Shown here piece by piece: positions 1-64,000 of a stretch of 64,000 nt of DNA. Made by a program: the position numbers and the translations under genes. Positions within the stretch are counted from its first letter, which is position 1. Every line of letters starts with the position of its first letter. The stretch comes from a virus, in IMG/VR virus record IMGVR_UViG_3300044800_000286. One strand, written 5' to 3'. The notes under the pieces were generated by a model. That model ran no database searches. It was not told the origin of the DNA and saw only the letters and a program-made list of their open reading frames with translations.

Positions 1-492
1 TTCTAGAAGCGGTACTGGTTTCTCCGCTGGATGTGTGCGTTTATTCACCGGTACGGTGGGGCATACCAAAAGATCGCTATCCCCAGTTTTAATCGCTGGA
101 GCATCTGACATCTGAGCAAACAGAATATACTGGCAACGATACCGCCAAGTGTAGCCATTGATTGCCGTGCCGCGATCCCAAACTAAAAGCCGCAAGTTCT
201 TCACGAATTCATACAGGTAACAGTAGTACAAAGGGTAACTTTGACTATCACAGAAAATGTACAAGCTGCCATCCAACGAGATTTTTGGGACTAGCAAAGC
301 AAACAAGTCACCGTAAAAATGATCCAGCAGGGAGAGGTTGCTTAGTGACCGTTGGTGGTTTGAACGCCCACTGATGAACTGTGCTGGCGGAGTAAAATAC
401 GGCGGGTCGGTGACGAGGAGCCGAACCGACCCATTGGTCAGTCCGCCTATTAATTCCAAACAGTTGCCCTGAATCAACTCAATATCTCCCAA
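1..492 (-). CDS. DNA adenine/N4-cytosine methyltransferase (beta-type), runs off the window edge
   Basis: Manual translation (not in ORF track): GDIELIQGNCLELI...VRLLVTDPPYF...HPAEKPVPLLE; DPPY motif near the N-terminus and HPxxKP motif. TTG start uncertain. Confidence 0.85.
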   Translation of the reverse strand, partial: MGDIELIQGNCLELIGGLTNGSVRLLVTDPPYFTPPAQFISGRSNHQRSLSNLSLLDHFYGDLFALLVPKISLDGSLYIFCDSQSYPLYYCYLYEFVKNLRLLVWDRGTAINGYTWRYRCQYILFAQMSDAPAIKTGDSDLLVCPTVPVNKRTHPAEKPVPLLE

Positions 493-522
493 CTCAATAC
501 TCCTTTTCACACGATTGACACC

Positions 523-1533
523 CTAAAGCTCGCACAACTCGCAGATCATCTGCTCCAATTTGTAGTCTTCGCCGCAAAGCTGATGGATGACCCCCTTGGC
601 GTCCCCGGCGTCCAGCCCGGCCACGGTCGCGTCCATCCCCTCGAAGAACGCCTTGATGTCGTCCGACTTGCCGACCCGCTCCATGCCCTTGTCGGCCGTC
701 TGGAAGGCGATCTCCAGCGGCTTGACGGGAATCCCCTGCTCCTTGTATGCTACGCTGCCGTCCGGCTTGAAGCTCAGTATGGCGGCGGCTACCGGGCGCT
801 CAACCTCATCATAGGCAAGCGCGGCACGGGCCAAGGAGCCCAAGCGAATATGCGTGACGTTCCCGACCTGCTGCGTCTCCTCGCGGCTGTGATCGTGCCC
901 CCAGAGCAGAAAATCGAAATCCGCGTCCCGGAGTTGGTCGTACCCGATGGTGGGCTCGCCGAATAGGCTCCCAGCGCCCCCCGGATGCCCGTAGGCGTGC
1001 ACAATCCCCACCCTGTGGTTTACCCCCGGCAAACGGGGTCCGGCTCCCAGGATCGCCCCCAGCGCCTTGCCGTCCGCAAGGTAGGGGAAAGTCTCGACAC
1101 TCGCCTTGACCGTCTCGTCCTCGTTCACGAAGAGGATCGACTCCCGGTTCAGGTCATGGTACACCCCGAGTTCTGCCAAAAGGCCCAAGGGCTGGTGCGA
1201 CAGGGAATCCATGCGGTCATAGGTCAGGTCGTGATTTCCGATTGCCCCGTAGACTTTGCCTTGCGGAAAGCGGCGGAGGACGTTGATCAAGTCGATGAGG
1301 AGGTGGAAGCTATTGCCTGCGTGCCGAGGAATTTTATGGTGGAAAATGTCACCCCCGCACAAGCCTACGCCGCCGAGCTTCTCCACGAGATTGCGGATAT
1401 ATTCGATCTTGGCGAGGATGGCGCTGCGGTAGTCGTCCTTGCGGCGGGCGGGCGGAACCTCGGTGAGGTGCCAGTCTGTCGAAAACACCAAATTCACTCT
1501 ATTTTTTGAGTCGCTAAGTTTGACTTTTTTCAC
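523..1533 (-). CDS. SbcD/Mre11-like metallophosphoesterase nuclease
   Basis: DWH, GDIFH, GNHD and GHDH calcineurin-like motifs; close to the SbcC-like ATPase. Confidence 0.85.
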   Translation of the reverse strand: MKKVKLSDSKNRVNLVFSTDWHLTEVPPARRKDDYRSAILAKIEYIRNLVEKLGGVGLCGGDIFHHKIPRHAGNSFHLLIDLINVLRRFPQGKVYGAIGNHDLTYDRMDSLSHQPLGLLAELGVYHDLNRESILFVNEDETVKASVETFPYLADGKALGAILGAGPRLPGVNHRVGIVHAYGHPGGAGSLFGEPTIGYDQLRDADFDFLLWGHDHSREETQQVGNVTHIRLGSLARAALAYDEVERPVAAAILSFKPDGSVAYKEQGIPVKPLEIAFQTADKGMERVGKSDDIKAFFEGMDATVAGLDAGDAKGVIHQLCGEDYKLEQMICELCEL

Positions 1534-2564
1534 GGCTGGGGCTCCATATCAGTAAGATCATATCCACCGCTGGCGTTGGGCACAAGAAAACGAATTGGCA
1601 TGCAAAATCTAGTAGCTAATTCGCGTTCGGCATTAATTCCTATTGAAGACTTAAACCCGGATACACACAACACCCACACCTCTAAAGCCCTTGAGATCAT
1701 AGCCCGATCAAAATTAGCCCAAAACTCCCAATTTCCGGGAACCTTGCCGTAAGCGCTTATGGGATGGGAGTAGATTATGGGAGAAAAAAAGAAAGTACTA
1801 GGATAGTTTAGATACAGCCACCTGTATGCCTCTACGGCCGTATCGTATCTTTGAATTTCAACTTGTTTGTCACTGTGCGTATAGGGGCTGGCTAGATAGA
1901 TAAACCCGTCTGTTTTTTCTGTGGAAGAAAGCTTGGTTTCCCATCCGTGTACAATTTTTCTGAATTCATCAAGTGAATAATTGCGTTTTATAGTGTTCGC
2001 CTTGTAGCTTATGATCCACACGTTTCCACATACATACCCTTTGGAGTTATCAATCCTATCTATCGAGGGACTATCAAACCCTACCCGGCCTTTGTTTTTA
2101 ACCAGAGGAATACCCAGCAAAGGACAAACAGCGGGAATCTTCCCTATATCATTGATGGTAAGGTTGAATTTGATCTTTTTAGACTTAGCTCGTTCTTTGG
2201 CGGAACACAGCATCTTGTATTCCAAAAAACCGGGATCACCAAATTGGTGTTTTCTTCTGCGAGCACATCCGCAGCTTATTTTTCCGTTGCGAAGATATGC
2301 CACGGTAGCTAATGTGTCTTTTCCGCAGTCGCAACGGCAAAGCCAAAGTACCGCACCATTCCTTCTTTCGGCGACAGGCTCAACAACTACCAATTTTCCA
2401 AATCTTTGCCCTTTGATATCCGACCTATAAAGTCCCCTAGATTGATGCCCAGCGACAAATCGTTGAGCTTCGCCCTTCTTTACTCCGCGACGCTTATCAT
2501 TTCTTTTTGCTGGGGGAGCCGATAGCCCGCAATTGCATTGACACATTCCGGTTGAATTACACAT
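1530..2564 (-). CDS. HNH-type homing endonuclease fused to a C-terminal DUF1937-like domain
   Basis: GQRFGKLVV..WLCRCDCG and SIDRIDNSKGYVCGNVWIIS..AN motifs, then IYLASPYTH...FSPIIYSH...W..FD. Start moved to ATG 2564, which overlaps the stop of the upstream remnant. Confidence 0.7.
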   Translation of the reverse strand: MCNSTGMCQCNCGLSAPPAKRNDKRRGVKKGEAQRFVAGHQSRGLYRSDIKGQRFGKLVVVEPVAERRNGAVLWLCRCDCGKDTLATVAYLRNGKISCGCARRRKHQFGDPGFLEYKMLCSAKERAKSKKIKFNLTINDIGKIPAVCPLLGIPLVKNKGRVGFDSPSIDRIDNSKGYVCGNVWIISYKANTIKRNYSLDEFRKIVHGWETKLSSTEKTDGFIYLASPYTHSDKQVEIQRYDTAVEAYRWLYLNYPSTFFFSPIIYSHPISAYGKVPGNWEFWANFDRAMISRALEVWVLCVSGFKSSIGINAERELATRFCMPIRFLVPNASGGYDLTDMEPQP

Positions 2565-2658
2565 ACGCCGCCACGAAACGGTATTCTTGAAGAGCTTTGT
2601 CGGGGGATGAATGTGGGCTCGCCAGATAGACAAGCCTCCCCTTGTGTTCTTGAGCCAT
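2557..2658 (-). pseudogene. 33-aa orphan N-terminus of a DUF1937-like gene
   Basis: MAQEHKGRLVYLASPHSSPDKALQEYRFVAAYV* resembles GFIYLASPYTHSDKQVEIQRY in the downstream fusion; preceded by CAGTATTA-N6-ATG. Confidence 0.65.
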
Positions 2659-2699
2659 GCCGATTAATACTGGCTAATGGAAATAAACGCCCTTCTCTA

Positions 2700-2951
2700 T
2701 CATGCGCTCTTCGAGAATGGCCCATGGGGCATGTCGGGATCGCTAATGGGTTGCTGAAGATGCGGCTCTTCGCCCGTTCCCCCGCACCTTGAGCAGACTA
2801 GCTGTGCGGGGGCAAGAAGAGCCATCACGGTAGCTACCGCCGTATCCGCATCAAAATGGGCGCGATCAAAATAATCATCCGGTTGAAGCCATCCGGATTC
2901 GATGGCTTGCCGTACCCGTTCTTCGGTTGGCACCATAAGCAGACTCCGCAA
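2700..2951 (-). CDS. hypothetical protein with CxxCxGxG motif
   Basis: ORF fits operon spacing; CSRCGGTG. Confidence 0.55.
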   Translation of the reverse strand: MRSLLMVPTEERVRQAIESGWLQPDDYFDRAHFDADTAVATVMALLAPAQLVCSRCGGTGEEPHLQQPISDPDMPHGPFSKSA

Positions 2952-2957
2952 TCCGGA

Positions 2958-3632
2958 TTACAATTCTTCTACGTCGTCCTGAGCCTTCGCCGCGGGAGTC
3001 GCGGGCGGTACTGCTCCCTGAGCGGGGCCAGATTGCGAAACAGTAGTCGGAGGAGCCGGGGTCCTCAGCTTGGCAACTTCGGTCTTGGCTGCGGAGATCA
3101 AGGTGGCTGCATCTTTCTCGGCGTCGGCAATCAGCTTTTTCGCTTCGGCCTTGGCGTCAGCCAAAAGCTTCTCGGCCTTGTCCCGCACACCGGCCCCATC
3201 CGCCTCGGCTTTATCGAGCACTTTTTGCGCCTCTGCCTTGGCTTCAGCGATTAACTTCTCGGCTTCAACTTTAGCATCGGCGAGGAGCTTGTCGGCCTCG
3301 AACTTCACCTCGTTGCCTTCCTTCTCCCACTCGGCTTCCAGCTTCTCGTATTCAGCCTTTGCGTCGGCGACCAGCTCCTCGGCGTCCGCCTTCGCTAAAG
3401 CGAGAATCTTCTTCGCTTCCGTCTTGACATCCGGGCCCAGTTCCTTCGCCACCGCTTCGGCCTTATAGACCCCGTTGAGGAAGGCCGCATAAGAACTCGC
3501 CATCGTCTCGGCGAACGCTATTCGTGGAAAATTTACTTCGGTCACCTCTCCTTGGCTATGCGTAACTAAAACCGAATACGAACCATCTGAATTTTTCACC
3601 GCCACTGCGTGCTCTACAGGTACCGTGCCCAT
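2958..3632 (-). CDS. hypothetical protein with repetitive A/E/K coiled-coil (AEKLLADAKAE repeats)
   Basis: GAGGAG RBS; 11-residue helical repeats. Confidence 0.75.
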   Translation of the reverse strand: MGTVPVEHAVAVKNSDGSYSVLVTHSQGEVTEVNFPRIAFAETMASSYAAFLNGVYKAEAVAKELGPDVKTEAKKILALAKADAEELVADAKAEYEKLEAEWEKEGNEVKFEADKLLADAKVEAEKLIAEAKAEAQKVLDKAEADGAGVRDKAEKLLADAKAEAKKLIADAEKDAATLISAAKTEVAKLRTPAPPTTVSQSGPAQGAVPPATPAAKAQDDVEEL

Positions 3633-3660
3633 ATTGTCTCCTCAATCTGTGTGTTCAATC

Positions 3661-3720
3661 GTACTGCCCATGCCGTACCAAGCCTTACCCCGCCAAGCCA
3701 TACCGCGCCTTACCGCATTG
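3661..3720. repeat. degenerate pentamer (NRCCN) tandem array
   Basis: tgccc/tgccg/tacca/agcct/taccc/cgcca/agcca/taccg/cgcct/taccg. Confidence 0.6.
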
Positions 3721-3728
3721 AAAAATAA

Positions 3729-4028
3729 TTACCCCTCATTCTGAAGCTCTTGGAATTTGGACACCAATGATTCGCCCTGCGAAAGCTGCTCTTCTAAAAC
3801 CACAACCTTTTGCTCTAGCTCTTTTTTCTTCTCGTCGGCTAGGGCTTGAAGCTGTTTTGCTGTCATGCCTTCCGGGCTCTCGATCCCGTTCTGGCGCAGG
3901 TTTTTATAGGCCTCATTTTGCTTCTGCTGTTGCACGGCCTGCTCGCGCAAAATCGAATCGCGAGAAGCTTGCAATGTTTTGACCCGCCCCTGAATTGCTT
4001 TTAGTGTTTCTGTTGTAACTTCTGCCAT
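3729..4028 (-). CDS. small coiled-coil protein
   Basis: 99-aa heptad-rich ORF within the sbcCD-like cluster. Confidence 0.7.
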   Translation of the reverse strand: MAEVTTETLKAIQGRVKTLQASRDSILREQAVQQQKQNEAYKNLRQNGIESPEGMTAKQLQALADEKKKELEQKVVVLEEQLSQGESLVSKFQELQNEG

Positions 4029-4048
4029 CGTAAAACCCCCGCCTCACC

Positions 4049-4453
4049 CTACCATGCCTCGCCTCGCCTCGCCTCGCCTCGCCTCGCCTCGCCTCGCCTC
4101 GCCTCGCCTCGCCTCGCCTCGCCTCGCCTCGCCTCGCCTCGCCTCGCCTCGCCTCGCCTCGCCTCGCCTCGCCTCGCCTCGCCATGCCCTAGTCCTCCAC
4201 CAAAAAATCTCGTTCCTGTCCTACCCACCCGATGCCACGGCACGAACACCATCTTCGTCTGGATACTCACCCTCAGGTCTTCCGCTCTCGGATCGCTCCA
4301 CCAATAACCACCCGCTTCCCGGATGTTTTCCAGCGTCCGCTGGGCAGCATCAAAATTAGGCCAAGTCTGCTCGTAACTGTGATCCCCAGCACGGTCCTGA
4401 ATGTAAAGCGTTACTGGCATGCGTGCTTCAATGAACGGCCGCACTTCGGACAA
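4049..4453 (-). CDS. hypothetical protein with a microsatellite-encoded (GEARR)n tail
   Basis: Unique N-terminal ~90 aa followed by the in-frame pentamer repeat. Confidence 0.55.
   Translation of the reverse strand: MSEVRPFIEARMPVTLYIQDRAGDHSYEQTWPNFDAAQRTLENIREAGGYWWSDPRAEDLRVSIQTKMVFVPWHRVGRTGTRFFGGGLGHGEARRGEARRGEARRGEARRGEARRGEARRGEARRGEARRGEAW
4056..4180. repeat. perfect (GCCTC)25 microsatellite
   Basis: 25 identical copies counted directly, with degenerate copies on both flanks. Confidence 0.95.
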
Positions 4454-6687
4454 AGCCCTTTGCTCATCAGTTCCTCGGCCCGCCCCCGTTCCGCTTCAAC
4501 AGCAGCATCATGCAGGGCCTTCTGCGTGCCGGCCAAATCCGACTGCGCGGCGGAAAGCTGCTCGTCGATCTCGGCCAGTTTCCCGGCCGTTTCCTTCAGT
4601 TCCTTCCGCAGCGCAGCCGCATTCTCTAGGAAGGTAATACTGCTCTGAAGCCGGGTTAGCTCATTTACCGGGATTTCCGTGCGGAATGTCGCCAAGTCCC
4701 CGGTGTCGAATTGGCTTTCGATCAACGTAGCTGTTTCAGCTAAGGCCTTGATCTGCTTCCACAAAGCGTAAATCCCGTTCCATTTCTCGGTGGCGGCCTC
4801 GATGGCTTGGAGCGGCTTGTTCATCCAGCGGGCGAACGTGTAGGCGAAAGCCGCCCGCTCCGCATGAAGCGCAAGCTGCTGAAGCCGCTCGACTCCCGTG
4901 GTGTCGGGCAAGATCAGGGCTTCTACGATACGTTGCAGGGGCTCCAGCCGCAGGCAACGGGCCGCACACTCCACCAGCCAATAGGACTCGATTTCCAAGT
5001 GGCGGGCGGCGGACTCCAAAGCCTGTAGCTCTTCGGCCAACTCGTGGGCTTTCGCGGACATCTTCTCCAGCTTCGCCTTGCGCTCCTCGGAGTTGCGTAT
5101 CTGGGCCGCCAGCACGCGGGCCTCGCCGTCCTTCTGTGTCTTCAGGAGGTTGGCCTGCTTCTTCCCGGCCTCCAGCTTCTCCGTGCCGCCGAAAGCGCCG
5201 AGGATGGCGTTGATCTCGCTCGGCTTGTAGGTCTTGTTGTCGATGAGGAACTGCGGACGGTTCTGGCTGGCGAAGATCGGGTCGAAAGTGAAATCGCCGA
5301 TCTTGATCTCGCCCAGATTGAATTTCTTGACAATCTCCGGGATGTCCCCGTCAAGCTTGGAGAACTTGTCCTCGCCTATCGTGTAAGCGACGGAGCCCCG
5401 CTTCGAGCGGGTGGCAACAACGGTGTGCCCGTCGTGTTCGAGCGTAAGCTCAAGGGGCTCGTCCTTGGGATCGCGGATGTACGCCACGTCAAGCTCGTTG
5501 CGTATGATGCCCTGCAAAGCCCTGTACAGCGAACTGTTGTGGGCTATGGTGAAGTCCCCCAGCAAGAACAATCCGTCGCCATCAAGCTCAAAGCCAAAAT
5601 ACTCCCCCCATCCGGCAGATGTGGCATGGAACCCTGTTGTAAGAGGATTCTTACTTGAATCGTGCTTGGCTTGTTTACGTTGAATGCGGGTGGGAATGCT
5701 GGTCAATTCGCCAGCGATCCTCACTCGAAAATATACCCCTCCCCTGCCGTTCTGGTCTTCCTTTTTCGAGGGTTTTACCGATGCTCTGAAACCAAGGGAT
5801 CGAGCAATAAACGCAGCATCGTCCGCCAATGCCTTTAGTTTTGATACAAACTCAAACTGCTTTTGACCCTCTAGGTGGCCATCGGAATCCAGCAAACCCG
5901 CCAACAACAACATGCGATCACGGCTGCTGGCGGTTTTGTATTCCCAAGAGAGGCGTTTTTCCCCATCCACGACAAGGCCTAAAGAGCGGAATTTCGACAA
6001 CAACGCATTCTGCGAGTGTCCTCTCTTGGGAGCAACCCACTTCCTGCCGCCGCTGAAGACCCATGTGCTTGCTTTGTTGCCTTTCTTACCATTTCTCCGG
6101 AGCCTCAGGTTAAACTTGTCAGCGACTTTATTCAGATAGTCAAGCACTTCTTGGTCTGCCGTCGTAATCGCCAGAGAATGTAAGTTTGTGCTGCCGTCCC
6201 CCAGCCATAGACCAACGAAATATGGATTAAACACTTCACGATTACACGGGAATGTTATGGCGGAAGAACGCTGAAGTCGGGCAGAGTTGCGAAACCATTT
6301 CCCTCGGCACACTAAATCCCTAACTTCTATTTCAATTGGGTGTCTATAGGATGGGCATTTGCCCTGCAATTTCTTCCCGTTGAACTTAAGAGGTAAGATG
6401 TGCCTACTGTTGCAGCGCCAACGGTCGCCTTTTTTGGGGATGATATCATACATCTCGTCCCAGCCATGAGCAAGACTCAACACTCTGCGGGGTTTGGAGT
6501 CCGGCCCCATGAGCAAATCGCTGACCTGAACGTCTTCAACGTTCTTGATAGTTCCGTCATACATGAACACAGGAGTGCCCTTGGCTAGGCATTTCCCCTC
6601 GTTTGAGGGACCGATGAGTATGGTCAGCCCTTGTATGTCCAGTTCAAATGCTGGCCATGGCTGGAAATTTTTGCCGCTGAATTTCAT
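4411..6687 (-). CDS. SbcC/Rad50-like ATPase, N-terminal half, intein-containing
   Basis: MKFSGKNFQ...LTILIGPSNEGK|S (Walker A), Q-loop FASQ, coiled coil, ends at zinc hook CPKC; start moved to ATG 6687. Confidence 0.85.
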   Translation of the reverse strand: MKFSGKNFQPWPAFELDIQGLTILIGPSNEGKCLAKGTPVFMYDGTIKNVEDVQVSDLLMGPDSKPRRVLSLAHGWDEMYDIIPKKGDRWRCNSRHILPLKFNGKKLQGKCPSYRHPIEIEVRDLVCRGKWFRNSARLQRSSAITFPCNREVFNPYFVGLWLGDGSTNLHSLAITTADQEVLDYLNKVADKFNLRLRRNGKKGNKASTWVFSGGRKWVAPKRGHSQNALLSKFRSLGLVVDGEKRLSWEYKTASSRDRMLLLAGLLDSDGHLEGQKQFEFVSKLKALADDAAFIARSLGFRASVKPSKKEDQNGRGGVYFRVRIAGELTSIPTRIQRKQAKHDSSKNPLTTGFHATSAGWGEYFGFELDGDGLFLLGDFTIAHNSSLYRALQGIIRNELDVAYIRDPKDEPLELTLEHDGHTVVATRSKRGSVAYTIGEDKFSKLDGDIPEIVKKFNLGEIKIGDFTFDPIFASQNRPQFLIDNKTYKPSEINAILGAFGGTEKLEAGKKQANLLKTQKDGEARVLAAQIRNSEERKAKLEKMSAKAHELAEELQALESAARHLEIESYWLVECAARCLRLEPLQRIVEALILPDTTGVERLQQLALHAERAAFAYTFARWMNKPLQAIEAATEKWNGIYALWKQIKALAETATLIESQFDTGDLATFRTEIPVNELTRLQSSITFLENAAALRKELKETAGKLAEIDEQLSAAQSDLAGTQKALHDAAVEAERGRAEELMSKGLCPKCGRSLKHACQ
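5536..6591 (-). mobile_element. intein with LAGLIDADG homing endonuclease (352 aa) in the SbcC Walker A
   Basis: K|CLAKGTPVFMYDG ... FLLGDFTIAHN|S; VGLWLGDG and LAGLLDSDG motifs. Confidence 0.92.
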
Positions 6688-6902
6688 TAGAAGTCTGACC
6701 CACCGAGGCTGTATCCCACGGTGTCCGTATCGATCCACTCCGCACCACAGCCGGGACATGGATAAAGAGGGGGATCAAGCCCCAAGAACCCCGTGGACGA
6801 GAGATTCGCCCCGCAGCTGGAGCAATAGGCTCCGCCGTTGCCCTGATCGGTAACGACGTGCAGGCGATAGACTTTTTCTTCATCTTTGGGTTGCATCTTC
6901 AT
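6687..6902 (-). CDS. small zinc-ribbon protein
   Basis: CSSCG...CPGCG; overlapping start/stop with both neighbours. Confidence 0.65.
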   Translation of the reverse strand: MKMQPKDEEKVYRLHVVTDQGNGGAYCSSCGANLSSTGFLGLDPPLYPCPGCGAEWIDTDTVGYSLGGSDF

Positions 6903-7063
6903 TCGCCGATAATCACCTTGGCTTCTTTTTCGTCCCGCCAAACCTCCGGGCAGATTTCGTATCGTTCGGGTTCATTGTAGCCGCTCCAGCAAGCACCTAC
7001 GATCACGACCTTATCGGTTGGCGGATATTGTTGTAATTCTTTGATCAGTTCGGCGACAGTCAC
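6899..7063 (-). CDS. small hypothetical protein (MTVAELIKELQQYP...)
   Basis: GTG start just after the recA stop; ATGA coupling downstream. Confidence 0.65.
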   Translation of the reverse strand: MTVAELIKELQQYPPTDKVVIVGACWSGYNEPERYEICPEVWRDEKEAKVIIGE

Positions 7064-7065
7064 GG

Positions 7066-8343
7066 CTAAACCACATCCACGTCCTCGATATCGAAGCCCT
7101 TGCTCGCCGGGGCATCCTCTTCGCCTTCGGCGAAGCGAGCTTCCTCGGCGGTGACTTCCGAAGCGAAGCGCCCGGTGTTGTCGTTGCGGATCGTCTCGGT
7201 GAGAAGCTCCTTGAGCTTGCCCAGCACCTCGGGATTCTCCTTCTCCACGAGGTCTTCGATTGCCGCCTGCTTTGACGGATATCCGGCGATGGCTTCGTCC
7301 TTGGACTTGCCGACGTAGTACTTCGCGCCGGAGTTCGCGATGAACCCGTAGTCGCGGGCGAGTTCCCTCACGCTCATGTTGTCGTCGATCCCCACGCCCG
7401 GTTCGATCCAGATGAACCCCTCGCGGTAGCCAGCCCCGGTGACCTTGTTCTTCAGGGTGCGGGCGCGCACGCGCATCCACATCGACTTGCCCTTGGTTTC
7501 CGGAGTCGCCATGGGGATCACGAACGGGTCCTTCTCCGGCCCCTTGCCGTCAACCTTGTCGGGCTCAAGCGGCTTCACGTCCTTCGCCATGCGAAGCTCG
7601 ACCATGACGCTCGGGATGAAGCGGCAGATGCGCCCGCCGGGGAGTGTGTAGGTGAGGTTCGTGAAGCTGTAATCGTTGGCCCACTGCGCGTCGATGCTGT
7701 CGTCGATGCGGGCGCGGGTCTGGTTGACCATGAGCATGTGCCCGTTGTATTGCTTCATGTACGGGCTGAGGATGTCGAAGAACTTGGTCATCGTCTGGGC
7801 GTGCTTGCCGTAGGACGCCTTCATGGCCTTGCCGCTGAAGATGTCCTTGCGCTCCACCATGGATTTCATGCTGGGGATGGAATCGTAGATGAAGAAGCGA
7901 ACGCCTTCTTCCAGAAGCGCCACGGTCTCCTGTATCGCCTTGTTGGTGGAGTTGGGCTGGAGCAACCTGCACATATCCATGTCCACGCCGATCCGCTCCA
8001 GGTAGGACGGCGTGCCGGTGCCCTCGAAGTCGAAGATGCCGAGGGGCTCCCCGGTGAATTTCTGGTAGTTCTTGGCGACCACGTAGGCCCACGTGGACTT
8101 GCCCACGCCCTCGTTGCCGTGCACCGACGAGACGCGGCCGTGGCGGCTGATGCCCCCGAGGCCGAGCACGCTGTCGAACACGATGAGGCCGTAGGGGACA
8201 AGCTCGTCCACCCAGTCCTTCGTCAGGACTTGGAAATCCGGCTTTTCTTCTTTTCTTGCTTTGAGGAACAACTCACGACGCGCTTCCGGTGTGAGATTAC
8301 GGAGAACTTCCGCGGATGTCTCGGACTTCTGTTGCTTTGCCAT
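7066..8343 (-). CDS. recA: RecA/UvsX-family recombinase
   Basis: GNEGVGKST Walker A, DFEG, YDS Walker B, VNQTR, PGGR, KNKV. Confidence 0.92.
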   Translation of the reverse strand: MAKQQKSETSAEVLRNLTPEARRELFLKARKEEKPDFQVLTKDWVDELVPYGLIVFDSVLGLGGISRHGRVSSVHGNEGVGKSTWAYVVAKNYQKFTGEPLGIFDFEGTGTPSYLERIGVDMDMCRLLQPNSTNKAIQETVALLEEGVRFFIYDSIPSMKSMVERKDIFSGKAMKASYGKHAQTMTKFFDILSPYMKQYNGHMLMVNQTRARIDDSIDAQWANDYSFTNLTYTLPGGRICRFIPSVMVELRMAKDVKPLEPDKVDGKGPEKDPFVIPMATPETKGKSMWMRVRARTLKNKVTGAGYREGFIWIEPGVGIDDNMSVRELARDYGFIANSGAKYYVGKSKDEAIAGYPSKQAAIEDLVEKENPEVLGKLKELLTETIRNDNTGRFASEVTAEEARFAEGEEDAPASKGFDIEDVDVV

Positions 8344-8417
8344 TGTGACGATCCTCCAGCTAGTTGCCGATAAGACCCTAAGGTCGGCGGCTAAGCTCGC
8401 TAGTTAATACTGAACAG

Positions 8418-9266
8418 CTAGATAAAAAAATACTTTCGAATCAAAGTCTTCTTTGGATTAGAGGCGTCTTTTACACCAAGACTATAGCTGGCTTTTTTGT
8501 ACGAATACCAGTATTCGGGACGGTGAAGCATGCCTACGATCTGAATCCTCTGGTTCCGGCCCTTGCCTTTAATCTCTTCGGTGGCGTTGCAAAGACGGGT
8601 GAGAAAGCTGTTCGGAACCTCATCCGGTTTGCCCATCAAAATTTTAGCTGCGTATGACCCCACCATTGCCATGAGCACGCCGTCGCAAGAATCGGAGTCC
8701 AGTTGCGGGTAGATTTTTTGATCCACAAATGTATAGGCTTTAAGGATATTTTCGCGTTTATTTGTGGCTCCACGCCGCTTCAATCCCATAAGCGAACGCA
8801 AAGTACTGGCATTGGGTGTGAGAATACGGATGTCGCCGAAGCTGTCGGCCAGCACGCCGTCCTCAAACAGGATCACATGCAGAATGCGTGAAAGGCCCAC
8901 CAAAAAATCATTTTCTGGCGTTGGAAATTCTGTGCTGATCAGTAACCCCGTGCGCTTGTTGGCTGGGAAAAGCTTCAAATATTCCCGAATATACAGCGCG
9001 ATTAACTTACTTCTGACCCACAGCGTCGTACGAGTATGCCGCCCGTCCTCGATCTTGTCCGGCTTGACACTGCCGATACCCAACCACCGAGTTTGAAGAA
9101 CACCACTCTCTACAAACGCACCCATGACAGCGAACCCCGTGCGGGACACGCTGGGGTCGAGGCCCAGCACCAGCCAGTTGTCTATGTTCGGGTTGGGATC
9201 GGGGACGCGAAGCTCGGGCGGCTTCCGCTCTTTCTTGGCTCGGAGCATGCGGGCGTGCTCCAACAC
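8418..9266 (-). CDS. RuvC-like Holliday junction resolvase
   Basis: VLGLDPSVSRTGFAV, acidic E and D..D motifs. Confidence 0.75.
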   Translation of the reverse strand: MLEHARMLRAKKERKPPELRVPDPNPNIDNWLVLGLDPSVSRTGFAVMGAFVESGVLQTRWLGIGSVKPDKIEDGRHTRTTLWVRSKLIALYIREYLKLFPANKRTGLLISTEFPTPENDFLVGLSRILHVILFEDGVLADSFGDIRILTPNASTLRSLMGLKRRGATNKRENILKAYTFVDQKIYPQLDSDSCDGVLMAMVGSYAAKILMGKPDEVPNSFLTRLCNATEEIKGKGRNQRIQIVGMLHRPEYWYSYKKASYSLGVKDASNPKKTLIRKYFFI

Positions 9267-9284
9267 ACGTCTGAGCCCTAATAC

Positions 9285-10001
9285 TTACTCTTCGGATATG
9301 ACTTCGATATCGAATCCGACTTCCCGTGCGGCAGCACGTTCGCGCTCAAGGTAGCGTTCCCTCACTATCATAGTCCACATCTTGGATTCGGCCTGCCAAT
9401 GGTACCCTCGGGCCTTTGCTTTTTCCCGATCATTGTAACTGACAAGCGCCCTTATGGTAAGAACGGGGCTTTTTGCCGTTTCGACCACCTGATCGATGTT
9501 GTAGCAGTCCAAGATTTTCAGCATTGTAAGAGCATCAAATACGGCGCGGTGCGAAAACGGGTTCAAGAAACCGTGATCCGCCGCCATATAGATCAATCTG
9601 GTGCTGTTACGGGAAGAAATCTCAAGATCGCATTTGGTGTCGATGCGGAACTTGCTAGGCAACGGCAGATTGTGCCTTTTCGCCCAATGCTCTAGAAGGG
9701 GAAAGTCAAACCCAAAACCGTTGTGGGCGACTACCGTGTCCGCTTTGTCGAACCATGAAATGACCTGTTTGAGGGCGGCAGCTTCCGTTATGCCGTATTT
9801 GGCGCAAATCTCATAAGAAAGGCCGTTGCTTTCGGATGCGCCGGGTTCCCACGCTGCGTCAGGGCCCGGATCAACGAGATTTCCAAGAAGCTTTACGGGG
9901 CTGTGCAAATCCGTATCCCATAAAACCATGCCTATTTCAACGATTGATGCCGTGGCAACCTTGAGTCCGGTCGTTTCTGTGTCAATTCCGAGCAAAATCA
10001 C
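9285..10001 (-). CDS. DEDDh 3'-5' exonuclease (DnaQ-like)
   Basis: IDTETTG, VAHNGFGFD, HRAVFD; C-terminal KARGYHW domain. Confidence 0.9.
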   Translation of the reverse strand: MILLGIDTETTGLKVATASIVEIGMVLWDTDLHSPVKLLGNLVDPGPDAAWEPGASESNGLSYEICAKYGITEAAALKQVISWFDKADTVVAHNGFGFDFPLLEHWAKRHNLPLPSKFRIDTKCDLEISSRNSTRLIYMAADHGFLNPFSHRAVFDALTMLKILDCYNIDQVVETAKSPVLTIRALVSYNDREKAKARGYHWQAESKMWTMIVRERYLERERAAAREVGFDIEVISEE

Positions 10002-10241
10002 TTACTTGTCCTCAGTAGCGGCATCGGTTATCTGGACAAACACTGGACACTCGTACACCGGAGTGACCGTATTAAATTTCACGCGGTTCTCATAGGTGGC
10101 CTGCGCGATCGCGCAATTCTCCGGCGTGCCGGGCTTGAAGCTGCCGCACTTGAAGCACAGGCAATGATTGCGGTGCTGCCCCTTCAGTTCGGAGTCCACC
10201 CGGATGGTCGCTCCGTGATGCTCATGTTGTTCGAATGCCAT
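10002..10241 (-). CDS. small Cys/His-rich hypothetical protein
   Basis: AGGGG RBS; CLCFKC...C...C. Confidence 0.65.
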   Translation of the reverse strand: MAFEQHEHHGATIRVDSELKGQHRNHCLCFKCGSFKPGTPENCAIAQATYENRVKFNTVTPVYECPVFVQITDAATEDK

Positions 10242-10255
10242 AATCTATCCCCCTG

Positions 10256-10286
10256 AAAAACAGGGGGCTCCAGACTTCGAAGCCCC
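10256..10286 (-). terminator. intrinsic terminator after the SSB gene
   Basis: GGGGCUUC-loop-GGAGCCCC followed by CUGUUUUU. Confidence 0.65.
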
Positions 10287-10338
10287 CACTACTCTACCTA
10301 TTGGTGCATCTTTAACCGCTCTTAACGGTTAAAGTCCG

Positions 10339-11217
10339 TCACAATTCGTCCATGTTTTCAAGGGTTTTTTCTTCGCCCCCGGAGACGCCGCTCAACAGCG
10401 CCTTCCATTCGATCAGATTGAGCTTCTTGCCGAGCTTATAAATCAAAGCCTTGCCGTCGCGGAACCGCTCGCAGGCGGCCTCCACTTCCTTGACAAGCTC
10501 GGGGTTCTGGTGCCAGCGGGCCTTGTTCGACGCCCGGTTGAACTCATAGCCGAACGCACGGCCTTCCGCGTGCGTCATGATGATGTCGATGTCATACGGG
10601 GTCTGATCCTCGTCCGGCAGCTTCTTTATCTGCTTCATGTTGAAGCCGCTCAGGTCAACGTATCCGAGTTCCTGCTCGATGGGGGGAACGTGTCCGTCCG
10701 CGCCCTTGCTGTACTTCCCGGTCGTCGGGTCGGCGTTCGTGTAGACTAGCACTAACGCCACGATGTGGGTCGTGGAGTCCTCGGCAAGCTTGGTACAGCA
10801 CCAACCCTGCTCGTCAGAGCCCACGGGGATCAAACAACGGTATTTGCCTTTCTTGGCGTCCTTGCCCGTGCCGATCTCGACGAAGTGCGACTTGGCGCTC
10901 TTCATCTTGACCGACTTGATGAAGGCGATGCGGACAGCACGGCCCTTGTCGGGACGGATGCGGTTAAGCTGGCCGGGACGGCTGTACACCTTCTCGTCGT
11001 CAAAGTCCGTATCGTGGATGTCCGAGTCGTCCTCGGCCTTCGTTGCGACCTTCGGCATGTCGTCGTCGAAATCGTCCGCCACGGCTTGGCGCGGTTGCTG
11101 CTTGGGTTGATGCGCTTGTGCCGGGGCGGCTGCGGCTGCGGCGGCGGCGGGACGGGCGGCCGGGGCCGGGGTCTTCACATCATTCAACTCATCATCTTCA
11201 AACGTTTGCATTGCCAT
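10339..11217 (-). CDS. probable single-stranded DNA-binding protein (gp32-like)
   Basis: Acidic termini, H/C cluster, recombination-cluster context, strong RBS. Confidence 0.55.
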   Translation of the reverse strand: MAMQTFEDDELNDVKTPAPAARPAAAAAAAAPAQAHQPKQQPRQAVADDFDDDMPKVATKAEDDSDIHDTDFDDEKVYSRPGQLNRIRPDKGRAVRIAFIKSVKMKSAKSHFVEIGTGKDAKKGKYRCLIPVGSDEQGWCCTKLAEDSTTHIVALVLVYTNADPTTGKYSKGADGHVPPIEQELGYVDLSGFNMKQIKKLPDEDQTPYDIDIIMTHAEGRAFGYEFNRASNKARWHQNPELVKEVEAACERFRDGKALIYKLGKKLNLIEWKALLSGVSGGEEKTLENMDEL

Positions 11218-11220
11218 GTG

Positions 11221-11583
11221 CTATTTTTCTCCTGTTTGTTCCAAACTACTACTACTTGATACTGTTTTTTCTACTACTTCCCGTTGACGAAGAGGACCAA
11301 GGGTAACAAACTTAACCTTGCGCTTGCTTTTAGTGAGTTTTATCTCACCCGTAAACGGAATTTTCCTCAGTATGCCGGGTTTGTGCCGGATTGTGAATTT
11401 CCCGAAGCGATTCAGCTTCAGGGTGAACTTGTCCTTGGCGAGATTGTTGAGAAGAACCTCTTCGAGGGAAGAAATCACCGTGTCGATGGTTTTCTCGGCT
11501 TCCTTCTTCGTCCCCAGATTGAGGGCGCGCTGGACAATGGATGTAAGCTCATCGCGTCCGGCTTTCGATTTACCTGTGGGCAT
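11221..11583 (-). CDS. HU/IHF-family DNA-binding protein
   Basis: TKKEAEKTID...FGKFTIR...KIPFTGE...KVKF signature. Confidence 0.85.
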   Translation of the reverse strand: MPTGKSKAGRDELTSIVQRALNLGTKKEAEKTIDTVISSLEEVLLNNLAKDKFTLKLNRFGKFTIRHKPGILRKIPFTGEIKLTKSKRKVKFVTLGPLRQREVVEKTVSSSSSLEQTGEK

Positions 11584-11635
11584 CTGATTACCTCTACGTG
11601 GGAATAATACTGATTGTCGAAGAATATCGACAAAA

Positions 11636-12430
11636 CTACTGGCGCTCCCAAATTCTTGCGATCCTTAACGCGCAGACGTACGGGTCGGTCTTGTGCTCCC
11701 TCCAAGCGGAAAGCGCGGAAACGCTCTCGAAGACCCGGCTCTTGGGCAGGACCAGGGACGACAGATACTTGAATTCGCTGGGCCTCGGCGTGCGGCCCGT
11801 CTTGCGGAACCCCTTGTCGTCGTTCTCCGCGGCGAAAACATACTCCACCAAAGTCCAATAAAGGGTGTTAAGGCGATAGACCGGGTCTTCGTCCTGCGGA
11901 AGCCATGCGATGTAATTCTCCCATGGGCTGGGCCATGTCCTGCGCTCCGGCGTCGGCCCGGTCAATAGCCATGCCGCCTGCCAGACTCCGGCCTTGATGT
12001 CGTACAGGCTTTTCGCCACCTCTGCCGCCACGTAGTCGATTGTTCGCCTCGAAGGCTTGGGCATGTCCATAAGCTGGCACGCCTTCCGCACGATGGCGTT
12101 GGCCCCGGCGCTGCCTTTCTCGATGATGTCGAGGGACCAGATGCCGACCTGCGGACGGACGTTCGGCGAAAGGTCGATCTGGCTGCTGCGGTCCACCCGG
12201 TAGAGCTTGGGCTCTTCCTTCCCGAGGATGTGGCTATCGTTGAGGGTCTCCACCGGCTCGCAGGCTATCTTGGCACGGTGGTGCACGGAAAGGAATTGCT
12301 CGGCGAAGCGCATCTGCATGGCGTCCTCGCCGATCAAAACATTGTGCTTTTTGGGCGTCTTCTCCAAGAGGAGCGGCGTCGTGGGATACTCCGTCGCGCG
12401 GATGCCGGGTCTGAGCTTCTTGTTCCCCAT
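11636..12430 (-). CDS. hypothetical protein (possibly clamp-loader delta-like)
   Basis: Continuous ORF in the replication cluster; function is a guess. Confidence 0.6.
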   Translation of the reverse strand: MGNKKLRPGIRATEYPTTPLLLEKTPKKHNVLIGEDAMQMRFAEQFLSVHHRAKIACEPVETLNDSHILGKEEPKLYRVDRSSQIDLSPNVRPQVGIWSLDIIEKGSAGANAIVRKACQLMDMPKPSRRTIDYVAAEVAKSLYDIKAGVWQAAWLLTGPTPERRTWPSPWENYIAWLPQDEDPVYRLNTLYWTLVEYVFAAENDDKGFRKTGRTPRPSEFKYLSSLVLPKSRVFESVSALSAWREHKTDPYVCALRIARIWERQ

Positions 12431-12445
12431 AAGGGGAAATACTGC

Positions 12446-12751
12446 TTAGGGCTTCAATTTTGCGAGTTCGGCCTTGATGTCGGCTTCGATCTTTGCGGCT
12501 TCGGCCTTCACCTTGACCTCAACTGCGGAGGCATCGGCTTCCAGTTCGGCGACTTCGGCCTTGGCCTTGCCTTCGAGCGTGGCGAACACCGCCTTGGCAT
12601 AGGCCAACTCGACGCCCACATCAGCCTTGATCTTCGTCGCTTCGGCGGTCACGACGGTGGCGACTTTCGATTCGATGGCCGCGAAGGCGGCCTCAAGCTT
12701 GACGATCTCGGCTTCTAGAAATGTTGATGCGATGAAACTCTTGAATGACAT
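12446..12751 (-). CDS. small Ala/Glu/Lys-rich helical protein
   Basis: GGGAG RBS; coding-like codon bias. Confidence 0.7.
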   Translation of the reverse strand: MSFKSFIASTFLEAEIVKLEAAFAAIESKVATVVTAEATKIKADVGVELAYAKAVFATLEGKAKAEVAELEADASAVEVKVKAEAAKIEADIKAELAKLKP

Positions 12752-12815
12752 AAATGTCTCCCTGTTTAGGTGAAGCGTAGTCTGGACTATCCACCCAGCC
12801 CCTAATACTGCAATT

Positions 12816-13451
12816 TCAAAGTTCTGCCTTTTTCGATTGGAATTTCTCCTGGGCCTCGTTCATCTCGTCTATGAACCGGGCTGCGGACGCGAGATGCATC
12901 AGCACCCGCTTGCCCGCGGGCGTGAGGGCCGCCCCCTCCTTGCCTTGGGTCATGAGCCCGAACTGCGCGCTCACGGCGACAAAAGTCTCGGCCAACCCGG
13001 CCAGCGCCAGCCGGATACGCTCCGGCTGCCACGCGGAGATGTGCTCCGCCCTGAGTTCGCCGATCAGAAGCTCGACCAAGGATTTGTGCTCCGGCTGGTC
13101 CAACTCCTTCAGGAGCAGCAGGAATGCCCGGAGCAGCACCGGGGCGAACTCGGGCTGGAGCGTCCCCACTTCCTGCAAGATCAACCCGCCGACCAGCGCC
13201 GCCGTGCCGAACGTGGCCCCCCACTTGTAGACATTAGATAATTTTGGGTCGTCGGCGAACTCCGTGAGCGTGGGGTAGCTGGCGTACTTCGCCAGGAGTT
13301 TCTTCGCAGCGAGGATGTACTTCTCCGGCTCCCGGTTGCGCATCACCAGGGCCAGCATCTCGTTCTTCGCCACCCGCGTGCATGAACGTTGGATGAACAG
13401 GATTTTCTGGAGTTCGTCCGCGGATCGAATGGGGATGAGTTTCTTCTTCAT
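12816..13451 (-). CDS. hypothetical protein
   Basis: 211-aa ORF with GC3-rich codon use; ATGA coupling. Confidence 0.75.
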   Translation of the reverse strand: MKKKLIPIRSADELQKILFIQRSCTRVAKNEMLALVMRNREPEKYILAAKKLLAKYASYPTLTEFADDPKLSNVYKWGATFGTAALVGGLILQEVGTLQPEFAPVLLRAFLLLLKELDQPEHKSLVELLIGELRAEHISAWQPERIRLALAGLAETFVAVSAQFGLMTQGKEGAALTPAGKRVLMHLASAARFIDEMNEAQEKFQSKKAEL

Positions 13452-14133
13452 TTAGGCCTCACGCTAAAGATTCGCTTTTGGCGACGAAAAGCCCGTTGTC
13501 GGCAAGTAGAGCCACAAAATTTTGATCGATGAGCAGGGGTTAGATATGCCTTGTTGCAAGACTGACAGACCGTCCGTCTTTGAACGCGTGGCTTCCGTTT
13601 TTGCATATTGTAGGTTCCCGAACAGGACTTTGAACAAAACATCCTAGTCGAGTGCACAGCATTCCGGGTAACAAACTGCCGTCCACAAGTTGGGCAAATA
13701 CGTGAAGTATGGTCATTAATCCTAAGAGCGGCGGCTTTTTTCGCTATATGACTAGCGGTTTGTGGTTTTCCTTTGTGGGCCAACCCCAAGTTTTTCCTCC
13801 ACTCAACGGAGAACTTTTTCCACGGTTGCGGGGACCGCCGCCGTCGCCGCCTTCCGTCATATTATACCCCCGTTCACGATCCATGGCGCGGTACTTGGCG
13901 ATATAAAACCGTTCTTGATTGTTCAAATCCTGAACTGACGAAGCGTAGCTCGAAAGCGGATACACCCCAAAACTGCCAATCCCGTGCCTACGGAGGGCAT
14001 GATGGAAATAGGTCTGGCTGCCCTTTTGGGCCGCTTTAATGTGGCATCTCCATCGCCGTTGCAAACTATCGCCTTGGTGTTTGCCTACGTACACTTTTCC
14101 GTTGACAAAGTTAAAAACGATATAGATTAGCAC
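13448..14133 (-). pseudogene. GIY-YIG/NUMOD3 homing endonuclease split by a 1-nt frameshift
   Basis: MLIYIVFNFVNGKVYVGK...GYNMTEGGDG; adding one A to the A5 run at 13815-13819 restores GKKFSVEWRKNLGLAHKGK and joins the CxxC domain ORF 13448-13789. Confidence 0.75.
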
Positions 14134-14420
14134 GACTGTAGGACTCGCTTGATAAACAAGATGAGAGATGGCACTCCACGGAATGTCTCCCCAAAAAGGC
14201 CCTGAATCTCAACATAAAAAAAGGAGCCCGCATAAATATCCACAGCCCATTGCCGTCCGTTTGTGAACGCTTGGATGCGATAATTGATCACGCCCTTCTG
14301 CGACTCCCGCCAGCCGTGCTCCACGGCTTCCATGGGAAGCAAAGACAGGAGGGTGCGCCACACCAAGGCGATTTCCCGCAGCTTGGGCATCCGTCTCCGT
14401 TGTCGGTAGGAAAGGGCCAT
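14127..14420 (-). CDS. hypothetical protein
   Basis: ATG 6 nt after the GGGTATTA motif. Confidence 0.6.
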   Translation of the reverse strand: MALSYRQRRRMPKLREIALVWRTLLSLLPMEAVEHGWRESQKGVINYRIQAFTNGRQWAVDIYAGSFFYVEIQGLFGETFRGVPSLILFIKRVLQSC

Positions 14421-14435
14421 ACACTATAATACCCG

Positions 14436-14470
14436 AAAAAGGAACCGCCCCCGGTATGAGCGGGGGCGGC
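14436..14470 (-). terminator. intrinsic terminator
   Basis: CCGCCCCCG-loop-CGGGGGCGG followed by UUCCUUUUU. Confidence 0.7.
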
Positions 14471-14487
14471 GAGGCGGGGGCGGAAAC

Positions 14488-15185
14488 TTAGGCCCGTTCT
14501 TGGAATCGGTCAACGATGGGCGTGTTGCCGAACAGCGGCTTCTTGCCGCTGCGCGAGTCGGCGATCTGCCGTGCAAAGCTGCGGTAGTGCATGTCGTGAA
14601 TCTGCTTCTGGCTGCCGCGAAGTTCGCCGTCGGCGTAATAGCCTTCGGGGCAGTCGTTACGGAGTTCGGTGACGCGGCGCTCGATCTCGGCGTGGTCGGG
14701 GTTGCGGGGGCCGATTACAATGGTGGCGTCGGCGGCGGCGTTGGCTTCACGAGCCTTGTCGAGGCTGGCGTCGGTCGGCTTGCCGCCCATGGCGACTAGG
14801 ACGGTGTAAGCGGGGAACTTGTAACATTTGCCGGACGGGTTGGAAGCGAGCACTGGAGCCTTGCGTGCCCTAGTGTTGAGTCCGACGATCCTGTAGGTGG
14901 TGCTATTGTGCTGGAAGGTCTTGTCGAGCCACTCGGGTTTCAGGTCGTGCAGGTCGGCAAGCTCCGTGTAGGCGGCGCGCTCTTTGCTGATGGCCGTGCC
15001 GTCAGCGGACTTGGTTGCAAGTTTGAGATCGAAGGTGACGTAGGTAGTGCTGAATCGGGCGTTGCCGAGTTCGGCTGCGATGCCGTACTCAGCGGCGAAG
15101 GCTGCGAGAGGGGCTGCGAGAGCAGCTTCAAGTTTGGGCGCATCAGGTGGATGGTGGTGCGGTCGAACTGCTTTAAGGTGGCCAT
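14488..15185 (-). CDS. hypothetical phage protein requiring a -1 frameshift at C_CCA_AAC (15132-15138)
   Basis: MATLKQFDRTTIHLMRP in frame 0 joins the start-less -1 frame KLEAALAA...AEYGIAAELGNARF...GKCYKF. Confidence 0.6.
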
Positions 15186-15240
15186 GCCCCTAGTATACAC
15201 GGGCCGGGGGATTTTCACTGCTTCTAAGTTGTTGATTCTA

Positions 15241-15861
15241 TTACTGTTCGTTGGGATTATGCCAAGTCCCGTCCGCCCACGACGTAAACACTGCTACCGA
15301 GTTTTCGGCAACGGCGCTTTTGAAAACCTGCGACGCTTCCGAAAGGAGGCCGAGGAATTCCACATCGCCGGAGACCGGAGCGAAGAAGGCTATGAAGCTG
15401 GCCGTCGCCGTGCCATCGGAATCGGTAAGCGTCGCAGCGCCGATGCAGCGTTTGGCCGGATAGAAACGCAGGCCCAAGGTTACGGTAGTGCCGTTGCTGG
15501 TCTTGTAGCTGAACTCGGCGTAAAAGAGTCCACCGGAATCCACGGTGTCCCGCCCGACGAGGATGTAGCTGAAAGCGAACACCTGCGGTGCGCCGAGGTC
15601 CGCCACGGAGCCCTGCCCGGCATAAATCTTGTCGAAGACGATATCGATCTTGCCGTCCGTGACTTCGAGCGTCCCGCTCAAGCCGAGGCCAGTCCGCGTA
15701 TTGATGGCGGCGAGCCCGTAGCTTCCGGAGAATTCTTGCAGCATGGGCTTGGCTTGCTTGAGATCGGTGACGCGATTTGCCGAGACGGGATAGCGAGGGG
15801 CTTGGGCAAAGCAGGGAACCGCCAAGGCAGCCAGCAAGAGAAACGATGCGAGAAATTTCAT
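15241..15861 (-). CDS. secreted or periplasmic hypothetical protein
   Basis: Signal peptide MKFLASFLLLAALAVPCFA; GGAGG RBS. Confidence 0.75.
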   Translation of the reverse strand: MKFLASFLLLAALAVPCFAQAPRYPVSANRVTDLKQAKPMLQEFSGSYGLAAINTRTGLGLSGTLEVTDGKIDIVFDKIYAGQGSVADLGAPQVFAFSYILVGRDTVDSGGLFYAEFSYKTSNGTTVTLGLRFYPAKRCIGAATLTDSDGTATASFIAFFAPVSGDVEFLGLLSEASQVFKSAVAENSVAVFTSWADGTWHNPNEQ

Positions 15862-15944
15862 GTGGACCTCCGTAGTCCGTTTAGGGTAATACTCAGGAGG
15901 TCCGAAGTTGGAAAATCGGGAAGCCGTTAAAGAACAGCTTCATC

Positions 15945-18725
15945 CTACAACTTCTTCATGTCAATGATGGAGTCTACCCACCAACGCGACAGTTTTCTGC
16001 GGTTGCGGGCGAGAAAGCTGCGAAATCCAGCATCAAGAATCCAGATGTGGGCTTTATCTGTTTTTGAACGCACCACGCGGCCCGTCATTTGAATCAGCTT
16101 GAGACCCGCCAACCATTGATACCAGTCGGGGTCTTTTTGCATTCGGGCACGAATATAAGGTGTGAGGGGGGCGAAGGGGATTTTTACGACAATGCAGAAA
16201 CGTGCCAAGTCTTCTTTCAGGTCCAAGCCTTCCGACATTGAGGGCGAGAACAAAACTGTGGGGCTATCCATATCGGCATAATGCTGCTCCACGGCAGCCT
16301 CACGACTGCCTTTCACGCCACTGCTGTGCGTCAATACACGATCAGCTTGAGCGGTCGTGCCGAGATAATCCACAAGATACTTGTTGGTACGGAAGCTTTG
16401 GCAGTGCACTAGGCCCTTGTACTTGCCGTAGCGAGTCATAAGGGCTTCGACTTTCTTGGCCATCAGGGGCAGGGTCCTGTCGATGTTCTTGTAGCTCATG
16501 TCGCCCACTTCGTCGAAGAATATCGGGCGGTTCTCAACAGGAAACTCGCTGTCCATAGCGAGGACTTCCGCGTCGGCGGGGTCGATGCCGAGGTTGCGCA
16601 TAAAAGTTTCGAAGTCCAAAATCGTGGCTGACATAATTAAAATCTTGCTCGCCTTACAGAAGAGAATCTGATCGGCGAACAGCCGGGCGGTGAGCGGCTT
16701 GATAATGAGATCACCTGTGCCCCTCTTCTTGTTCTCGTCCCAATCACTGTAGGCGAACCATTCCTCCGGCTGCTCGGCGTTGGTAAACAGGGCGATGCGG
16801 CTTAGGAACTTGTCAGTAGCGTTGATCTTTTTGGCAACCTTGGATTTCTGCTCGCTATCTCCGGCGTCACGAGCCTTCTGGAGATCGGTACGATACTGGC
16901 GGTATTTTACCTGTGTGGCGGGGACGAAGATGTTATTGAGCCATTCGCACACGTGAGCGGTATCGCCCTCGTGGAAAAGCGGCAGCCGCCCCGCCTCGTG
17001 TTCGTCGCATTTCTTCTGCGTGATGTTGGTGTCGGTGAAGCCGAGGATCAAATCTTCCGTGCCGTGGGCTTCATCCAAAATCAATAATGTGCGGTCGGGA
17101 AGCTGGTGCGCTGTCGTGGTCTCAGCAAGATAGTATGCGAAATTCGTCACAGAGAGGGGGCTGCCGATGAAGCGGGCCTTGGCTGGCTTGTACCCGTGGC
17201 AGGTCTCGTGGTTGTGCATGTCCTCGAACACGAGGCTGGCGGACTCGCAGTCCATGTCGAACTCAGGGCAATAGTAATTCGCCTGACCCCGGAGTTCCAC
17301 GAGACCGTTCTTCTCAAAGTCACCCATCAATTGCTCCGTGAGGACTTTTTGCGGGGAGAGATAATACGCCCCCGGCTCATAAGCGCCATAAGTGGGAAGG
17401 GTCTTCGCATAGGAGCCAGCGGCGATGCCTATACCAGAATTATGTACTACTGTGAAATCGCCGAGAAGGAAGCGACCGTTGCCGTCTACAAAAAAGCCGA
17501 AATACTCGCCTCGCCCCGCTGGCAACACCTTGATGCCCGTGACAAGTGGGTCTTTCTTTTGTTGCCGAGGAGGACTCTGTTTACGTTGGAGAATAGACGG
17601 GATACTTTCAATCCCCACCCCAGAGGATACTGAAATTCTCCAATACTTTCCGACGACTGGACCGTCTTTGGCGTTTGTGCAAGTCTTCTTGCACGGTTTC
17701 ATATAAGCGGCAAAACCCAAGGAACGACAAAGATAGGCCACATCCTCGGCAAGTTGTTTGATTTTAAAAATAAACCCATACCCACCATGAACTATGTGAT
17801 GCCCATCAGAGTCAATAAGCCCAGCAAAAACACGCATGCGAGTCTCACGGGAATTACATTTATAAGATTGCGGGATATGCTTGTTGTTCAAAAGATCGAG
17901 ATCACGCAACATACTAAGCAGGGGATTTTTCTTGCGGCTTTTTGGATCACCGCCGCGCTCCCCGGTAGTTAATGAAAATGTGTAAGCGTTGTTATGAAAG
18001 TATGAGTTGACCTCCAACCCGAGAACGCTAGCGTAGCCGGACAAAAATCCACTGATCTCAACGTCCGAACTTGTAACTTCGGGGCGGTCACTTGTACCAT
18101 CACCCAGCCACAACCCCAAAAAGTACGGATCAACAGTAGTGGGTTGCCACGGGAACGATACTTCCGTACGAAACCCCTTCAAAAGATGTTTCTGTGTCTT
18201 AGATAAAGAACGATAATCCTCCAACGGAATATCCGCAACCGTATTCGATACTGCTTTGATCCCTAACTTGCGAAATTGTGGCACTTGGGATTTAGTGTAA
18301 ATTCCCTTGGTCTTGGTACCCCCCGTGAATTTCAGGCTAAGAATGTGCTGGGAATTGACTGTGTATTTGTCCCCCTTGATCGGAACTACATCGTACATTT
18401 CATCAAAGCCGTGAGACAAAGAAAGTACTCGTCGGGGCGTCGAATCGTTGCCCATGAGCAAGTCCCCAATGCGTACATCTTGCACTTTTTTGATTGTACC
18501 GTCGTACATTAAAACAAGAGTATCAAGACAAAAACACTTGCCCCCTCCGGTCGGAATTTCAAGGATGCAAAACTTCTTTGGACCGAGCAGCCAATGACTT
18601 ACAAGCTTTAATGCTTGTTCCTGCACTGGACGAATCTCCTCAAATGGAAAATGATCCGTGATGGTGCGGGACATCTCGCGGGTCAGATTCACCGACGCTG
18701 GCGCTGCTGCGGTTTCTTCGCTCAT
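15945..18725 (-). CDS. DinG/XPD-like SF2 DNA helicase, intein-containing
   Basis: Q-motif IRPVQ, PTGGGK|S, DEAH, MSAT, EGLD, QMTGRVVRS; start moved to leaderless ATG 18725. Confidence 0.9.
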   Translation of the reverse strand: MSEETAAAPASVNLTREMSRTITDHFPFEEIRPVQEQALKLVSHWLLGPKKFCILEIPTGGGKCFCLDTLVLMYDGTIKKVQDVRIGDLLMGNDSTPRRVLSLSHGFDEMYDVVPIKGDKYTVNSQHILSLKFTGGTKTKGIYTKSQVPQFRKLGIKAVSNTVADIPLEDYRSLSKTQKHLLKGFRTEVSFPWQPTTVDPYFLGLWLGDGTSDRPEVTSSDVEISGFLSGYASVLGLEVNSYFHNNAYTFSLTTGERGGDPKSRKKNPLLSMLRDLDLLNNKHIPQSYKCNSRETRMRVFAGLIDSDGHHIVHGGYGFIFKIKQLAEDVAYLCRSLGFAAYMKPCKKTCTNAKDGPVVGKYWRISVSSGVGIESIPSILQRKQSPPRQQKKDPLVTGIKVLPAGRGEYFGFFVDGNGRFLLGDFTVVHNSGIGIAAGSYAKTLPTYGAYEPGAYYLSPQKVLTEQLMGDFEKNGLVELRGQANYYCPEFDMDCESASLVFEDMHNHETCHGYKPAKARFIGSPLSVTNFAYYLAETTTAHQLPDRTLLILDEAHGTEDLILGFTDTNITQKKCDEHEAGRLPLFHEGDTAHVCEWLNNIFVPATQVKYRQYRTDLQKARDAGDSEQKSKVAKKINATDKFLSRIALFTNAEQPEEWFAYSDWDENKKRGTGDLIIKPLTARLFADQILFCKASKILIMSATILDFETFMRNLGIDPADAEVLAMDSEFPVENRPIFFDEVGDMSYKNIDRTLPLMAKKVEALMTRYGKYKGLVHCQSFRTNKYLVDYLGTTAQADRVLTHSSGVKGSREAAVEQHYADMDSPTVLFSPSMSEGLDLKEDLARFCIVVKIPFAPLTPYIRARMQKDPDWYQWLAGLKLIQMTGRVVRSKTDKAHIWILDAGFRSFLARNRRKLSRWWVDSIIDMKKL
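17439..18536 (-). mobile_element. intein with LAGLIDADG homing endonuclease (366 aa) in the helicase Walker A
   Basis: K|CFCLDTLVLMYDG ... FLLGDFTVVHN|S; LGLWLGDG and FAGLIDSDG motifs. Confidence 0.92.
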
Positions 18726-18731
18726 GTCCTT

Positions 18732-18760
18732 AGTATACGGCAGACCGGGAGATTTTGCTA
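18732..18760 (-). promoter_or_regulatory. sigma70-like promoter TAGCAA-N17-TATACT (leaderless)
   Basis: Member of a repeated promoter family; ATG 6 nt after the -10. Confidence 0.65.
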
Positions 18761-18835
18761 CTTTTAAGCTGTTTAAAACAAACAACTTGCATGCATTTTA
18801 TGGCCGAAAAGTCACCAATTGCACATAGCCTAATA

Positions 18836-19180
18836 CTACTTCTTGGCGGAGTTCAAGTATGAAGTCAAGACGTTCTCATTGTTGACCCAGCAACGGGTGT
18901 GGTACCCAGCTTGAACGAGTTGCTGGACGGCGAATGCCCACACGGCAGGATGCCAGAAGTGAGAGACAAAGAATGCGGCTCCGATTTCAGCCACGATGAG
19001 GACGGCACCCGTCGCCCACATGCGGGCGGGAGTCGGATCGTCCGACCCGAAGAAGAACACCATGACGGGGTCGCTCTCGACCAGCTCGCCCTTGCTTTTT
19101 GTCAAGAAGTCTACAGTGCTCTTCCCGTCGAGGGCGGCACCGATGGCGAGCAAGGCTGATGTGATGAAAAGGGGGTCCAT
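18836..19180 (-). CDS. small membrane protein
   Basis: Two to three hydrophobic segments; GGGAG RBS. Confidence 0.7.
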   Translation of the reverse strand: MDPLFITSALLAIGAALDGKSTVDFLTKSKGELVESDPVMVFFFGSDDPTPARMWATGAVLIVAEIGAAFFVSHFWHPAVWAFAVQQLVQAGYHTRCWVNNENVLTSYLNSAKK

Positions 19181-19189
19181 GGTTCTCCC

Positions 19190-21679
19190 CTAGCGTATGA
19201 ACAAAATCACGGGCTTCGCCGACGATGGTGGTGGCGGCGGGGGTGGCGGCGGGGGCGTTGGGCTACTCGCCACAAAGTTCCCAGCGCTCCATGCCGTAAT
19301 CGAAGCGTTCGACAGAGAGCCTTCTGGGATCACGAGAATGCCGGGAGCGCCAGAAGCCATGCCGGAATCGGACACGACACCCAAAAGCAAATCGTTCCAG
19401 TAAAGCATTATGCCGGTGCCGATGACGACGCCGGTCAGGGTATCGCCAGTGTTCAACGTTGCGCTGCCTGTTGCCAAGGACGAGGACGAACCGTTGAGAA
19501 ACTTCTGAATAGTCCAAGTTCCGCCTGATCCCGTGCTGCCATTCCAGTAAAGGCGATATGCGGTTTGCGCCGTGTATAGGGGATTGAACCCGGAGCGCAA
19601 AATGCCGCCGACATAGGAACTGGAAGAACAGGCACCGACAGTTATCCGGAACCATTGGTCGTCATTCCAAGTGAGAGCGCCCCAGTAAGAATCGGCATTG
19701 TCCCCCAGAACGGCCGACCGGTATGTGTTGCTTGCGGTTGTTCCCGCGCAATAGTTGCCGCTGGAAACTACTCGCTGGACCCAACTGCCGCTCAATGCGC
19801 CGCTAAAGTTGTCCGATGCCAAGGTATTGAAGTTGAATTCCGGTTCGCCAACGATGGGAACGTTCAGGACGCCTTGGTTGCCGGCGAACAACAAAGCGGG
19901 AGTTGTTGAATACGCAACGGCCAAATTAACGTTGTACGTAGCTCCATTGCCCGTCCCAGCGGTATAAAACAGATACACGTTGCCGAGAGCCGACATGATG
20001 CATGGATCGGCAACTTGACCGTTTAGGCTACCAACGCCTTCATCCGCCACGGTCCGATAGTAAGGGAAGAAGCCAAGAGCAGTCCAAGGACCCGCCGGGC
20101 TCGTGGCGCTCCACATCATCAGGTCATTGGGAAGCTGTGGGACGGCGGCGGGAAAGGAATTCGGAACTACTTGGCCATAAGCGTAATACTTGCCTCCGAC
20201 CGCGATGAAGCCAAGAGCGGAAGCGCCGTTCCACGTCTGGCCGTTCGCCAGCGTGCCTCCATCGAAAGCAGCAACAGGATTGCCTCCGTCTTTCGACCAA
20301 TCGATCAAGTCAGTCGAAGTTACCAGCCCTTGGTAATACTCCACGGTGGATGCGCTCGTAGTCTGGGCACCCCAATAGTATCCATACCAAGTTCCGCTCG
20401 CGATCCCAGCAACATTGAGTTGTCCGACACCGGCGGAATCGAACCCCGATACTCCCAAGGCAACGGCATTTGCGTTCTGGAGAGCCCAAGACAAGCCGTC
20501 CGAGCATGTATAAACCTTGATCGGAACCCCATAAAGGGCGGAGGTGCAATACAAATAGTACGTGATCCCAACCTTGACAACACGCGGTCCGAAAGCGCCG
20601 CCAGTAGCTCCCGGCAACGTGATGGGATTGCCGCTGTATTGGCTCCAAGTTAGGCCATCCGCCGATTCGGCGTAATAAAGCTTGGTGGTTCCCGAACTCT
20701 CGTACCACATCTTGAAAATCCTGCCATCCGGATTAGCCGGCAGGATTCGTGGATTGATGTCATAAATAACGGTAGGCTGCTCCGGCTGGAATGCGCCGGA
20801 AGCACCGATCACCGCCCCTTTGTTCGTCCACCAATTGAAGTTGGGCGTGAAACAGATGTTGTACACGCTGTCGTTGAGGATCGTTATGGTCCGGTTGGCT
20901 GGATTGAATGTCACTCCAGGCGATGTCGGAGTAACCGTATAAGTTCCGTTCGCCAAGCTGGGAATGGAATAGCTTCCGTCGCTTGCCGCAGTCGTTGAGC
21001 CCAATGCCGTTCCCGTCCAAGAAACGGCAGCTCCCGAGACCCCGGCATTGCCCCAGATGGCCTGGGTGACTGCCACGGCTGGAAGAGAGACGATAGCGGC
21101 GGCATACTGGTTGGCAGCGCTGCCGGGGCAGAAATAGTTTTTCTTGCTGCTGACGATCTGGTAATAGCTGTCGTAGTAGCTGGCGTTGGAAGTAGGCCCA
21201 GCGGTCCAGCCGGTCGGAGTGCTTTGGGCGGCGTTGTTGCAAATAAACGCGGCAACCAGAGCTTCATTGGCTTGCGTCACGGCGAGAGCGGGAGTGGTCG
21301 GGATGTCATTGCCGGAATTTCCGCCCGACAAGTCAAAGCCGGAAACGCCGCTGAACATCAAGCCGCCGACTGTCGGAGAGGAAACGGCTCCTGAAAAAGC
21401 AACCGTGAGCGTGAGAGCCCCGCCAGTAGCGATGGTGGAGACAAACAATGCGACATTGTATCCGCTGGGGGCGTACTGTATTGAGTTGGGCGCTAGAACC
21501 CAAGCGTTGTGCCCATCGGTAATCCCCGTGGGATAATAGGCGGCTGTATTCCAATACACGAAGGCGACAGCAACCCAACCGGCGGTCAGCGACGAATCGG
21601 TCGTAAAGCCGGTGAAGCTGGAAGTGGGGCCGCCCGTTGAGGCGATAGTGCCCAGGGAACCTTGATATTGGATAGGCAT
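19190..21679 (-). CDS. large beta-rich virion surface protein with a GH43/32-like beta-propeller
   Basis: S/T/G/A-rich; repeated YAESADGLTW / VTSTDLIDW Asp-box-like motifs, ADP motif, GTYTVTP Ig-like domain, poly-Pro tail. Confidence 0.6.
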   Translation of the reverse strand: MPIQYQGSLGTIASTGGPTSSFTGFTTDSSLTAGWVAVAFVYWNTAAYYPTGITDGHNAWVLAPNSIQYAPSGYNVALFVSTIATGGALTLTVAFSGAVSSPTVGGLMFSGVSGFDLSGGNSGNDIPTTPALAVTQANEALVAAFICNNAAQSTPTGWTAGPTSNASYYDSYYQIVSSKKNYFCPGSAANQYAAAIVSLPAVAVTQAIWGNAGVSGAAVSWTGTALGSTTAASDGSYSIPSLANGTYTVTPTSPGVTFNPANRTITILNDSVYNICFTPNFNWWTNKGAVIGASGAFQPEQPTVIYDINPRILPANPDGRIFKMWYESSGTTKLYYAESADGLTWSQYSGNPITLPGATGGAFGPRVVKVGITYYLYCTSALYGVPIKVYTCSDGLSWALQNANAVALGVSGFDSAGVGQLNVAGIASGTWYGYYWGAQTTSASTVEYYQGLVTSTDLIDWSKDGGNPVAAFDGGTLANGQTWNGASALGFIAVGGKYYAYGQVVPNSFPAAVPQLPNDLMMWSATSPAGPWTALGFFPYYRTVADEGVGSLNGQVADPCIMSALGNVYLFYTAGTGNGATYNVNLAVAYSTTPALLFAGNQGVLNVPIVGEPEFNFNTLASDNFSGALSGSWVQRVVSSGNYCAGTTASNTYRSAVLGDNADSYWGALTWNDDQWFRITVGACSSSSYVGGILRSGFNPLYTAQTAYRLYWNGSTGSGGTWTIQKFLNGSSSSLATGSATLNTGDTLTGVVIGTGIMLYWNDLLLGVVSDSGMASGAPGILVIPEGSLSNASITAWSAGNFVASSPTPPPPPPPPPPSSAKPVILFIR

Positions 21680-21682
21680 CGG

Positions 21683-23344
21683 TTATCCGTTTCCTACTAG
21701 CGTCAAGCAAATATCCGCGAGCGTTGCGTCCGCCGTGCCCGGACCATCAACCTCAAGAATATCCGAAGCGCTGAAGCTGATCGCGGAGGCTTGCGTGTAC
21801 GTGCCCGTTTCCCCCGCCGGAGGACTGCCCGTTTCGCTCCCGAAGACGCATGTCGCAAACGGAACGCCGTTCTTGCTGAACGAGAAGGTCGTGCCGAGGG
21901 TCGCTCCCGTGCCCGCGGTCGCGAGCGAGAGCGTGGCATTGATCGGGAAGGTCATCGGTATTCCGAGGGGTCCACGGAAAAGTATCTGGCTGTCCGTGCC
22001 GACGCCCGGAGCGAAGATGCACAGCGGTTTCGGGACCGCGGGCAATTCCAGCGTGATGGGATTCGTGCCGCCAACCGTGATCGAGGAGTTGGGAGAGGTG
22101 ATGGTCACGGAGCCGGTCTCGGTGTTGAGGCTGCTGACGCCGGCGCTTCCGCCGCCCGCGGGAACATTCCAAGTCCCGTCCGCCCTAAGAAAATATGTCG
22201 CCGCCTCGACGGCGGTGGAGGCGGGAACGAGACCTGCGACGCCGCTCGTCGGGGGGGAAGCCACGGCTCCGACGAAGGTCGGGACCGAACCCCATGCCGC
22301 TGCTGTTGGGCTTGACGCGACAAGAACTTTACCCGCCGAAGGCGCTGTAATGGAAATGACCACGCCGTTCAGATCGAGCGGACCTGTGATTCCGACGCTT
22401 CCCGCGGTGAGTCCTCCGGTGATACTCACAGTTGCATTAGCAGACCCGATGTTGATAACTTCTCCGGAATGAACAGTTCCAATGCCTATAGTGCCGGCGT
22501 CCAGATAGGCGGTGCCTGAAAGAGCCCTTATTGCTACCCCGTTTGCTCCCGTGGCGCTCGCGGAAATGATGATGCCGCCCACACCAGCGTTACTCTCCGT
22601 GATGTTGATGCCAGAGGTGGAGTTGTCGGCGATGTTGAGACCCAGGTTGGCGGAGTTCACCGTGGCTGGGAGAGTTACCGTGCCTGTGAAGGTCGGTGAA
22701 GCCGATGGTGCCGCCCCAAGATTGATAAGCGCCTGCGCTCCGGTTGTAGCTGCCGTGCCGCCCTGCCCGATCTGCGCGATGCCCGAGATGCGGGAGAAAT
22801 CGTTGAACCCGGCGATGAACAAGACCCCGACGGTCCCGCTGTTGTAGCTCAGGACGTACCCCACGGACTGCTCCGGGGCTGGAGGACTGAGGGGACGAGT
22901 AAGAGTGATCCCGCCCTTGTCAACGGCGGACAAGTAGACTTCCTGCCCGATGCTTGAAACGCTGAAGTCGCCATGCGTGTCGGCGTAGTAGAAGATGCCG
23001 GAAAAGGCAACGGTGACCGGGCTACCGATGCCAGCAGTCTGACTGACGAATCCGGAGGCCAGCACAGGATACGAGCCTGACGGCGGAGTACCTGTTGTGC
23101 CAGCATAAGCAAGCTGCACGTACAGTGTACTGCCCGACTCATAGAGGTTCACGAGGTTGCCGGAGAACAAAGCCTCGCCCGTTGTCGCCACGGTGCCCAG
23201 TTGCAGCAATGTAGAATCAACGACACCGTTTGAATTCAGGGCGACCGGAGCGCCCGGCACGCCTGGCCCGACAACCGCGGCATAGGCGACATCCACGAGG
23301 TTCGTGAGCGGGTTGAATACGCAAATCTGTGTTGGATTAGTCAT
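21683..23344 (-). CDS. tail fibre or structural protein
   Basis: GGTAATT..AL.NLG, SPTFTGTV, FLRADGTW and GVSSLN fibre-type motifs; start moved to ATG 23344 (ATGA coupling). Confidence 0.7.
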   Translation of the reverse strand: MTNPTQICVFNPLTNLVDVAYAAVVGPGVPGAPVALNSNGVVDSTLLQLGTVATTGEALFSGNLVNLYESGSTLYVQLAYAGTTGTPPSGSYPVLASGFVSQTAGIGSPVTVAFSGIFYYADTHGDFSVSSIGQEVYLSAVDKGGITLTRPLSPPAPEQSVGYVLSYNSGTVGVLFIAGFNDFSRISGIAQIGQGGTAATTGAQALINLGAAPSASPTFTGTVTLPATVNSANLGLNIADNSTSGINITESNAGVGGIIISASATGANGVAIRALSGTAYLDAGTIGIGTVHSGEVINIGSANATVSITGGLTAGSVGITGPLDLNGVVISITAPSAGKVLVASSPTAAAWGSVPTFVGAVASPPTSGVAGLVPASTAVEAATYFLRADGTWNVPAGGGSAGVSSLNTETGSVTITSPNSSITVGGTNPITLELPAVPKPLCIFAPGVGTDSQILFRGPLGIPMTFPINATLSLATAGTGATLGTTFSFSKNGVPFATCVFGSETGSPPAGETGTYTQASAISFSASDILEVDGPGTADATLADICLTLVGNG

Positions 23345-25026
23345 CGTGTTCTCGCTGGCCACTGCATCCGCTTGTGCTTGAATTCCTTCAGTTCCGGGAA
23401 GTCGTTCTCGGCATCGGCATCGACCAGTTGGTTCGCCGGGTTCCGCGGCGTGCGGTCGAACTTCGGGGAGTTGCCCTGGTCCCAGAGGTTGGGGCTGCGG
23501 CTCTCCTGCTCGCCGGGCTCCATTACCTGGCCGCTGTTGTGGACAAACACGCCAGCGGACAAAGCAAAATTGTGATATTTGTCTACAGAGATGTCGTACA
23601 CGTCCGCCGTACCCCAATGCGTAACCGAAACCACCTTATGGTTCAAGAATGAAGAACACAGTCCGCATAGGGGGCTGACAGTGCTTCTTTTAACATGCCA
23701 GCGGTCCTGGTTAGTTCTCATCCTAACTTCATCCATGTGCTTGCGGTGATTCGGGTCACTCCAGACTCTTTTTGCTTTCTCTTTCATGCGAACCGAGCTT
23801 TGCTGCCTAAAATCAGCATCCTGCCATAGACTTTTCCACAACTTGCTTTGCCGCTCGCCCGACTTTCTCCCGCCTTCTTCGGACTTGTTCCAAGGTACGA
23901 GTTGCGTTTTGCCTCGTTCAGCGGCTCTTTTACGGTCTTCCTGAGAAAGATTGACTTTCGGTACTCGCTTAAAGGGTGTCGGCTTTCCCGCCCACTGAGC
24001 GTTGAGCCTTAGCATATTTTGCCCGCGCGCCATTCGGGCCTTCTCGGTGACAATTGAGCCCCCCAAGCTCTGATGCAGCTTCAAATGGTCTTCCCATTTT
24101 ATCAACATCAGATTGTCGGGAGAATTGTTGAACCTGTTCAAATCCTCGTGGTGGCGAACATAGCCCTTGGGACAGCGGGCTTCCGCAAAACGGTGCGTGA
24201 ATTTCCAAGAGTCGTCTCCCGGCTGATAGGTGGTTTGATACTTATTGCCTCCAGCTTCCAATGGAGCCGAATCTCGATACAACGGCATGAGAGAATCCCC
24301 GGTCTCAAGCAATTCAGCCGCTTTGTACTCACCGTTTCGCATCAAAAACGGATGGTTAGGGGTGCATTTTATAGTTTCGCCGTTATCCAATGTCACCGCC
24401 AGAACGGCTGCGTCCTTTAGGGTTAGACGAGCAGAATGCCCAAGCCCTGGCCTGAGCAGACCCCCATCATTGAGCGAGTAGACCCAAAATTTATTCCTTC
24501 CGACAAGATCGCTCATGGCGACCTCAGTTCCGTCTAGCAGCGGAACCTTAGTATCTCCCGTCAGACAAATGTCGTATCCGTAAGCCGTGACGCGCTTGCT
24601 GCTTTTCTTGATCGCGAGGGCGGTGAGCCCGTCAAGGATGCCGCCGATCTTCAGGAGCGAATACGATGCGTGGGCGGCTGCGGATTTGTAATTCTTTTCC
24701 GCGGCGTACCGCACCGCAGCCTCGAAATCGCGTTGCGCATTTTGCAGCATGCGGAACATGTCCGGGCGGTTCGGCACCTCTTTTGCGGCTTTTTCCAGCC
24801 CGAGGATAAGCTCCCGGAGATTCGGCTCGGTCTCCGCGAATAGCTGTTCGTCCGCGGGGTTGTCTTTCCAGAGAAGGAAGATATCATCGTAGACGCCCCG
24901 CAAGTAGCTGATCTCCCCCGGCCACATGGCGCTGGACTGGAGAAGCTCGCTCCGGAACCGTGGGGGGGTCTGGAGCGGGGCTAGCCCCGAGGCGGACAGC
25001 TTGGCGATGGAAAGGCGTACAGGCAT
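23341..25026 (-). CDS. hypothetical (possibly virion) protein containing an intein
   Basis: Exteins total about 217 aa with no recognisable enzyme motif; GGGAG RBS before ATG 25026. Confidence 0.75.
   Translation of the reverse strand: MPVRLSIAKLSASGLAPLQTPPRFRSELLQSSAMWPGEISYLRGVYDDIFLLWKDNPADEQLFAETEPNLRELILGLEKAAKEVPNRPDMFRMLQNAQRDFEAAVRYAAEKNYKSAAAHASYSLLKIGGILDGLTALAIKKSSKRVTAYGYDICLTGDTKVPLLDGTEVAMSDLVGRNKFWVYSLNDGGLLRPGLGHSARLTLKDAAVLAVTLDNGETIKCTPNHPFLMRNGEYKAAELLETGDSLMPLYRDSAPLEAGGNKYQTTYQPGDDSWKFTHRFAEARCPKGYVRHHEDLNRFNNSPDNLMLIKWEDHLKLHQSLGGSIVTEKARMARGQNMLRLNAQWAGKPTPFKRVPKVNLSQEDRKRAAERGKTQLVPWNKSEEGGRKSGERQSKLWKSLWQDADFRQQSSVRMKEKAKRVWSDPNHRKHMDEVRMRTNQDRWHVKRSTVSPLCGLCSSFLNHKVVSVTHWGTADVYDISVDKYHNFALSAGVFVHNSGQVMEPGEQESRSPNLWDQGNSPKFDRTPRNPANQLVDADAENDFPELKEFKHKRMQWPARTR
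23536..24567 (-). mobile_element. intein with HNH endonuclease (344 aa)
   Basis: I|CLTGDTKVPLLDG, block B CTPNHPF, HHEDLNRFNNSPDNL (HNH), VYDISVDKYHNF...VFVHN|S. Confidence 0.9.
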
Positions 25027-25138
25027 AAGGCTCCCTATGAAGAGAGCCCAAAAGTTCAATCAAATCTAGGTGATGGCATACTGATTCCGGACTTCCTATA
25101 AATGCTTTCTCAAGTTCAAGATAACGTCCAACGGGGCC

Positions 25139-25426
25139 TCAAGCTTTGCCTGTGTCCGCTTGGGCGGATTGTATGGGTCCACCGCCTGTGCCGCCACTCT
25201 TCACCGCCTCGATGTCGATTGTCCTGTTCGGGAAGTACCGCACGCAAAATCCCGGCTTTTCCGGGTGGCGGCCGACCTGAAGCTGGCCCTCGCCGCCCAG
25301 GGCGGCGATCTTCTCGTCGGCGAAAAATAGCTCCCTGCCCTCGGCGATCCTGTACCCGAGGTTATCGATCAGGAAAGCCAAAGCCTGGAGGAGAAGCTGC
25401 TGGTTCTGCACCGTGGTCTGGTTCAA
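25139..25426 (-). CDS. hypothetical protein
   Basis: TTG start coupled to the upstream TGA. Confidence 0.55.
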   Translation of the reverse strand: MNQTTVQNQQLLLQALAFLIDNLGYRIAEGRELFFADEKIAALGGEGQLQVGRHPEKPGFCVRYFPNRTIDIEAVKSGGTGGGPIQSAQADTGKA

Positions 25427-25812
25427 GGCTTGATCCCCACGTCGCTCAGGAATTTCCTGTCGTCTTCCGTGAAGGTCGAGCACTCGGCGGCCTTCCTTGC
25501 GTCCAGCCTGCGGAGCGCCTCCGAGTACGAAGCGCACGGGGCCGGACCCTCCTTGTCAAGCCCGTACAGGTCGGCGCACCCGACGCAGTGCTGCCCCGGC
25601 ATATGCTCGTGACCTTCAATCGGGCACCGGGGATGGACCGGCTCGATGGAGTCGGCAACTCGGTCGAACAGCTTCAAAATCCGCCTCTCCTCCAATGAGA
25701 ACACAAGCGGCGGCGACCCGGTGAGCGTGAATGCGAAAAGGCGCTCCCGTTGCGGCTCGGACAGGTCGGACCGGTTGAATGAATTCCACCAAGATTTGCT
25801 GTTTTCATCCAT
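25423..25812 (-). CDS. hypothetical protein
   Basis: MDENSKSWW..., with a Cys cluster. Confidence 0.6.
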   Translation of the reverse strand: MDENSKSWWNSFNRSDLSEPQRERLFAFTLTGSPPLVFSLEERRILKLFDRVADSIEPVHPRCPIEGHEHMPGQHCVGCADLYGLDKEGPAPCASYSEALRRLDARKAAECSTFTEDDRKFLSDVGIKP

Positions 25813-25822
25813 GTCGCCGCCT

Positions 25823-25858
25823 AAAAAGCGGGGAGGCGGAATGCCTCCCGTCTCCCCC
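25823..25858 (-). terminator. intrinsic terminator
   Basis: GGGGAGACGG-loop-CCGCCUCCCC followed by GCUUUUU. Confidence 0.55.
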
Positions 25859-25958
25859 GTGCTCAATACCCTCATCACCGAGCGCAACCCGCGCGACTTC
25901 CGGAAGATTCAGCGACGGAGTCTGTTGCCGATGCCTGTTGAGTGTTGCCGCATGTCTC

Positions 25959-26129
25959 CTAATACTGGGCCCATGCGTGTTTCGGGCAATTCTCGTACTC
26001 GTGCTCCTTGGACCCGCGGTAATCGCACCGACGAGCCCGCGGGTTGCCCTGTCCTTCCCGAGTCTTCGGGCAATACTTCGTCTCGTGTTCGTGGCTACCG
26101 CAGTACGTGCAGTATGGCCGTTTGCTCAT
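25959..26129 (-). CDS. small protein with tandem CCHC zinc knuckles
   Basis: CTYCGSHEHETKYC (CX2CX4HX4C) and degenerate CDYRGSKEHEYENC; ATGA coupling. Confidence 0.7.
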   Translation of the reverse strand: MSKRPYCTYCGSHEHETKYCPKTREGQGNPRARRCDYRGSKEHEYENCPKHAWAQY

Positions 26130-26791
26130 ACTTCGATGACCCAAGGCTGATTGGTCGGATTATACGCTTCAGTGCAGATGGCGGCGTTGATGAACGTGGT
26201 ATTCACGTACACGGCTTTGCCGTACCCGCCGTGGATATGGCCGAAAACGTGGATTTTCGGCTTCGTGCGCTCGACGGCTTTCATAAGCTCCTCGCAGCCT
26301 ATATGTTCAGAATCTCGTTGCGGCTTGATCCGGTCGAGTATGCCTGTCGGGGGGCCATGGGTGATCAGGATGTCCAGACCCTCGGGGATCAAGTCCCATT
26401 TTTCCTTGATGGGCTTCCCTCGATCAAGGTTGAAAGCCCAGTCGAGGAACCTCGGCTGCCATGGGCTACCATAAATTTTCAACCCCTCAACGGTCGTGGC
26501 GCTGTCTTGAAGGTAGATGACCTCGGGCTTGCGTTCATTGCCGATCAGACCTTGGTTAAGAAGAGTCTGCGCCATCATGCGATTTTTCTCGAACAGCCAG
26601 TCGTGATTCCCGGCGACGAAAATCTTGTGCTTATGGGGGAGGGAACGAAACCACACACCAAATGCAGCAACCTCATTCACGCGCCCGATATTGGTGCCGT
26701 CGCCCGCATGGATCAGGATGTCGCCGTCAGGAATGGGTGCGGACATCCTGTCATGTAGGCCGTGGGTATCGGAAATGCATACGATTCTCAT
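26126..26791 (-). CDS. metallophosphoesterase (MPPED/239FB-like)
   Basis: ISDTHG, HAGD, AGNHD, THGPP, FGHIH; start at ATG 26791 after CAGTATCA-N6. Confidence 0.9.
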   Translation of the reverse strand: MRIVCISDTHGLHDRMSAPIPDGDILIHAGDGTNIGRVNEVAAFGVWFRSLPHKHKIFVAGNHDWLFEKNRMMAQTLLNQGLIGNERKPEVIYLQDSATTVEGLKIYGSPWQPRFLDWAFNLDRGKPIKEKWDLIPEGLDILITHGPPTGILDRIKPQRDSEHIGCEELMKAVERTKPKIHVFGHIHGGYGKAVYVNTTFINAAICTEAYNPTNQPWVIEV

Positions 26792-26818
26792 GTTATTTGA
26801 TACTGCAATCCTTATAAT

Positions 26819-27007
26819 GTGGACGAGATTCTTTGTTTCTACGGATGCGGAAGGCCCGCCAAGTTCGGCAACCTCAGAGGCGCGAATGGCGGGGACCCGC
26901 CTCGTTGCGCCGCTAAACGGTCGGAGTGTCCTGCGATAGCACAGGCGGCGATCAGGGCGGCGAAAAGGGCCGGGCGGCTGGGACGCGGGTGGCGCAGCAG
27001 GCTCTAA
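26819..27007 (+). CDS. possible small protein convergent on the tRNA array
   Basis: LCFYGCGRPAKF motif; TATAAT immediately upstream. Confidence 0.35.
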   Translation: MDEILCFYGCGRPAKFGNLRGANGGDPPRCAAKRSECPAIAQAAIRAAKRAGRLGRGWRSRL

Positions 27008-27009
27008 AT

Positions 27010-27084
27010 TGGCAGCCTCGATGGGTATCGATCCCACTTTCCGGCCTTGAAAGGGCCGTGTCCTAGCCAGTAGACGACGAGGCC
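27010..27084 (-). tRNA. tRNA-Glu(TTC)
   Basis: Cloverleaf; CGGCC-CU UUC AA-GGCCG; encoded CCA. Confidence 0.9.
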
Positions 27085-27090
27085 AAACTA

Positions 27091-27600
27091 TTACTCGAAC
27101 GTCCGCCCTTTGTAAAGAGCGGCCTCGTCCAAGAAAACCTGTCTAGTTCTTTTGGAGTGTTCTATGCGATGACAGATCGAGCACAACAAAACACACTTAT
27201 CTAACTCGCGCTTGATGTATTCCCAAGCTCGATTGGCGACTCCGCCAATCGTAAAATCCTTTTCACCTTTGCAGTGATGAAACTCCAGACCTGCGGGATG
27301 TTTGTCATACCCGCACTGGATGCATTTTCCACCAAGATACATAATGGCTGCGTTCTTCGCCCGAATACGGCGTATCATCGTGTTACAGGACTGACATCTA
27401 GTCCGATGCCGAATATTTTTTCCTAAACCCCCGCCACAAAGTTTACACTTTGAGGGAATAGGTGCCGCCATTCGTTTTGTTTTCAACCCCAATTTAGCCA
27501 ACCAGTACCGCACATTAGATTGGCAGGTGTTGAATTCATCAGCGATCTGACGCTGTGTCAAACCCCTTTCAATGGCTTGTAATACATCGGCACTGTTCAT
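27091..27600 (-). CDS. HTH + HNH homing endonuclease within the tRNA array
   Basis: N-terminal HTH; GGKCIQCGY...LEFHH...KCVLLCSICHRIEH. Confidence 0.85.
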   Translation of the reverse strand: MNSADVLQAIERGLTQRQIADEFNTCQSNVRYWLAKLGLKTKRMAAPIPSKCKLCGGGLGKNIRHRTRCQSCNTMIRRIRAKNAAIMYLGGKCIQCGYDKHPAGLEFHHCKGEKDFTIGGVANRAWEYIKRELDKCVLLCSICHRIEHSKRTRQVFLDEAALYKGRTFE

Positions 27601-27650
27601 TTGTATCTCCTTTGATGCTCTACCGTTGAGCTATATCTAAGGGATACAAA
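27600..27650 (-). promoter_or_regulatory. RBS-sequestering hairpin upstream of the HNH gene, with a tRNA D-arm-like loop
   Basis: UUUGUAUCCCUU pairs with AAGG(A)GAUACAAA; loop contains AUAGCUCAACGGUAGAGCA. Confidence 0.6.
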
Positions 27651-27660
27651 GTCAAAAAAT

Positions 27661-27736
27661 TGGTCCCAAGAGTGGCGCTCGAATCCACGTACTCCTGCTC
27701 TTCAGACAGGCGCTAATCCATCTCAGCTATCTTGGG
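27661..27736 (-). tRNA. tRNA-Phe(GAA)
   Basis: CCUGU-CU GAA GA-GCAGG; CCA. Confidence 0.88.
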
Positions 27737-27746
27737 TTCAAACTCT

Positions 27747-27822
27747 TGGTGCGCCCGGAGTGAATCGAACACTCCACCCCTGCCGTGTCAAGGCAGTGCT
27801 CTAACCGATGAGCTACGGGCGC
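27747..27822 (-). tRNA. tRNA-Val(GAC)
   Basis: CUGCC-UU GAC AC-GGCAG; CCA. Confidence 0.95.
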
Positions 27823-27826
27823 AAAC

Positions 27827-27863
27827 TGGGGGGCGGCTTATACAGTACCCTTTTTTGCCGCCC
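27827..27863 (-). ncRNA. 37-nt acceptor-stem microhelix ending in CCCA
   Basis: GGGCGGC/GCCGCCC 7-bp stem, 19-nt loop, discriminator plus CCA; same GUUU spacers as the tRNAs. Confidence 0.6.
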
Positions 27864-27867
27864 AAAC

Positions 27868-27932
27868 TGGACCGCCCCGTTTGCCTTGCGGCACCTAAGG
27901 TAGCTTCGCGAAAGCCACGATGGCCGAGACGG
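27868..27932 (-). ncRNA. 65-nt tRNA-like RNA ending in UCCA
   Basis: CCGUCUCG/CGGGGCGG stem; internal hairpins GUGGCUU/AAGCUAC and UGCC-GCAA-GGCA. Confidence 0.6.
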
Positions 27933-27939
27933 ATAAACC

Positions 27940-28016
27940 TGGTGGACAGGACACCTTAAGGATTTTACGCATCCCTTTAGCGGGGCGTTTCCCCTCTATG
28001 CGGACGCAACCCGCCC
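27940..28016 (-). ncRNA. 77-nt tRNA-like RNA with G3:U70-type acceptor and ACCA, no T-loop
   Basis: GGGCGGG/CCUGUCC-ACCA; internal hairpin AGGGAU-GCGUAAA-AUCCUU. Confidence 0.6.
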
Positions 28017-28023
28017 TCAAACC

Positions 28024-28097
28024 TGGTGGAGCCACGGGGATTCGAACCCCGGTTTCATCGCTGCGAACGATGTGTTCTCCCGCTGAACTATGGCCCC
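28024..28097 (-). tRNA. tRNA-Ala(CGC)
   Basis: CAUCG-UU CGC AG-CGAUG; G3:U70; CCA. Confidence 0.95.
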
Positions 28098-28103
28098 GAA
28101 ACC

Positions 28104-28310
28104 CTACAATTCGTACTTCACGATCCGACCCTGGGTGCTCGGATCATCCTGGAACTCGATCCAGTGCGCGTAGCAGTAGTGCAGCAGCATCCGGCTTAGC
28201 TCCTCGCTCCTCAGCGGATACTGATAATAGACCATGACGGCGTGGCTCGCCGGAGCGTCGCATCCGTCCGTCTTAGGATCGAACCACTGGCATTTCATGC
28301 CCACCGCCAA
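28104..28310 (-). CDS. small Cys/His-containing hypothetical protein
   Basis: Fills the gap between RNA genes; C..C..H..C..H. Confidence 0.5.
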   Translation of the reverse strand: MAVGMKCQWFDPKTDGCDAPASHAVMVYYQYPLRSEELSRMLLHYCYAHWIEFQDDPSTQGRIVKYEL

Positions 28311-28316
28311 ACTAAT

Positions 28317-28381
28317 TGAGCGGACTCACCGTTTCCGGCTACGGTCCATGTTCTCTTTCAAGCCCAGTTCGCCTTCCGCTC
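28317..28381 (-). ncRNA. tRNA-like RNA with a 7-bp closing stem, no encoded CCA
   Basis: GAGCGGA/UCCGCUC-A directly after the tRNA-Val(CAC) spacer; internal ACCGU/ACGGU hairpin. Confidence 0.45.
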
Positions 28382-28386
28382 AAACT

Positions 28387-28462
28387 TGGTGCGCCCCGCT
28401 GGAATTGAACCAGCGGCCTCTCGCGTGTGAAGCGAGCGCTCTGACCGCTGAGCTAGGGGCGC
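28387..28462 (-). tRNA. tRNA-Val(CAC)
   Basis: CUCGC-UU CAC AC-GCGAG; CCA. Confidence 0.95.
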
Positions 28463-28647
28463 GAATTCAGCAGGCCGAAAAGCTGGTCGGTCGCCGTGTT
28501 CAGCAAAAACAGCGGGGGCGGCTTCAGCGGCTCCGCCCTGTGCCTCGCTTCAAGCTGCGCCTTGTACACGACGAGGTGCTTGTAAATCTCCCGGAGCTTG
28601 TGCTTCGGCACCGCCATCGTTGCCGTCTCTACCTTCGTCTTCTTCAT
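28453..28647 (-). CDS. small basic hypothetical protein (64 aa)
   Basis: GAGGAG RBS; stop lies inside the 5' end of tRNA-Val(CAC). Confidence 0.6.
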   Translation of the reverse strand: MKKTKVETATMAVPKHKLREIYKHLVVYKAQLEARHRAEPLKPPPLFLLNTATDQLFGLLNSRP

Positions 28648-28664
28648 CGTCTCCTCAAAACCCT

Positions 28665-28738
28665 TGGAGCGGGCGATGGGAATCGAACCCACGTCCGTAG
28701 CTTGGGAAGCTACTATACTGCCATTGTACGACGCCCGC
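28665..28738 (-). tRNA. tRNA-Gly(CCC)
   Basis: GUAGC-UU CCC AA-GCUAC; U73 CCA. Confidence 0.95.
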
Positions 28739-28746
28739 TCAAATCT

Positions 28747-28822
28747 TGGTGGACCTGATGGGATTCGAACCCACGACCTCCTCGATGCCATCGAGGCGCG
28801 CTCCCAACTGCGCCACAGGCCC
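28747..28822 (-). tRNA. tRNA-Ala(GGC)
   Basis: CCUCG-AU GGC AU-CGAGG; G3:U70; CCA. Confidence 0.95.
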
Positions 28823-28828
28823 AAAACT

Positions 28829-28905
28829 TGGTAGCCCGGACGGGGCTTGAACCCGTAATCTTCACCTTGAGAGGGTGACGAGTTAGCCAGTTACTCTACC
28901 GGGCC
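28829..28905 (-). tRNA. tRNA-Glu(CTC)
   Basis: UCACC-CU CUC AA-GGUGA; CCA. Confidence 0.93.
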
Positions 28906-28917
28906 GAACTCAAAAAC

Positions 28918-28991
28918 TGGAGCGGGGTACGGGACTCGAACCCGTTTCTCCACCTTGGAAGAGTGGTACACAACCCATATGCCAACCCCGC
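28918..28991 (-). tRNA. tRNA-Gly(TCC)
   Basis: CCACU-CU UCC AA-GGUGG; U73 CCA. Confidence 0.92.
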
Positions 28992-29000
28992 GCAAAACTT

Positions 29001-29323
29001 TGTGTCAGACCGATAAGCCGGGTTCTGTCTGGGACAATCATTCATCTATGACGTACATCGCTGCACGCCTCAAGCTCCCAACCCGCCGCTTGGTAACGCC
29101 CCGAGCAGGGGCTCACGGCCTATTTGGGATTGCTCCGCATGGAGGTTGCCCGTTTCACCCGCACGGTTTCTGCTTGGCAAGCATAATACCGTGCGACTCG
29201 TCTCTGTTGCCCTATTCGTCATCCGGCCTTTCAACCAAACGCCCAGCCGTTAGCTGGCATGCTGCTCTGTGGAGCCCGGACTTTCCTCCCCCATTGCTGG
29301 CGGCGATTGTCTAGCCTGACACA
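29001..29323 (-). ncRNA. rnpB: RNase P RNA (compact bacterial type)
   Basis: P1 UGUGUCAGGC/GUCUGACACA; CR-I GAGGAAAGUCCGGGCUC; CAACAGAGAC; GGUGAAACG; GGAGCAA; UAGAUGAAUGAUUGUC; CR-V ACAGAACCCGGCUUA. Confidence 0.95.
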
Positions 29324-29328
29324 AACTC

Positions 29329-29403
29329 TGGAGCACCCGGTCGGTGTCGAGCCGACTCGTAACAGTTTTGCAGACTGCCGCGTTCCCGTTTCGCCACGGA
29401 TGC
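29329..29403 (-). tRNA. tRNA-Cys(GCA)
   Basis: GCAGU-CU GCA AA-ACUGU; U73 CCA. Confidence 0.92.
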
Positions 29404-29409
29404 AAATTT

Positions 29410-29484
29410 TGGCGGTGCCAGCGGGAGTCGAACCCGCGCTTCTACCGTGACAGGGTAGTGTCAGTACCGCTTGACCATGGCACC
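29410..29484 (-). tRNA. tRNA-Asp(GTC)
   Basis: CUACC-CU GUC AC-GGUAG; G73 CCA. Confidence 0.93.
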
Positions 29485-29523
29485 GCATTGTCCGAAGCGC
29501 ACATCGTTCTTCAGACACAAACT

Positions 29524-29597
29524 TGGTGGACCTGAGGAGAATCGAACTCCCAATTCAGCCTTGCAAAGGCCGCAGTTTCCCGTTAGCATACAGGCCC
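29524..29597 (-). tRNA. tRNA-Ala(TGC)
   Basis: CGGCC-UU UGC AA-GGCUG; G3:U70; weak D-stem. Confidence 0.88.
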
Positions 29598-29869
29598 ACA
29601 ATCTGTTCCCACGACAAACCCAAATACTTCATGCACCAATGGACTGCTTTGTGGCAACGAAAACACAATCTCACAAACTCCCCACTTTTCATCTCAATCT
29701 GGTGTTCTTTCTCTCCCATTGATTCAAATCTCTTGTGTTCTTTACCATCTTTTCGATGCGCAACTGATCTCTTTGAATAACTACAAAAGAAACACTCTTT
29801 TCCAAGATTTGTATCAACTATCGCTCGCTTTCGGTCCCTTCGCTTCTTATTCCACTTAGCAGTCGCCAC
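29555..29869 (-). CDS. small HNH-like zinc-binding protein overlapping tRNA-Ala(TGC)
   Basis: CFFC...AH...LCFRCHKAVH; AGGUGG RBS. Confidence 0.65.
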   Translation of the reverse strand: MATAKWNKKRRDRKRAIVDTNLGKECFFCSYSKRSVAHRKDGKEHKRFESMGEKEHQIEMKSGEFVRLCFRCHKAVHWCMKYLGLSWEQIVGLYANGKLRPLQG

Positions 29870-29895
29870 AAACCCACCTTGGATCGCCTAAACTT

Positions 29896-29969
29896 TGGAG
29901 CGGACGATGAGAATTGAACTCACGCCTGAACGTTGGCAACGTTCCGTACTACCACTATACTACGCCCGC
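29896..29969 (-). tRNA. tRNA-Gly(GCC)
   Basis: GAACG-UU GCC AA-CGUUC; U73 CCA. Confidence 0.95.
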
Positions 29970-29970
29970 T

Positions 29971-30046
29971 TGGTAGCCCCTGTCGGAATCGAACCGACGG
30001 CCCTTCGGGTGTAGACCGAATGCTCTGACCGCTGAGCTAAGAGGCT
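29971..30046 (-). tRNA. tRNA-Val(TAC) with atypical C33
   Basis: UUCGG-UC UAC AC-CCGAA; A73 CCA. Confidence 0.88.
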
Positions 30047-30061
30047 GCACAAAATATCGAT

Positions 30062-30147
30062 CCCGTCTGCACAGGGTTCCGAATCGAACGGGGAGGGAAT
30101 GACCCCCTTTGCTGGTCGCCTATGCCAGCCTGCCCTGTGCAGACAAG
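30062..30147 (-). ncRNA. tRNA-like RNA with a 12-15 bp closing stem, D-like arm and T-loop
   Basis: GUCUGCACAGGG/CCCUGUGCAGAC; GCUGG-CAUAGGCGA-CCAGC; CCG-UUCGAUU-CGG. Confidence 0.65.
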
Positions 30148-30150
30148 AGA

Positions 30151-30185
30151 ACAAAAACAAAAAGGACGACCTTTTCAGATCGTCC
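30151..30185 (-). terminator. attenuator terminator in front of the tRNA/rnpB array
   Basis: GGACGAUC-UGAAAA-GGUCGUCC followed by UUUUUGUUUUUGU. Confidence 0.85.
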
Positions 30186-30239
30186 TCGGAATCTCTTGGT
30201 TGGTTTCTGCTTATCCTTCCCAACCATCCTCCGAGGACA
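30181..30239 (-). promoter_or_regulatory. antiterminator hairpin, mutually exclusive with the terminator
   Basis: UGUCCUCGGA/UCCGAGGACG plus UGGUUGG/CCAACCA; uses 5 nt of the terminator 5' arm; its 5' strand is leader codons 33-39. Confidence 0.75.
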
Positions 30240-30336
30240 CGGTATCGGCCCCTGCCGCGAAGCCTTCAAAGGCTCCGACCGCGCATACGCCGCCCAAGGT
30301 GTCTGCGGCGGCGACGAATTGGAGACTGCGGTTCAT
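30211..30336 (-). CDS. 41-aa attenuator leader peptide MNRSLQFVAAADTLGGVCAVGAFEGFAAGADTVSSEDGWEG
   Basis: Below the ORF-track cutoff; contains a cognate codon for all 14 downstream anticodons; stop codon lies in the antiterminator loop. Confidence 0.8.
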   Translation of the reverse strand: MNRSLQFVAAADTLGGVCAVGAFEGFAAGADTVSSEDGWEG

Positions 30337-30356
30337 GTCTTCGGTACTCTCTATCT

Positions 30357-30364
30357 TGATACTG
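30357..30364 (-). promoter_or_regulatory. CAGTATCA promoter-like motif for the leader/tRNA operon
   Basis: Same motif precedes many minus-strand genes. Confidence 0.55.
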
Positions 30365-30392
30365 CGTATTCGGAAAACTCCCGGTTATTAAC

Positions 30393-30538
30393 GGAAGCTG
30401 CCCGGTAGGGAGTCAAAACCCTATCCGTGCCCGGATCGCAGCTTGCGCTGCGGCATCGCCCCGAACTATGCGGGGGCATTCTGCCGTATGATCCACTCCT
30501 GCGCAGGGGCGAACCACGTTAAACTACGGGCAGCTTCC
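30393..30538 (-). ncRNA. 146-nt expanded tRNA-like RNA
   Basis: 12-bp closing stem GGAAGCUGCCCG/CGGGCAGCUUCC, UAGUUUAA junction, CCCCG-CAUAGUU-CGGGG arm, two GNRA hairpins, T-like arm UAGGG-UUUUGACU-CCCUA; TTGACA promoter upstream. Confidence 0.65.
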
Positions 30539-30574
30539 CGTACTCCCTATCAATACCGCGAAAGCGGGAATCTT

Positions 30575-30614
30575 GTCAAGAACTATTTTTGGGAATTATC
30601 CCTTTAACTCCACA
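30575..30614. repeat. 40-bp dispersed repeat, copy 1 (includes the -35 TTGAC on the minus strand)
   Basis: 36/40 identical to 31385-31424. Confidence 0.85.
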
Positions 30615-30920
30615 AACTTCTAGCGTGGGATTTGGGTTACGTCGCAATTTCACTAAAGTGACGCCCTTGTCAGAACAATTTAACGTCGTGTACTTGATCC
30701 ACGAACGCAGGGACTTGTTGTGACGCAAAACTCGACGGATGCAAACGCCAAGGTAGCCTGTGTTCGTATTTATGAATCCGGGGATTATTCCTCGATTACG
30801 ACCGTGGCCGTGAATCAGCGTCAAACGGTCCTTGCCCGTCTCCCATGCCTGCTGCACAATCTTGTTGAGAATTCCATCGGTGATATCTGCCGGGAAGTAT
30901 CCGTGAAGGTCAATTTCCAC
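30576..30920 (-). CDS. Smr-domain protein
   Basis: EIDLHG and TLIHGHG Smr motifs; GGAGG RBS. Confidence 0.75.
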   Translation of the reverse strand: MEIDLHGYFPADITDGILNKIVQQAWETGKDRLTLIHGHGRNRGIIPGFINTNTGYLGVCIRRVLRHNKSLRSWIKYTTLNCSDKGVTLVKLRRNPNPTLEVCGVKGIIPKNSS

Positions 30921-30937
30921 TGTTTCCTCCTACTCCT

Positions 30938-30973
30938 AAAAAACTGCGGGGGGGACCGGAACTCAGTCCCCCG
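30938..30973 (-). terminator. intrinsic terminator
   Basis: GGGGGACUG-loop-CGGUCCCCC followed by CCGCAGUUUUUU. Confidence 0.55.
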
Positions 30974-31003
30974 TTCGTGTTACTCGCCTACCGCAAACAG
31001 AGC

Positions 31004-31249
31004 TTAGCAGACTAGTTTTTCTATTTCCGTTTTCACGCGGTAAAATGTGGCTAGGACTTGTTTCGATGTCATTCCCATTGCGCGCAAGCGGTGAAGTTGC
31101 GCCTTGGAATCGTTGACAAATTTGTCTCCCCACTCGCGCCCAAGTGGCACACCTGACGCTAGGGCGAGTTTAACGTGCGCCACGGAATCGTCAACAAATT
31201 TGTCTCCCGCGGCGTCTAATTGTTTTGCAGCGATTTTTGATTTGTTCAT
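31004..31249 (-). CDS. small hypothetical protein with an internal duplication (GDKFVDDS/GDKFVNDS)
   Basis: AGGA RBS; duplicated ~23-nt segment. Confidence 0.6.
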   Translation of the reverse strand: MNKSKIAAKQLDAAGDKFVDDSVAHVKLALASGVPLGREWGDKFVNDSKAQLHRLRAMGMTSKQVLATFYRVKTEIEKLVC

Positions 31250-31384
31250 GTTTTCCTGTTCTCCGGCGATTATCGCCTTTACCAAAACCCCAACTTTGTT
31301 GGGGCTTTTTACGATGGCGCAGAGCAGGATAAAAATTTTTGGTGATGCACCACCGACACAATAATGCTACAAACCACGAACCTC

Positions 31385-31424
31385 GTCAAGAACTATTTTG
31401 GGGAATTACCCCTTTGACTCCGCA
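31385..31424. repeat. 40-bp dispersed repeat, copy 2
   Basis: 36/40 identical to 30575-30614; partial copies at 31988-32012 (inverted), 32776-32803 and 36734-36754 (inverted). Confidence 0.85.
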
Positions 31425-31914
31425 GCTTCTGTTGATAAATGAGGACGGCTTCAAGATTACTAGCTATCGCACGGGCAGCGCCACCCCAGATGAGTCCGAC
31501 AGTGAAATTCGATGTGGGCGCATATGCATCCTGTTTCCCGTCCGCGTTGTGCCTCACGCAGTTCTTCCCTCCCTTGCATTCGACTTCGAGACTTGCGATG
31601 CTGAGTTCTGCAAACTCGATGGACCGCGCCGTGTCGAAATCCAAATCGGCAAGATAGGCGACTGTTTCGTTGTGCACGCCGCGTTTTCCCTGCGGGGCGT
31701 CATAGGTGAGGACCAGCTTGTCACCGACCACGGCAAGCCGATTGTTAATAACTCTGTTCGGGGTGTCAATAAGGTTGGAGTTGATCCTTGCCAACTCCTC
31801 GGTTTGCATCTGGAGATCGAGAGCCGGGAAAGATTGATCGGCTTGTTTCGAGCATCCGCCGACTGCGGTCACAATCGCCGTAAAGACTAAAGCTGCGTAT
31901 AAGTTGGTCTTCAT
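31393..31914 (-). CDS. predicted lipoprotein
   Basis: MKTNLYAALVFTAIVTAVGG|C lipobox; leaderless after TATACT-N6. Confidence 0.7.
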   Translation of the reverse strand: MKTNLYAALVFTAIVTAVGGCSKQADQSFPALDLQMQTEELARINSNLIDTPNRVINNRLAVVGDKLVLTYDAPQGKRGVHNETVAYLADLDFDTARSIEFAELSIASLEVECKGGKNCVRHNADGKQDAYAPTSNFTVGLIWGGAARAIASNLEAVLIYQQKLRSQRGNSPK

Positions 31915-32018
31915 GCCCACAGTATACAGCCGAGGAGGGATTTTAGCTAGCTGTATTGTGTTGAAAACAAGCTAGTTACAAGATACTTGTGGAGTTAAAA
32001 GGATAGTTTCTCTATTTG

Positions 32019-32188
32019 GGGGATTATATGCTTGACTCCCTTTCGCGCGGGCCGGGGTGGACTAGGCTTCGTCATCCCTTCGGGAAGCAAATCGTCACGA
32101 TTATTAATCGCGCATGCGACTTCTAGCTTCAGCGCCCCTGCCCTGTTTGCTCATCGCCCGTGCTGGGGGAGTCGAGCGTATAATCCCC
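32019..32188 (+). ncRNA. putative ~170-nt structured RNA
   Basis: 23-bp closing stem whose mismatches are all G:U on the plus strand, then GCGCGGGC/GCCCGUGC and inner hairpins. Confidence 0.5.
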
Positions 32189-32216
32189 TGTCTCGGGGGC
32201 GGCTTCGCTTCGCGCC

Positions 32217-32420
32217 TTAGACCGGGACCACGTTGGCCGCTTGCAGGCCCTTGGGTCCGGTCACGACCTCGAACTCGACGGCCTGTCCCTCGTTCAGGGA
32301 CTTGTAGCCGTCCGCCTGGATCGCGGAGAAATGGACGAAAACGTCCTCGCCGCTCTGGCGCTGGATGAATCCGTAGCCCTTGCTGGCGTTAAACCACTTC
32401 ACTGTTCCTTGTTCTTTCAC
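32217..32420 (-). CDS. cspA: cold-shock protein (CspA family)
   Basis: GTVKWFN, KGYGFI (RNP1), VFVHF (RNP2), GPKG.QAANV. Confidence 0.97.
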
Positions 32421-32591
32421 TGCTTTACCTCTGCTGCTTTCTGTTTAAATTTCGCTACTTCTATGCGAAGAGCGAGTACCAAACTCGAATTGGACCGTGC
32501 CGCACTTCACCGGTACAGTCAATACCCTAATGAGATCAAAAGTCCGACATTCCCTGTCAGATCGTCCGCGTCGCCCTCCCAAGGCTCCGCG

Positions 32592-32705
32592 TCATTTCGC
32601 GGATTTCCGAACGGTTTTCCTTGCGGCTTGCCGCACGGCCTTGTGGCACGCACGCCGAGCCCGGCGCTTCCCGCCATCGGTCTTGTTGACGCCCTTGTGC
32701 CACAT
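32592..32705 (-). CDS. small basic peptide (37 aa)
   Basis: TGTATGAT-N6-ATG leaderless arrangement; K/R-rich. Confidence 0.45.
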   Translation of the reverse strand: MWHKGVNKTDGGKRRARRACHKAVRQAARKTVRKSAK

Positions 32706-32826
32706 ATCCCGATCATACAAGCAATTCCCCAACAAAGCAAGTCTACAAGTCGGAGGCGGTTTTGTCCAGCAGGACTTTGGGGAATTATTCATTTAACTCC
32801 ACACCCAAAGTGTCCCCCAATCAAAG

Positions 32827-33210
32827 TCAATGGGCAATCATCCGGACTACGCGGGCTAAACAGGCCAAGCCGCCGATGTAAATAGCGAAATCACCCACGC
32901 TGAAGATGCTATGCAGCATGTGGATGCGGTCGCACAGCAGCGGGGCGTGAGTTGACCCCGTAGCTGGTTGATAATTTTTGGTCCAGTCGGCCGCATAACC
33001 CTCTCGCTCGAAAACCGGCATACGACCTCCGTTGGCTTCTACGGCGACGAGATTGAGGAGGCATCCTATTACCGCTAGGGTCCAGCAAGCGGCAGCCGAG
33101 CCGCCCACGCCTTTCCATACGGGAACGCAGAAGAGGGCGCATCCCACCGCCAAGGCGATATAACTGATACGGCTGACCGGCTGGAAGGCGCTTGTCGTGT
33201 TCTTGCTCAT
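32827..33210 (-). CDS. DUF5317-like membrane protein
   Basis: LN..AV.ANGGRMPV, LLCDRI, IFSVGD motifs; TM segments. Confidence 0.7.
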   Translation of the reverse strand: MSKNTTSAFQPVSRISYIALAVGCALFCVPVWKGVGGSAAACWTLAVIGCLLNLVAVEANGGRMPVFEREGYAADWTKNYQPATGSTHAPLLCDRIHMLHSIFSVGDFAIYIGGLACLARVVRMIAH

Positions 33211-33216
33211 GCCCAT

Positions 33217-33311
33217 AGTATACAACGGGCCGGGGGAATTTTGGCTATTTTCATGCCCCGTGCAATCAACAACTTAGAACCTAGCTAAAACCCCTCCCGC
33301 CTCTGTATACT
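33217..33311. promoter_or_regulatory. back-to-back TAGCNA..TATACT promoters, both leaderless
   Basis: TATACT-N6-ATG on both strands, flanking a CAATCAACAACTTAG motif. Confidence 0.7.
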
Positions 33312-33317
33312 TTGGGT

Positions 33318-33743
33318 ATGGGTAACCCGTTCGCCATAGATCGAACTTTCGTAGTCAGCGTCAAAGCCCTGCGCGGAATCCTGAAGGAGATTTCCGCCGG
33401 GAAGGAACGCTGGTGGATCGAGGAAAACAGGCCCCGCGGCGTCGTGATCGGCTACAACGCGGGAACGGAAGAACTCAACAGCATCCAATTCGAGTTCCTG
33501 AAGATCGTCGACGTGCCGTTGTTCCCGGACGGCGACGGCCAGATAGTCTGCCTCTATCCGGCGAGCCGGGGATCGATCCAGCGCGGCCTGTACTGGCAGG
33601 CGAACAGGCTGGTGTTCGACGAAGTGAAGGACTGGGGGGCTTTTTGGCCGCCGATTCGGGAAGCGTTGGCGAGACGCTATTCGGAGGGTTCGTCTTCCTC
33701 GGCAACGGCAGCCATGTCCCCGCCGAGCCTCAGCAGCATGTGA
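33318..33743 (+). CDS. hypothetical protein
   Basis: Preceded by a family promoter; plausible composition. Confidence 0.65.
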   Translation: MGNPFAIDRTFVVSVKALRGILKEISAGKERWWIEENRPRGVVIGYNAGTEELNSIQFEFLKIVDVPLFPDGDGQIVCLYPASRGSIQRGLYWQANRLVFDEVKDWGAFWPPIREALARRYSEGSSSSATAAMSPPSLSSM

Positions 33744-33883
33744 TCGGATGACAGGTTGCGCCCCAGCACGGAGACGCCTCCGTACATGTCGAATTCCCTT
33801 CGACTGACAACCACTTCGCCGCCCAAACGGTCGATCAACACAGCGAGAATCTGGACCAGCGTGTCAATTTCGGACTGTGCCAT
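33677..33883 (-). CDS. small hypothetical protein
   Basis: GGAGG upstream; acidic tail. Confidence 0.55.
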   Translation of the reverse strand: MAQSEIDTLVQILAVLIDRLGGEVVVSRREFDMYGGVSVLGRNLSSDHMLLRLGGDMAAVAEEDEPSE

Positions 33884-33914
33884 TGGAGGAGGCCTCCGTC
33901 TACTAAGGAAGGCT

Positions 33915-34193
33915 TTAGTCGAATTGTTGGGGGTCAACCCGTCCGCAAGATTCCCCGAAGATAGCACGGAGGAGCCTCTCTTCCGGAGAAAGCTTGGAAT
34001 CAGCGCCCTCGGGATAGAAAAACATCCTCAGCTTGCAGCACAGGAGCGCTGGCTCCCCGTTGACTTGCACGACATCTAGGTGGTTGTCCGGGTCCCCGTG
34101 GCAATTGTCGCAGCACTCCACCCCGAGGTAGCCGAAATCCTTGCAGGTCTTGGTGTATTCGATGGCAACGCTATCGATCGTGAGGATTCGCAT
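33915..34193 (-). CDS. small Cys-rich hypothetical protein
   Basis: CC..CH and CC motifs. Confidence 0.6.
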   Translation of the reverse strand: MRILTIDSVAIEYTKTCKDFGYLGVECCDNCHGDPDNHLDVVQVNGEPALLCCKLRMFFYPEGADSKLSPEERLLRAIFGESCGRVDPQQFD

Positions 34194-34221
34194 ACAAAAG
34201 AGCCCGCTAGCCGGGATTCCG

Positions 34222-34503
34222 CTATTCGATGATGGCGGGCTTGGGAACTTCGTTGGCCCCGGCGAGCAGGATGCTCGGCAACTCGCACTCCACCGTGGCG
34301 AGTCGGCTCGGGCAGATCAGGATGAACTTGTTCTTCTCCGGGTTGCGGAGCAGCCCCACGCTCGCGTACTGCTTGAGCATCTGCATCATGAGAAGCTGCG
34401 TCTGCTGGTCAATCGGGTACTGCGGATCGGCCGGGGCGGTGATCTCCTGCGAGGTCTCTGTCCCGTCCGCGAGCGTAATGCGGAATTGCAGCTTAATTTC
34501 CAT
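34222..34503 (-). CDS. hypothetical protein
   Basis: AAGGA RBS; MEIKLQFR... Confidence 0.6.
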   Translation of the reverse strand: MEIKLQFRITLADGTETSQEITAPADPQYPIDQQTQLLMMQMLKQYASVGLLRNPEKNKFILICPSRLATVECELPSILLAGANEVPKPAIIE

Positions 34504-34738
34504 CCGTTTCCTTGCAGCACACGTCGAGGACGAACCGGGCCGCCATCGCCGCGACTTGGATTGCCTCTTCAAGCTGCTTGCCCTTGTTCGGATACTGCTC
34601 TTTGATCTCGTCCCAAAGCTCGTCCGTCTCTTCGAGAATCACGGCGTAGCCTTCGTGGGCGCTCGCCATGGGACCGTGCTTCTTCACGGCCCTGCGAAGC
34701 TCGTCGGCGATCAATCCGCACACCTGTTCGATATTCAT
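34493..34738 (-). CDS. MazG-like nucleotide pyrophosphohydrolase
   Basis: HEGYAVILEETDELWDE...EEAIQVAAMA. Confidence 0.7.
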   Translation of the reverse strand: MNIEQVCGLIADELRRAVKKHGPMASAHEGYAVILEETDELWDEIKEQYPNKGKQLEEAIQVAAMAARFVLDVCCKETDGN

Positions 34739-34776
34739 CTCTGTCGTTGAATACTGCGTTTTCCGGGAGTGTCGTC

Positions 34777-36696
34777 CTATGCAAGCTCGCAGTTGTTGGC
34801 CGAGCATGCGAGTTCCTTGGCCCCGTCGGTCATGTCCTCGGTCTCGAATTGCTGGAGAAGGCCCCAGTCTATCGCGGGCATCTTCTCCAGCAGGCTGTAA
34901 TACTCGTCCTTGGATATTTCCTTGTACGGGCTCTGCTTGTAGATGTGGTTGGAATGCGGCAGGAAGGAGACCCCGCCGATGATGTCGAAATGCTTGTACA
35001 CCCACGCCAGCACTTCGGTCCATTCGCTCTCTTTGACGTAGATCGTGCAGGACGGGTTGTGCTCCGTCCAATGCATCTTGTACGTAAGGTAAAGCTCCAA
35101 TTGCTGGATGGCATTCAGGTCATTCCTGCAAACGCTCGTCTCCGGGGACTCCATTGGGAAGTAAAAGACATCCACGTCGTTCGGCTTCACCGACTCGGGC
35201 TCGTTCGGTATGCCGATGGACTTGAGGAAGGCCGACACCGGGCTCTTGCGGTCCTCGCGCACAGCGCGGACGAGCCAGCGGGAGAAACGAGTGTGAATGC
35301 CGGAGGAACTGTTCACCAACTGGCTCACGGTGCCGCTGGGCTTCACGCAGGTGATGGCGGCCGGGACCTCGATGCGGAGCTTGGCGGCCCATTCCGTGGC
35401 GACCTCGACGGCGTACTCGCGGAATTCGTCCAGCAGCTTCTCAAGCTCGGGCCCGTTGGCGGACATCATCTTGTTGTCCATGATCCCGGTCAGGGACACG
35501 CCCAGCAGGCGTTCCTCCTCGGCGTTCGTCTGCCATTCCCTGCGCAGGTAGCGGAATTTCGTCAGGGTGGATTGGAGGCAGCCGATGATCGTGGCGAGCC
35601 GTATCTTCTTTTTGATGCTCGCCTTGGTGTCGTTCGGCCGGATCACGCATTCGCTGAGGTTGCACAGGCCCTTGGAACGCAGGATGATCTCCGCGCACGG
35701 ATTCACGCCGAAATCGATGTTCTCCCACTTGCGGCGGCCCGTCTTCTTCGCCCATTGCTGGGCCGCGACCCGGTTGAAGATGCCGCGCTCTCCGGATTTC
35801 GACTCGATCAGGGTGAGGAACTCCCTGATGAAGATTTCCGGTTCCGGCTTCTCCGTGTAGGCGACGGAATTGTTCGCGAGGCGGCGGTAGTCGAAATCGG
35901 TCCACCACTGGCCGTTCTTGGCGTTGCGCATGCGCTCGTCGCTGAGGTTCGACAGGGATAGCATTGCCGAGCGCCTGACGCCCCCCACGACCACGATGTC
36001 CGCGATCGTGCACATCAGGTCGTGGCATTCCAGCGAGTTGAGCTTGCGGCCCGCCGCCTTCTGGAAGATGCTGATGGTGAACTTGAAGAGGCGGTCGAGG
36101 GGCCCTGGGCCGCTCGCCCTGCCGCCCATGGTGCGGAGGACCGACCCCGCGGGGCGGACGGCGCTCAAATCCCACTTCGGGATGAGCCCGCCGTACAGAA
36201 GGGAAACCAGTTGGCGAAAGGAACTGGCCCAGCCGATCTTGCTGTCCCGGACTTTGATGACCGTATCCGTGTCATAGAATTTCTCGGCGACGACGGGCAT
36301 CTGGTTGACGTACTGGCGCTCGACGCTGAAGCCGACGCCCGTCCCGCACATGCTGATGTACATCGCCTCGTCGAACGCACGCGGATCATCTACTGCAAGA
36401 TAAGAACAATTGTACCCGGCACAGTTGTCTTTTTCGAGGGCTTCCCCCGCGGTCATCATCGCGCGCATGGACGGCATGACCTCCATGCGGAGGATCGCCT
36501 CCTCGATTTCCTTCGCGGTAGACTCCCTGTCCGCCTTGGGAATCCTGGGAGTAAAAAACTCTGTGTAGCGATGGACCGTTTCGTCCCAGTGTTCGCGGCG
36601 GCCTTTTTCGGGAAGCCATCGGGCATAGCGACTCTTGTGGATGTATTGGGAATAGGGTGAAATGTTGTACGCGGCATCAACGGCCTTGCTGACCAT
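34777..36696 (-). CDS. nrdJ: class II (adenosylcobalamin-dependent) ribonucleotide reductase
   Basis: MPSMR, YNC, GTGVGF, GGVRRSA, NPCAE, CVKPSGT, HNPS, C-terminal C....C. Confidence 0.93.
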   Translation of the reverse strand: MVSKAVDAAYNISPYSQYIHKSRYARWLPEKGRREHWDETVHRYTEFFTPRIPKADRESTAKEIEEAILRMEVMPSMRAMMTAGEALEKDNCAGYNCSYLAVDDPRAFDEAMYISMCGTGVGFSVERQYVNQMPVVAEKFYDTDTVIKVRDSKIGWASSFRQLVSLLYGGLIPKWDLSAVRPAGSVLRTMGGRASGPGPLDRLFKFTISIFQKAAGRKLNSLECHDLMCTIADIVVVGGVRRSAMLSLSNLSDERMRNAKNGQWWTDFDYRRLANNSVAYTEKPEPEIFIREFLTLIESKSGERGIFNRVAAQQWAKKTGRRKWENIDFGVNPCAEIILRSKGLCNLSECVIRPNDTKASIKKKIRLATIIGCLQSTLTKFRYLRREWQTNAEEERLLGVSLTGIMDNKMMSANGPELEKLLDEFREYAVEVATEWAAKLRIEVPAAITCVKPSGTVSQLVNSSSGIHTRFSRWLVRAVREDRKSPVSAFLKSIGIPNEPESVKPNDVDVFYFPMESPETSVCRNDLNAIQQLELYLTYKMHWTEHNPSCTIYVKESEWTEVLAWVYKHFDIIGGVSFLPHSNHIYKQSPYKEISKDEYYSLLEKMPAIDWGLLQQFETEDMTDGAKELACSANNCELA

Positions 36697-36859
36697 GGTA
36701 TGGAAAATTCCTCTCGAAGCTTGGGTATGAACTGTGGAGTTACAATGCAGTTCGATTCGGGTGACAACTTAGGTTTAGATATTAGGCGGATTCACTAACT
36801 CGCGGTTTTCGAAGCGGACGCGATTTCCCAACCATTGCTGGGAAAAGCGGAGTCGGAAG

Positions 36860-36903
36860 AAAAATCTTCGGGTGCCGCTCCAACCCGGCACCCGAATCTT
36901 TTT
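36860..36903. terminator. probable bidirectional terminator
   Basis: TTCGGGTGCCG/CGGCACCCGAA 11-bp stem flanked by A and T tracts. Confidence 0.6.
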
Positions 36904-36956
36904 GCGCCTGGAGCTTAATACTCTAGGCCGCTGCGACTTTAAGGAAGTTTTGGGAA

Positions 36957-37280
36957 TTATACGCTTGTTTCCCTTCCCCACTTTTGTGCTCTATACGTCC
37001 TCCCCCACCCCCAAACCTCCCGAAAGGACTCGCACCATTCGTGATCGCATCCGCCTTCGCGGGGACCGTCGCCGAGACAGGGAAGCGACTCGTCCGGCTC
37101 GTCCGGGAATCCGCCCTCCCAGATGTCATAATGCTCCGCACAAAGCGGAATCCGATGTCCACACTCATTAACATAGTAACGGCAGGTGGCGGGATTCGGG
37201 CAACGATCTGGGTCATCATCCCAAGTGAGATCGAAAGGCTCTCCCCAATAAGCCAGATTCATCCCCAAGCATTGCCTCAT
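36957..37280 (-). CDS. Cys-rich hypothetical protein
   Basis: GGAGG RBS; operon spacing. Confidence 0.5.
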   Translation of the reverse strand: MRQCLGMNLAYWGEPFDLTWDDDPDRCPNPATCRYYVNECGHRIPLCAEHYDIWEGGFPDEPDESLPCLGDGPREGGCDHEWCESFREVWGWGRTYRAQKWGRETSV

Positions 37281-37284
37281 CGCT

Positions 37285-37539
37285 TCACCTCCAAGGCTGC
37301 GACTCGGTATCGAAGGTAAACGGGTCTTTCGTCGTCAAAAACTCGTGATTCTCCTCTCGAAATTTGACCCGGTGTTTCTTGCAAAAGAAGCACATGTCCC
37401 CGAAAAAGGAATCATCGCTGTCGCACCAATAGAACTCCACGGGAGCACCGCACTCGGGCGGCTTGCCTGTGTCGGAACCCCCGCACTTCATGGGCCCAAA
37501 CATTGTTGGAAATTTTGTTTCGTATAAAGCCATCTTCAT
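37285..37539 (-). CDS. hypothetical protein
   Basis: AAGGAG RBS; ATGA coupling. Confidence 0.6.
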   Translation of the reverse strand: MKMALYETKFPTMFGPMKCGGSDTGKPPECGAPVEFYWCDSDDSFFGDMCFFCKKHRVKFREENHEFLTTKDPFTFDTESQPWR

Positions 37540-37691
37540 TTCTCCTTCTTTATCCTCTTTTTCGCGCTTGGGCCTTTGGCGAGTGCCTCGGCCTCGGCTT
37601 TTTCCAGCGCCTCGTAGGTGCACAGGTCGCACTCTGCGACGGGCACCTTGAGCTTCTTGTTCACGTGCTCACAAAACTTGCTTTTCTTCAT
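37536..37691 (-). CDS. small hypothetical protein (51 aa)
   Basis: Not in ORF track; ATGA-coupled at both ends; GAGG RBS. Confidence 0.6.
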   Translation of the reverse strand: MKKSKFCEHVNKKLKVPVAECDLCTYEALEKAEAEALAKGPSAKKRIKKEK

Positions 37692-38029
37692 TCGTCCTCC
37701 GACTCGCGTTCTCTGTGCCTGCCGTCCAAAGTTGTGGTTTTAAGTAGTCGTTCGACCTTGGGCCATACGGTCTCGAAATCCTCGTCTGGTCGGAGATCAA
37801 GGTCCCAGCCGTAGCCGACGCTGTTGTGGTCCGCTACGCGAATCACGAGCCACCGCTCCGGGGAATCCAAGTTGCAGCCGTAAATCGCGATCGTGACGTA
37901 GGCCGAGCCTGTCGCTGTGAGGCGAGTTTGTGGGACACCGTATGTCGTCAGCAACTCATCCTCGGTGATGAATTTATTCACGATGGCGGCTGCCAACTCT
38001 TTGATTCGTGGATTAATCTCTTCGGACAT
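37688..38029 (-). CDS. hypothetical protein
   Basis: AAGGAG RBS; IRVADH motif. Confidence 0.7.
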   Translation of the reverse strand: MSEEINPRIKELAAAIVNKFITEDELLTTYGVPQTRLTATGSAYVTIAIYGCNLDSPERWLVIRVADHNSVGYGWDLDLRPDEDFETVWPKVERLLKTTTLDGRHRERESEDE

Positions 38030-38221
38030 CGATTTCTCCTTTAATTATTATAATACTAAAGGCCCGCCAAAAATCGGAGAAAATAAAATTTGCAAGTCGT
38101 TGGCAATAAATACATTATAGTGTGATATTGCCGGAGGTACTGGTACCAATGAACTATGTGAATAAAAGCCAGTTTGGGTAGCGAAAATTCCAGGCCCGCT
38201 GTATACTTTTATACTGGAGAT

Positions 38222-38800
38222 ATGATCGACATGAACAACCTGCGGAGCCTTCTTTCGGAACTCGCCCCTGGCCCAATAGCCGAGGCCGAAGCGGAAAAAA
38301 TTGAACATCTACTGTGCGAATCTTGGGGTGAGCTTTCCGGCAACGATTCCGGCGGGATGCTGGCTTACAAATTGCTAAATCGCACGGAAAATATGCTTTG
38401 GGAGCCTCCTATTCTCAAATTTGAAATTGAGCGCCATGGCGCAACCGTTAACGGTTCGGTCTACGCTGGCGTCCAACTGTGGGGGATCGATGTGGCGAGG
38501 GGGGTGGCGATTCTCGGCGGCGAAAAACGCCGCCTCGTGGGTAAGCCTGCTAAACCGCTAAAAGTCGCTCCGCTTGCGGAAGAGATCGCAGCACTAATGC
38601 TCGGACGGAAAGGAGACCCGCGGTTGAAGTGGCTGACCCCAACGTGTGTCAGAGTCGAAATCTCAGAAGTGATTCCGGCCACCAATAAACAAACTACTTC
38701 GTCACGGCGAAAGCGCTTCATCCGGGCGTTAGAAAACGAGCTTGCGCCCGCGGGCTGGCGGAAAGCCGTGGGAAAACTGAACACTTTCGCCAAAATTTAA
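38222..38800 (+). CDS. hypothetical protein
   Basis: TAGCGA-N17-TATACT promoter and GGAG RBS. Confidence 0.7.
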   Translation: MIDMNNLRSLLSELAPGPIAEAEAEKIEHLLCESWGELSGNDSGGMLAYKLLNRTENMLWEPPILKFEIERHGATVNGSVYAGVQLWGIDVARGVAILGGEKRRLVGKPAKPLKVAPLAEEIAALMLGRKGDPRLKWLTPTCVRVEISEVIPATNKQTTSSRRKRFIRALENELAPAGWRKAVGKLNTFAKI

Positions 38801-38900
38801 GGGGCAACGCATACACCGGGAAAATCGTGAACAACGGGCCGAGCCGGGATTCCCCCGTCTGTCGGTCGCTGCTCCCACTTCCTGAGCTTTGTCTTGAGAA

Positions 38901-39701
38901 TTATCCTCCTAACTCCGCAATCCTCACCTCCAGTTCTTTAATGTGGTGCTTTTGGTCAGCGATGATCTTGAACATCTGCTCGGCAACCTGTTTCTTTGGG
39001 TGCGCCCACTCCAAATTGCTGGGAACAAAGCCTTTTGCTTGATCTACAATGTGAATGGAGCTATTTTTATTTGGTTTTGGTCCTAGATTATCCCGAATCC
39101 GTTTCGCCCCGGCGAAAAACGACCCCCCATTATCTCGATTCCACTCATCAAAAAAGGGCATTCCAGCATAGTTGCGAAATTGCTGAAGATGAGACATCTT
39201 AAAAATGTTGCGCTGGTGATTTGCCACGGTGGCGTACTCTGGAACTATTGCAGTGAAACCGTACTTGATGCGGCGAGCCACGCTTCGGCCGGTTAGATCG
39301 CCGTTGATTATCTCGGACCCAAGCGCAACCCATGTCGCACCATCTTTGGAGACACGCCACCATGCCTTCTCACCGCGAAATGATACCCGATTTTCCGGAC
39401 GAGCCGCAAGCTCTATAACACGCCGGCCGCCCTTAGTTGTGATGCCAGATAAGTTAGGAGAGTGCCGTCCTGTATGCCCGTAAGACCTCAAGCACGGAAC
39501 TGGAGCTAAGAGAGCCTTACCCTCAACTTTTACACCACAAATTCCCGAGAAAAGTCCGGGTTCAAGCCGCAGGTATGACTTAATGGTTTTTGGGCTAGCT
39601 TCCAGACGCTTTGCAATTTGCATGATGGTGCAACCTTCCCTTTGGAGGTCTAACGCGGCTTTGCGTTTTTGATTTTGGACGCTCTCCGAAGTTCCACTCA
39701 T
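38901..39701 (-). CDS. HTH-containing degenerate HNH-like endonuclease
   Basis: N-terminal HTH; LGPKP...SIH..D..KGF.PSNLEWA. Confidence 0.55.
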   Translation of the reverse strand: MSGTSESVQNQKRKAALDLQREGCTIMQIAKRLEASPKTIKSYLRLEPGLFSGICGVKVEGKALLAPVPCLRSYGHTGRHSPNLSGITTKGGRRVIELAARPENRVSFRGEKAWWRVSKDGATWVALGSEIINGDLTGRSVARRIKYGFTAIVPEYATVANHQRNIFKMSHLQQFRNYAGMPFFDEWNRDNGGSFFAGAKRIRDNLGPKPNKNSSIHIVDQAKGFVPSNLEWAHPKKQVAEQMFKIIADQKHHIKELEVRIAELGG

Positions 39702-39852
39702 ACTGCACAATACTGTCGCGTCAAAGAGTTTTTGAATTCAACTGTTGTTGTTTCAATAACCTATGGATAATGTAACCTCAAGTATCGTTGTTGATTCTAA
39801 AAAGGATAGTACTTCTGTCCTAAGACAAATTTCTTAGGAAGGAGAGGCCAAA

Positions 39853-40773
39853 CTATTCTTCGGTCGCCGGACCTGTCCTTTTGCCCCTTTCTTTGGGTGG
39901 AAAAAGGTCGATGATGGCACAAATGTCCCTGATGCGGCGGCTGAAATCCGCGCCGAACACATTGCTGAATTCGTTGAACGTGAGGTTGCTGTTCACCACA
40001 AGCTGCCCGTAGTTGTCATGCAGGGAGTTCAAGATTTCAAACAAATTGGCACGGCGAACTTCCGTCTCCTTGATTTTGTCGATCTCTTCGAGGAAAAGGT
40101 GGAACTTGCCGCCGCTGTCCGATGCTGCCTTGATCTTCTCGCTTGATACCTCGGGCTCCATGAGCATGGGCTTGAATTCATCGTCCGGGTCGTGTTTGTG
40201 CATCGTCCAATCGGTGTGTTGGTCCAGCATAAGCTTGGTGGAAATGCGGCGCACGGGAAAAACCCGCCTGTAATCCTCGCGCATGCAGGTCTTCCACAGC
40301 AAGTCCGCGTACAACGCCGTCGTCCATGTGGTTTTGCTGGTTCCCGGCGGCCCGAAAAACGCATAAGAGCCCTCGGGATTTGCCTTAAGCGCATTAATGA
40401 CTTCCTGTTGGCGCTCTGTGGAAAGCGTGGACTTGCCATAAGGCTTCAGGTTCTTCAGGGTGATCTCGCGGTAGCGTGGAGGCACCGTATCCCGGTAGAT
40501 TCTGGTAAAGTTCGATAGGCGGCGGGCGTACCTGACGCAGGTGGAGCAAGTCACCAGCATCATCGGGTTGCTGTCCTTGTTCCCGTTGTCTTCGTTGTAT
40601 TTTTTCGTTACCGGATCGGGAACCAACATCTCGCGCTCTCCGCGACATTGGGGGCAGTTGGGGCACTTCTCGTCGAAACGACTTACAAACCAAGCATAGC
40701 CTTCGTTCCCGAGACGCTCCCGTTCGAGCTTTTCATACCAAATCGGTCTCTTAGTTTCAAGCATTCGCCGCAT
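39853..40773 (-). CDS. DnaC/IstB-like AAA+ helicase loader
   Basis: Zn-binding Cys, VPPRY, GPPGTSKT, LEEID, NSN, sensor arginine. Confidence 0.8.
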   Translation of the reverse strand: MRRMLETKRPIWYEKLERERLGNEGYAWFVSRFDEKCPNCPQCRGEREMLVPDPVTKKYNEDNGNKDSNPMMLVTCSTCVRYARRLSNFTRIYRDTVPPRYREITLKNLKPYGKSTLSTERQQEVINALKANPEGSYAFFGPPGTSKTTWTTALYADLLWKTCMREDYRRVFPVRRISTKLMLDQHTDWTMHKHDPDDEFKPMLMEPEVSSEKIKAASDSGGKFHLFLEEIDKIKETEVRRANLFEILNSLHDNYGQLVVNSNLTFNEFSNVFGADFSRRIRDICAIIDLFPPKERGKRTGPATEE

Positions 40774-41992
40774 CTCCGAACTTGTTCAAGCAGTCTTGGC
40801 ACCGGGGGAACCCCTCGGCGTTGGCCCCGGTCTTGCCGCAGTCGCAGCATACGGCCTCGTCTCCGGTCTTGAATGCTCCGCCATCTTGACGGTACTGGGC
40901 CTTGCCCTCGTTTTTGATTTCCGCGATCTTCTTTTTGCGCAGGGCACCAGCCTTGGACTCCCCCTCGCGGGCGCTTTCGATCTTGGAGAAGTTATCGACA
41001 AACATCTTTACGGGGCCTTTACTCACGGCTTTGTTGACGGCCTCCACCCAAAAGGCGGAATCCAGCAAGGCCCACCTAATGCACTGGGAAATGTGTTCAT
41101 AGGTTGTGCCTTTGTTGAGCAAGTCCCTCAGCGGGACCGACCAAAGACCATTCTCAAAATCATCCTTGAACTTGCTCAACTTACCTAGTTGGTCGAAAAA
41201 CTGGTCCGCGAGGCGATCCGCGGGTGTCCAAGCATCCCTACGCGCCGACAGGGGGGTGTGAATGGGCTGCTTTTTCTCCTCGGTTGCCCGCCGGTTGGGT
41301 CTATAGGGAATTGCTTTACGGTCTTGGAACTTCCCAGCTTTTGGATCGACCCACCTATCGTCCGACCATTGAACGGTTTCTGGCTTTTGAGATTCCATCG
41401 GTTGATCCGTTGTTTCCTCGGGGGAATTTTCACTCTCAACAACAACGGGGAGTGTGGCAGGTCTGGCCGGTCTGGAAGTTTGGAGGTCTGGAACGTCTGG
41501 AATAGGTGCCTCCACTGTGTCCTCACTGTGTCTCTGCTGTTCCTCCACTAGCGCATCCACCGCTGCTTCGACCGCGGCTTCACCGTCTGCTTTACCGTGG
41601 CTGCCACCGTTTATTTCCTCCAACCGTGGTTCCACTTTATCCGTGTAGAACCAAGCGTTTATGCGGTATCCCCTCAGTGCCGAGGGTTCAAATTTATGAA
41701 TTACGATTAGGTATCCACCCCGCTTACCAACCCCCTTCGGGTAGTTGATGTATCCGTGCTTCCGGAGCCTGCGGAGTGACTTTTGAATTGTCTCTTTTAA
41801 GCCCGCGTCGTTGAATCCATTGAGCGCGATACCAAGGGCCGTTTGTCGGCACACCCCAGTCTTCCAGTTGCAGTTCAGGTGCAGCCAGAGATAGATGCCA
41901 AGATCAAAGGGATGAAGCTTGCCTTCCTTGATATGCTTATTTATGCCGTTCCGGATTTTTGCAAATCCTTCGTCTTTGTTCTCTCTACTCAT
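40757..41992 (-). CDS. putative replication initiator (N-terminal winged HTH)
   Basis: IYLWL...IQKSLRRLRKHGYI; position between helicase and loader. Confidence 0.6.
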   Translation of the reverse strand: MSRENKDEGFAKIRNGINKHIKEGKLHPFDLGIYLWLHLNCNWKTGVCRQTALGIALNGFNDAGLKETIQKSLRRLRKHGYINYPKGVGKRGGYLIVIHKFEPSALRGYRINAWFYTDKVEPRLEEINGGSHGKADGEAAVEAAVDALVEEQQRHSEDTVEAPIPDVPDLQTSRPARPATLPVVVESENSPEETTDQPMESQKPETVQWSDDRWVDPKAGKFQDRKAIPYRPNRRATEEKKQPIHTPLSARRDAWTPADRLADQFFDQLGKLSKFKDDFENGLWSVPLRDLLNKGTTYEHISQCIRWALLDSAFWVEAVNKAVSKGPVKMFVDNFSKIESAREGESKAGALRKKKIAEIKNEGKAQYRQDGGAFKTGDEAVCCDCGKTGANAEGFPRCQDCLNKFGDAANA

Positions 41993-44958
41993 AGCCCTTC
42001 ATCATAGGAATCCAGCGGCATGATCCGTTCCTGAACAAGCTGCTCGGGATTGACCCTTTTCACCAGAAAACCGTCTTCGGCTTCGATCATTAAGTTGGAG
42101 TTCTCGTCAATTTGAAACTCTAGGCTGTTAAAATTCCCGCCGTCCCGCTGGCGACCCTGTATAAGCATGCCACGGCTGCCATTTTTAATATACGGGCAGA
42201 CGCCAATGGCTAGGTCGCATTTCTGCCCTATGGTGGTGAAATACTGGATGAAGCTGTCCTGCTTCATCAAAGCCTCAAGATCGTCGTAGTATTTATCGGG
42301 GCCTTCGTTCTTCTGTTGGACTTTTTCAATCTCTCGGCGTGCCTTGGAATTAAACTGGGCTGTGCCCAAAATCAGCATGCCCCTGCCGCGCTCTTCGTTT
42401 CCGTGAAAGTCTCGGCTAAAGTCAAACAGCCGCTCCAGCATTTCCGCACATTCGATCCAGTGGCTTTCTCCCAAGCCGCTTACTGGCATAACGCTGTCGA
42501 GGGGGTCAATCACAACGAAGTCATAGGGCATTTTTTGGAAAGAGGCTTCAATATAACCCTCAATGGCCGCCCACTTATCCTCCGATCCACGAGTTAGGTT
42601 GTTGATGTTCTGGACTTGCAGAAGCCCCGGCACCGCGGTCATGTTGTAGAGTTCGTTAAGGACGATGTTCAGCTTTACCAGATCATCTTCTGTCGCAACG
42701 CAGTTCAACCCCTCCCAGCCCGAGAGGGTAGGAAGCAGGCCCACCTCCGGATTGTCCCGGAGATGGTAGGCGTACATCAAAGTAAGCCTCTTTAGGACTT
42801 TCATGCGCAGATGCTCCCCGGCGAGAAACAACCCGTGCTTCCCCTGCCGGGCGAAGTTCATCGCCAAGGACAGGACCGTGGTCGATTTGCGGCTCCCCGC
42901 GGGGCCATAGACACCGATAAAACGCTCACCATCGAGCCCAACGTTCATGCCTGAGTTGTCGATGGTGGGAAATCCGGTTTTGAATTTCCGCCTATCATTG
43001 CTTCCCCGCACATCCAACTGGAAGCTCTCGAAGATTTCATAAGCGGAACGCTGCCAAGGTTCGGCACGAAGTTCGGGGCTTGTATTGATGGTGGACTGCC
43101 AGCGCCCCACCATGATTTGCTTGGCTATATCCATGCGGTCGGCGACAGCCAACTCTTCGTTTTTGAGGTAGTCCCAGCCTGTCAGCCAAGCGACCTTTTC
43201 GTCGATATAGTCGATTTCTTGAAACAGTCTTCGGGCCGTGACCGCAAAGGTCCGGCCGGGGTCGAATTTCACCCCATCAACGAACTCCAATAGCTCCTTC
43301 ATGCCACTCGCGTTGGAGAAATCCGTGTCATTGAGGAGGTAGTCTTTGAGTTGCACCCTATTCGGAAGCTTCTTATAGGCCCCGTAGTACTGGAAGATCG
43401 CATCCAGCACCGCCGCGATGCGAATCTTGACGAGACTTTCCACTTGGCGCAACTTTTCGATGACGGCAAGAAAATCAGGTGCAGTATTCACGGGGTCTTC
43501 CAGAACCATCGCGATGATCTGGCATGTCAATTCATTGGGAAGCGCGCTCTTGAGGCGCTTTTTCTCGCCGGGCTTGAGTTTCTTCTTTTTCTTGTCTTTT
43601 TGGGGGGGAGCAATCTTGATGACAGCCTCGTCACTGGCGTCTCCGGCTACGGCTTGGTTGCTAATCTCCACCTCTTCCGTGTCTTCGCTCCGGGAAGGCG
43701 TGGCGAGGGCGGGCTTATCGGGCTCATCCGATATCTCCTCCGCCGCAAACGTTTTTGCGTCTTCTATTACCGCTTCTTCCGCAGCGTCGATGTTCGCCCA
43801 GTTGAGGCTGTCGTCCGGCCAGATCGAGTGGGGGTAGGGGTCGTATTCCTCGTTCAGCCTGCGCAGTACATCAGCAATTGTGACGCCCGTGCAGTCGTCG
43901 CTGAAACAATGGTAACCGAAGGTGTCCCCAATGATGAAGCCCGTAAGGCCGCTTCCCGTGTGCTTGTGGCCAGCGGTAATGCATATGTCAGTGACTTTGA
44001 TGGGCTTGCCCTGCCAGGTGGTTTCGCCCGTGATATGGAAGGCGTTCAGTTTGGCGTAGTAGTCAAAAAAGTCTTGCGGGTCGAAATCCGGGAGGACAAG
44101 CGGCATTTCTCCACGGGCCTTTTCCGCCTTGGGGGCGCACCCGCCAAGCTCCAAAATCTGGTCGAACTGTACAACCGAAATTGCCCCCTGAGGGGGAATT
44201 ATGCGGTTGCGGCGATACGGCCGCTGTTCAGTGCTTGTGCCTTTGCGCGTGGTTGTGCCATAGGCACGAGTCAGTCTCGCCGGGTTAAAAACCGCATCGT
44301 CAACCTTGGCGGCGTCGCTGTTGAATTTAGTCAAGGCCCTTAGGCAATCCACCAGCAACTCAATGTTGGTCTGTGTGTTGCCCTGATTGATCCTCGGCAG
44401 GATATGGTATCCGTTGCCGCTATCCGCCAGCAAGGCGTTCGGCCAGCCCTTGGAGTCAAGGTATTTAATGATTCGCTGCGCTACTTTTTGGGTTTCCCGC
44501 TTTTCTTCTGCCGTGGAGCTTTCATGCTCGAAGCCCTTGGCTCTCATGGTGTCCACGTCGATGAATATCCATCGAATATTCTTCACATCATCATTTTCCG
44601 TAAGGTGCTGCGTGGGTCCGGTGAGGATTTTCTCGACCTGTTCGTCTGTGGGATTGGCAACGATCAGCCCGCCGCGGATGCACTTGTCACACCCGCATTT
44701 TTGCCGATACTCGGCCAGCTTTTGGTCGATTTCGTTGAAAACGTAATAGATGCTTTGAATTCGGGAGTCTTGATCAAGTTGATAGACAACTTGTGCCATG
44801 CGTTCATGGTCGTTAAAATAGAACCCGCGCCAATAGCCGTCCCAGAGACGTATTCGCACCTCAACCAGTTGCTTGGGATTGAAAAGGATTCGCGCACCGG
44901 ACTTTATCTCTTCCAACTGCTTGTCGGCGGGTGTGATGGTTTCGATCTGATTTTCCAT
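41989..44958 (-). CDS. primase-like domain fused to a DnaB-like replicative helicase
   Basis: FIDVD and SGNGYH (AEP-like), C/H Zn cluster, KTGFPTID, GPAGSRKST, VVID, AQ; start at ATG 44958 after AGGAG. Confidence 0.8.
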   Translation of the reverse strand: MENQIETITPADKQLEEIKSGARILFNPKQLVEVRIRLWDGYWRGFYFNDHERMAQVVYQLDQDSRIQSIYYVFNEIDQKLAEYRQKCGCDKCIRGGLIVANPTDEQVEKILTGPTQHLTENDDVKNIRWIFIDVDTMRAKGFEHESSTAEEKRETQKVAQRIIKYLDSKGWPNALLADSGNGYHILPRINQGNTQTNIELLVDCLRALTKFNSDAAKVDDAVFNPARLTRAYGTTTRKGTSTEQRPYRRNRIIPPQGAISVVQFDQILELGGCAPKAEKARGEMPLVLPDFDPQDFFDYYAKLNAFHITGETTWQGKPIKVTDICITAGHKHTGSGLTGFIIGDTFGYHCFSDDCTGVTIADVLRRLNEEYDPYPHSIWPDDSLNWANIDAAEEAVIEDAKTFAAEEISDEPDKPALATPSRSEDTEEVEISNQAVAGDASDEAVIKIAPPQKDKKKKKLKPGEKKRLKSALPNELTCQIIAMVLEDPVNTAPDFLAVIEKLRQVESLVKIRIAAVLDAIFQYYGAYKKLPNRVQLKDYLLNDTDFSNASGMKELLEFVDGVKFDPGRTFAVTARRLFQEIDYIDEKVAWLTGWDYLKNEELAVADRMDIAKQIMVGRWQSTINTSPELRAEPWQRSAYEIFESFQLDVRGSNDRRKFKTGFPTIDNSGMNVGLDGERFIGVYGPAGSRKSTTVLSLAMNFARQGKHGLFLAGEHLRMKVLKRLTLMYAYHLRDNPEVGLLPTLSGWEGLNCVATEDDLVKLNIVLNELYNMTAVPGLLQVQNINNLTRGSEDKWAAIEGYIEASFQKMPYDFVVIDPLDSVMPVSGLGESHWIECAEMLERLFDFSRDFHGNEERGRGMLILGTAQFNSKARREIEKVQQKNEGPDKYYDDLEALMKQDSFIQYFTTIGQKCDLAIGVCPYIKNGSRGMLIQGRQRDGGNFNSLEFQIDENSNLMIEAEDGFLVKRVNPEQLVQERIMPLDSYDEGL

Positions 44959-45144
44959 TACTCTCCTGAGAAAGGGGGTTGGGGAGAGGCCAACCCCCGC
45001 AAACTTCTGGTGATCAAGCCAGAAGGGCACTTGCTGCTGACTAATACTATGGAGAGCTTGGTTTACGGTATTTAAGATGAGCAGCAATCTGATAGTTAAA
45101 TGCGGTTTGATGATTTTTAGTTTTGTATAGAGAGGTAGTTCACG

Positions 45145-45864
45145 GTGAAATTAAACCAGAAATTTGGGCGTTTAACGGTTGTGGGGCTTCCTCCGAAGGC
45201 TTTAACCCGAGCATACGCAATAGTGAGATGCGACTGCGGTAATGAGCGCAGTGTCCGTATTGGAAACCTATTACAGGGCCGCTCGCAAAGTTGTGGATGC
45301 TGGCAAAGGGAAAGGACACGTGAAAATAGGCGTAAGAATTTGCTGGGGCGTAAGTTTGGGAGACTTGTGGTTGTGGGAGATACAGGCAAGCCAGCTAAAA
45401 CGAACGGCGTACCTTGGAAAGTACGCTGCGAATGTGGGACAGAATGTGAAGTTTGCAGCAGCAATTTAGTGACCGGAAATACACAAAGTTGTGGGTGTTT
45501 ACAGCGAGAAAAGGCCAGACGAGGGTGCCAACCCGGAGACGCAGCCAAACACAGCATCCTTGAAAAATACAAAAACACCGCCAAACGGAAGGGATACATA
45601 TGGGCACTAACAAATGACCTGTTTTACACACTCATTAGCAAGCCGTGTTACTACTGTGGCAAGGAGCCCAGCGCCAGCCGAGCGGATAAAGATGGTGTGT
45701 TACAAGCCAACGGGGTAGATCGCAAGGACAACACAAGGGGGTACCTTTTTTCAAATGTTGTTTCGTGCTGCCAATTCTGTCAGTATGCCAAGCGCGATTT
45801 GCCCCATGACGACTTCTTATCGCATTTGCAGCGAGTGGCGGAGTTCAAAATATGGCAAAAGTAG
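45145..45864 (+). CDS. HNH-type homing endonuclease
   Basis: Two KFGRL.V...CxCG...SCGC repeats; CYYCG...GVDRKDNTRGY..NVVSCC..C. Confidence 0.85.
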   Translation: MKLNQKFGRLTVVGLPPKALTRAYAIVRCDCGNERSVRIGNLLQGRSQSCGCWQRERTRENRRKNLLGRKFGRLVVVGDTGKPAKTNGVPWKVRCECGTECEVCSSNLVTGNTQSCGCLQREKARRGCQPGDAAKHSILEKYKNTAKRKGYIWALTNDLFYTLISKPCYYCGKEPSASRADKDGVLQANGVDRKDNTRGYLFSNVVSCCQFCQYAKRDLPHDDFLSHLQRVAEFKIWQK

Positions 45865-46445
45865 AAGTAAAGCTACTACAGTATGTGTTTGTTTTTCGTG
45901 ATGTGAAGTGGCGGGAAGAGTTCAAGATCGACGTAGGGCCTAAGGATGACGACCGCCTGAGGGCGGTACTTTCGCGTGCCCTCACGGAAGTGTCGGGACT
46001 GAAGATTTCCTCGCCCGAGGACGCCATGCGCGTGCTGAAAGCCATCCCTTTGACCGTTATTTACCGTGTTTTCCTGATCTACAAGGGCAGCCTCCCGGCT
46101 TCCCGCCTGTTCAAGACCGTCGGTCTCTATAAAGCCCCGGAACCCAGCAGGATGGTCCGGAGGATACAGGAGGCCGAGGTGGAGCGCGAACGCATCATGG
46201 ACCGAGTGGAGCAGGAGATGGAGACGAAATTCGGCCGACAGGAGCTGCTGGAAACCCGCAGGATCGAGCAGGAAATGCTCAGGAATTCCCGAGGACGGGG
46301 GCTGACCCCGGCTTCTCCCGAGGGGCTTCCGCCGACTGCGCCTCCCCCCGCGAACGAAGTCAAGATCGATCCGAAGACGGTCGAAGCCGCCGAGAAAAGG
46401 CCGTCCAAGGCCGATCCCAAGAACGCGGTCAGGAAGTATGTCTAA
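45852..46445 (+). CDS. hypothetical protein (tail module)
   Basis: GGAG RBS; GC3-rich. Confidence 0.75.
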   Translation: MAKVEVKLLQYVFVFRDVKWREEFKIDVGPKDDDRLRAVLSRALTEVSGLKISSPEDAMRVLKAIPLTVIYRVFLIYKGSLPASRLFKTVGLYKAPEPSRMVRRIQEAEVERERIMDRVEQEMETKFGRQELLETRRIEQEMLRNSRGRGLTPASPEGLPPTAPPPANEVKIDPKTVEAAEKRPSKADPKNAVRKYV

Positions 46446-47017
46446 TGATTAAACAGCAACAGTTTTACACGTATATGTGGCTTCGTAAAGACGGCACGCC
46501 TTATTGCGCCGGGAAGGGCAGTGGGCCAAGGCTGTTTAGGAACAGGGGTCGCCCGTGCCAAATACCCGATGACCGTTCGCGAATTGTAGTCTTCCCCATG
46601 GATTCTGAGGTTTTGGCTTTTGAGTCCGAAAAGGCTCTCATCGATCTTTTTGGGCGCAAGGACAACGGCACAGGCATTCTCCGCAATAGAACGGACGGAG
46701 GTGAAGGCACCTCGGGGTACCGAGTTACTATGGAGGCCAAAGAAAACTTACGTCGGCACCGTCTCGGCACTAAAGCATCCGCCAAAACCAGAGAGAAAAT
46801 GTCCAAACAACGGAAAGGAAAAAAGACAACATTCGCGCCCCTTCCAAGATTCGGCGAAGAGAACTCGATGTTTGGCAAACACCACTCAACGGAAACTCGC
46901 AATCGAATGAGTGAATCTCAAAAAAAGGCTTGGAATAAGTCAAAAGCCAGACGGGCCGCCCAGTCTGAGTTAATGCGGCTCCTTAATGCCCGCCGCTGGT
47001 CAAGGGAGGAATTATGA
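46445..47017 (+). CDS. GIY-YIG-like/NUMOD3 homing endonuclease
   Basis: FYTYMWLRKDGTPYCAGKG, LRNRTDGGEG, NSMFGKHHSTETR. Confidence 0.8.
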   Translation: MIKQQQFYTYMWLRKDGTPYCAGKGSGPRLFRNRGRPCQIPDDRSRIVVFPMDSEVLAFESEKALIDLFGRKDNGTGILRNRTDGGEGTSGYRVTMEAKENLRRHRLGTKASAKTREKMSKQRKGKKTTFAPLPRFGEENSMFGKHHSTETRNRMSESQKKAWNKSKARRAAQSELMRLLNARRWSREEL

Positions 47018-48081
47018 GCCTTGGGGCGGAGTTAATGAATCGAATCCACAGCGGCGAGTTGCAGAAGGCCCCGATAGAAGAGATCGAGCGGGTCAAGAAA
47101 GAGATCGTTGACAATTGCGAGGAGCTTGTCGAGGTGGGAGCCCGGATACGCCCGCTGCTCGTCGATGGCGGCCAAGTCGGCTGGGTCCGCGGCTTGCACC
47201 CGCAGGAGCGCCTCGCCCTGAAGCGGTGGATCAAGGACCCCAGCGACTTCATCCTGAACTCCCTCCTGCTGTCCACGTCCTTCGCCGCAAAGGAGATCGA
47301 GGGCATGTCCGCTGCGGAAATCCGCTCGCTCGCCGAGGTCGTGAAGCGCATGAGCGAATACGATGTATCGCTTTACCCGTATTTGTCGGCTTATGTGACG
47401 ACGCAATCCTCCGAGAACCTGTGGTTCGGCAAGGGCGAGAGGCTGACTTCGTATGAGAACAAGATCGTCAGCATGCCGGACGGCAAGCAGGTGAAGATCA
47501 TGGCACCGCCCAACCACGCCAGGGCTTGGGCCAGTTTGTGCACGTACCGGGAGCAGGCGAAGCGCAGGCTGGAGGAGAACTTCAACTCGCTGTTCATCGT
47601 CCGCCCGTGGGCCGGAAGGTCCGCCGACCCCATCGGCAACGAGCTAAAGGGCGTGGCACGCTCGCTGGAGACCGATTCGATGGAGCCGTGGGAAAAAATC
47701 GTGTCCGCCACGGTGGCTGCCCATGATGCGGGCGACGGATGGGCGCATGCGGGAGACAGCATCACCGACCTGAAACGGGAACTCAAGGGCATGCTGGAAG
47801 GCGACAAGCACGAGCGCCTCATGGACGCTTGGCAGAGGCAGATGGAAGCCGAGGCGGAGGCGCAGAAGCGCAAGCTTGAGAAGCTGCGGAAGGAGCGGGG
47901 CACCGACAAGCCCGGCATCGTGGACGAGCGGTACGAGATTTTCACGGAAGCGCAAATCAGGGCTCGGCAGCAGGCCTTGCGGTTGGGCAGGAAGCCGCTG
48001 CCGGGTGCGACGAAGGTGCGGGACGATTTCGAGTTCGACCCGATCAACCTGCACTTGGAGAAGATGCGGAAGTACCGTTAG
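47014..48081 (+). CDS. hypothetical protein (tail module)
   Basis: 355-aa ORF; GGAGG RBS. Confidence 0.8.
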   Translation: MSLGAELMNRIHSGELQKAPIEEIERVKKEIVDNCEELVEVGARIRPLLVDGGQVGWVRGLHPQERLALKRWIKDPSDFILNSLLLSTSFAAKEIEGMSAAEIRSLAEVVKRMSEYDVSLYPYLSAYVTTQSSENLWFGKGERLTSYENKIVSMPDGKQVKIMAPPNHARAWASLCTYREQAKRRLEENFNSLFIVRPWAGRSADPIGNELKGVARSLETDSMEPWEKIVSATVAAHDAGDGWAHAGDSITDLKRELKGMLEGDKHERLMDAWQRQMEAEAEAQKRKLEKLRKERGTDKPGIVDERYEIFTEAQIRARQQALRLGRKPLPGATKVRDDFEFDPINLHLEKMRKYR

Positions 48082-48728
48082 GAGGACCGATACATCGGCC
48101 ACCGATAAAGTGGTGTGCTCCTGTACATGTTTAACGCCTCCCCCTGCATTTCAATCCATCGGCAAGACGCATCGTGATACGCAGTGAGTGTCGTCCAATC
48201 GTTTTGGTTATCGCCACCGATTGCCGGAACCTGTTTTTGGCAAAAAGCGCATTTTCCTAGACACATTTTGCTGAGATCAGCCTTCGGAGAAGCAAGGGTT
48301 TCCACGCTCCTTTTGCACCAGAGTACGTACCGGGCATCTATCAAGTCCTCAAGGTCAAGCTCTCTCTCTGTTGCAACGGCTGCTAGGTCATGGATGTTGA
48401 TGTCATCTAGGCCTTCTGCGTGGAGTTCTTCTGCGACTTCTTTTGCACGCAGCTTTTCTGCTTCTCTTTCCTTGAGGCGTTTTGAAACCACCCAGATGAT
48501 TATGCCGAGCAGCGGAATCCATACGGGGGAGAGAAGAATAATAGCCCACTTCGCCAGGATGATCTCATCAGGACTCATAATGGGCTCGCCCGTAAGCATC
48601 CACTTGATGAGACAGACGATGAAGACGATAGGCGCGACGATGATGAACAGGAGAATCTGCAACCAAGCCTTGACGAAGCGGAACGGCGCTGCTATCAGGT
48701 GGATGTCTTGTTCTGTTTGCGGGTTCAT
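48078..48728 (-). CDS. membrane-anchored hypothetical protein, inserted against the tail operon
   Basis: Two TM segments; C-terminal Cys cluster. Confidence 0.7.
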   Translation of the reverse strand: MNPQTEQDIHLIAAPFRFVKAWLQILLFIIVAPIVFIVCLIKWMLTGEPIMSPDEIILAKWAIILLSPVWIPLLGIIIWVVSKRLKEREAEKLRAKEVAEELHAEGLDDINIHDLAAVATERELDLEDLIDARYVLWCKRSVETLASPKADLSKMCLGKCAFCQKQVPAIGGDNQNDWTTLTAYHDASCRWIEMQGEALNMYRSTPLYRWPMYRSS

Positions 48729-48729
48729 T

Positions 48730-48924
48730 TTACTTTCTCCCCGCCATGCCGACTAGGCGGTTTCCGGTTCCGATCTTGCTGCCGCCGGGCGTGTATGTGG
48801 CATTCGTGTTGGGATCGTAGTAGGCCTTTTGGTTGCCGGAGTTGCTAGTCAGCACTTCTCGGTCTCCGGCCAACTTGCGAATAACCCCTTCGGGTTTCCC
48901 GTTTCTGTCCTTGATGATCTCCAT
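48730..48924 (-). CDS. small hypothetical protein
   Basis: Family promoter at 48944-48972; GGAGG RBS. Confidence 0.65.
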   Translation of the reverse strand: MEIIKDRNGKPEGVIRKLAGDREVLTSNSGNQKAYYDPNTNATYTPGGSKIGTGNRLVGMAGRK

Positions 48925-49072
48925 GGTGTCTGCCTCCACCCCTAGTATACAGCGCTGGGGGGAAAACAGCTATCTGTATAGTGTTGAAAACAAAGGCAAT
49001 ACAATATATTTCGCAGCACGTACAACGAAATCGGCTTTTTCGCCTGCGAGACCGATTAACAGGAAGGGACAT

Positions 49073-49723
49073 ATGGAAGACAAAGACTCAGTGCAAACAG
49101 CCAAGGAAGAGATGGAAGTGATCGCCCCCTCGGGCGACGGGGAAGCGGTCCCCCAATCTATTGAAGAAGTGATCGCCGGGCTCAAAGGCTTCGGTATCGA
49201 GGAGCTGGAGGAAATCCTCACGCTCCGGTCGAAGGGCAAGACGGTGCGCCTGAAGATTTCGAACATCCCAACCTCGGACGAGATGCTCTCGATTCAGGCG
49301 TCGGATGAATTCAAGGGTTACCTATGGGTCAAGCGGGTGAAGGCTGAAATCCTTTCTCGCGCCATTAGCTGGATCGACGGGATCGACATCCGCAAGCTCC
49401 CCCCGGAGAAGCGGTTCGTCGCCGATCCGACCGACCCGCAGAAGTCCGTGCGCGATTTGCAGGTGGTGTTCCGCAACCTGATCCTGAGTTGGGGTCAGGA
49501 AGTGATGGAGCTCCTCTGGAAGGTCGTGATGACGCACGCGCAGAACATCGAGGACCGTCTCAGGAAGGAATTTCCCGACAGCACCGTCATGACCGAGATC
49601 GAGAAACGTCTCTTCGAGAACGCCGCGCAGCAAATCGAAGCGGCCAGCCAAGCGATCATCGACGAATCGGTCGCCGAGCTTTATGACTCAGTGACGATGA
49701 AGCCCGAGGCCGAGACGAAGTAA
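49073..49723 (+). CDS. probable tail assembly chaperone
   Basis: Directly upstream of the tape measure gene; start moved to ATG 49073. Confidence 0.6.
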   Translation: MEDKDSVQTAKEEMEVIAPSGDGEAVPQSIEEVIAGLKGFGIEELEEILTLRSKGKTVRLKISNIPTSDEMLSIQASDEFKGYLWVKRVKAEILSRAISWIDGIDIRKLPPEKRFVADPTDPQKSVRDLQVVFRNLILSWGQEVMELLWKVVMTHAQNIEDRLRKEFPDSTVMTEIEKRLFENAAQQIEAASQAIIDESVAELYDSVTMKPEAETK

Positions 49724-49728
49724 CCTAA

Positions 49729-52700
49729 ATGCCAAACGTACCCAACATCCCGCAAGGCGTATCCGAGCAGCAGCCGCAAGCCAACCAGCAGCTAAACGAG
49801 GCTGTGTCTACCATGTCCCAGATGGCCAAGGACAACAAAGCCCTGCTCGTGGCTTTGGACGAGATACTCCAGAAGACGCCTTCGTACGCGCAGCACGCCG
49901 CGCGGGAATTCGAGAACCTCTCGTTTGAACTGAAAGCTTCGCTTGAGTACTTGACGGACGCGAAAGAAGCGATGCAGGCCATCCAGTCGTTTGCCCGCAA
50001 GACCAAGGGCGGCATGTTCGACACGAAGAGCTTGGACCGTGCCTCGAAAATCGTAGAGGAAATCAAAGCAGGCCAAGAGAAAGTACTGAAACTCACTGGC
50101 AAGAACACAGATGAGTACAAGAAAGCCGGGCGCGCTTTGGAGCAGCTTACGCGCTGGCAAAAGGAGAACGAAAAATCCATCGACGCGAGCGGAAAAGCCA
50201 TCGAGATGAACACCGAGCAAATGAAGAAATTCTCCAAGATGGTTGAAGAAACGGTTGGGAACTGGAACAACTTGAACCGCAGCTTGCGCAGCACGAATAT
50301 CGGCCACATGACCCGGCAAGTCCACAGCATGTCCAAGGCTTTTGCGGAGATCGGTATCGGCAAGGGCTTCGCCGCAAGGATGGATAAATACGCGGCCGGG
50401 GCGGAGATCAAAGGCCGAGTTGCTGAGTATAAAAAGGCCCGTGTTGACGGAAACATCGCCGCAGCCCAAGAGAAAAAAGTTCAAGCCCAAGAATGGGTCA
50501 GACAAAACGCTGGACGCCTGAAGCTTGAGGGACCGCTGGATTTCGCTAAAGGCCCAGCGCGCGAGGCAGTCGCCGAGCGAATGGGGCTTGGCGGAGCAGC
50601 AAGAAAAGTGTTTCTTAGTGGTGTAGGTGGCGAAGATGAGGCGTTCAAGCATGGCGGAGGCGGCATGCTCAAGACCGGAGCTTCTATGGTTGCCGGAGCC
50701 GTGGAAGGCGGAGTCGGCGAAGCCGCCGGGGGGTTGGCCGCAGCCGCTCTCCCGCTCGCCGCCGCGGCGGGCGTCATAGAGCTTCTCCGCGAGGGCTTCG
50801 ACAAGCAGGCCCAGCAGAACAAGGACATGGAATCCTCCCTCGGCAAGGCGGGGTTGTTCGCCCAGCCGGGCATCGCGGGATTCGACGAAGCCCGCCACAA
50901 TCTCACGCCCGCAACCCCTTTCACGCGTCTCGGATTGAGCTTTGATCGCAACGTCAAGATCGCCCAAGCGCTGCAAGAGGGCGGTGTCGGCATGCGTGAG
51001 CTTGTTACAGGCGAAGGCGGCAGGCCAGCGGCCGAGGGAGTCGAAGGCGGGGAAGATTTCGGCGTCGGCGGGTTCGGGCGCTACCAACGGATCGCCGTGG
51101 GCGCGGGGCGCGTGGCGGGAATGACCGATGTGGAGGGCATCAAGGAAACCGTAAAGCTCGCGGACCAATACGCGCAAACCTTGTCGCAGAGCGAGGACTT
51201 TTTCATCAGGGTAGCCAAGGCCTCCTCTGCCGCCGGGTTGTCCACCACAAAATACATCGAAATCGTAGATGAAATCACCAACGCCTTCGGCCGCATGAAC
51301 AAGGGGCTCGACGGAGCCTTGGGGGCGCTTGCGGAAATGAGCAAGACCGGGCGCTTCGGTGCAGAGGACTTGAAATCGTACATGAATTTCTTGACGGCTG
51401 GCGGTCCCGCCAAGGGCATGCAAGCGCTGCCGATGAACACCTTCCTTTTGCAGCACATGCCCGCGCTCAGGGAAAACATCCAGTCGGGCGCTACAGCGGA
51501 CCTGACCCAAACCCTTGCAGCCGCAAGGGGAGAACTCGGTCCCATGGCGGACAAGTTACCTGGGCTAGAGCAATTACAGGGGCCTGACGCCCAAAAGACC
51601 CTCAATCAATTGGAAGACGCTTTGACCCCGTGGTTGAACACCCTGAGCGAAAGCGACAGGAGCAGCAGGGAAAAAGCCATCACGCTCCTGCGCATGTCGA
51701 CGATGCGCTATGCCGGAGCCCAAAGCCCCACCGCCCTCGGCTTGGCTTCCGGCTTGAACTACGGTCAGACCCCGGCCGGACTGGCGGCAAGAAACGAAGC
51801 GGCAGCGGAAATGGTGATGCGGATAGCTAAGACGACACCGGAAGAGTTTATGAGGAAGGGAGGGGCGCAGGGGCTTTCTGACGAGCAGAGGCTTAGAATG
51901 ACGGCCGCCCTGCAAATACCGGGATTCGAGGGCTTCACCGAACAGACCATGAATGACATAGCCTTGCAGCGCCCCAAGCTCGTGCCGGGAATGCTCGCAG
52001 GCATGGAAGGGGCGATGGGGGAGACCGACAACCAGAAGAGAAACGATTACATCATGCTGTCTAGGACGCTCTTGAAGGAAGCCAAAAAGTTTCCCGACGG
52101 GCTGAAGATGACCATGAAGAACGGAAAGGTCGGACTCGCCGACAAGGACATAGACGCGCTGACACCCGACGAGGTAGTAGACGCCATCAAGGAGAACCAC
52201 ACCTATCTGGCTGGCATTGCCGCCAACACCGATACCACCGGCGAATACAGCGTAAAAATGTTCCAATGGAACCAGACGGTGGACAATAAAGACCGGTCCG
52301 AGGCGATGGAGAAGGCGCGCATGGCGGGCTTGCGCACGCAGACGACCGGGGACATAATCGCCAACGCGTTCAGCAAGTGGTTCAACGACCTCATCAGCAT
52401 AACAACCAAGATCATGGACCGGATCACGGGCACCAGCCCGGGGTCCAGGGCGGCAGCCCAAGCGGCAATAAGCACGCCCGAATTCCACAAGAAACTGATC
52501 GCAGCCACGGAAAGCCTGGACAAGCAGGCAAACGAGCAAATGAAAGCCATGGATTCGGCCAAAACCGCCGACGAAAGGGAGGCAGCATCGGTCAGGCTCG
52601 AAGCCATACAGAGGAAACGACGGGGCTTGGAAACCACGCCCCAAAACGCGGCGGATGTGAAAACCCTTTCCGATTCCATAGACGGTATCTTGCAAAAGTA

Positions 52701-53145
52701 CACGGGTGCCGGAAAGCCGATCACGGCCGGGGACATCGGCGAGGAAGGCAGGATGTATCAGCTATATGCCGCCGCCGCCAAAAGCAACCAAGCCGTTACC
52801 GAGACGCTCCAGCGGAACGCCGGAGGGGTCATGGCCAACCTGATGGCCGCCGGGGGAACGGCGGACATGACTAAGGGCTCGGTCACCTACTCCTTGGCGG
52901 ATTTCGATAAGAGCGCCAGCAAGTTGAACTCGCTGGTTCAGTCTGGCGCTGCGTGGAAGACAGAAGATAAGCAAGCGGGTACTATCACGCTCACAACTAA
53001 CTACTACTTGGCGGAGGTCACCCAGAGGCAGGAAGCGCAAAACAGTGTGACCGGTAGCGGGGCAGGCGAAAATCCCAACACCATCACGGGAAGGCCAGCC
53101 AGGCGTCTGGGGCCGCACGGAATTGCGATGGGCGGTAACCAATAA
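49729..53145 (+). CDS. tape measure protein
   Basis: 1138 aa, helical, A/G-rich, hydrophobic stretch; tail context. Confidence 0.75.
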   Translation: MPNVPNIPQGVSEQQPQANQQLNEAVSTMSQMAKDNKALLVALDEILQKTPSYAQHAAREFENLSFELKASLEYLTDAKEAMQAIQSFARKTKGGMFDTKSLDRASKIVEEIKAGQEKVLKLTGKNTDEYKKAGRALEQLTRWQKENEKSIDASGKAIEMNTEQMKKFSKMVEETVGNWNNLNRSLRSTNIGHMTRQVHSMSKAFAEIGIGKGFAARMDKYAAGAEIKGRVAEYKKARVDGNIAAAQEKKVQAQEWVRQNAGRLKLEGPLDFAKGPAREAVAERMGLGGAARKVFLSGVGGEDEAFKHGGGGMLKTGASMVAGAVEGGVGEAAGGLAAAALPLAAAAGVIELLREGFDKQAQQNKDMESSLGKAGLFAQPGIAGFDEARHNLTPATPFTRLGLSFDRNVKIAQALQEGGVGMRELVTGEGGRPAAEGVEGGEDFGVGGFGRYQRIAVGAGRVAGMTDVEGIKETVKLADQYAQTLSQSEDFFIRVAKASSAAGLSTTKYIEIVDEITNAFGRMNKGLDGALGALAEMSKTGRFGAEDLKSYMNFLTAGGPAKGMQALPMNTFLLQHMPALRENIQSGATADLTQTLAAARGELGPMADKLPGLEQLQGPDAQKTLNQLEDALTPWLNTLSESDRSSREKAITLLRMSTMRYAGAQSPTALGLASGLNYGQTPAGLAARNEAAAEMVMRIAKTTPEEFMRKGGAQGLSDEQRLRMTAALQIPGFEGFTEQTMNDIALQRPKLVPGMLAGMEGAMGETDNQKRNDYIMLSRTLLKEAKKFPDGLKMTMKNGKVGLADKDIDALTPDEVVDAIKENHTYLAGIAANTDTTGEYSVKMFQWNQTVDNKDRSEAMEKARMAGLRTQTTGDIIANAFSKWFNDLISITTKIMDRITGTSPGSRAAAQAAISTPEFHKKLIAATESLDKQANEQMKAMDSAKTADEREAASVRLEAIQRKRRGLETTPQNAADVKTLSDSIDGILQKYTGAGKPITAGDIGEEGRMYQLYAAAAKSNQAVTETLQRNAGGVMANLMAAGGTADMTKGSVTYSLADFDKSASKLNSLVQSGAAWKTEDKQAGTITLTTNYYLAEVTQRQEAQNSVTGSGAGENPNTITGRPARRLGPHGIAMGGNQ

Positions 53146-54656
53146 TGCCTGTTACAACGATCAACCTTCCTTCATCCGTGTCGCAGAGTTTGCAGTCGTT
53201 TGCGAATCAATACGGGCTCGACTCGAACGTCGTACAGGCGGTCGCCCAAGTCGAATCAAGCGGGAACCAGTACGACCGATCCGGTGCACCCTTGACATCC
53301 CCCGCTGGCGCAGTGGGAATCATGCAGGTGGAGCCGAGCACATTCAACGGCCTCACCGCGCCCGCAGGACAGGTTTTCCAATCGACCGGGCTTCCGTATT
53401 TCACGGACATCAACGACCCGCAGCAGAACATGGAGGCGGGCACGTACTACTTGTCCCAGCAGTACAGCACATACGGGAACTATCCGACCGCCTTGGCGGC
53501 ATACAGCGCCGGGCCGGGCGCTGTCAACAAATACGGCGGCATCCCGCCGTACAACGAGACGCAAAACTATGTTTACAACGTCTCCAAGCTGGCGGCAAAC
53601 GCAGGGAGCACATCGGACACGCTCGCCTCGCCAGCGCTGCAAAACACCATGAACTCGGCGGGGCAGGCCACGTCCCCCGCATCGACTTCCGCGCAGTTGC
53701 TGGCTCCCGCGCCGCCGCCCGATTCCCAAGAGCCTGTCGTCACGGCGCTCCAGATCGCCGACAGCAGCCTGAGCGCGACCGCTTGGTACGACGACACGAC
53801 TTTGGTCACCGGGAATTCCCGCATCCGCAAGACGGTGCAGCCCGTGGCGTTCAAGATTTACCTGAACCAGCAGACGGGGGAGTTCCTGAAGAACCCGGCG
53901 AATACCGGCCAGCCCATAGTCCTGCAACTGAACACGGGGCTGCAAACTCTCGAAATTATGAGCAAGCATGTCTACGTCCGCACGCCGTCCCGCACCGGGC
54001 AGCACGTGACGTTCTGGGGCATGCAGCCGGACCTTATCAGCGGCACGGGCAGCACGGGCGTGTTCATGAACCAGTACGGCTTGACCGACTGGTTCAGCGT
54101 CGCCAGCATACCGTCCGATGTCACCACCCTTGTTACTCAGGCGTTCACGACCGGAAAGGGAAAAACCGTGGGGGACTACGCTCAGGACTTGGCGCTCATC
54201 GCCCAGCCCAACGCCATGCGGGTGGCGGCTCAGGACTGCTTCGTGGAATTCCTGAAGATGTTCCAGATGAACGGCAACGTCTGGTTCTACAACCCGAACT
54301 ATGCGAGCTATCACACGGGGCAGCAGCAAACCAGTACGACGACTTGGTCAACGCAAACAGGACTCAGCACGTTCCAGCAGAACGCCCGGAACAACGACGT
54401 GTTCAGTCGCGGCTGGGTGGCCATGGAATTCAAGAACAACGTCTATCTTGGCTATTTCAAGGCCCTAAGCTGGAACCAAGACGCAGAAAAACCTTTTAGT
54501 TGGTCTTTTAACTTTGTATTTCAAGTAGAAAGGACGTTTACAGCGCTGTATGTTCCTACGCCGATTACTTCTCAGCCGCAACAGACGACTTCGAGCAGCC
54601 TGCCGAGCACCTTGCAGGCAGCCGGACCCGCAACAAGCGAGGGCACATACGGATAA
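53145..54656 (+). CDS. tail/baseplate protein with an N-terminal SLT lytic transglycosylase
   Basis: VAQVESSG, AVGIMQV, ALAAYSAGPG, ETQNYV. Confidence 0.85.
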   Translation: MPVTTINLPSSVSQSLQSFANQYGLDSNVVQAVAQVESSGNQYDRSGAPLTSPAGAVGIMQVEPSTFNGLTAPAGQVFQSTGLPYFTDINDPQQNMEAGTYYLSQQYSTYGNYPTALAAYSAGPGAVNKYGGIPPYNETQNYVYNVSKLAANAGSTSDTLASPALQNTMNSAGQATSPASTSAQLLAPAPPPDSQEPVVTALQIADSSLSATAWYDDTTLVTGNSRIRKTVQPVAFKIYLNQQTGEFLKNPANTGQPIVLQLNTGLQTLEIMSKHVYVRTPSRTGQHVTFWGMQPDLISGTGSTGVFMNQYGLTDWFSVASIPSDVTTLVTQAFTTGKGKTVGDYAQDLALIAQPNAMRVAAQDCFVEFLKMFQMNGNVWFYNPNYASYHTGQQQTSTTTWSTQTGLSTFQQNARNNDVFSRGWVAMEFKNNVYLGYFKALSWNQDAEKPFSWSFNFVFQVERTFTALYVPTPITSQPQQTTSSSLPSTLQAAGPATSEGTYG

Positions 54657-54659
54657 ACC

Positions 54660-55787
54660 ATGGCAAACCAGCCCGCTAATGATATCAGCGACGTAAGGCC
54701 GAGCGGCGTGAATGACAACGCTACCGTATCGCCCACGCAGATTCCCATCCGCGGCGAGAAACGGATCATCCCCACCCCGGTGAACCCGGCGGGCGAGGCG
54801 ACCCAGTTTCAGAGCGCATGGACCGCCGGTGGACAGCAGTCTCCGGACCAGAAAGGGTATGCTCCGGGCTCGACACGCACAGCCCTTGTTGAGCAAAGCG
54901 ACTTCTACGTCGCGGCGGCCATGGAGCCATACATCGACTACGTGATCATCCGGCTCCAGAACCGGGGGTCCACCTCTGCGAACCAGCAGACTAGCAATAA
55001 CGTCCCGGCGGTGTACAGGTTCCTCATCAATCCCGCGCAGGTGGCAATTTCGCGCACGACCCTCGACGGGCAGGCGATGACCCGCGCCGGATGGCAGATC
55101 GGCGTATGGGGCGAGGACTCCGTCAATGTCAACCTGAGCGGCAAGACGGCCGGGCAGTATTTCGCCTTCGGCATCACGGACAAGTACCAGCAATTCTCGG
55201 AATCGTACCGCAACCTTGAGCAGCTTCAGATGGTATTCGAGAACAACGGCTACTGGTTCGAGGGCGAGCAGGTAGCCGAGGGTCCGCTGGCGGCGGACTT
55301 TGCACGCCGCAGGATCAAGATGCACGCGGACGTGGAGCTTATCGTCGGGAACTTCGACTGGTTCGGCATGTTCGACACCCTGACGATCACCCAGAACGCC
55401 GACGAGCCGTGGCTGGCGTCGTTCAACATCCAATTCGTAGCATGGATCGAGCGGTTCCGCAGCGGCTCCCCGTACCAGAACCAGCTTTCGAGCGGTGTAC
55501 AAAGGGGGCATTCCTACGCCGCTTGGTTGTCTTCGACAGCTAGCTCCTCGCAGGGGATTCCGGCGAACGCCGCTACCCCGGCACAGTACTTGCCTCCGAC
55601 CCAGCCTGAACCAGTACAGCCATCGGCTACGGTTGTGTCTCCGGCGATACAGGTCGAGACCCAGAACGCTTTGCTGCCGAGTCTTGACACGACCACGGTG
55701 GATTCGTCGCCCATAATGAATACGGTGTACCAGACGGGGCTGTTCGCTCCTACGTCTCCGCCCCCGCCACCAACCGGAGGTGGCTAA
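54660..55787 (+). CDS. baseplate/tail-tube-initiator-like protein
   Basis: FLINP...TRAGW...WG...LSG.T pattern shared with the C-terminal domain of the upstream protein. Confidence 0.65.
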   Translation: MANQPANDISDVRPSGVNDNATVSPTQIPIRGEKRIIPTPVNPAGEATQFQSAWTAGGQQSPDQKGYAPGSTRTALVEQSDFYVAAAMEPYIDYVIIRLQNRGSTSANQQTSNNVPAVYRFLINPAQVAISRTTLDGQAMTRAGWQIGVWGEDSVNVNLSGKTAGQYFAFGITDKYQQFSESYRNLEQLQMVFENNGYWFEGEQVAEGPLAADFARRRIKMHADVELIVGNFDWFGMFDTLTITQNADEPWLASFNIQFVAWIERFRSGSPYQNQLSSGVQRGHSYAAWLSSTASSSQGIPANAATPAQYLPPTQPEPVQPSATVVSPAIQVETQNALLPSLDTTTVDSSPIMNTVYQTGLFAPTSPPPPPTGGG

Positions 55788-58495
55788 TGTCGACGATCCG
55801 CAACATTTCGCAGACGGTGCAGGAGCGGGAAATAATCAAGACCGCCCCCGATGTTGTCGTGTACCTTGAGGGTCTGCCCTACCTGCTGAATTATTTCATC
55901 GACGATCCCAACACGAAAGCGCACTACAGCATCGTGAACTTCAACGACCATGTGACCTCGTTCAATGCCGGGTACGACACGGAGGCTTTGGTTCCGCAGG
56001 CGTCCTTCGGCCTTCAGGTGCCCAACTATCTGAAGAACCTGTACATGATGCCGGGCGGCAACAACCTCATCCAGACGATGATGGAGGTGCAAATCTTTGC
56101 CAAGGGGTACTTTCTCGCCAGCAACGGCGACACGGTGTACCGCCGCGTCTTCAAGGGCTTGGTATCGCATATCGGATATTCGGACAACGGCAGACTCCTT
56201 GAGATATCCGTGCAGTGCCACGGCACGCTGCACTTCCTAGAATTGATGCAGATCAACTTGAGCCCCTCCATACAGACCGCGATAGACAGCCATGTGGAGG
56301 CTGTAAACTGGAGCACCATCTTCGCTTTCAAAAACCCCTATTTGATCCTCGCGGCGATGTTCGTCTACGGGCTCAACACGGCGGGATTCCAGCAAACTAA
56401 CTTGAACCAGGACTCGCCGTCCCTCCAGTCCGACAGATACTCTGCGGCGGTCTCCGCCGGTTACATCGCCAAGTGGCAGGCGATTTTGTCGGGCATTGCC
56501 AAGGATGTCCACATTTACGGGGTTTCGTACAAGGATGTCCTCGACAAATCGCAGGTGAAACTTTCCGATGTCATAAACAGCAGGGCGAAGAACACGCTTC
56601 CGGCGCAGTCGGTAGCGTCGCCGACAAAGGCTACGCCCGACCAGCAGGCGGACATATACTACGGCATGATCAGGGGATACCATCCGGACGCGACGATGAC
56701 CGGCTTTAATCAATTCAACAACAAGATCGTGTCTCGGCTGGAGAACATCCGCCAACTCATCCAAGCCATAGAGTTTGAGGGCTATCAGGACGTGGACGGC
56801 AAGATCATCATCAAGCCGCCTCTGTACAACCTTGACGTGACAAACCTTGGTCCGATGAATCAAAAAACTTCGCAAACCGCGCAAGGGTCCGGAGATGCAT
56901 ATTCCAGCGCCTCTAATCCCCTGACGGAAATCCAGGAGCAGACCAATCCGTTTGTTGTTTTCTTGTCCGAAATCCTCACGGAAAACGAGACGGAGGACCA
57001 AGCGGCAATCCGTAAAACCCGCGTGACCTGCATGGGGAACTTCAATCCCGGCATGCAGATTGCGTATAACGATGTGCTTCTTTCCGTGGGCGAATGGATC
57101 GACATCGACAAGCTCAAGAAATTCGGGCTGCGCGAGGAGCCCACGATCAAGGTGCCATGGATCGGGGATGACAAGCTAGCTCTCAGCATCCATGCCGTGG
57201 TGGAGACTGTCAGGGCCAATCGCGGGTACCGCACCTACACGGTTACTATACCGTTGCGCCCGGAACTGAAGCTCGGGTTTCCGATCTATTTCCCGCACAA
57301 GGATTTCTACGGGTACGTCAAGAGCCTCAGCATCCAGTACCAGGTGGGCGGCAACGCCACCATGACAATCATGTGCGACTCTATCCGCCGCAGGGTTTTG
57401 ATCCCCGCGCAGGCGACGGATTCCAACGGAGCGCCCTACACGTATTTCTACAGCGCCCCGAATCTTGTGTACCAATGGACAAAGGACAACTCTTCGAACG
57501 CTTCGACAGGCCCGAATCCCGAGCAGTCCCCCGGAAACAGCCTCCAGTTTTACCAGAGCTATTTTGCCTCGCTCGCGCAAGGCGGCACATCCAGCGGCAG
57601 CCAGTCCCAGGATTCCCCCGCTATACCCACGAACCAGCCGGGCTCCCTGCCCGCTACGCCGGAAGTGCAGCCGACTGCCGATGACTATATCCTGCGGACC
57701 TTGACCTCGCAGCGCCTCGCTTCGACTTGGGTTTTCCAGCCCGACACAGCAAGCGCCAGCTATGTCGTGAAGCAGGACACTTCGTATTATGTCAATGCGC
57801 GGCTTGTAGACAATCAGTATTTCAGGGACGTTTGGGGAGGCGACGGCGGCACAAGCAGCGTCATCCCGTACACGGACGGCAAGGGATACGAAGTACTGGC
57901 TCCTTTCCCGTGGGGCCGCTACAAAGACCTCCGCACGGTTATCAAGGATGTCACGGAACTGGGTTACGTCGCCCAACCTACTGATGTGAGCGGAAACGCA
58001 CAGGAGAGCCAGCAGGACATCAATGTCCTGAACGCCACTAACTCCTTCCTGTTCGCGGGCCTCGGCACGCCTACGGCCACGTCGAGTCCGTCCAGCCAGC
58101 TTATCAGCGCCTTGGCCCAGATACAGAACGAAGCGGACACGGATACGGTGATAGTCCTCGATTATTCCGGCAGCCAGACCAGCAACGATACGCAACTGCT
58201 CAATACTATGCAGCCCGACATACAGGGGCAGCTTGATGCATCGCTAGCAAGCCAGACACAAAATGCCGGGAATCAATTGATCGACGTATTAGTAACTGGG
58301 GCGGTCTCTCCGGTCAAGAATGCCCGTCAAGTGATGCAGAATATAAACTCAACGCCGCCTTCGCCAGCGGCCGGAGCCGGGCCGGGCAAGACGGCGGCCC
58401 AGTTCGCCAACACGCCCCCGACAATTGCGCCGGGGGCTGGTGCAACGCCGAACACTTCGACGGAGCTTGACCAGTTCAAGGGAGCGGACGATTAA
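55787..58495 (+). CDS. baseplate hub-like protein
   Basis: 902 aa; RVFKGLV, GKIIIKPP, IPLRPELKLGFP; context. Confidence 0.65.
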   Translation: MSTIRNISQTVQEREIIKTAPDVVVYLEGLPYLLNYFIDDPNTKAHYSIVNFNDHVTSFNAGYDTEALVPQASFGLQVPNYLKNLYMMPGGNNLIQTMMEVQIFAKGYFLASNGDTVYRRVFKGLVSHIGYSDNGRLLEISVQCHGTLHFLELMQINLSPSIQTAIDSHVEAVNWSTIFAFKNPYLILAAMFVYGLNTAGFQQTNLNQDSPSLQSDRYSAAVSAGYIAKWQAILSGIAKDVHIYGVSYKDVLDKSQVKLSDVINSRAKNTLPAQSVASPTKATPDQQADIYYGMIRGYHPDATMTGFNQFNNKIVSRLENIRQLIQAIEFEGYQDVDGKIIIKPPLYNLDVTNLGPMNQKTSQTAQGSGDAYSSASNPLTEIQEQTNPFVVFLSEILTENETEDQAAIRKTRVTCMGNFNPGMQIAYNDVLLSVGEWIDIDKLKKFGLREEPTIKVPWIGDDKLALSIHAVVETVRANRGYRTYTVTIPLRPELKLGFPIYFPHKDFYGYVKSLSIQYQVGGNATMTIMCDSIRRRVLIPAQATDSNGAPYTYFYSAPNLVYQWTKDNSSNASTGPNPEQSPGNSLQFYQSYFASLAQGGTSSGSQSQDSPAIPTNQPGSLPATPEVQPTADDYILRTLTSQRLASTWVFQPDTASASYVVKQDTSYYVNARLVDNQYFRDVWGGDGGTSSVIPYTDGKGYEVLAPFPWGRYKDLRTVIKDVTELGYVAQPTDVSGNAQESQQDINVLNATNSFLFAGLGTPTATSSPSSQLISALAQIQNEADTDTVIVLDYSGSQTSNDTQLLNTMQPDIQGQLDASLASQTQNAGNQLIDVLVTGAVSPVKNARQVMQNINSTPPSPAAGAGPGKTAAQFANTPPTIAPGAGATPNTSTELDQFKGADD

Positions 58496-60870
58496 TGATA
58501 GTCGAGGACAACAGGAGACTCTACAGGGAATCGCTGGTGGACAGGCGGCGCGACGATGTCAAGTTCAAGCCGTTCATCGCGCGCGTCCTCACAGTGGACT
58601 ATGAGCGGCATGTCCTGACCCTTGAAGAAGTCGGCACCGCGATCATCTACAAGGAAGTGCAGTGGTTCCCCGCCTCGTCTTCTTCGGCGACAGGCGGCGA
58701 GGTGTACATGCCGGAGCAATCCTCCGTGTGCGTGGCTGCCAATATCGACTATACCGGCGGCTTCAGCGACACCGTTATCCTAAGCTGGGTGAACAGCGAC
58801 ACGATACGGCACATGGACGCCATCTCCCAGCGTTTCGTCGAGGGCTCGGAGCTTCAGGGATACAGCGACCGCCTCCGCGGCACGTACCGCAAGGCGTTTC
58901 CGGGGCAGAAGACATCGTCGTTCACCGGGGGCTACTCGGAAAAGATCGACCAGGGCTGGGACCGATTGGGCTCGGACTTCAGCAGGGACAAGCTCGACAC
59001 CGACCGCCGCACCTGGACGCAGATAGCCGCACGCAAAGTCACGGTGACCGGCGGCGGCTTGTCGTACCAAGGCCCGATCAATCGCCCGAATGCGCCCGGT
59101 TTGGCACCTGTCACCCTTCCGGACGGCTCTCAAGAATATATCGCCTACTTGCAGCCCGGCGCGCAGCCGTCGGATCGCTATGTCAGCGGCAAGCAGGACG
59201 TGATCCCGTTCGCGGAAAACACCGAGCTGGTGCAGGAATACTCGCTGGATTACGTTCCGCCGATAGAAACCATCCAGACGGACTTGCAGGACACGATCCT
59301 CGGCACGAATGCCGATCCGTGGGGTCGTACCACGGTCGTCAGCCCCAGCGGCCAAGTGGCGTACGACAGCGAAACTTTCACGGTCATGCAGGGCTGGGAC
59401 CACCCGGACGACACCAGCCAAAAGCCGGTAGGCCCCGCATTGGCAGAAGGCGTGACCCCGGCACGGCGGGCTTTCATCCTCGAAAAAGCGGCGGGCACGC
59501 TGGTCGGGTACAACCGCTTCGACAAGCTGACATACGGCAAGGTCCTCAAGCCGAGCCTGTTCATCAGTCCTAACAGCACCTCAGCTAACGGACGCTTCGG
59601 AGCGGACGTGGAGTCGGCGTATTTCCCCGTGGTTGATTCCGCAGACCATGCCGAAGCGCGCTTGGCCGCCTCCTGCATGGCGATCCGCTTCCCCTACGAG
59701 TACAACACGACCCGCTTGGACGTGACCAAGGAAGGCTTCACGAGCTTCGAGATCGGCTCGACGCTGCCGAAGGAAAATATCCCCTTGGCCGGAAATTACG
59801 AGCACCCGCACGGAGCCGGGCGCTCCTTGGAAGCCCATCTCGTGGGATCGGCCAAGCTGGTCGTCGGCAAGAACCGCGACGAGGAAGAGGCGTTGGATGT
59901 TCAGGCGTTGGGTCAGGCCGTGATCCGGCTCGGCGCGGACGATACGGGATTGCCGAACGCCCGCCGCACGGTGCAGACGCAAATCCGAAGCAAGAGCGAT
60001 GCCCCCGCTGCGCGCACGCTCCAGTACTGGACCGCCAGCGGCGTCAAGCTGAAGCCCGGAGACTCCGGCGTGGACACGCAGGGCTACAACAAGACAGGAG
60101 CGGAGAATGTCTCGCTTCGCGCTGCGCTCGACGGCTCCGCCGCCGTGCGCCTCGGCGCTAGGAACCCCGCCGCCAAACGCCGCCATCTCATAAACGGCTA
60201 TCAGGATGGCCCGGGCAAAACGGCTTACGCTGTGGGCGATACAAGTCGCAAGGACGCCTATTCGCCGGGACGCCCCAACTATGGCGCTGGCGACAGCATC
60301 TATGCTTTCAACAACCTTACGGTAGCGGGGCAGCCGACTCTCAACATGCTTCCGTTCAACACGGCCGCGTGGAGCGGCACGCCAGTCCCGAGCGATCCCA
60401 GCACTACAGGCAACACGGCGATGGACCAGCACGGGCTGTCTCTCGACCTGCATTCCACACGGGACATCCTTGTGCGCGTAGGGTCGAACCCGGTTTCCGG
60501 CCAATCCATTTTGCTCGACACGGACGGCGGATTGGTCGCAGTCATTGGCGCTGACAAGCAGGGGCGCTCGGTCACAGCTACGTTGCTCGGCGGCTGCGAG
60601 ATCGTCATAAGGCCGAACAAGCAGTACAAGGCGTTGCGCATAGAGCTTGAGGGCGACATCGACATCACCCACAAGGGGAACCTCCAATACAACTGCACGG
60701 GCGATTTCATCACCGAATGCACCAATTGGCGGCACGTCACCAAGGTGGACAAGATTTTCACGCAGCAGAAGTCCATCGAGATGTCCCTTGTGCGGCACAC
60801 CATCGAGGCACCGGATATTGTTTCAAATCAAGGCTCTCAGCAACCCGTTCCCGGCGATGAAAACAGCTAG
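58495..60870 (+). CDS. baseplate central spike (gp5/VgrG-like) protein
   Basis: N-terminal OB-fold-like ARVLTVD...MPE.S; C-terminal beta-helix-like repeats. Confidence 0.6.
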   Translation: MIVEDNRRLYRESLVDRRRDDVKFKPFIARVLTVDYERHVLTLEEVGTAIIYKEVQWFPASSSSATGGEVYMPEQSSVCVAANIDYTGGFSDTVILSWVNSDTIRHMDAISQRFVEGSELQGYSDRLRGTYRKAFPGQKTSSFTGGYSEKIDQGWDRLGSDFSRDKLDTDRRTWTQIAARKVTVTGGGLSYQGPINRPNAPGLAPVTLPDGSQEYIAYLQPGAQPSDRYVSGKQDVIPFAENTELVQEYSLDYVPPIETIQTDLQDTILGTNADPWGRTTVVSPSGQVAYDSETFTVMQGWDHPDDTSQKPVGPALAEGVTPARRAFILEKAAGTLVGYNRFDKLTYGKVLKPSLFISPNSTSANGRFGADVESAYFPVVDSADHAEARLAASCMAIRFPYEYNTTRLDVTKEGFTSFEIGSTLPKENIPLAGNYEHPHGAGRSLEAHLVGSAKLVVGKNRDEEEALDVQALGQAVIRLGADDTGLPNARRTVQTQIRSKSDAPAARTLQYWTASGVKLKPGDSGVDTQGYNKTGAENVSLRAALDGSAAVRLGARNPAAKRRHLINGYQDGPGKTAYAVGDTSRKDAYSPGRPNYGAGDSIYAFNNLTVAGQPTLNMLPFNTAAWSGTPVPSDPSTTGNTAMDQHGLSLDLHSTRDILVRVGSNPVSGQSILLDTDGGLVAVIGADKQGRSVTATLLGGCEIVIRPNKQYKALRIELEGDIDITHKGNLQYNCTGDFITECTNWRHVTKVDKIFTQQKSIEMSLVRHTIEAPDIVSNQGSQQPVPGDENS

Positions 60871-60974
60871 TATCAAACATATGAACATGATACAGTATAT
60901 TTCCAGCAAACCGGAAAAACAGCAGCCTCCACTTTTTGAACCACCAAAAGCACTTACAGGAGTGTGTTTCTGGC

Positions 60975-61751
60975 ATGTTCGTTTACGCGATTGTAAACTC
61001 TCAAAACCTAAAGCTTTATATAGGCAAGACGATAAGGTCGGATTTGGACAAGTATCTTCGAGAAAAGGTTTGGTGTGCTCAGACCGAAAAATACCGAGGA
61101 CGTTCTCGCCTTTTTGCGGCGATGCAGAAATATCCCTCCACAGTTTGGTCGATTCATCCGCTCTTCCAAGGACAGACTGATGTGGAAATTTGCGCCCACG
61201 AAAAACTGCTTGTTAAGGCTACAGCCAGTCAGAATCCGGTTGTCGGGTATAACATTCGTGATGGCGGGGTTGGGGGCTCCTATTCTTCGGAGCATTGTTT
61301 GAAAATGAGTGGGCTGATGAAAATAATTATGAATCGTCCAAGTACTAAAACCAATGTTTCGGCCGCCCAACGAAAGAGGTTTGCAAATCCGGAGAATCGC
61401 AAGAAACACGCTCTCGCTTTTGCTACATCGTCTGCAAAGGAAAACAGGAAGGTGGCTCAAGCATGGAGATTGACACATTCCCCAATAGAACATACCGAAC
61501 AGTGGAAACAAGGGCAGTCTAAGCGGGCCTTACGATGGCATCACGACCCAACTAATTGCGGAGCCCGCTTGTTACGGGCACAACGAATTAGCGCCTCCAA
61601 AAAAGCCAAGAGTAAACCGCTCCTTGAAAAAACATGCCCGACTTGCATGAAGACATTCTTCATAAAATTCAAAGAGCGTAATAGAAGAATTTATTGCTCT
61701 AAATCGTGCGCTTCACGACGTAGATGGCAAAGCTGTAAGGAGAACAGCTAA
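60975..61751 (+). CDS. GIY-YIG homing endonuclease
   Basis: MFVYAIVN...LYIGKT, GYNIRDGG, C-terminal CPTC...YCSKSC. Confidence 0.85.
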   Translation: MFVYAIVNSQNLKLYIGKTIRSDLDKYLREKVWCAQTEKYRGRSRLFAAMQKYPSTVWSIHPLFQGQTDVEICAHEKLLVKATASQNPVVGYNIRDGGVGGSYSSEHCLKMSGLMKIIMNRPSTKTNVSAAQRKRFANPENRKKHALAFATSSAKENRKVAQAWRLTHSPIEHTEQWKQGQSKRALRWHHDPTNCGARLLRAQRISASKKAKSKPLLEKTCPTCMKTFFIKFKERNRRIYCSKSCASRRRWQSCKENS

Positions 61752-64000
61752 TGTCTACCCCTCCCATCATTCCGTCAAGCGTGCTGATGTGGCCGATCAC
61801 GGCCAAGGGCGCGATCAATCGGCACAACCCGCTCGGCGATCCCACAATCGAGAAGTACTACCACAAAGCGCTGGAAGACGGACGCTGGCTGGAACGGAAC
61901 ATCGCGGAAGCCAACCACTGGCTGCTCCAGAAGCAGCAGCTTGTCCTAGCCAAGATCAAGACCTACACGGACATGAACAAGCTGGCCGTGGACGGGCAGC
62001 TTAAGCGCAATCCCCGCAAGTTCAAGTACATCGCCGACTCGCTCGCTTTCTTGCAGGAAGTCAACCAGTTCCAGAAAGATGTCGTTGCGCTGGTCCAAGC
62101 GACCACGCAGAACATCGCCCTGCTCGCGGCGATGGAGCAGAACCTCCTCAAGATGGTGCAGTCCGTTCTGAACTCGCTGGCGCTCCTGCTGAACCAAGTC
62201 TGCAACTGGAACCTGCCCAAGCTTCCGTCGCTCCCGAACTTGCTGCCGGACGGCATGTTCAACTGGAACGGCTTCAATTTCTCCTCCTTGGCGGCGTTCG
62301 CGGCGCTCAAGCCCAACCTGAATTTCAACGCAAACTTCTCGTTCAGCCAATGCAGTCTTGGGCTGCCCAACCTCGGCAACCCGGCGGCCAATCCCCCGGC
62401 GTCCATTACGGGCTACAGCGGCAACACTCTCGGCACGCAGCAAATCGTTCCGCCCCTCGATGGGACGGTCCCGCCCGCGGGACAGAGCTTGACCGATCCG
62501 CTGTATGTCGCCCAGATGCAATCGACAACCACCCCGGTCTACGGCCCGGCGTTCAATCCGAATTCCTCCATGATCGGCGCGGTGCCCGATCCCAGCACGA
62601 TCATCTCGGATTACCAGATGCCCGCGCAGACGTACCAAAGCAATATCGTGAGCATCGTCCCGTCGCTCACCGGCAACACCGTGGAGCCCGGCGACGCGGA
62701 TTACAGCAATCCCAATCTCTTGGTGCGGCAGCCGAACCTTCAGAAGGATTTGATCCACTACATCAATCTCGATTCCGTAGTTTCTTCCGGCTTTGATCCG
62801 TATGTCACGTCCGCATGGCTGTTCTACATCGACATCTGCCGCAACGGCCGCGCTGGCAATTGGCTGCCCCAATACCAGAACGCGTTCACGACGTACATCC
62901 AGCCGTCCATGGCGAGCTTGGCGGCCAACGCCGTGCCGTGGAACAACGTGCTCGGCGGAACCGGCGTGAGCGATACGCCGAAGGATATCCCGTTCACCGA
63001 CACGCTGAAAGCGATGCCGACCGCGCAGCAGCAGCTTACCCTGTGGAAGCTGTCCTACGTGGAGGCCGCCTTGCTCGGTTACACGAGGTCCAAGACGTGG
63101 GATGCCTATCAGGATGCCAATTACCTCAGCGGCACGACAGGCTCCGACCTCGACTACAAACCGACCAGCGTCAACTACGCCAGCACAACTACCGCCACGC
63201 TTGGAACGGGAACCGCTGAATATCCGACGCCTTGCACATACCCGACCGCCATCGCCGCCATCTTCAACGAGGTCGTGGCGCAGGCAACCTTGGACATCCG
63301 GAACGATGTGACGTACGAATCTCCGCGCCTCGGGAACCGTTTCGTGTACGATCAGTTCGCCCAAGCGACCCTCGTGGACCGCTTCACGCAGTTCTGGCGG
63401 GACTTCAACACCAACACGGTCTCCCTGCTGGCGCAAGACCCCTACCTCGTCCAATTCGCCGTCACCTATTTCGGGACGCTGAACGGGGCGCTGAATCCCC
63501 TCGGGGACCAGACCGCCTACACGGCGCTGAAAGCGGATGTGGCGATCCGCAACCGTGCTTGGACGCCCGGCACGCCGTTGCTCGCCATTCCTGTAGCCCC
63601 TGTTGTCACCTACGCGAACGACAGCGCGCCGGGAGCCGGGGCGAGCGGGTGGTCCGGCATCAATTTCGACCCGAACGCGTTCCTAGCCCGTCCGGATGTA
63701 CAAGGGCAGCCGATTCCCGTGCAGATGGCCATGCTGCGGACGAACATCAGCTACGCCGCGCTCATGCAATATCAGCAACAGGCAGTCAACGCGATCAATG
63801 ATCAGATCAATACCGCCAACAGCCTGTTGGCGCTGGCGCAGCAGCTTGGCTTCGCGGTCGAGTCGGTGTCCGTCGCCACGGTCGTGCCTGCGGGCTCTCC
63901 CGGCGTCCCCGTGGCTTTCGACCAAGCGGACTTCGACCTCACGGGCAATGTGACCAACCAGACCACCTTCACGATCCGGGCGACCGGGGAATACACCTAC
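61751..64000 (+). CDS. large structural protein, runs off the window edge
   Basis: Not in ORF track; MSTPPIIPSSVLMWPITAKG..., AAGGAG RBS, TAATG coupling; appears open to the window end. Confidence 0.8.
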   Translation, partial: MSTPPIIPSSVLMWPITAKGAINRHNPLGDPTIEKYYHKALEDGRWLERNIAEANHWLLQKQQLVLAKIKTYTDMNKLAVDGQLKRNPRKFKYIADSLAFLQEVNQFQKDVVALVQATTQNIALLAAMEQNLLKMVQSVLNSLALLLNQVCNWNLPKLPSLPNLLPDGMFNWNGFNFSSLAAFAALKPNLNFNANFSFSQCSLGLPNLGNPAANPPASITGYSGNTLGTQQIVPPLDGTVPPAGQSLTDPLYVAQMQSTTTPVYGPAFNPNSSMIGAVPDPSTIISDYQMPAQTYQSNIVSIVPSLTGNTVEPGDADYSNPNLLVRQPNLQKDLIHYINLDSVVSSGFDPYVTSAWLFYIDICRNGRAGNWLPQYQNAFTTYIQPSMASLAANAVPWNNVLGGTGVSDTPKDIPFTDTLKAMPTAQQQLTLWKLSYVEAALLGYTRSKTWDAYQDANYLSGTTGSDLDYKPTSVNYASTTTATLGTGTAEYPTPCTYPTAIAAIFNEVVAQATLDIRNDVTYESPRLGNRFVYDQFAQATLVDRFTQFWRDFNTNTVSLLAQDPYLVQFAVTYFGTLNGALNPLGDQTAYTALKADVAIRNRAWTPGTPLLAIPVAPVVTYANDSAPGAGASGWSGINFDPNAFLARPDVQGQPIPVQMAMLRTNISYAALMQYQQQAVNAINDQINTANSLLALAQQLGFAVESVSVATVVPAGSPGVPVAFDQADFDLTGNVTNQTTFTIRATGEYTY

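Follow-up and report, generated by a model that had tools for sequence, protein, structure and literature searches.

The window analyzed here is a 64,000-nucleotide stretch in reverse orientation to its IMG/VR virus record (IMGVR_UViG_3300044800_000286), which spans 155 kb and is approximately 50% complete. At positions 30538–30393 of its minus strand lies a sequence predicted to encode a 146-base RNA with many hairpins and an oversized tRNA-like shape. A sequence-only reading of the window had proposed a giant tRNA-shaped RNA at this position, and its coordinates are right, with 30538 as the 5′ end and 30393 as the 3′ end on the minus strand. Directly upstream is the gene of a stand-alone Smr-domain protein of 114 amino acids (30576–30920, minus strand), and a TTGACA box resembling a −35 promoter element (30579–30574, minus strand) overlaps the stop codon of this gene. 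The same reading had assigned the element its own TTGACA promoter. The hexamer is indeed there, but the −10 sequence located 18 nt after it (TATTGA) is weak, and a consensus promoter scan called neither of the two. Transcription would start approximately 4–8 nt before the closing stem of the element. The downstream context (30392–30150, minus strand) consists of a 56-nt spacer, a 41-codon leader ORF with its ATG at 30336 (minus strand), and an intrinsic terminator (30187–30162, followed by a T run) approximately 200 nt downstream of the element. The terminator is followed by a second tRNA-like RNA and then by 14 tRNA genes; the gene of an RNase P RNA lies among these. The neighboring tRNAs and the RNase P RNA are all encoded on the strand of the element. 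The true tRNAs of the array encode CCA, as checked for tRNA-Gly (29896–29898).

The element begins with the 5′ strand of a closing, acceptor-like stem (P1, 30538–30527) and ends with the 3′ strand of this stem (30404–30393); the two strands form the perfect 12-bp inverted repeat claimed by the sequence-only reading. The 5′ strand is directly followed by the tRNA-like junction of that reading, namely UA (U8 and N9 in the tRNA numbering), the 5′ strand GUUU of a D-like stem, and AA (A14 and R15; 30526–30519). A long hairpin (P2, 30517–30488; 9 bp plus 3 bp with four G-U pairs) is inserted in the D-loop as had been described, between GUUU-AA and ACGGCA-GAAU, where ACGGCA provides G18, G19, Y20, and A21, and GAAU is the 3′ strand of the D-like stem (30487–30478). 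In the established tRNA structure, the part of the D-loop where the long hairpin sits faces outward, and by this correspondence P2 would be inserted at an outward-facing position. The anticodon-like arm (P3, 30475–30459) has the expected 5 bp and the 7-nt loop CAUAGUU, which contains neither U33 nor R37. Two hairpins, P4 (30451–30438) and P5 (30436–30423), occupy the variable region. Both had been described as GNRA-capped; this applies to P4 (GCAA) but not to P5, the loop of which is GGCA. The T-like arm, also correctly recognized from the sequence, is located at 30423–30406 and consists of 5 bp and, in the window, an 8-nt loop (UUUUGACU), which is degenerate and has a U at the position of C56. 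A single unpaired C separates the T arm from the 3′ strand of P1, which is a tRNA-like spacing. The 3′ strand is fully paired and is followed by an AU-rich sequence (GUUAAU; GUUAAUAA). In agreement with the earlier description, the 3′ end carries no CCA, and a presumably single-stranded AU-rich sequence is located 3′ of the closing stem in all three sequence variants of the element described below.

The predicted minus-strand fold of 30538–30393 has a free energy of −75.9 kcal/mol (z = −5.62), and none of 200 shuffled sequences folded as well. The fold of the plus strand of the same 146 nt is weaker (−71.5 kcal/mol). We regard the minus strand as the functional one because of the four G-U pairs in P2, the T-loop motif of the relatives, and the orientation of the neighboring RNA genes. 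One 12-bp inverted repeat within 300 nt is approximately the chance expectation per 64 kb, and the case for the element therefore rests on its conservation and on the comparative data.

Three sequence variants of the element were found, all at the same locus. In addition to the window, these are the variants of G001, a 463-kb phage genome (100% complete) reached by an RNase P RNA scan of viral contigs followed by BLAST, and of L067, a 28-kb metagenome contig found by a two-anchor pattern. A leader-peptide search led to L068 as its sole further variant, the element of which is identical to that of L067. Another six contigs, from different samples, match the window over 580 nt with 100% identity and hold no comparative information. 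The order of the TTGACA box, the element, the leader ORF, the terminator, and the tRNAs is common to the window, L067, and G001, and the TTGACA box is at an equal distance from the element in the three variants. A covariance model (R1; 25 pairs) was built from the three variants, and a search with it found exactly one copy of the element each in the record of the window's phage (G000) and in G001. Two other large phage records, one of them (G002) with an RNase P RNA, gave no match to R1, and neither did the small loci picked up by the RNase P pattern. Megablast and blastn searches against GenBank phages matched only a tRNA. The search with the neighboring Smr protein yielded only the identical contigs and bacterial loci, that with a tape-measure-like protein yielded no relatives in IMG/VR, and that with the cold-shock protein retrieved two loci, both lacking the element. 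Patterns of the 5′ junction, the internal motifs, and the conserved spacer gave only chance matches in IMG/VR and the GTDB genomes; two of these patterns were overly strict, their gap being too short for G001. Full-text literature searches found no paper describing the element. A 15-nt repeat at 40000 was rejected as a chance match lying in coding sequence.

The neighboring proteins point to an acidobacterial host in peat or soil, because the Smr protein and a cold-shock protein are closest to those of Acidobacteriota (up to approximately 75% and 90% identical, respectively). Among the relatives of the Smr protein, with identities of up to approximately 75%, one retrieved locus was bacterial and one match was named Terracidiphilus. 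The Smr gene does not occupy this upstream position in either L067 or G001, and the neighbors there are different. The cold-shock protein is approximately 90% identical to acidobacterial proteins of the CspA family. Its gene is located directly upstream of the element in L067 (L067:313–516) and approximately 1.7 kb upstream in the window (32217–32420, minus strand), with three inserted genes in between.

Comparison of the three variants revealed a conserved scaffold, in which 97% of the cells are paired, in contrast to 38–56% when the partners are slid. Three scaffold pairs have changes on both sides among the three variants; the covariation is thin, as only three sequence variants were found in everything searchable. 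The inner 8 bp of the closing stem (GCUGCCCG/CGGGCAGC) are invariant. The outer extension of this stem is GGAA/UUCC in the window and L067, whereas in G001 it is AGAAGG paired with UCUUCU beyond one bulged U, resulting in a stem of 8 bp, one bulged U, and 6 bp. The junction, GUUU, and AA are invariant in the three variants except for N9, which is A or C. The D-like stem (GUUU/RRAY) is 100% paired with three one-sided changes, the 3′ strand RRAY always being compatible with GUUU, and the sequence ACGGYA is kept in the three variants (GG-Y-A at G18/G19/A21). The outer 4 bp of P2 covary, and the inner part of P2 is entirely different in the relatives yet still forms a hairpin. The T-arm stem also covaries, with one pair observed as AU, CG, and UG. 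The T-loops of the relatives are 7 nt in length, UUCGAUU in L067 and UUCAACU in G001, and both fit the UUCRANY consensus. Read as parts of a tRNA, the conserved parts correspond to U8, N9, the D stem (10–13/22–25), A14, R15, G18, G19, Y20, A21, and the T arm. The core positions U8, A14, R15, G18, G19, and A21 and a UUCRANY T-loop are all present in L067 and G001, and all except the T-loop are present in the window. In the window and L067, the minimum free energy (MFE) fold prefers a competing helix, GGYA/YGYC (GGCA/UGCC in the window), over the D-like stem, which is part of the MFE fold of G001 only. Forcing the tRNA-like model costs 4–8 kcal/mol, the cost of imposing the D-like stem on the window or L067 being approximately 7–8 kcal/mol, and three sequences are too few to decide between the D-like stem and the GGYA/YGYC helix.

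The interior of the element, in contrast, is variable. The flanks of the element are 84–100% identical between the window and L067, and the spacer up to the ATG of the leader ORF is identical, whereas within the element approximately 100 nt drop out of the BLAST alignment of the two. No alignment can be made of the anticodon-like and variable arms of the variants, yet these arms are always stable hairpins, several of them with GNRA loops. In the window, the anticodon-like arm combines 5 bp with a 7-nt loop; its counterpart in L067 also has 5 bp but encloses 21 nt, and the layout in G001 is different again. The variable region of L067 has a single hairpin, as opposed to two each in the window and G001. 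A P4-like hairpin is found in G001 and is missing in L067, and at the position of P5 the relatives carry a CCC-UYAGC-GGG hairpin. The folds of the whole RNAs are far better than those of shuffled sequences in the three variants (z = −5.6 for the window and −5.1 and −3.2 for the others). The core is kept and the periphery is refolded; therefore, selection appears to hold the core and the folding of the periphery, but not the sequence or the layout of the periphery. The comparative sequence data led us to conclude that the element is a real and conserved tRNA-shaped RNA, predicted to be non-decoding, that recurs in three phage lineages.

The sequence-only reading had regarded the element as a tRNA mimic unlikely to decode, which agrees with the core being kept in three phages, the lack of conservation of the anticodon-like arm, the absence of CCA, and the lack of a call by ARAGORN or the Rfam tRNA model. 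None of the partners suggested by the same reading (the ribosome, a synthetase, or a defense nuclease) is favored by the present results. ARAGORN and RF00005 called the 14 neighboring tRNAs but not the element, even when a 191-nt stretch was searched at E ≤ 10. A cloverleaf tRNA has a 7-bp acceptor stem, a 7-nt anticodon loop with U33 and R37, and a 12-bp acceptor/T branch; the element has the loop CAUAGUU and a closing stem of 12 bp, and it possesses no encoded or addable single-stranded 3′ CCA. The best score with the tRNA-Sec models was 15.9 bits, compared to a threshold of 47. A comparison with Rfam and a covariance model of homologs had been proposed as checks, with a match to a known family or a lack of structural conservation counting against the proposal. 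No family of Rfam 15 reaches its threshold, and the structure underlying R1 is conserved, so neither objection arises. The Atu_C7 sRNA (RF02501) was rejected as a candidate, as its score was 26.9 bits compared to a gathering threshold of 45, on the opposite strand and with most of the match in the unstructured part of the model; the score on L067 was 10.2 bits.

Two known classes of tRNA-like RNAs share parts of this architecture. In the tRNA-like domain of tmRNA, paired ends likewise make up an acceptor stem that adjoins a T arm, and the 5′ side contributes a D-loop-like strand. However, the element has no CCA, G3:U70, internal tag ORF, or pseudoknots, and neither ARAGORN nor the Rfam tmRNA models detected a tmRNA at the element. 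The YrlA-type Y RNAs of bacteria and phages (RF02553), which are associated with Ro60/Rsr, are also non-decoding and have tRNA-like D and T arms and tertiary positions. [quoted passage not shown] In contrast to the element, which is in the normal tRNA order, YrlA is circularly permuted, with its ends forming the Ro60-binding handle and its acceptor sealed. The RF02553 model gave nothing above threshold over G000 and G001 and no match at the element. The Ro60/TROVE domain (PF05731) was not matched in G000 or the complete G001, with controls matched; a very diverged Ro60 would escape this search.

Judged by its layout, the closest analog of the element appears to be T4 species 1 RNA (rnaC), a phage-encoded stable RNA of 139 nt within the T4 tRNA cluster and on the tRNA strand. 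In both RNAs, the ends pair as an acceptor-like stem, a T arm (canonical in rnaC) adjoins the 3′ strand, long hairpins replace the D and anticodon arms, a variable-arm-like hairpin is present, and decoding is absent. The likeness is one of layout with no sequence relationship, since R1 matched only the T arm of rnaC in the T4 locus (10.8 bits, E = 0.59). The two differ in that rnaC is located at the far end of its cluster, whereas the element is at the head, before the attenuator; in that the end stem of rnaC is approximately 7 bp with mismatches, compared to the 12–14 perfect pairs of the element family; and in that rnaC lacks the GUUU/GG D-like module with the inserted hairpin. The function of rnaC was still described as unknown in 2022 (PMC9697503). 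From Acidobacteria and peat soils, allo-tRNAs and irregular tRNA-like sequences have been described that share the habitat and probably the host phylum with the element. Among them are forms with a long acceptor stem, a long variable arm, additional loops, or a five-stem junction, and for some of them a regulatory role instead of decoding has been suggested (Mukai et al. 2017, PMC5389517). Allo-tRNAs have a 12-bp acceptor/T branch (8/4 or 9/3) and a real anticodon loop and are charged in the tested cases, whereas the element has a branch of 17–19 bp, an unconserved anticodon, and no CCA.

As the best explanation, to which we give about an even chance, we propose that the element is a conserved non-decoding tRNA-shaped RNA that forms the first module of an attenuator-gated operon of tRNAs and RNase P RNA. 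In its tRNA-like core, the acceptor-like closing stem would be stacked on the T arm, and the loop of the D-like stem would present G18 and G19 to the T-loop, thereby building a tRNA elbow. The peripheral hairpins, namely the D-loop insert, the anticodon-like arm, and the one or two variable arms, would be free to change. The kept parts are those through which the shape of a tRNA, as opposed to its identity, is read by factors recognizing the elbow and the acceptor, such as RNase P, RNase Z, the CCA-adding enzyme, and TruB/TrmA. Because the elbow and acceptor features are kept and the features for decoding or charging are missing, we infer that the cell handles the element like the body of a tRNA. 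It may be released as a stable small RNA by excision from the 5′ end of the transcript of the operon; alternatively, it may remain attached to a short leader transcript as a 5′ cap that resists nucleases and docks tRNA enzymes. The short leader RNA would be made at every initiation, regardless of whether the terminator is passed. The transcription start, the processing, and any partner of the element are presumed here from its sequence and context.

Several observations count against this proposal. The tRNA enzymes measure a 12-bp acceptor/T limb, and the closing stem of 12–14 bp and the 5-bp T stem together form a longer limb (17–19 bp), which counts against easy processing. A base-paired 5′ end makes a poor RNase P substrate, and the 5′ end of the element is base-paired, which counts against processing by RNase P. 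The degenerate T-loop of the window, the position of the D-like stem outside the MFE fold in the window and L067, and the weak −10 sequence also count against it.

An alternative that we consider unlikely is that the element is a cis-acting regulatory leader. It would act on the polymerase or a factor, like the put-type antiterminator RNAs or a ligand- or protein-binding leader, and would thereby set the read-through of the terminator into the tRNA array. Such a role is consistent with the location of the element in the three phages, where it directly follows the probable promoter and precedes an intrinsic terminator, and with the tRNA operon being a 3.5-kb transcript that is untranslated and highly structured. 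However, the element is closed by its own stem of 12–14 bp, no complement of at least 9 nt to the leader or the terminator was found in any of the three variants, there is no match to an Rfam leader or riboswitch, and the features of the tRNA core would be left unexplained.

It also seems rather improbable that the element is released and acts in trans, either as a look-alike that binds a tRNA-directed defense nuclease or toxin of the host, or as a substrate for charging or modification by a synthetase-like enzyme. If it misled an anticodon nuclease, its anticodon arm would be expected to stay tRNA-like, but this arm is the least conserved part, and the element has no free CCA end. The rapid change of the interior between otherwise close phages could reflect a conflict of this kind. 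G001 carries a protein of 239 amino acids with a class II synthetase core approximately 400 nt downstream of the element, but no homologue of its gene was found in the available sequence of the window's phage or L067. The idea that the element is functionless, as a tRNA gene in decay or as a small insertion with palindromic ends that folds by chance, would suit the degenerate T-loop of the window, the unconserved interior, and the approximately one 12-bp inverted repeat expected per 64 kb by chance, but is very unlikely given that the position and the scaffold are kept in phages only approximately 75% identical around the element, that the outer stem pairs are compensated, and that the hairpins are rebuilt and not lost. 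A miniature transposon was rejected, as the target site is not duplicated and neither genome has a second copy.

The preferred reading of a non-decoding tRNA-shaped module has a more speculative extension, to which we assign only a slight probability. [quoted passage not shown] This would couple the state of tRNA processing or translation to the decision at the attenuator, with the fast-changing peripheral hairpins tuning or evading host factors.

Unexplained tRNA-shaped stable RNAs have been known in phage tRNA clusters since T4 species 1 RNA was sequenced in the 1970s. The element is a second, independent example, and it has a defined context at the head of an operon of tRNAs and RNase P RNA behind an attenuator. 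It could help show whether such RNAs serve as a processing signal, a stabilizer, or a dock for tRNA-reading enzymes. The frozen scaffold, as opposed to the rebuilt peripheral hairpins, suggests which parts of a tRNA shape are under selection without decoding.

Some additional observations were made in the surroundings of the element. In L067, a linker found only in this variant of the element (UGUCCAAAGCCC, L067:678–689) and the spacer between tRNA-Ala and tRNA-Asp in its operon (L067:1516–1527) are perfect complements over 12 nt. Approximately 0.04 such matches are expected by chance, and the match has no counterpart in the window or G001. The synthetase-like gene of G001 (L182:2071–2790; G001:C1:304511–305227) is located after the leader and two tRNAs. 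Its product is closest to GlyRS and HisRS but below all family cut-offs, with only core-domain families matching, and is much shorter than the partly matched synthetase models (400–565 positions). Another phage, L016 (IMGVR_UViG_3300018031_000005), a complete record of 168.6 kb with terminal repeats, has an RNase P class A core motif (L016:6795–6813) directly after an array of 15 tRNA genes and lacks the element.

The second tRNA-like RNA, which sits between the terminator and the first tRNA (30065–30144, minus strand), is conserved in L067 (L067:971–1053) and absent in G001, and was not called by ARAGORN. It also has a perfect 12-bp closing stem (z = −4.7). It contains three arms: a D-like one carrying GG, one of 5 bp capped by the 7-nt loop UCAUUCC, and one of 3 bp whose loop, UUCGAUU, is a perfect T-loop.
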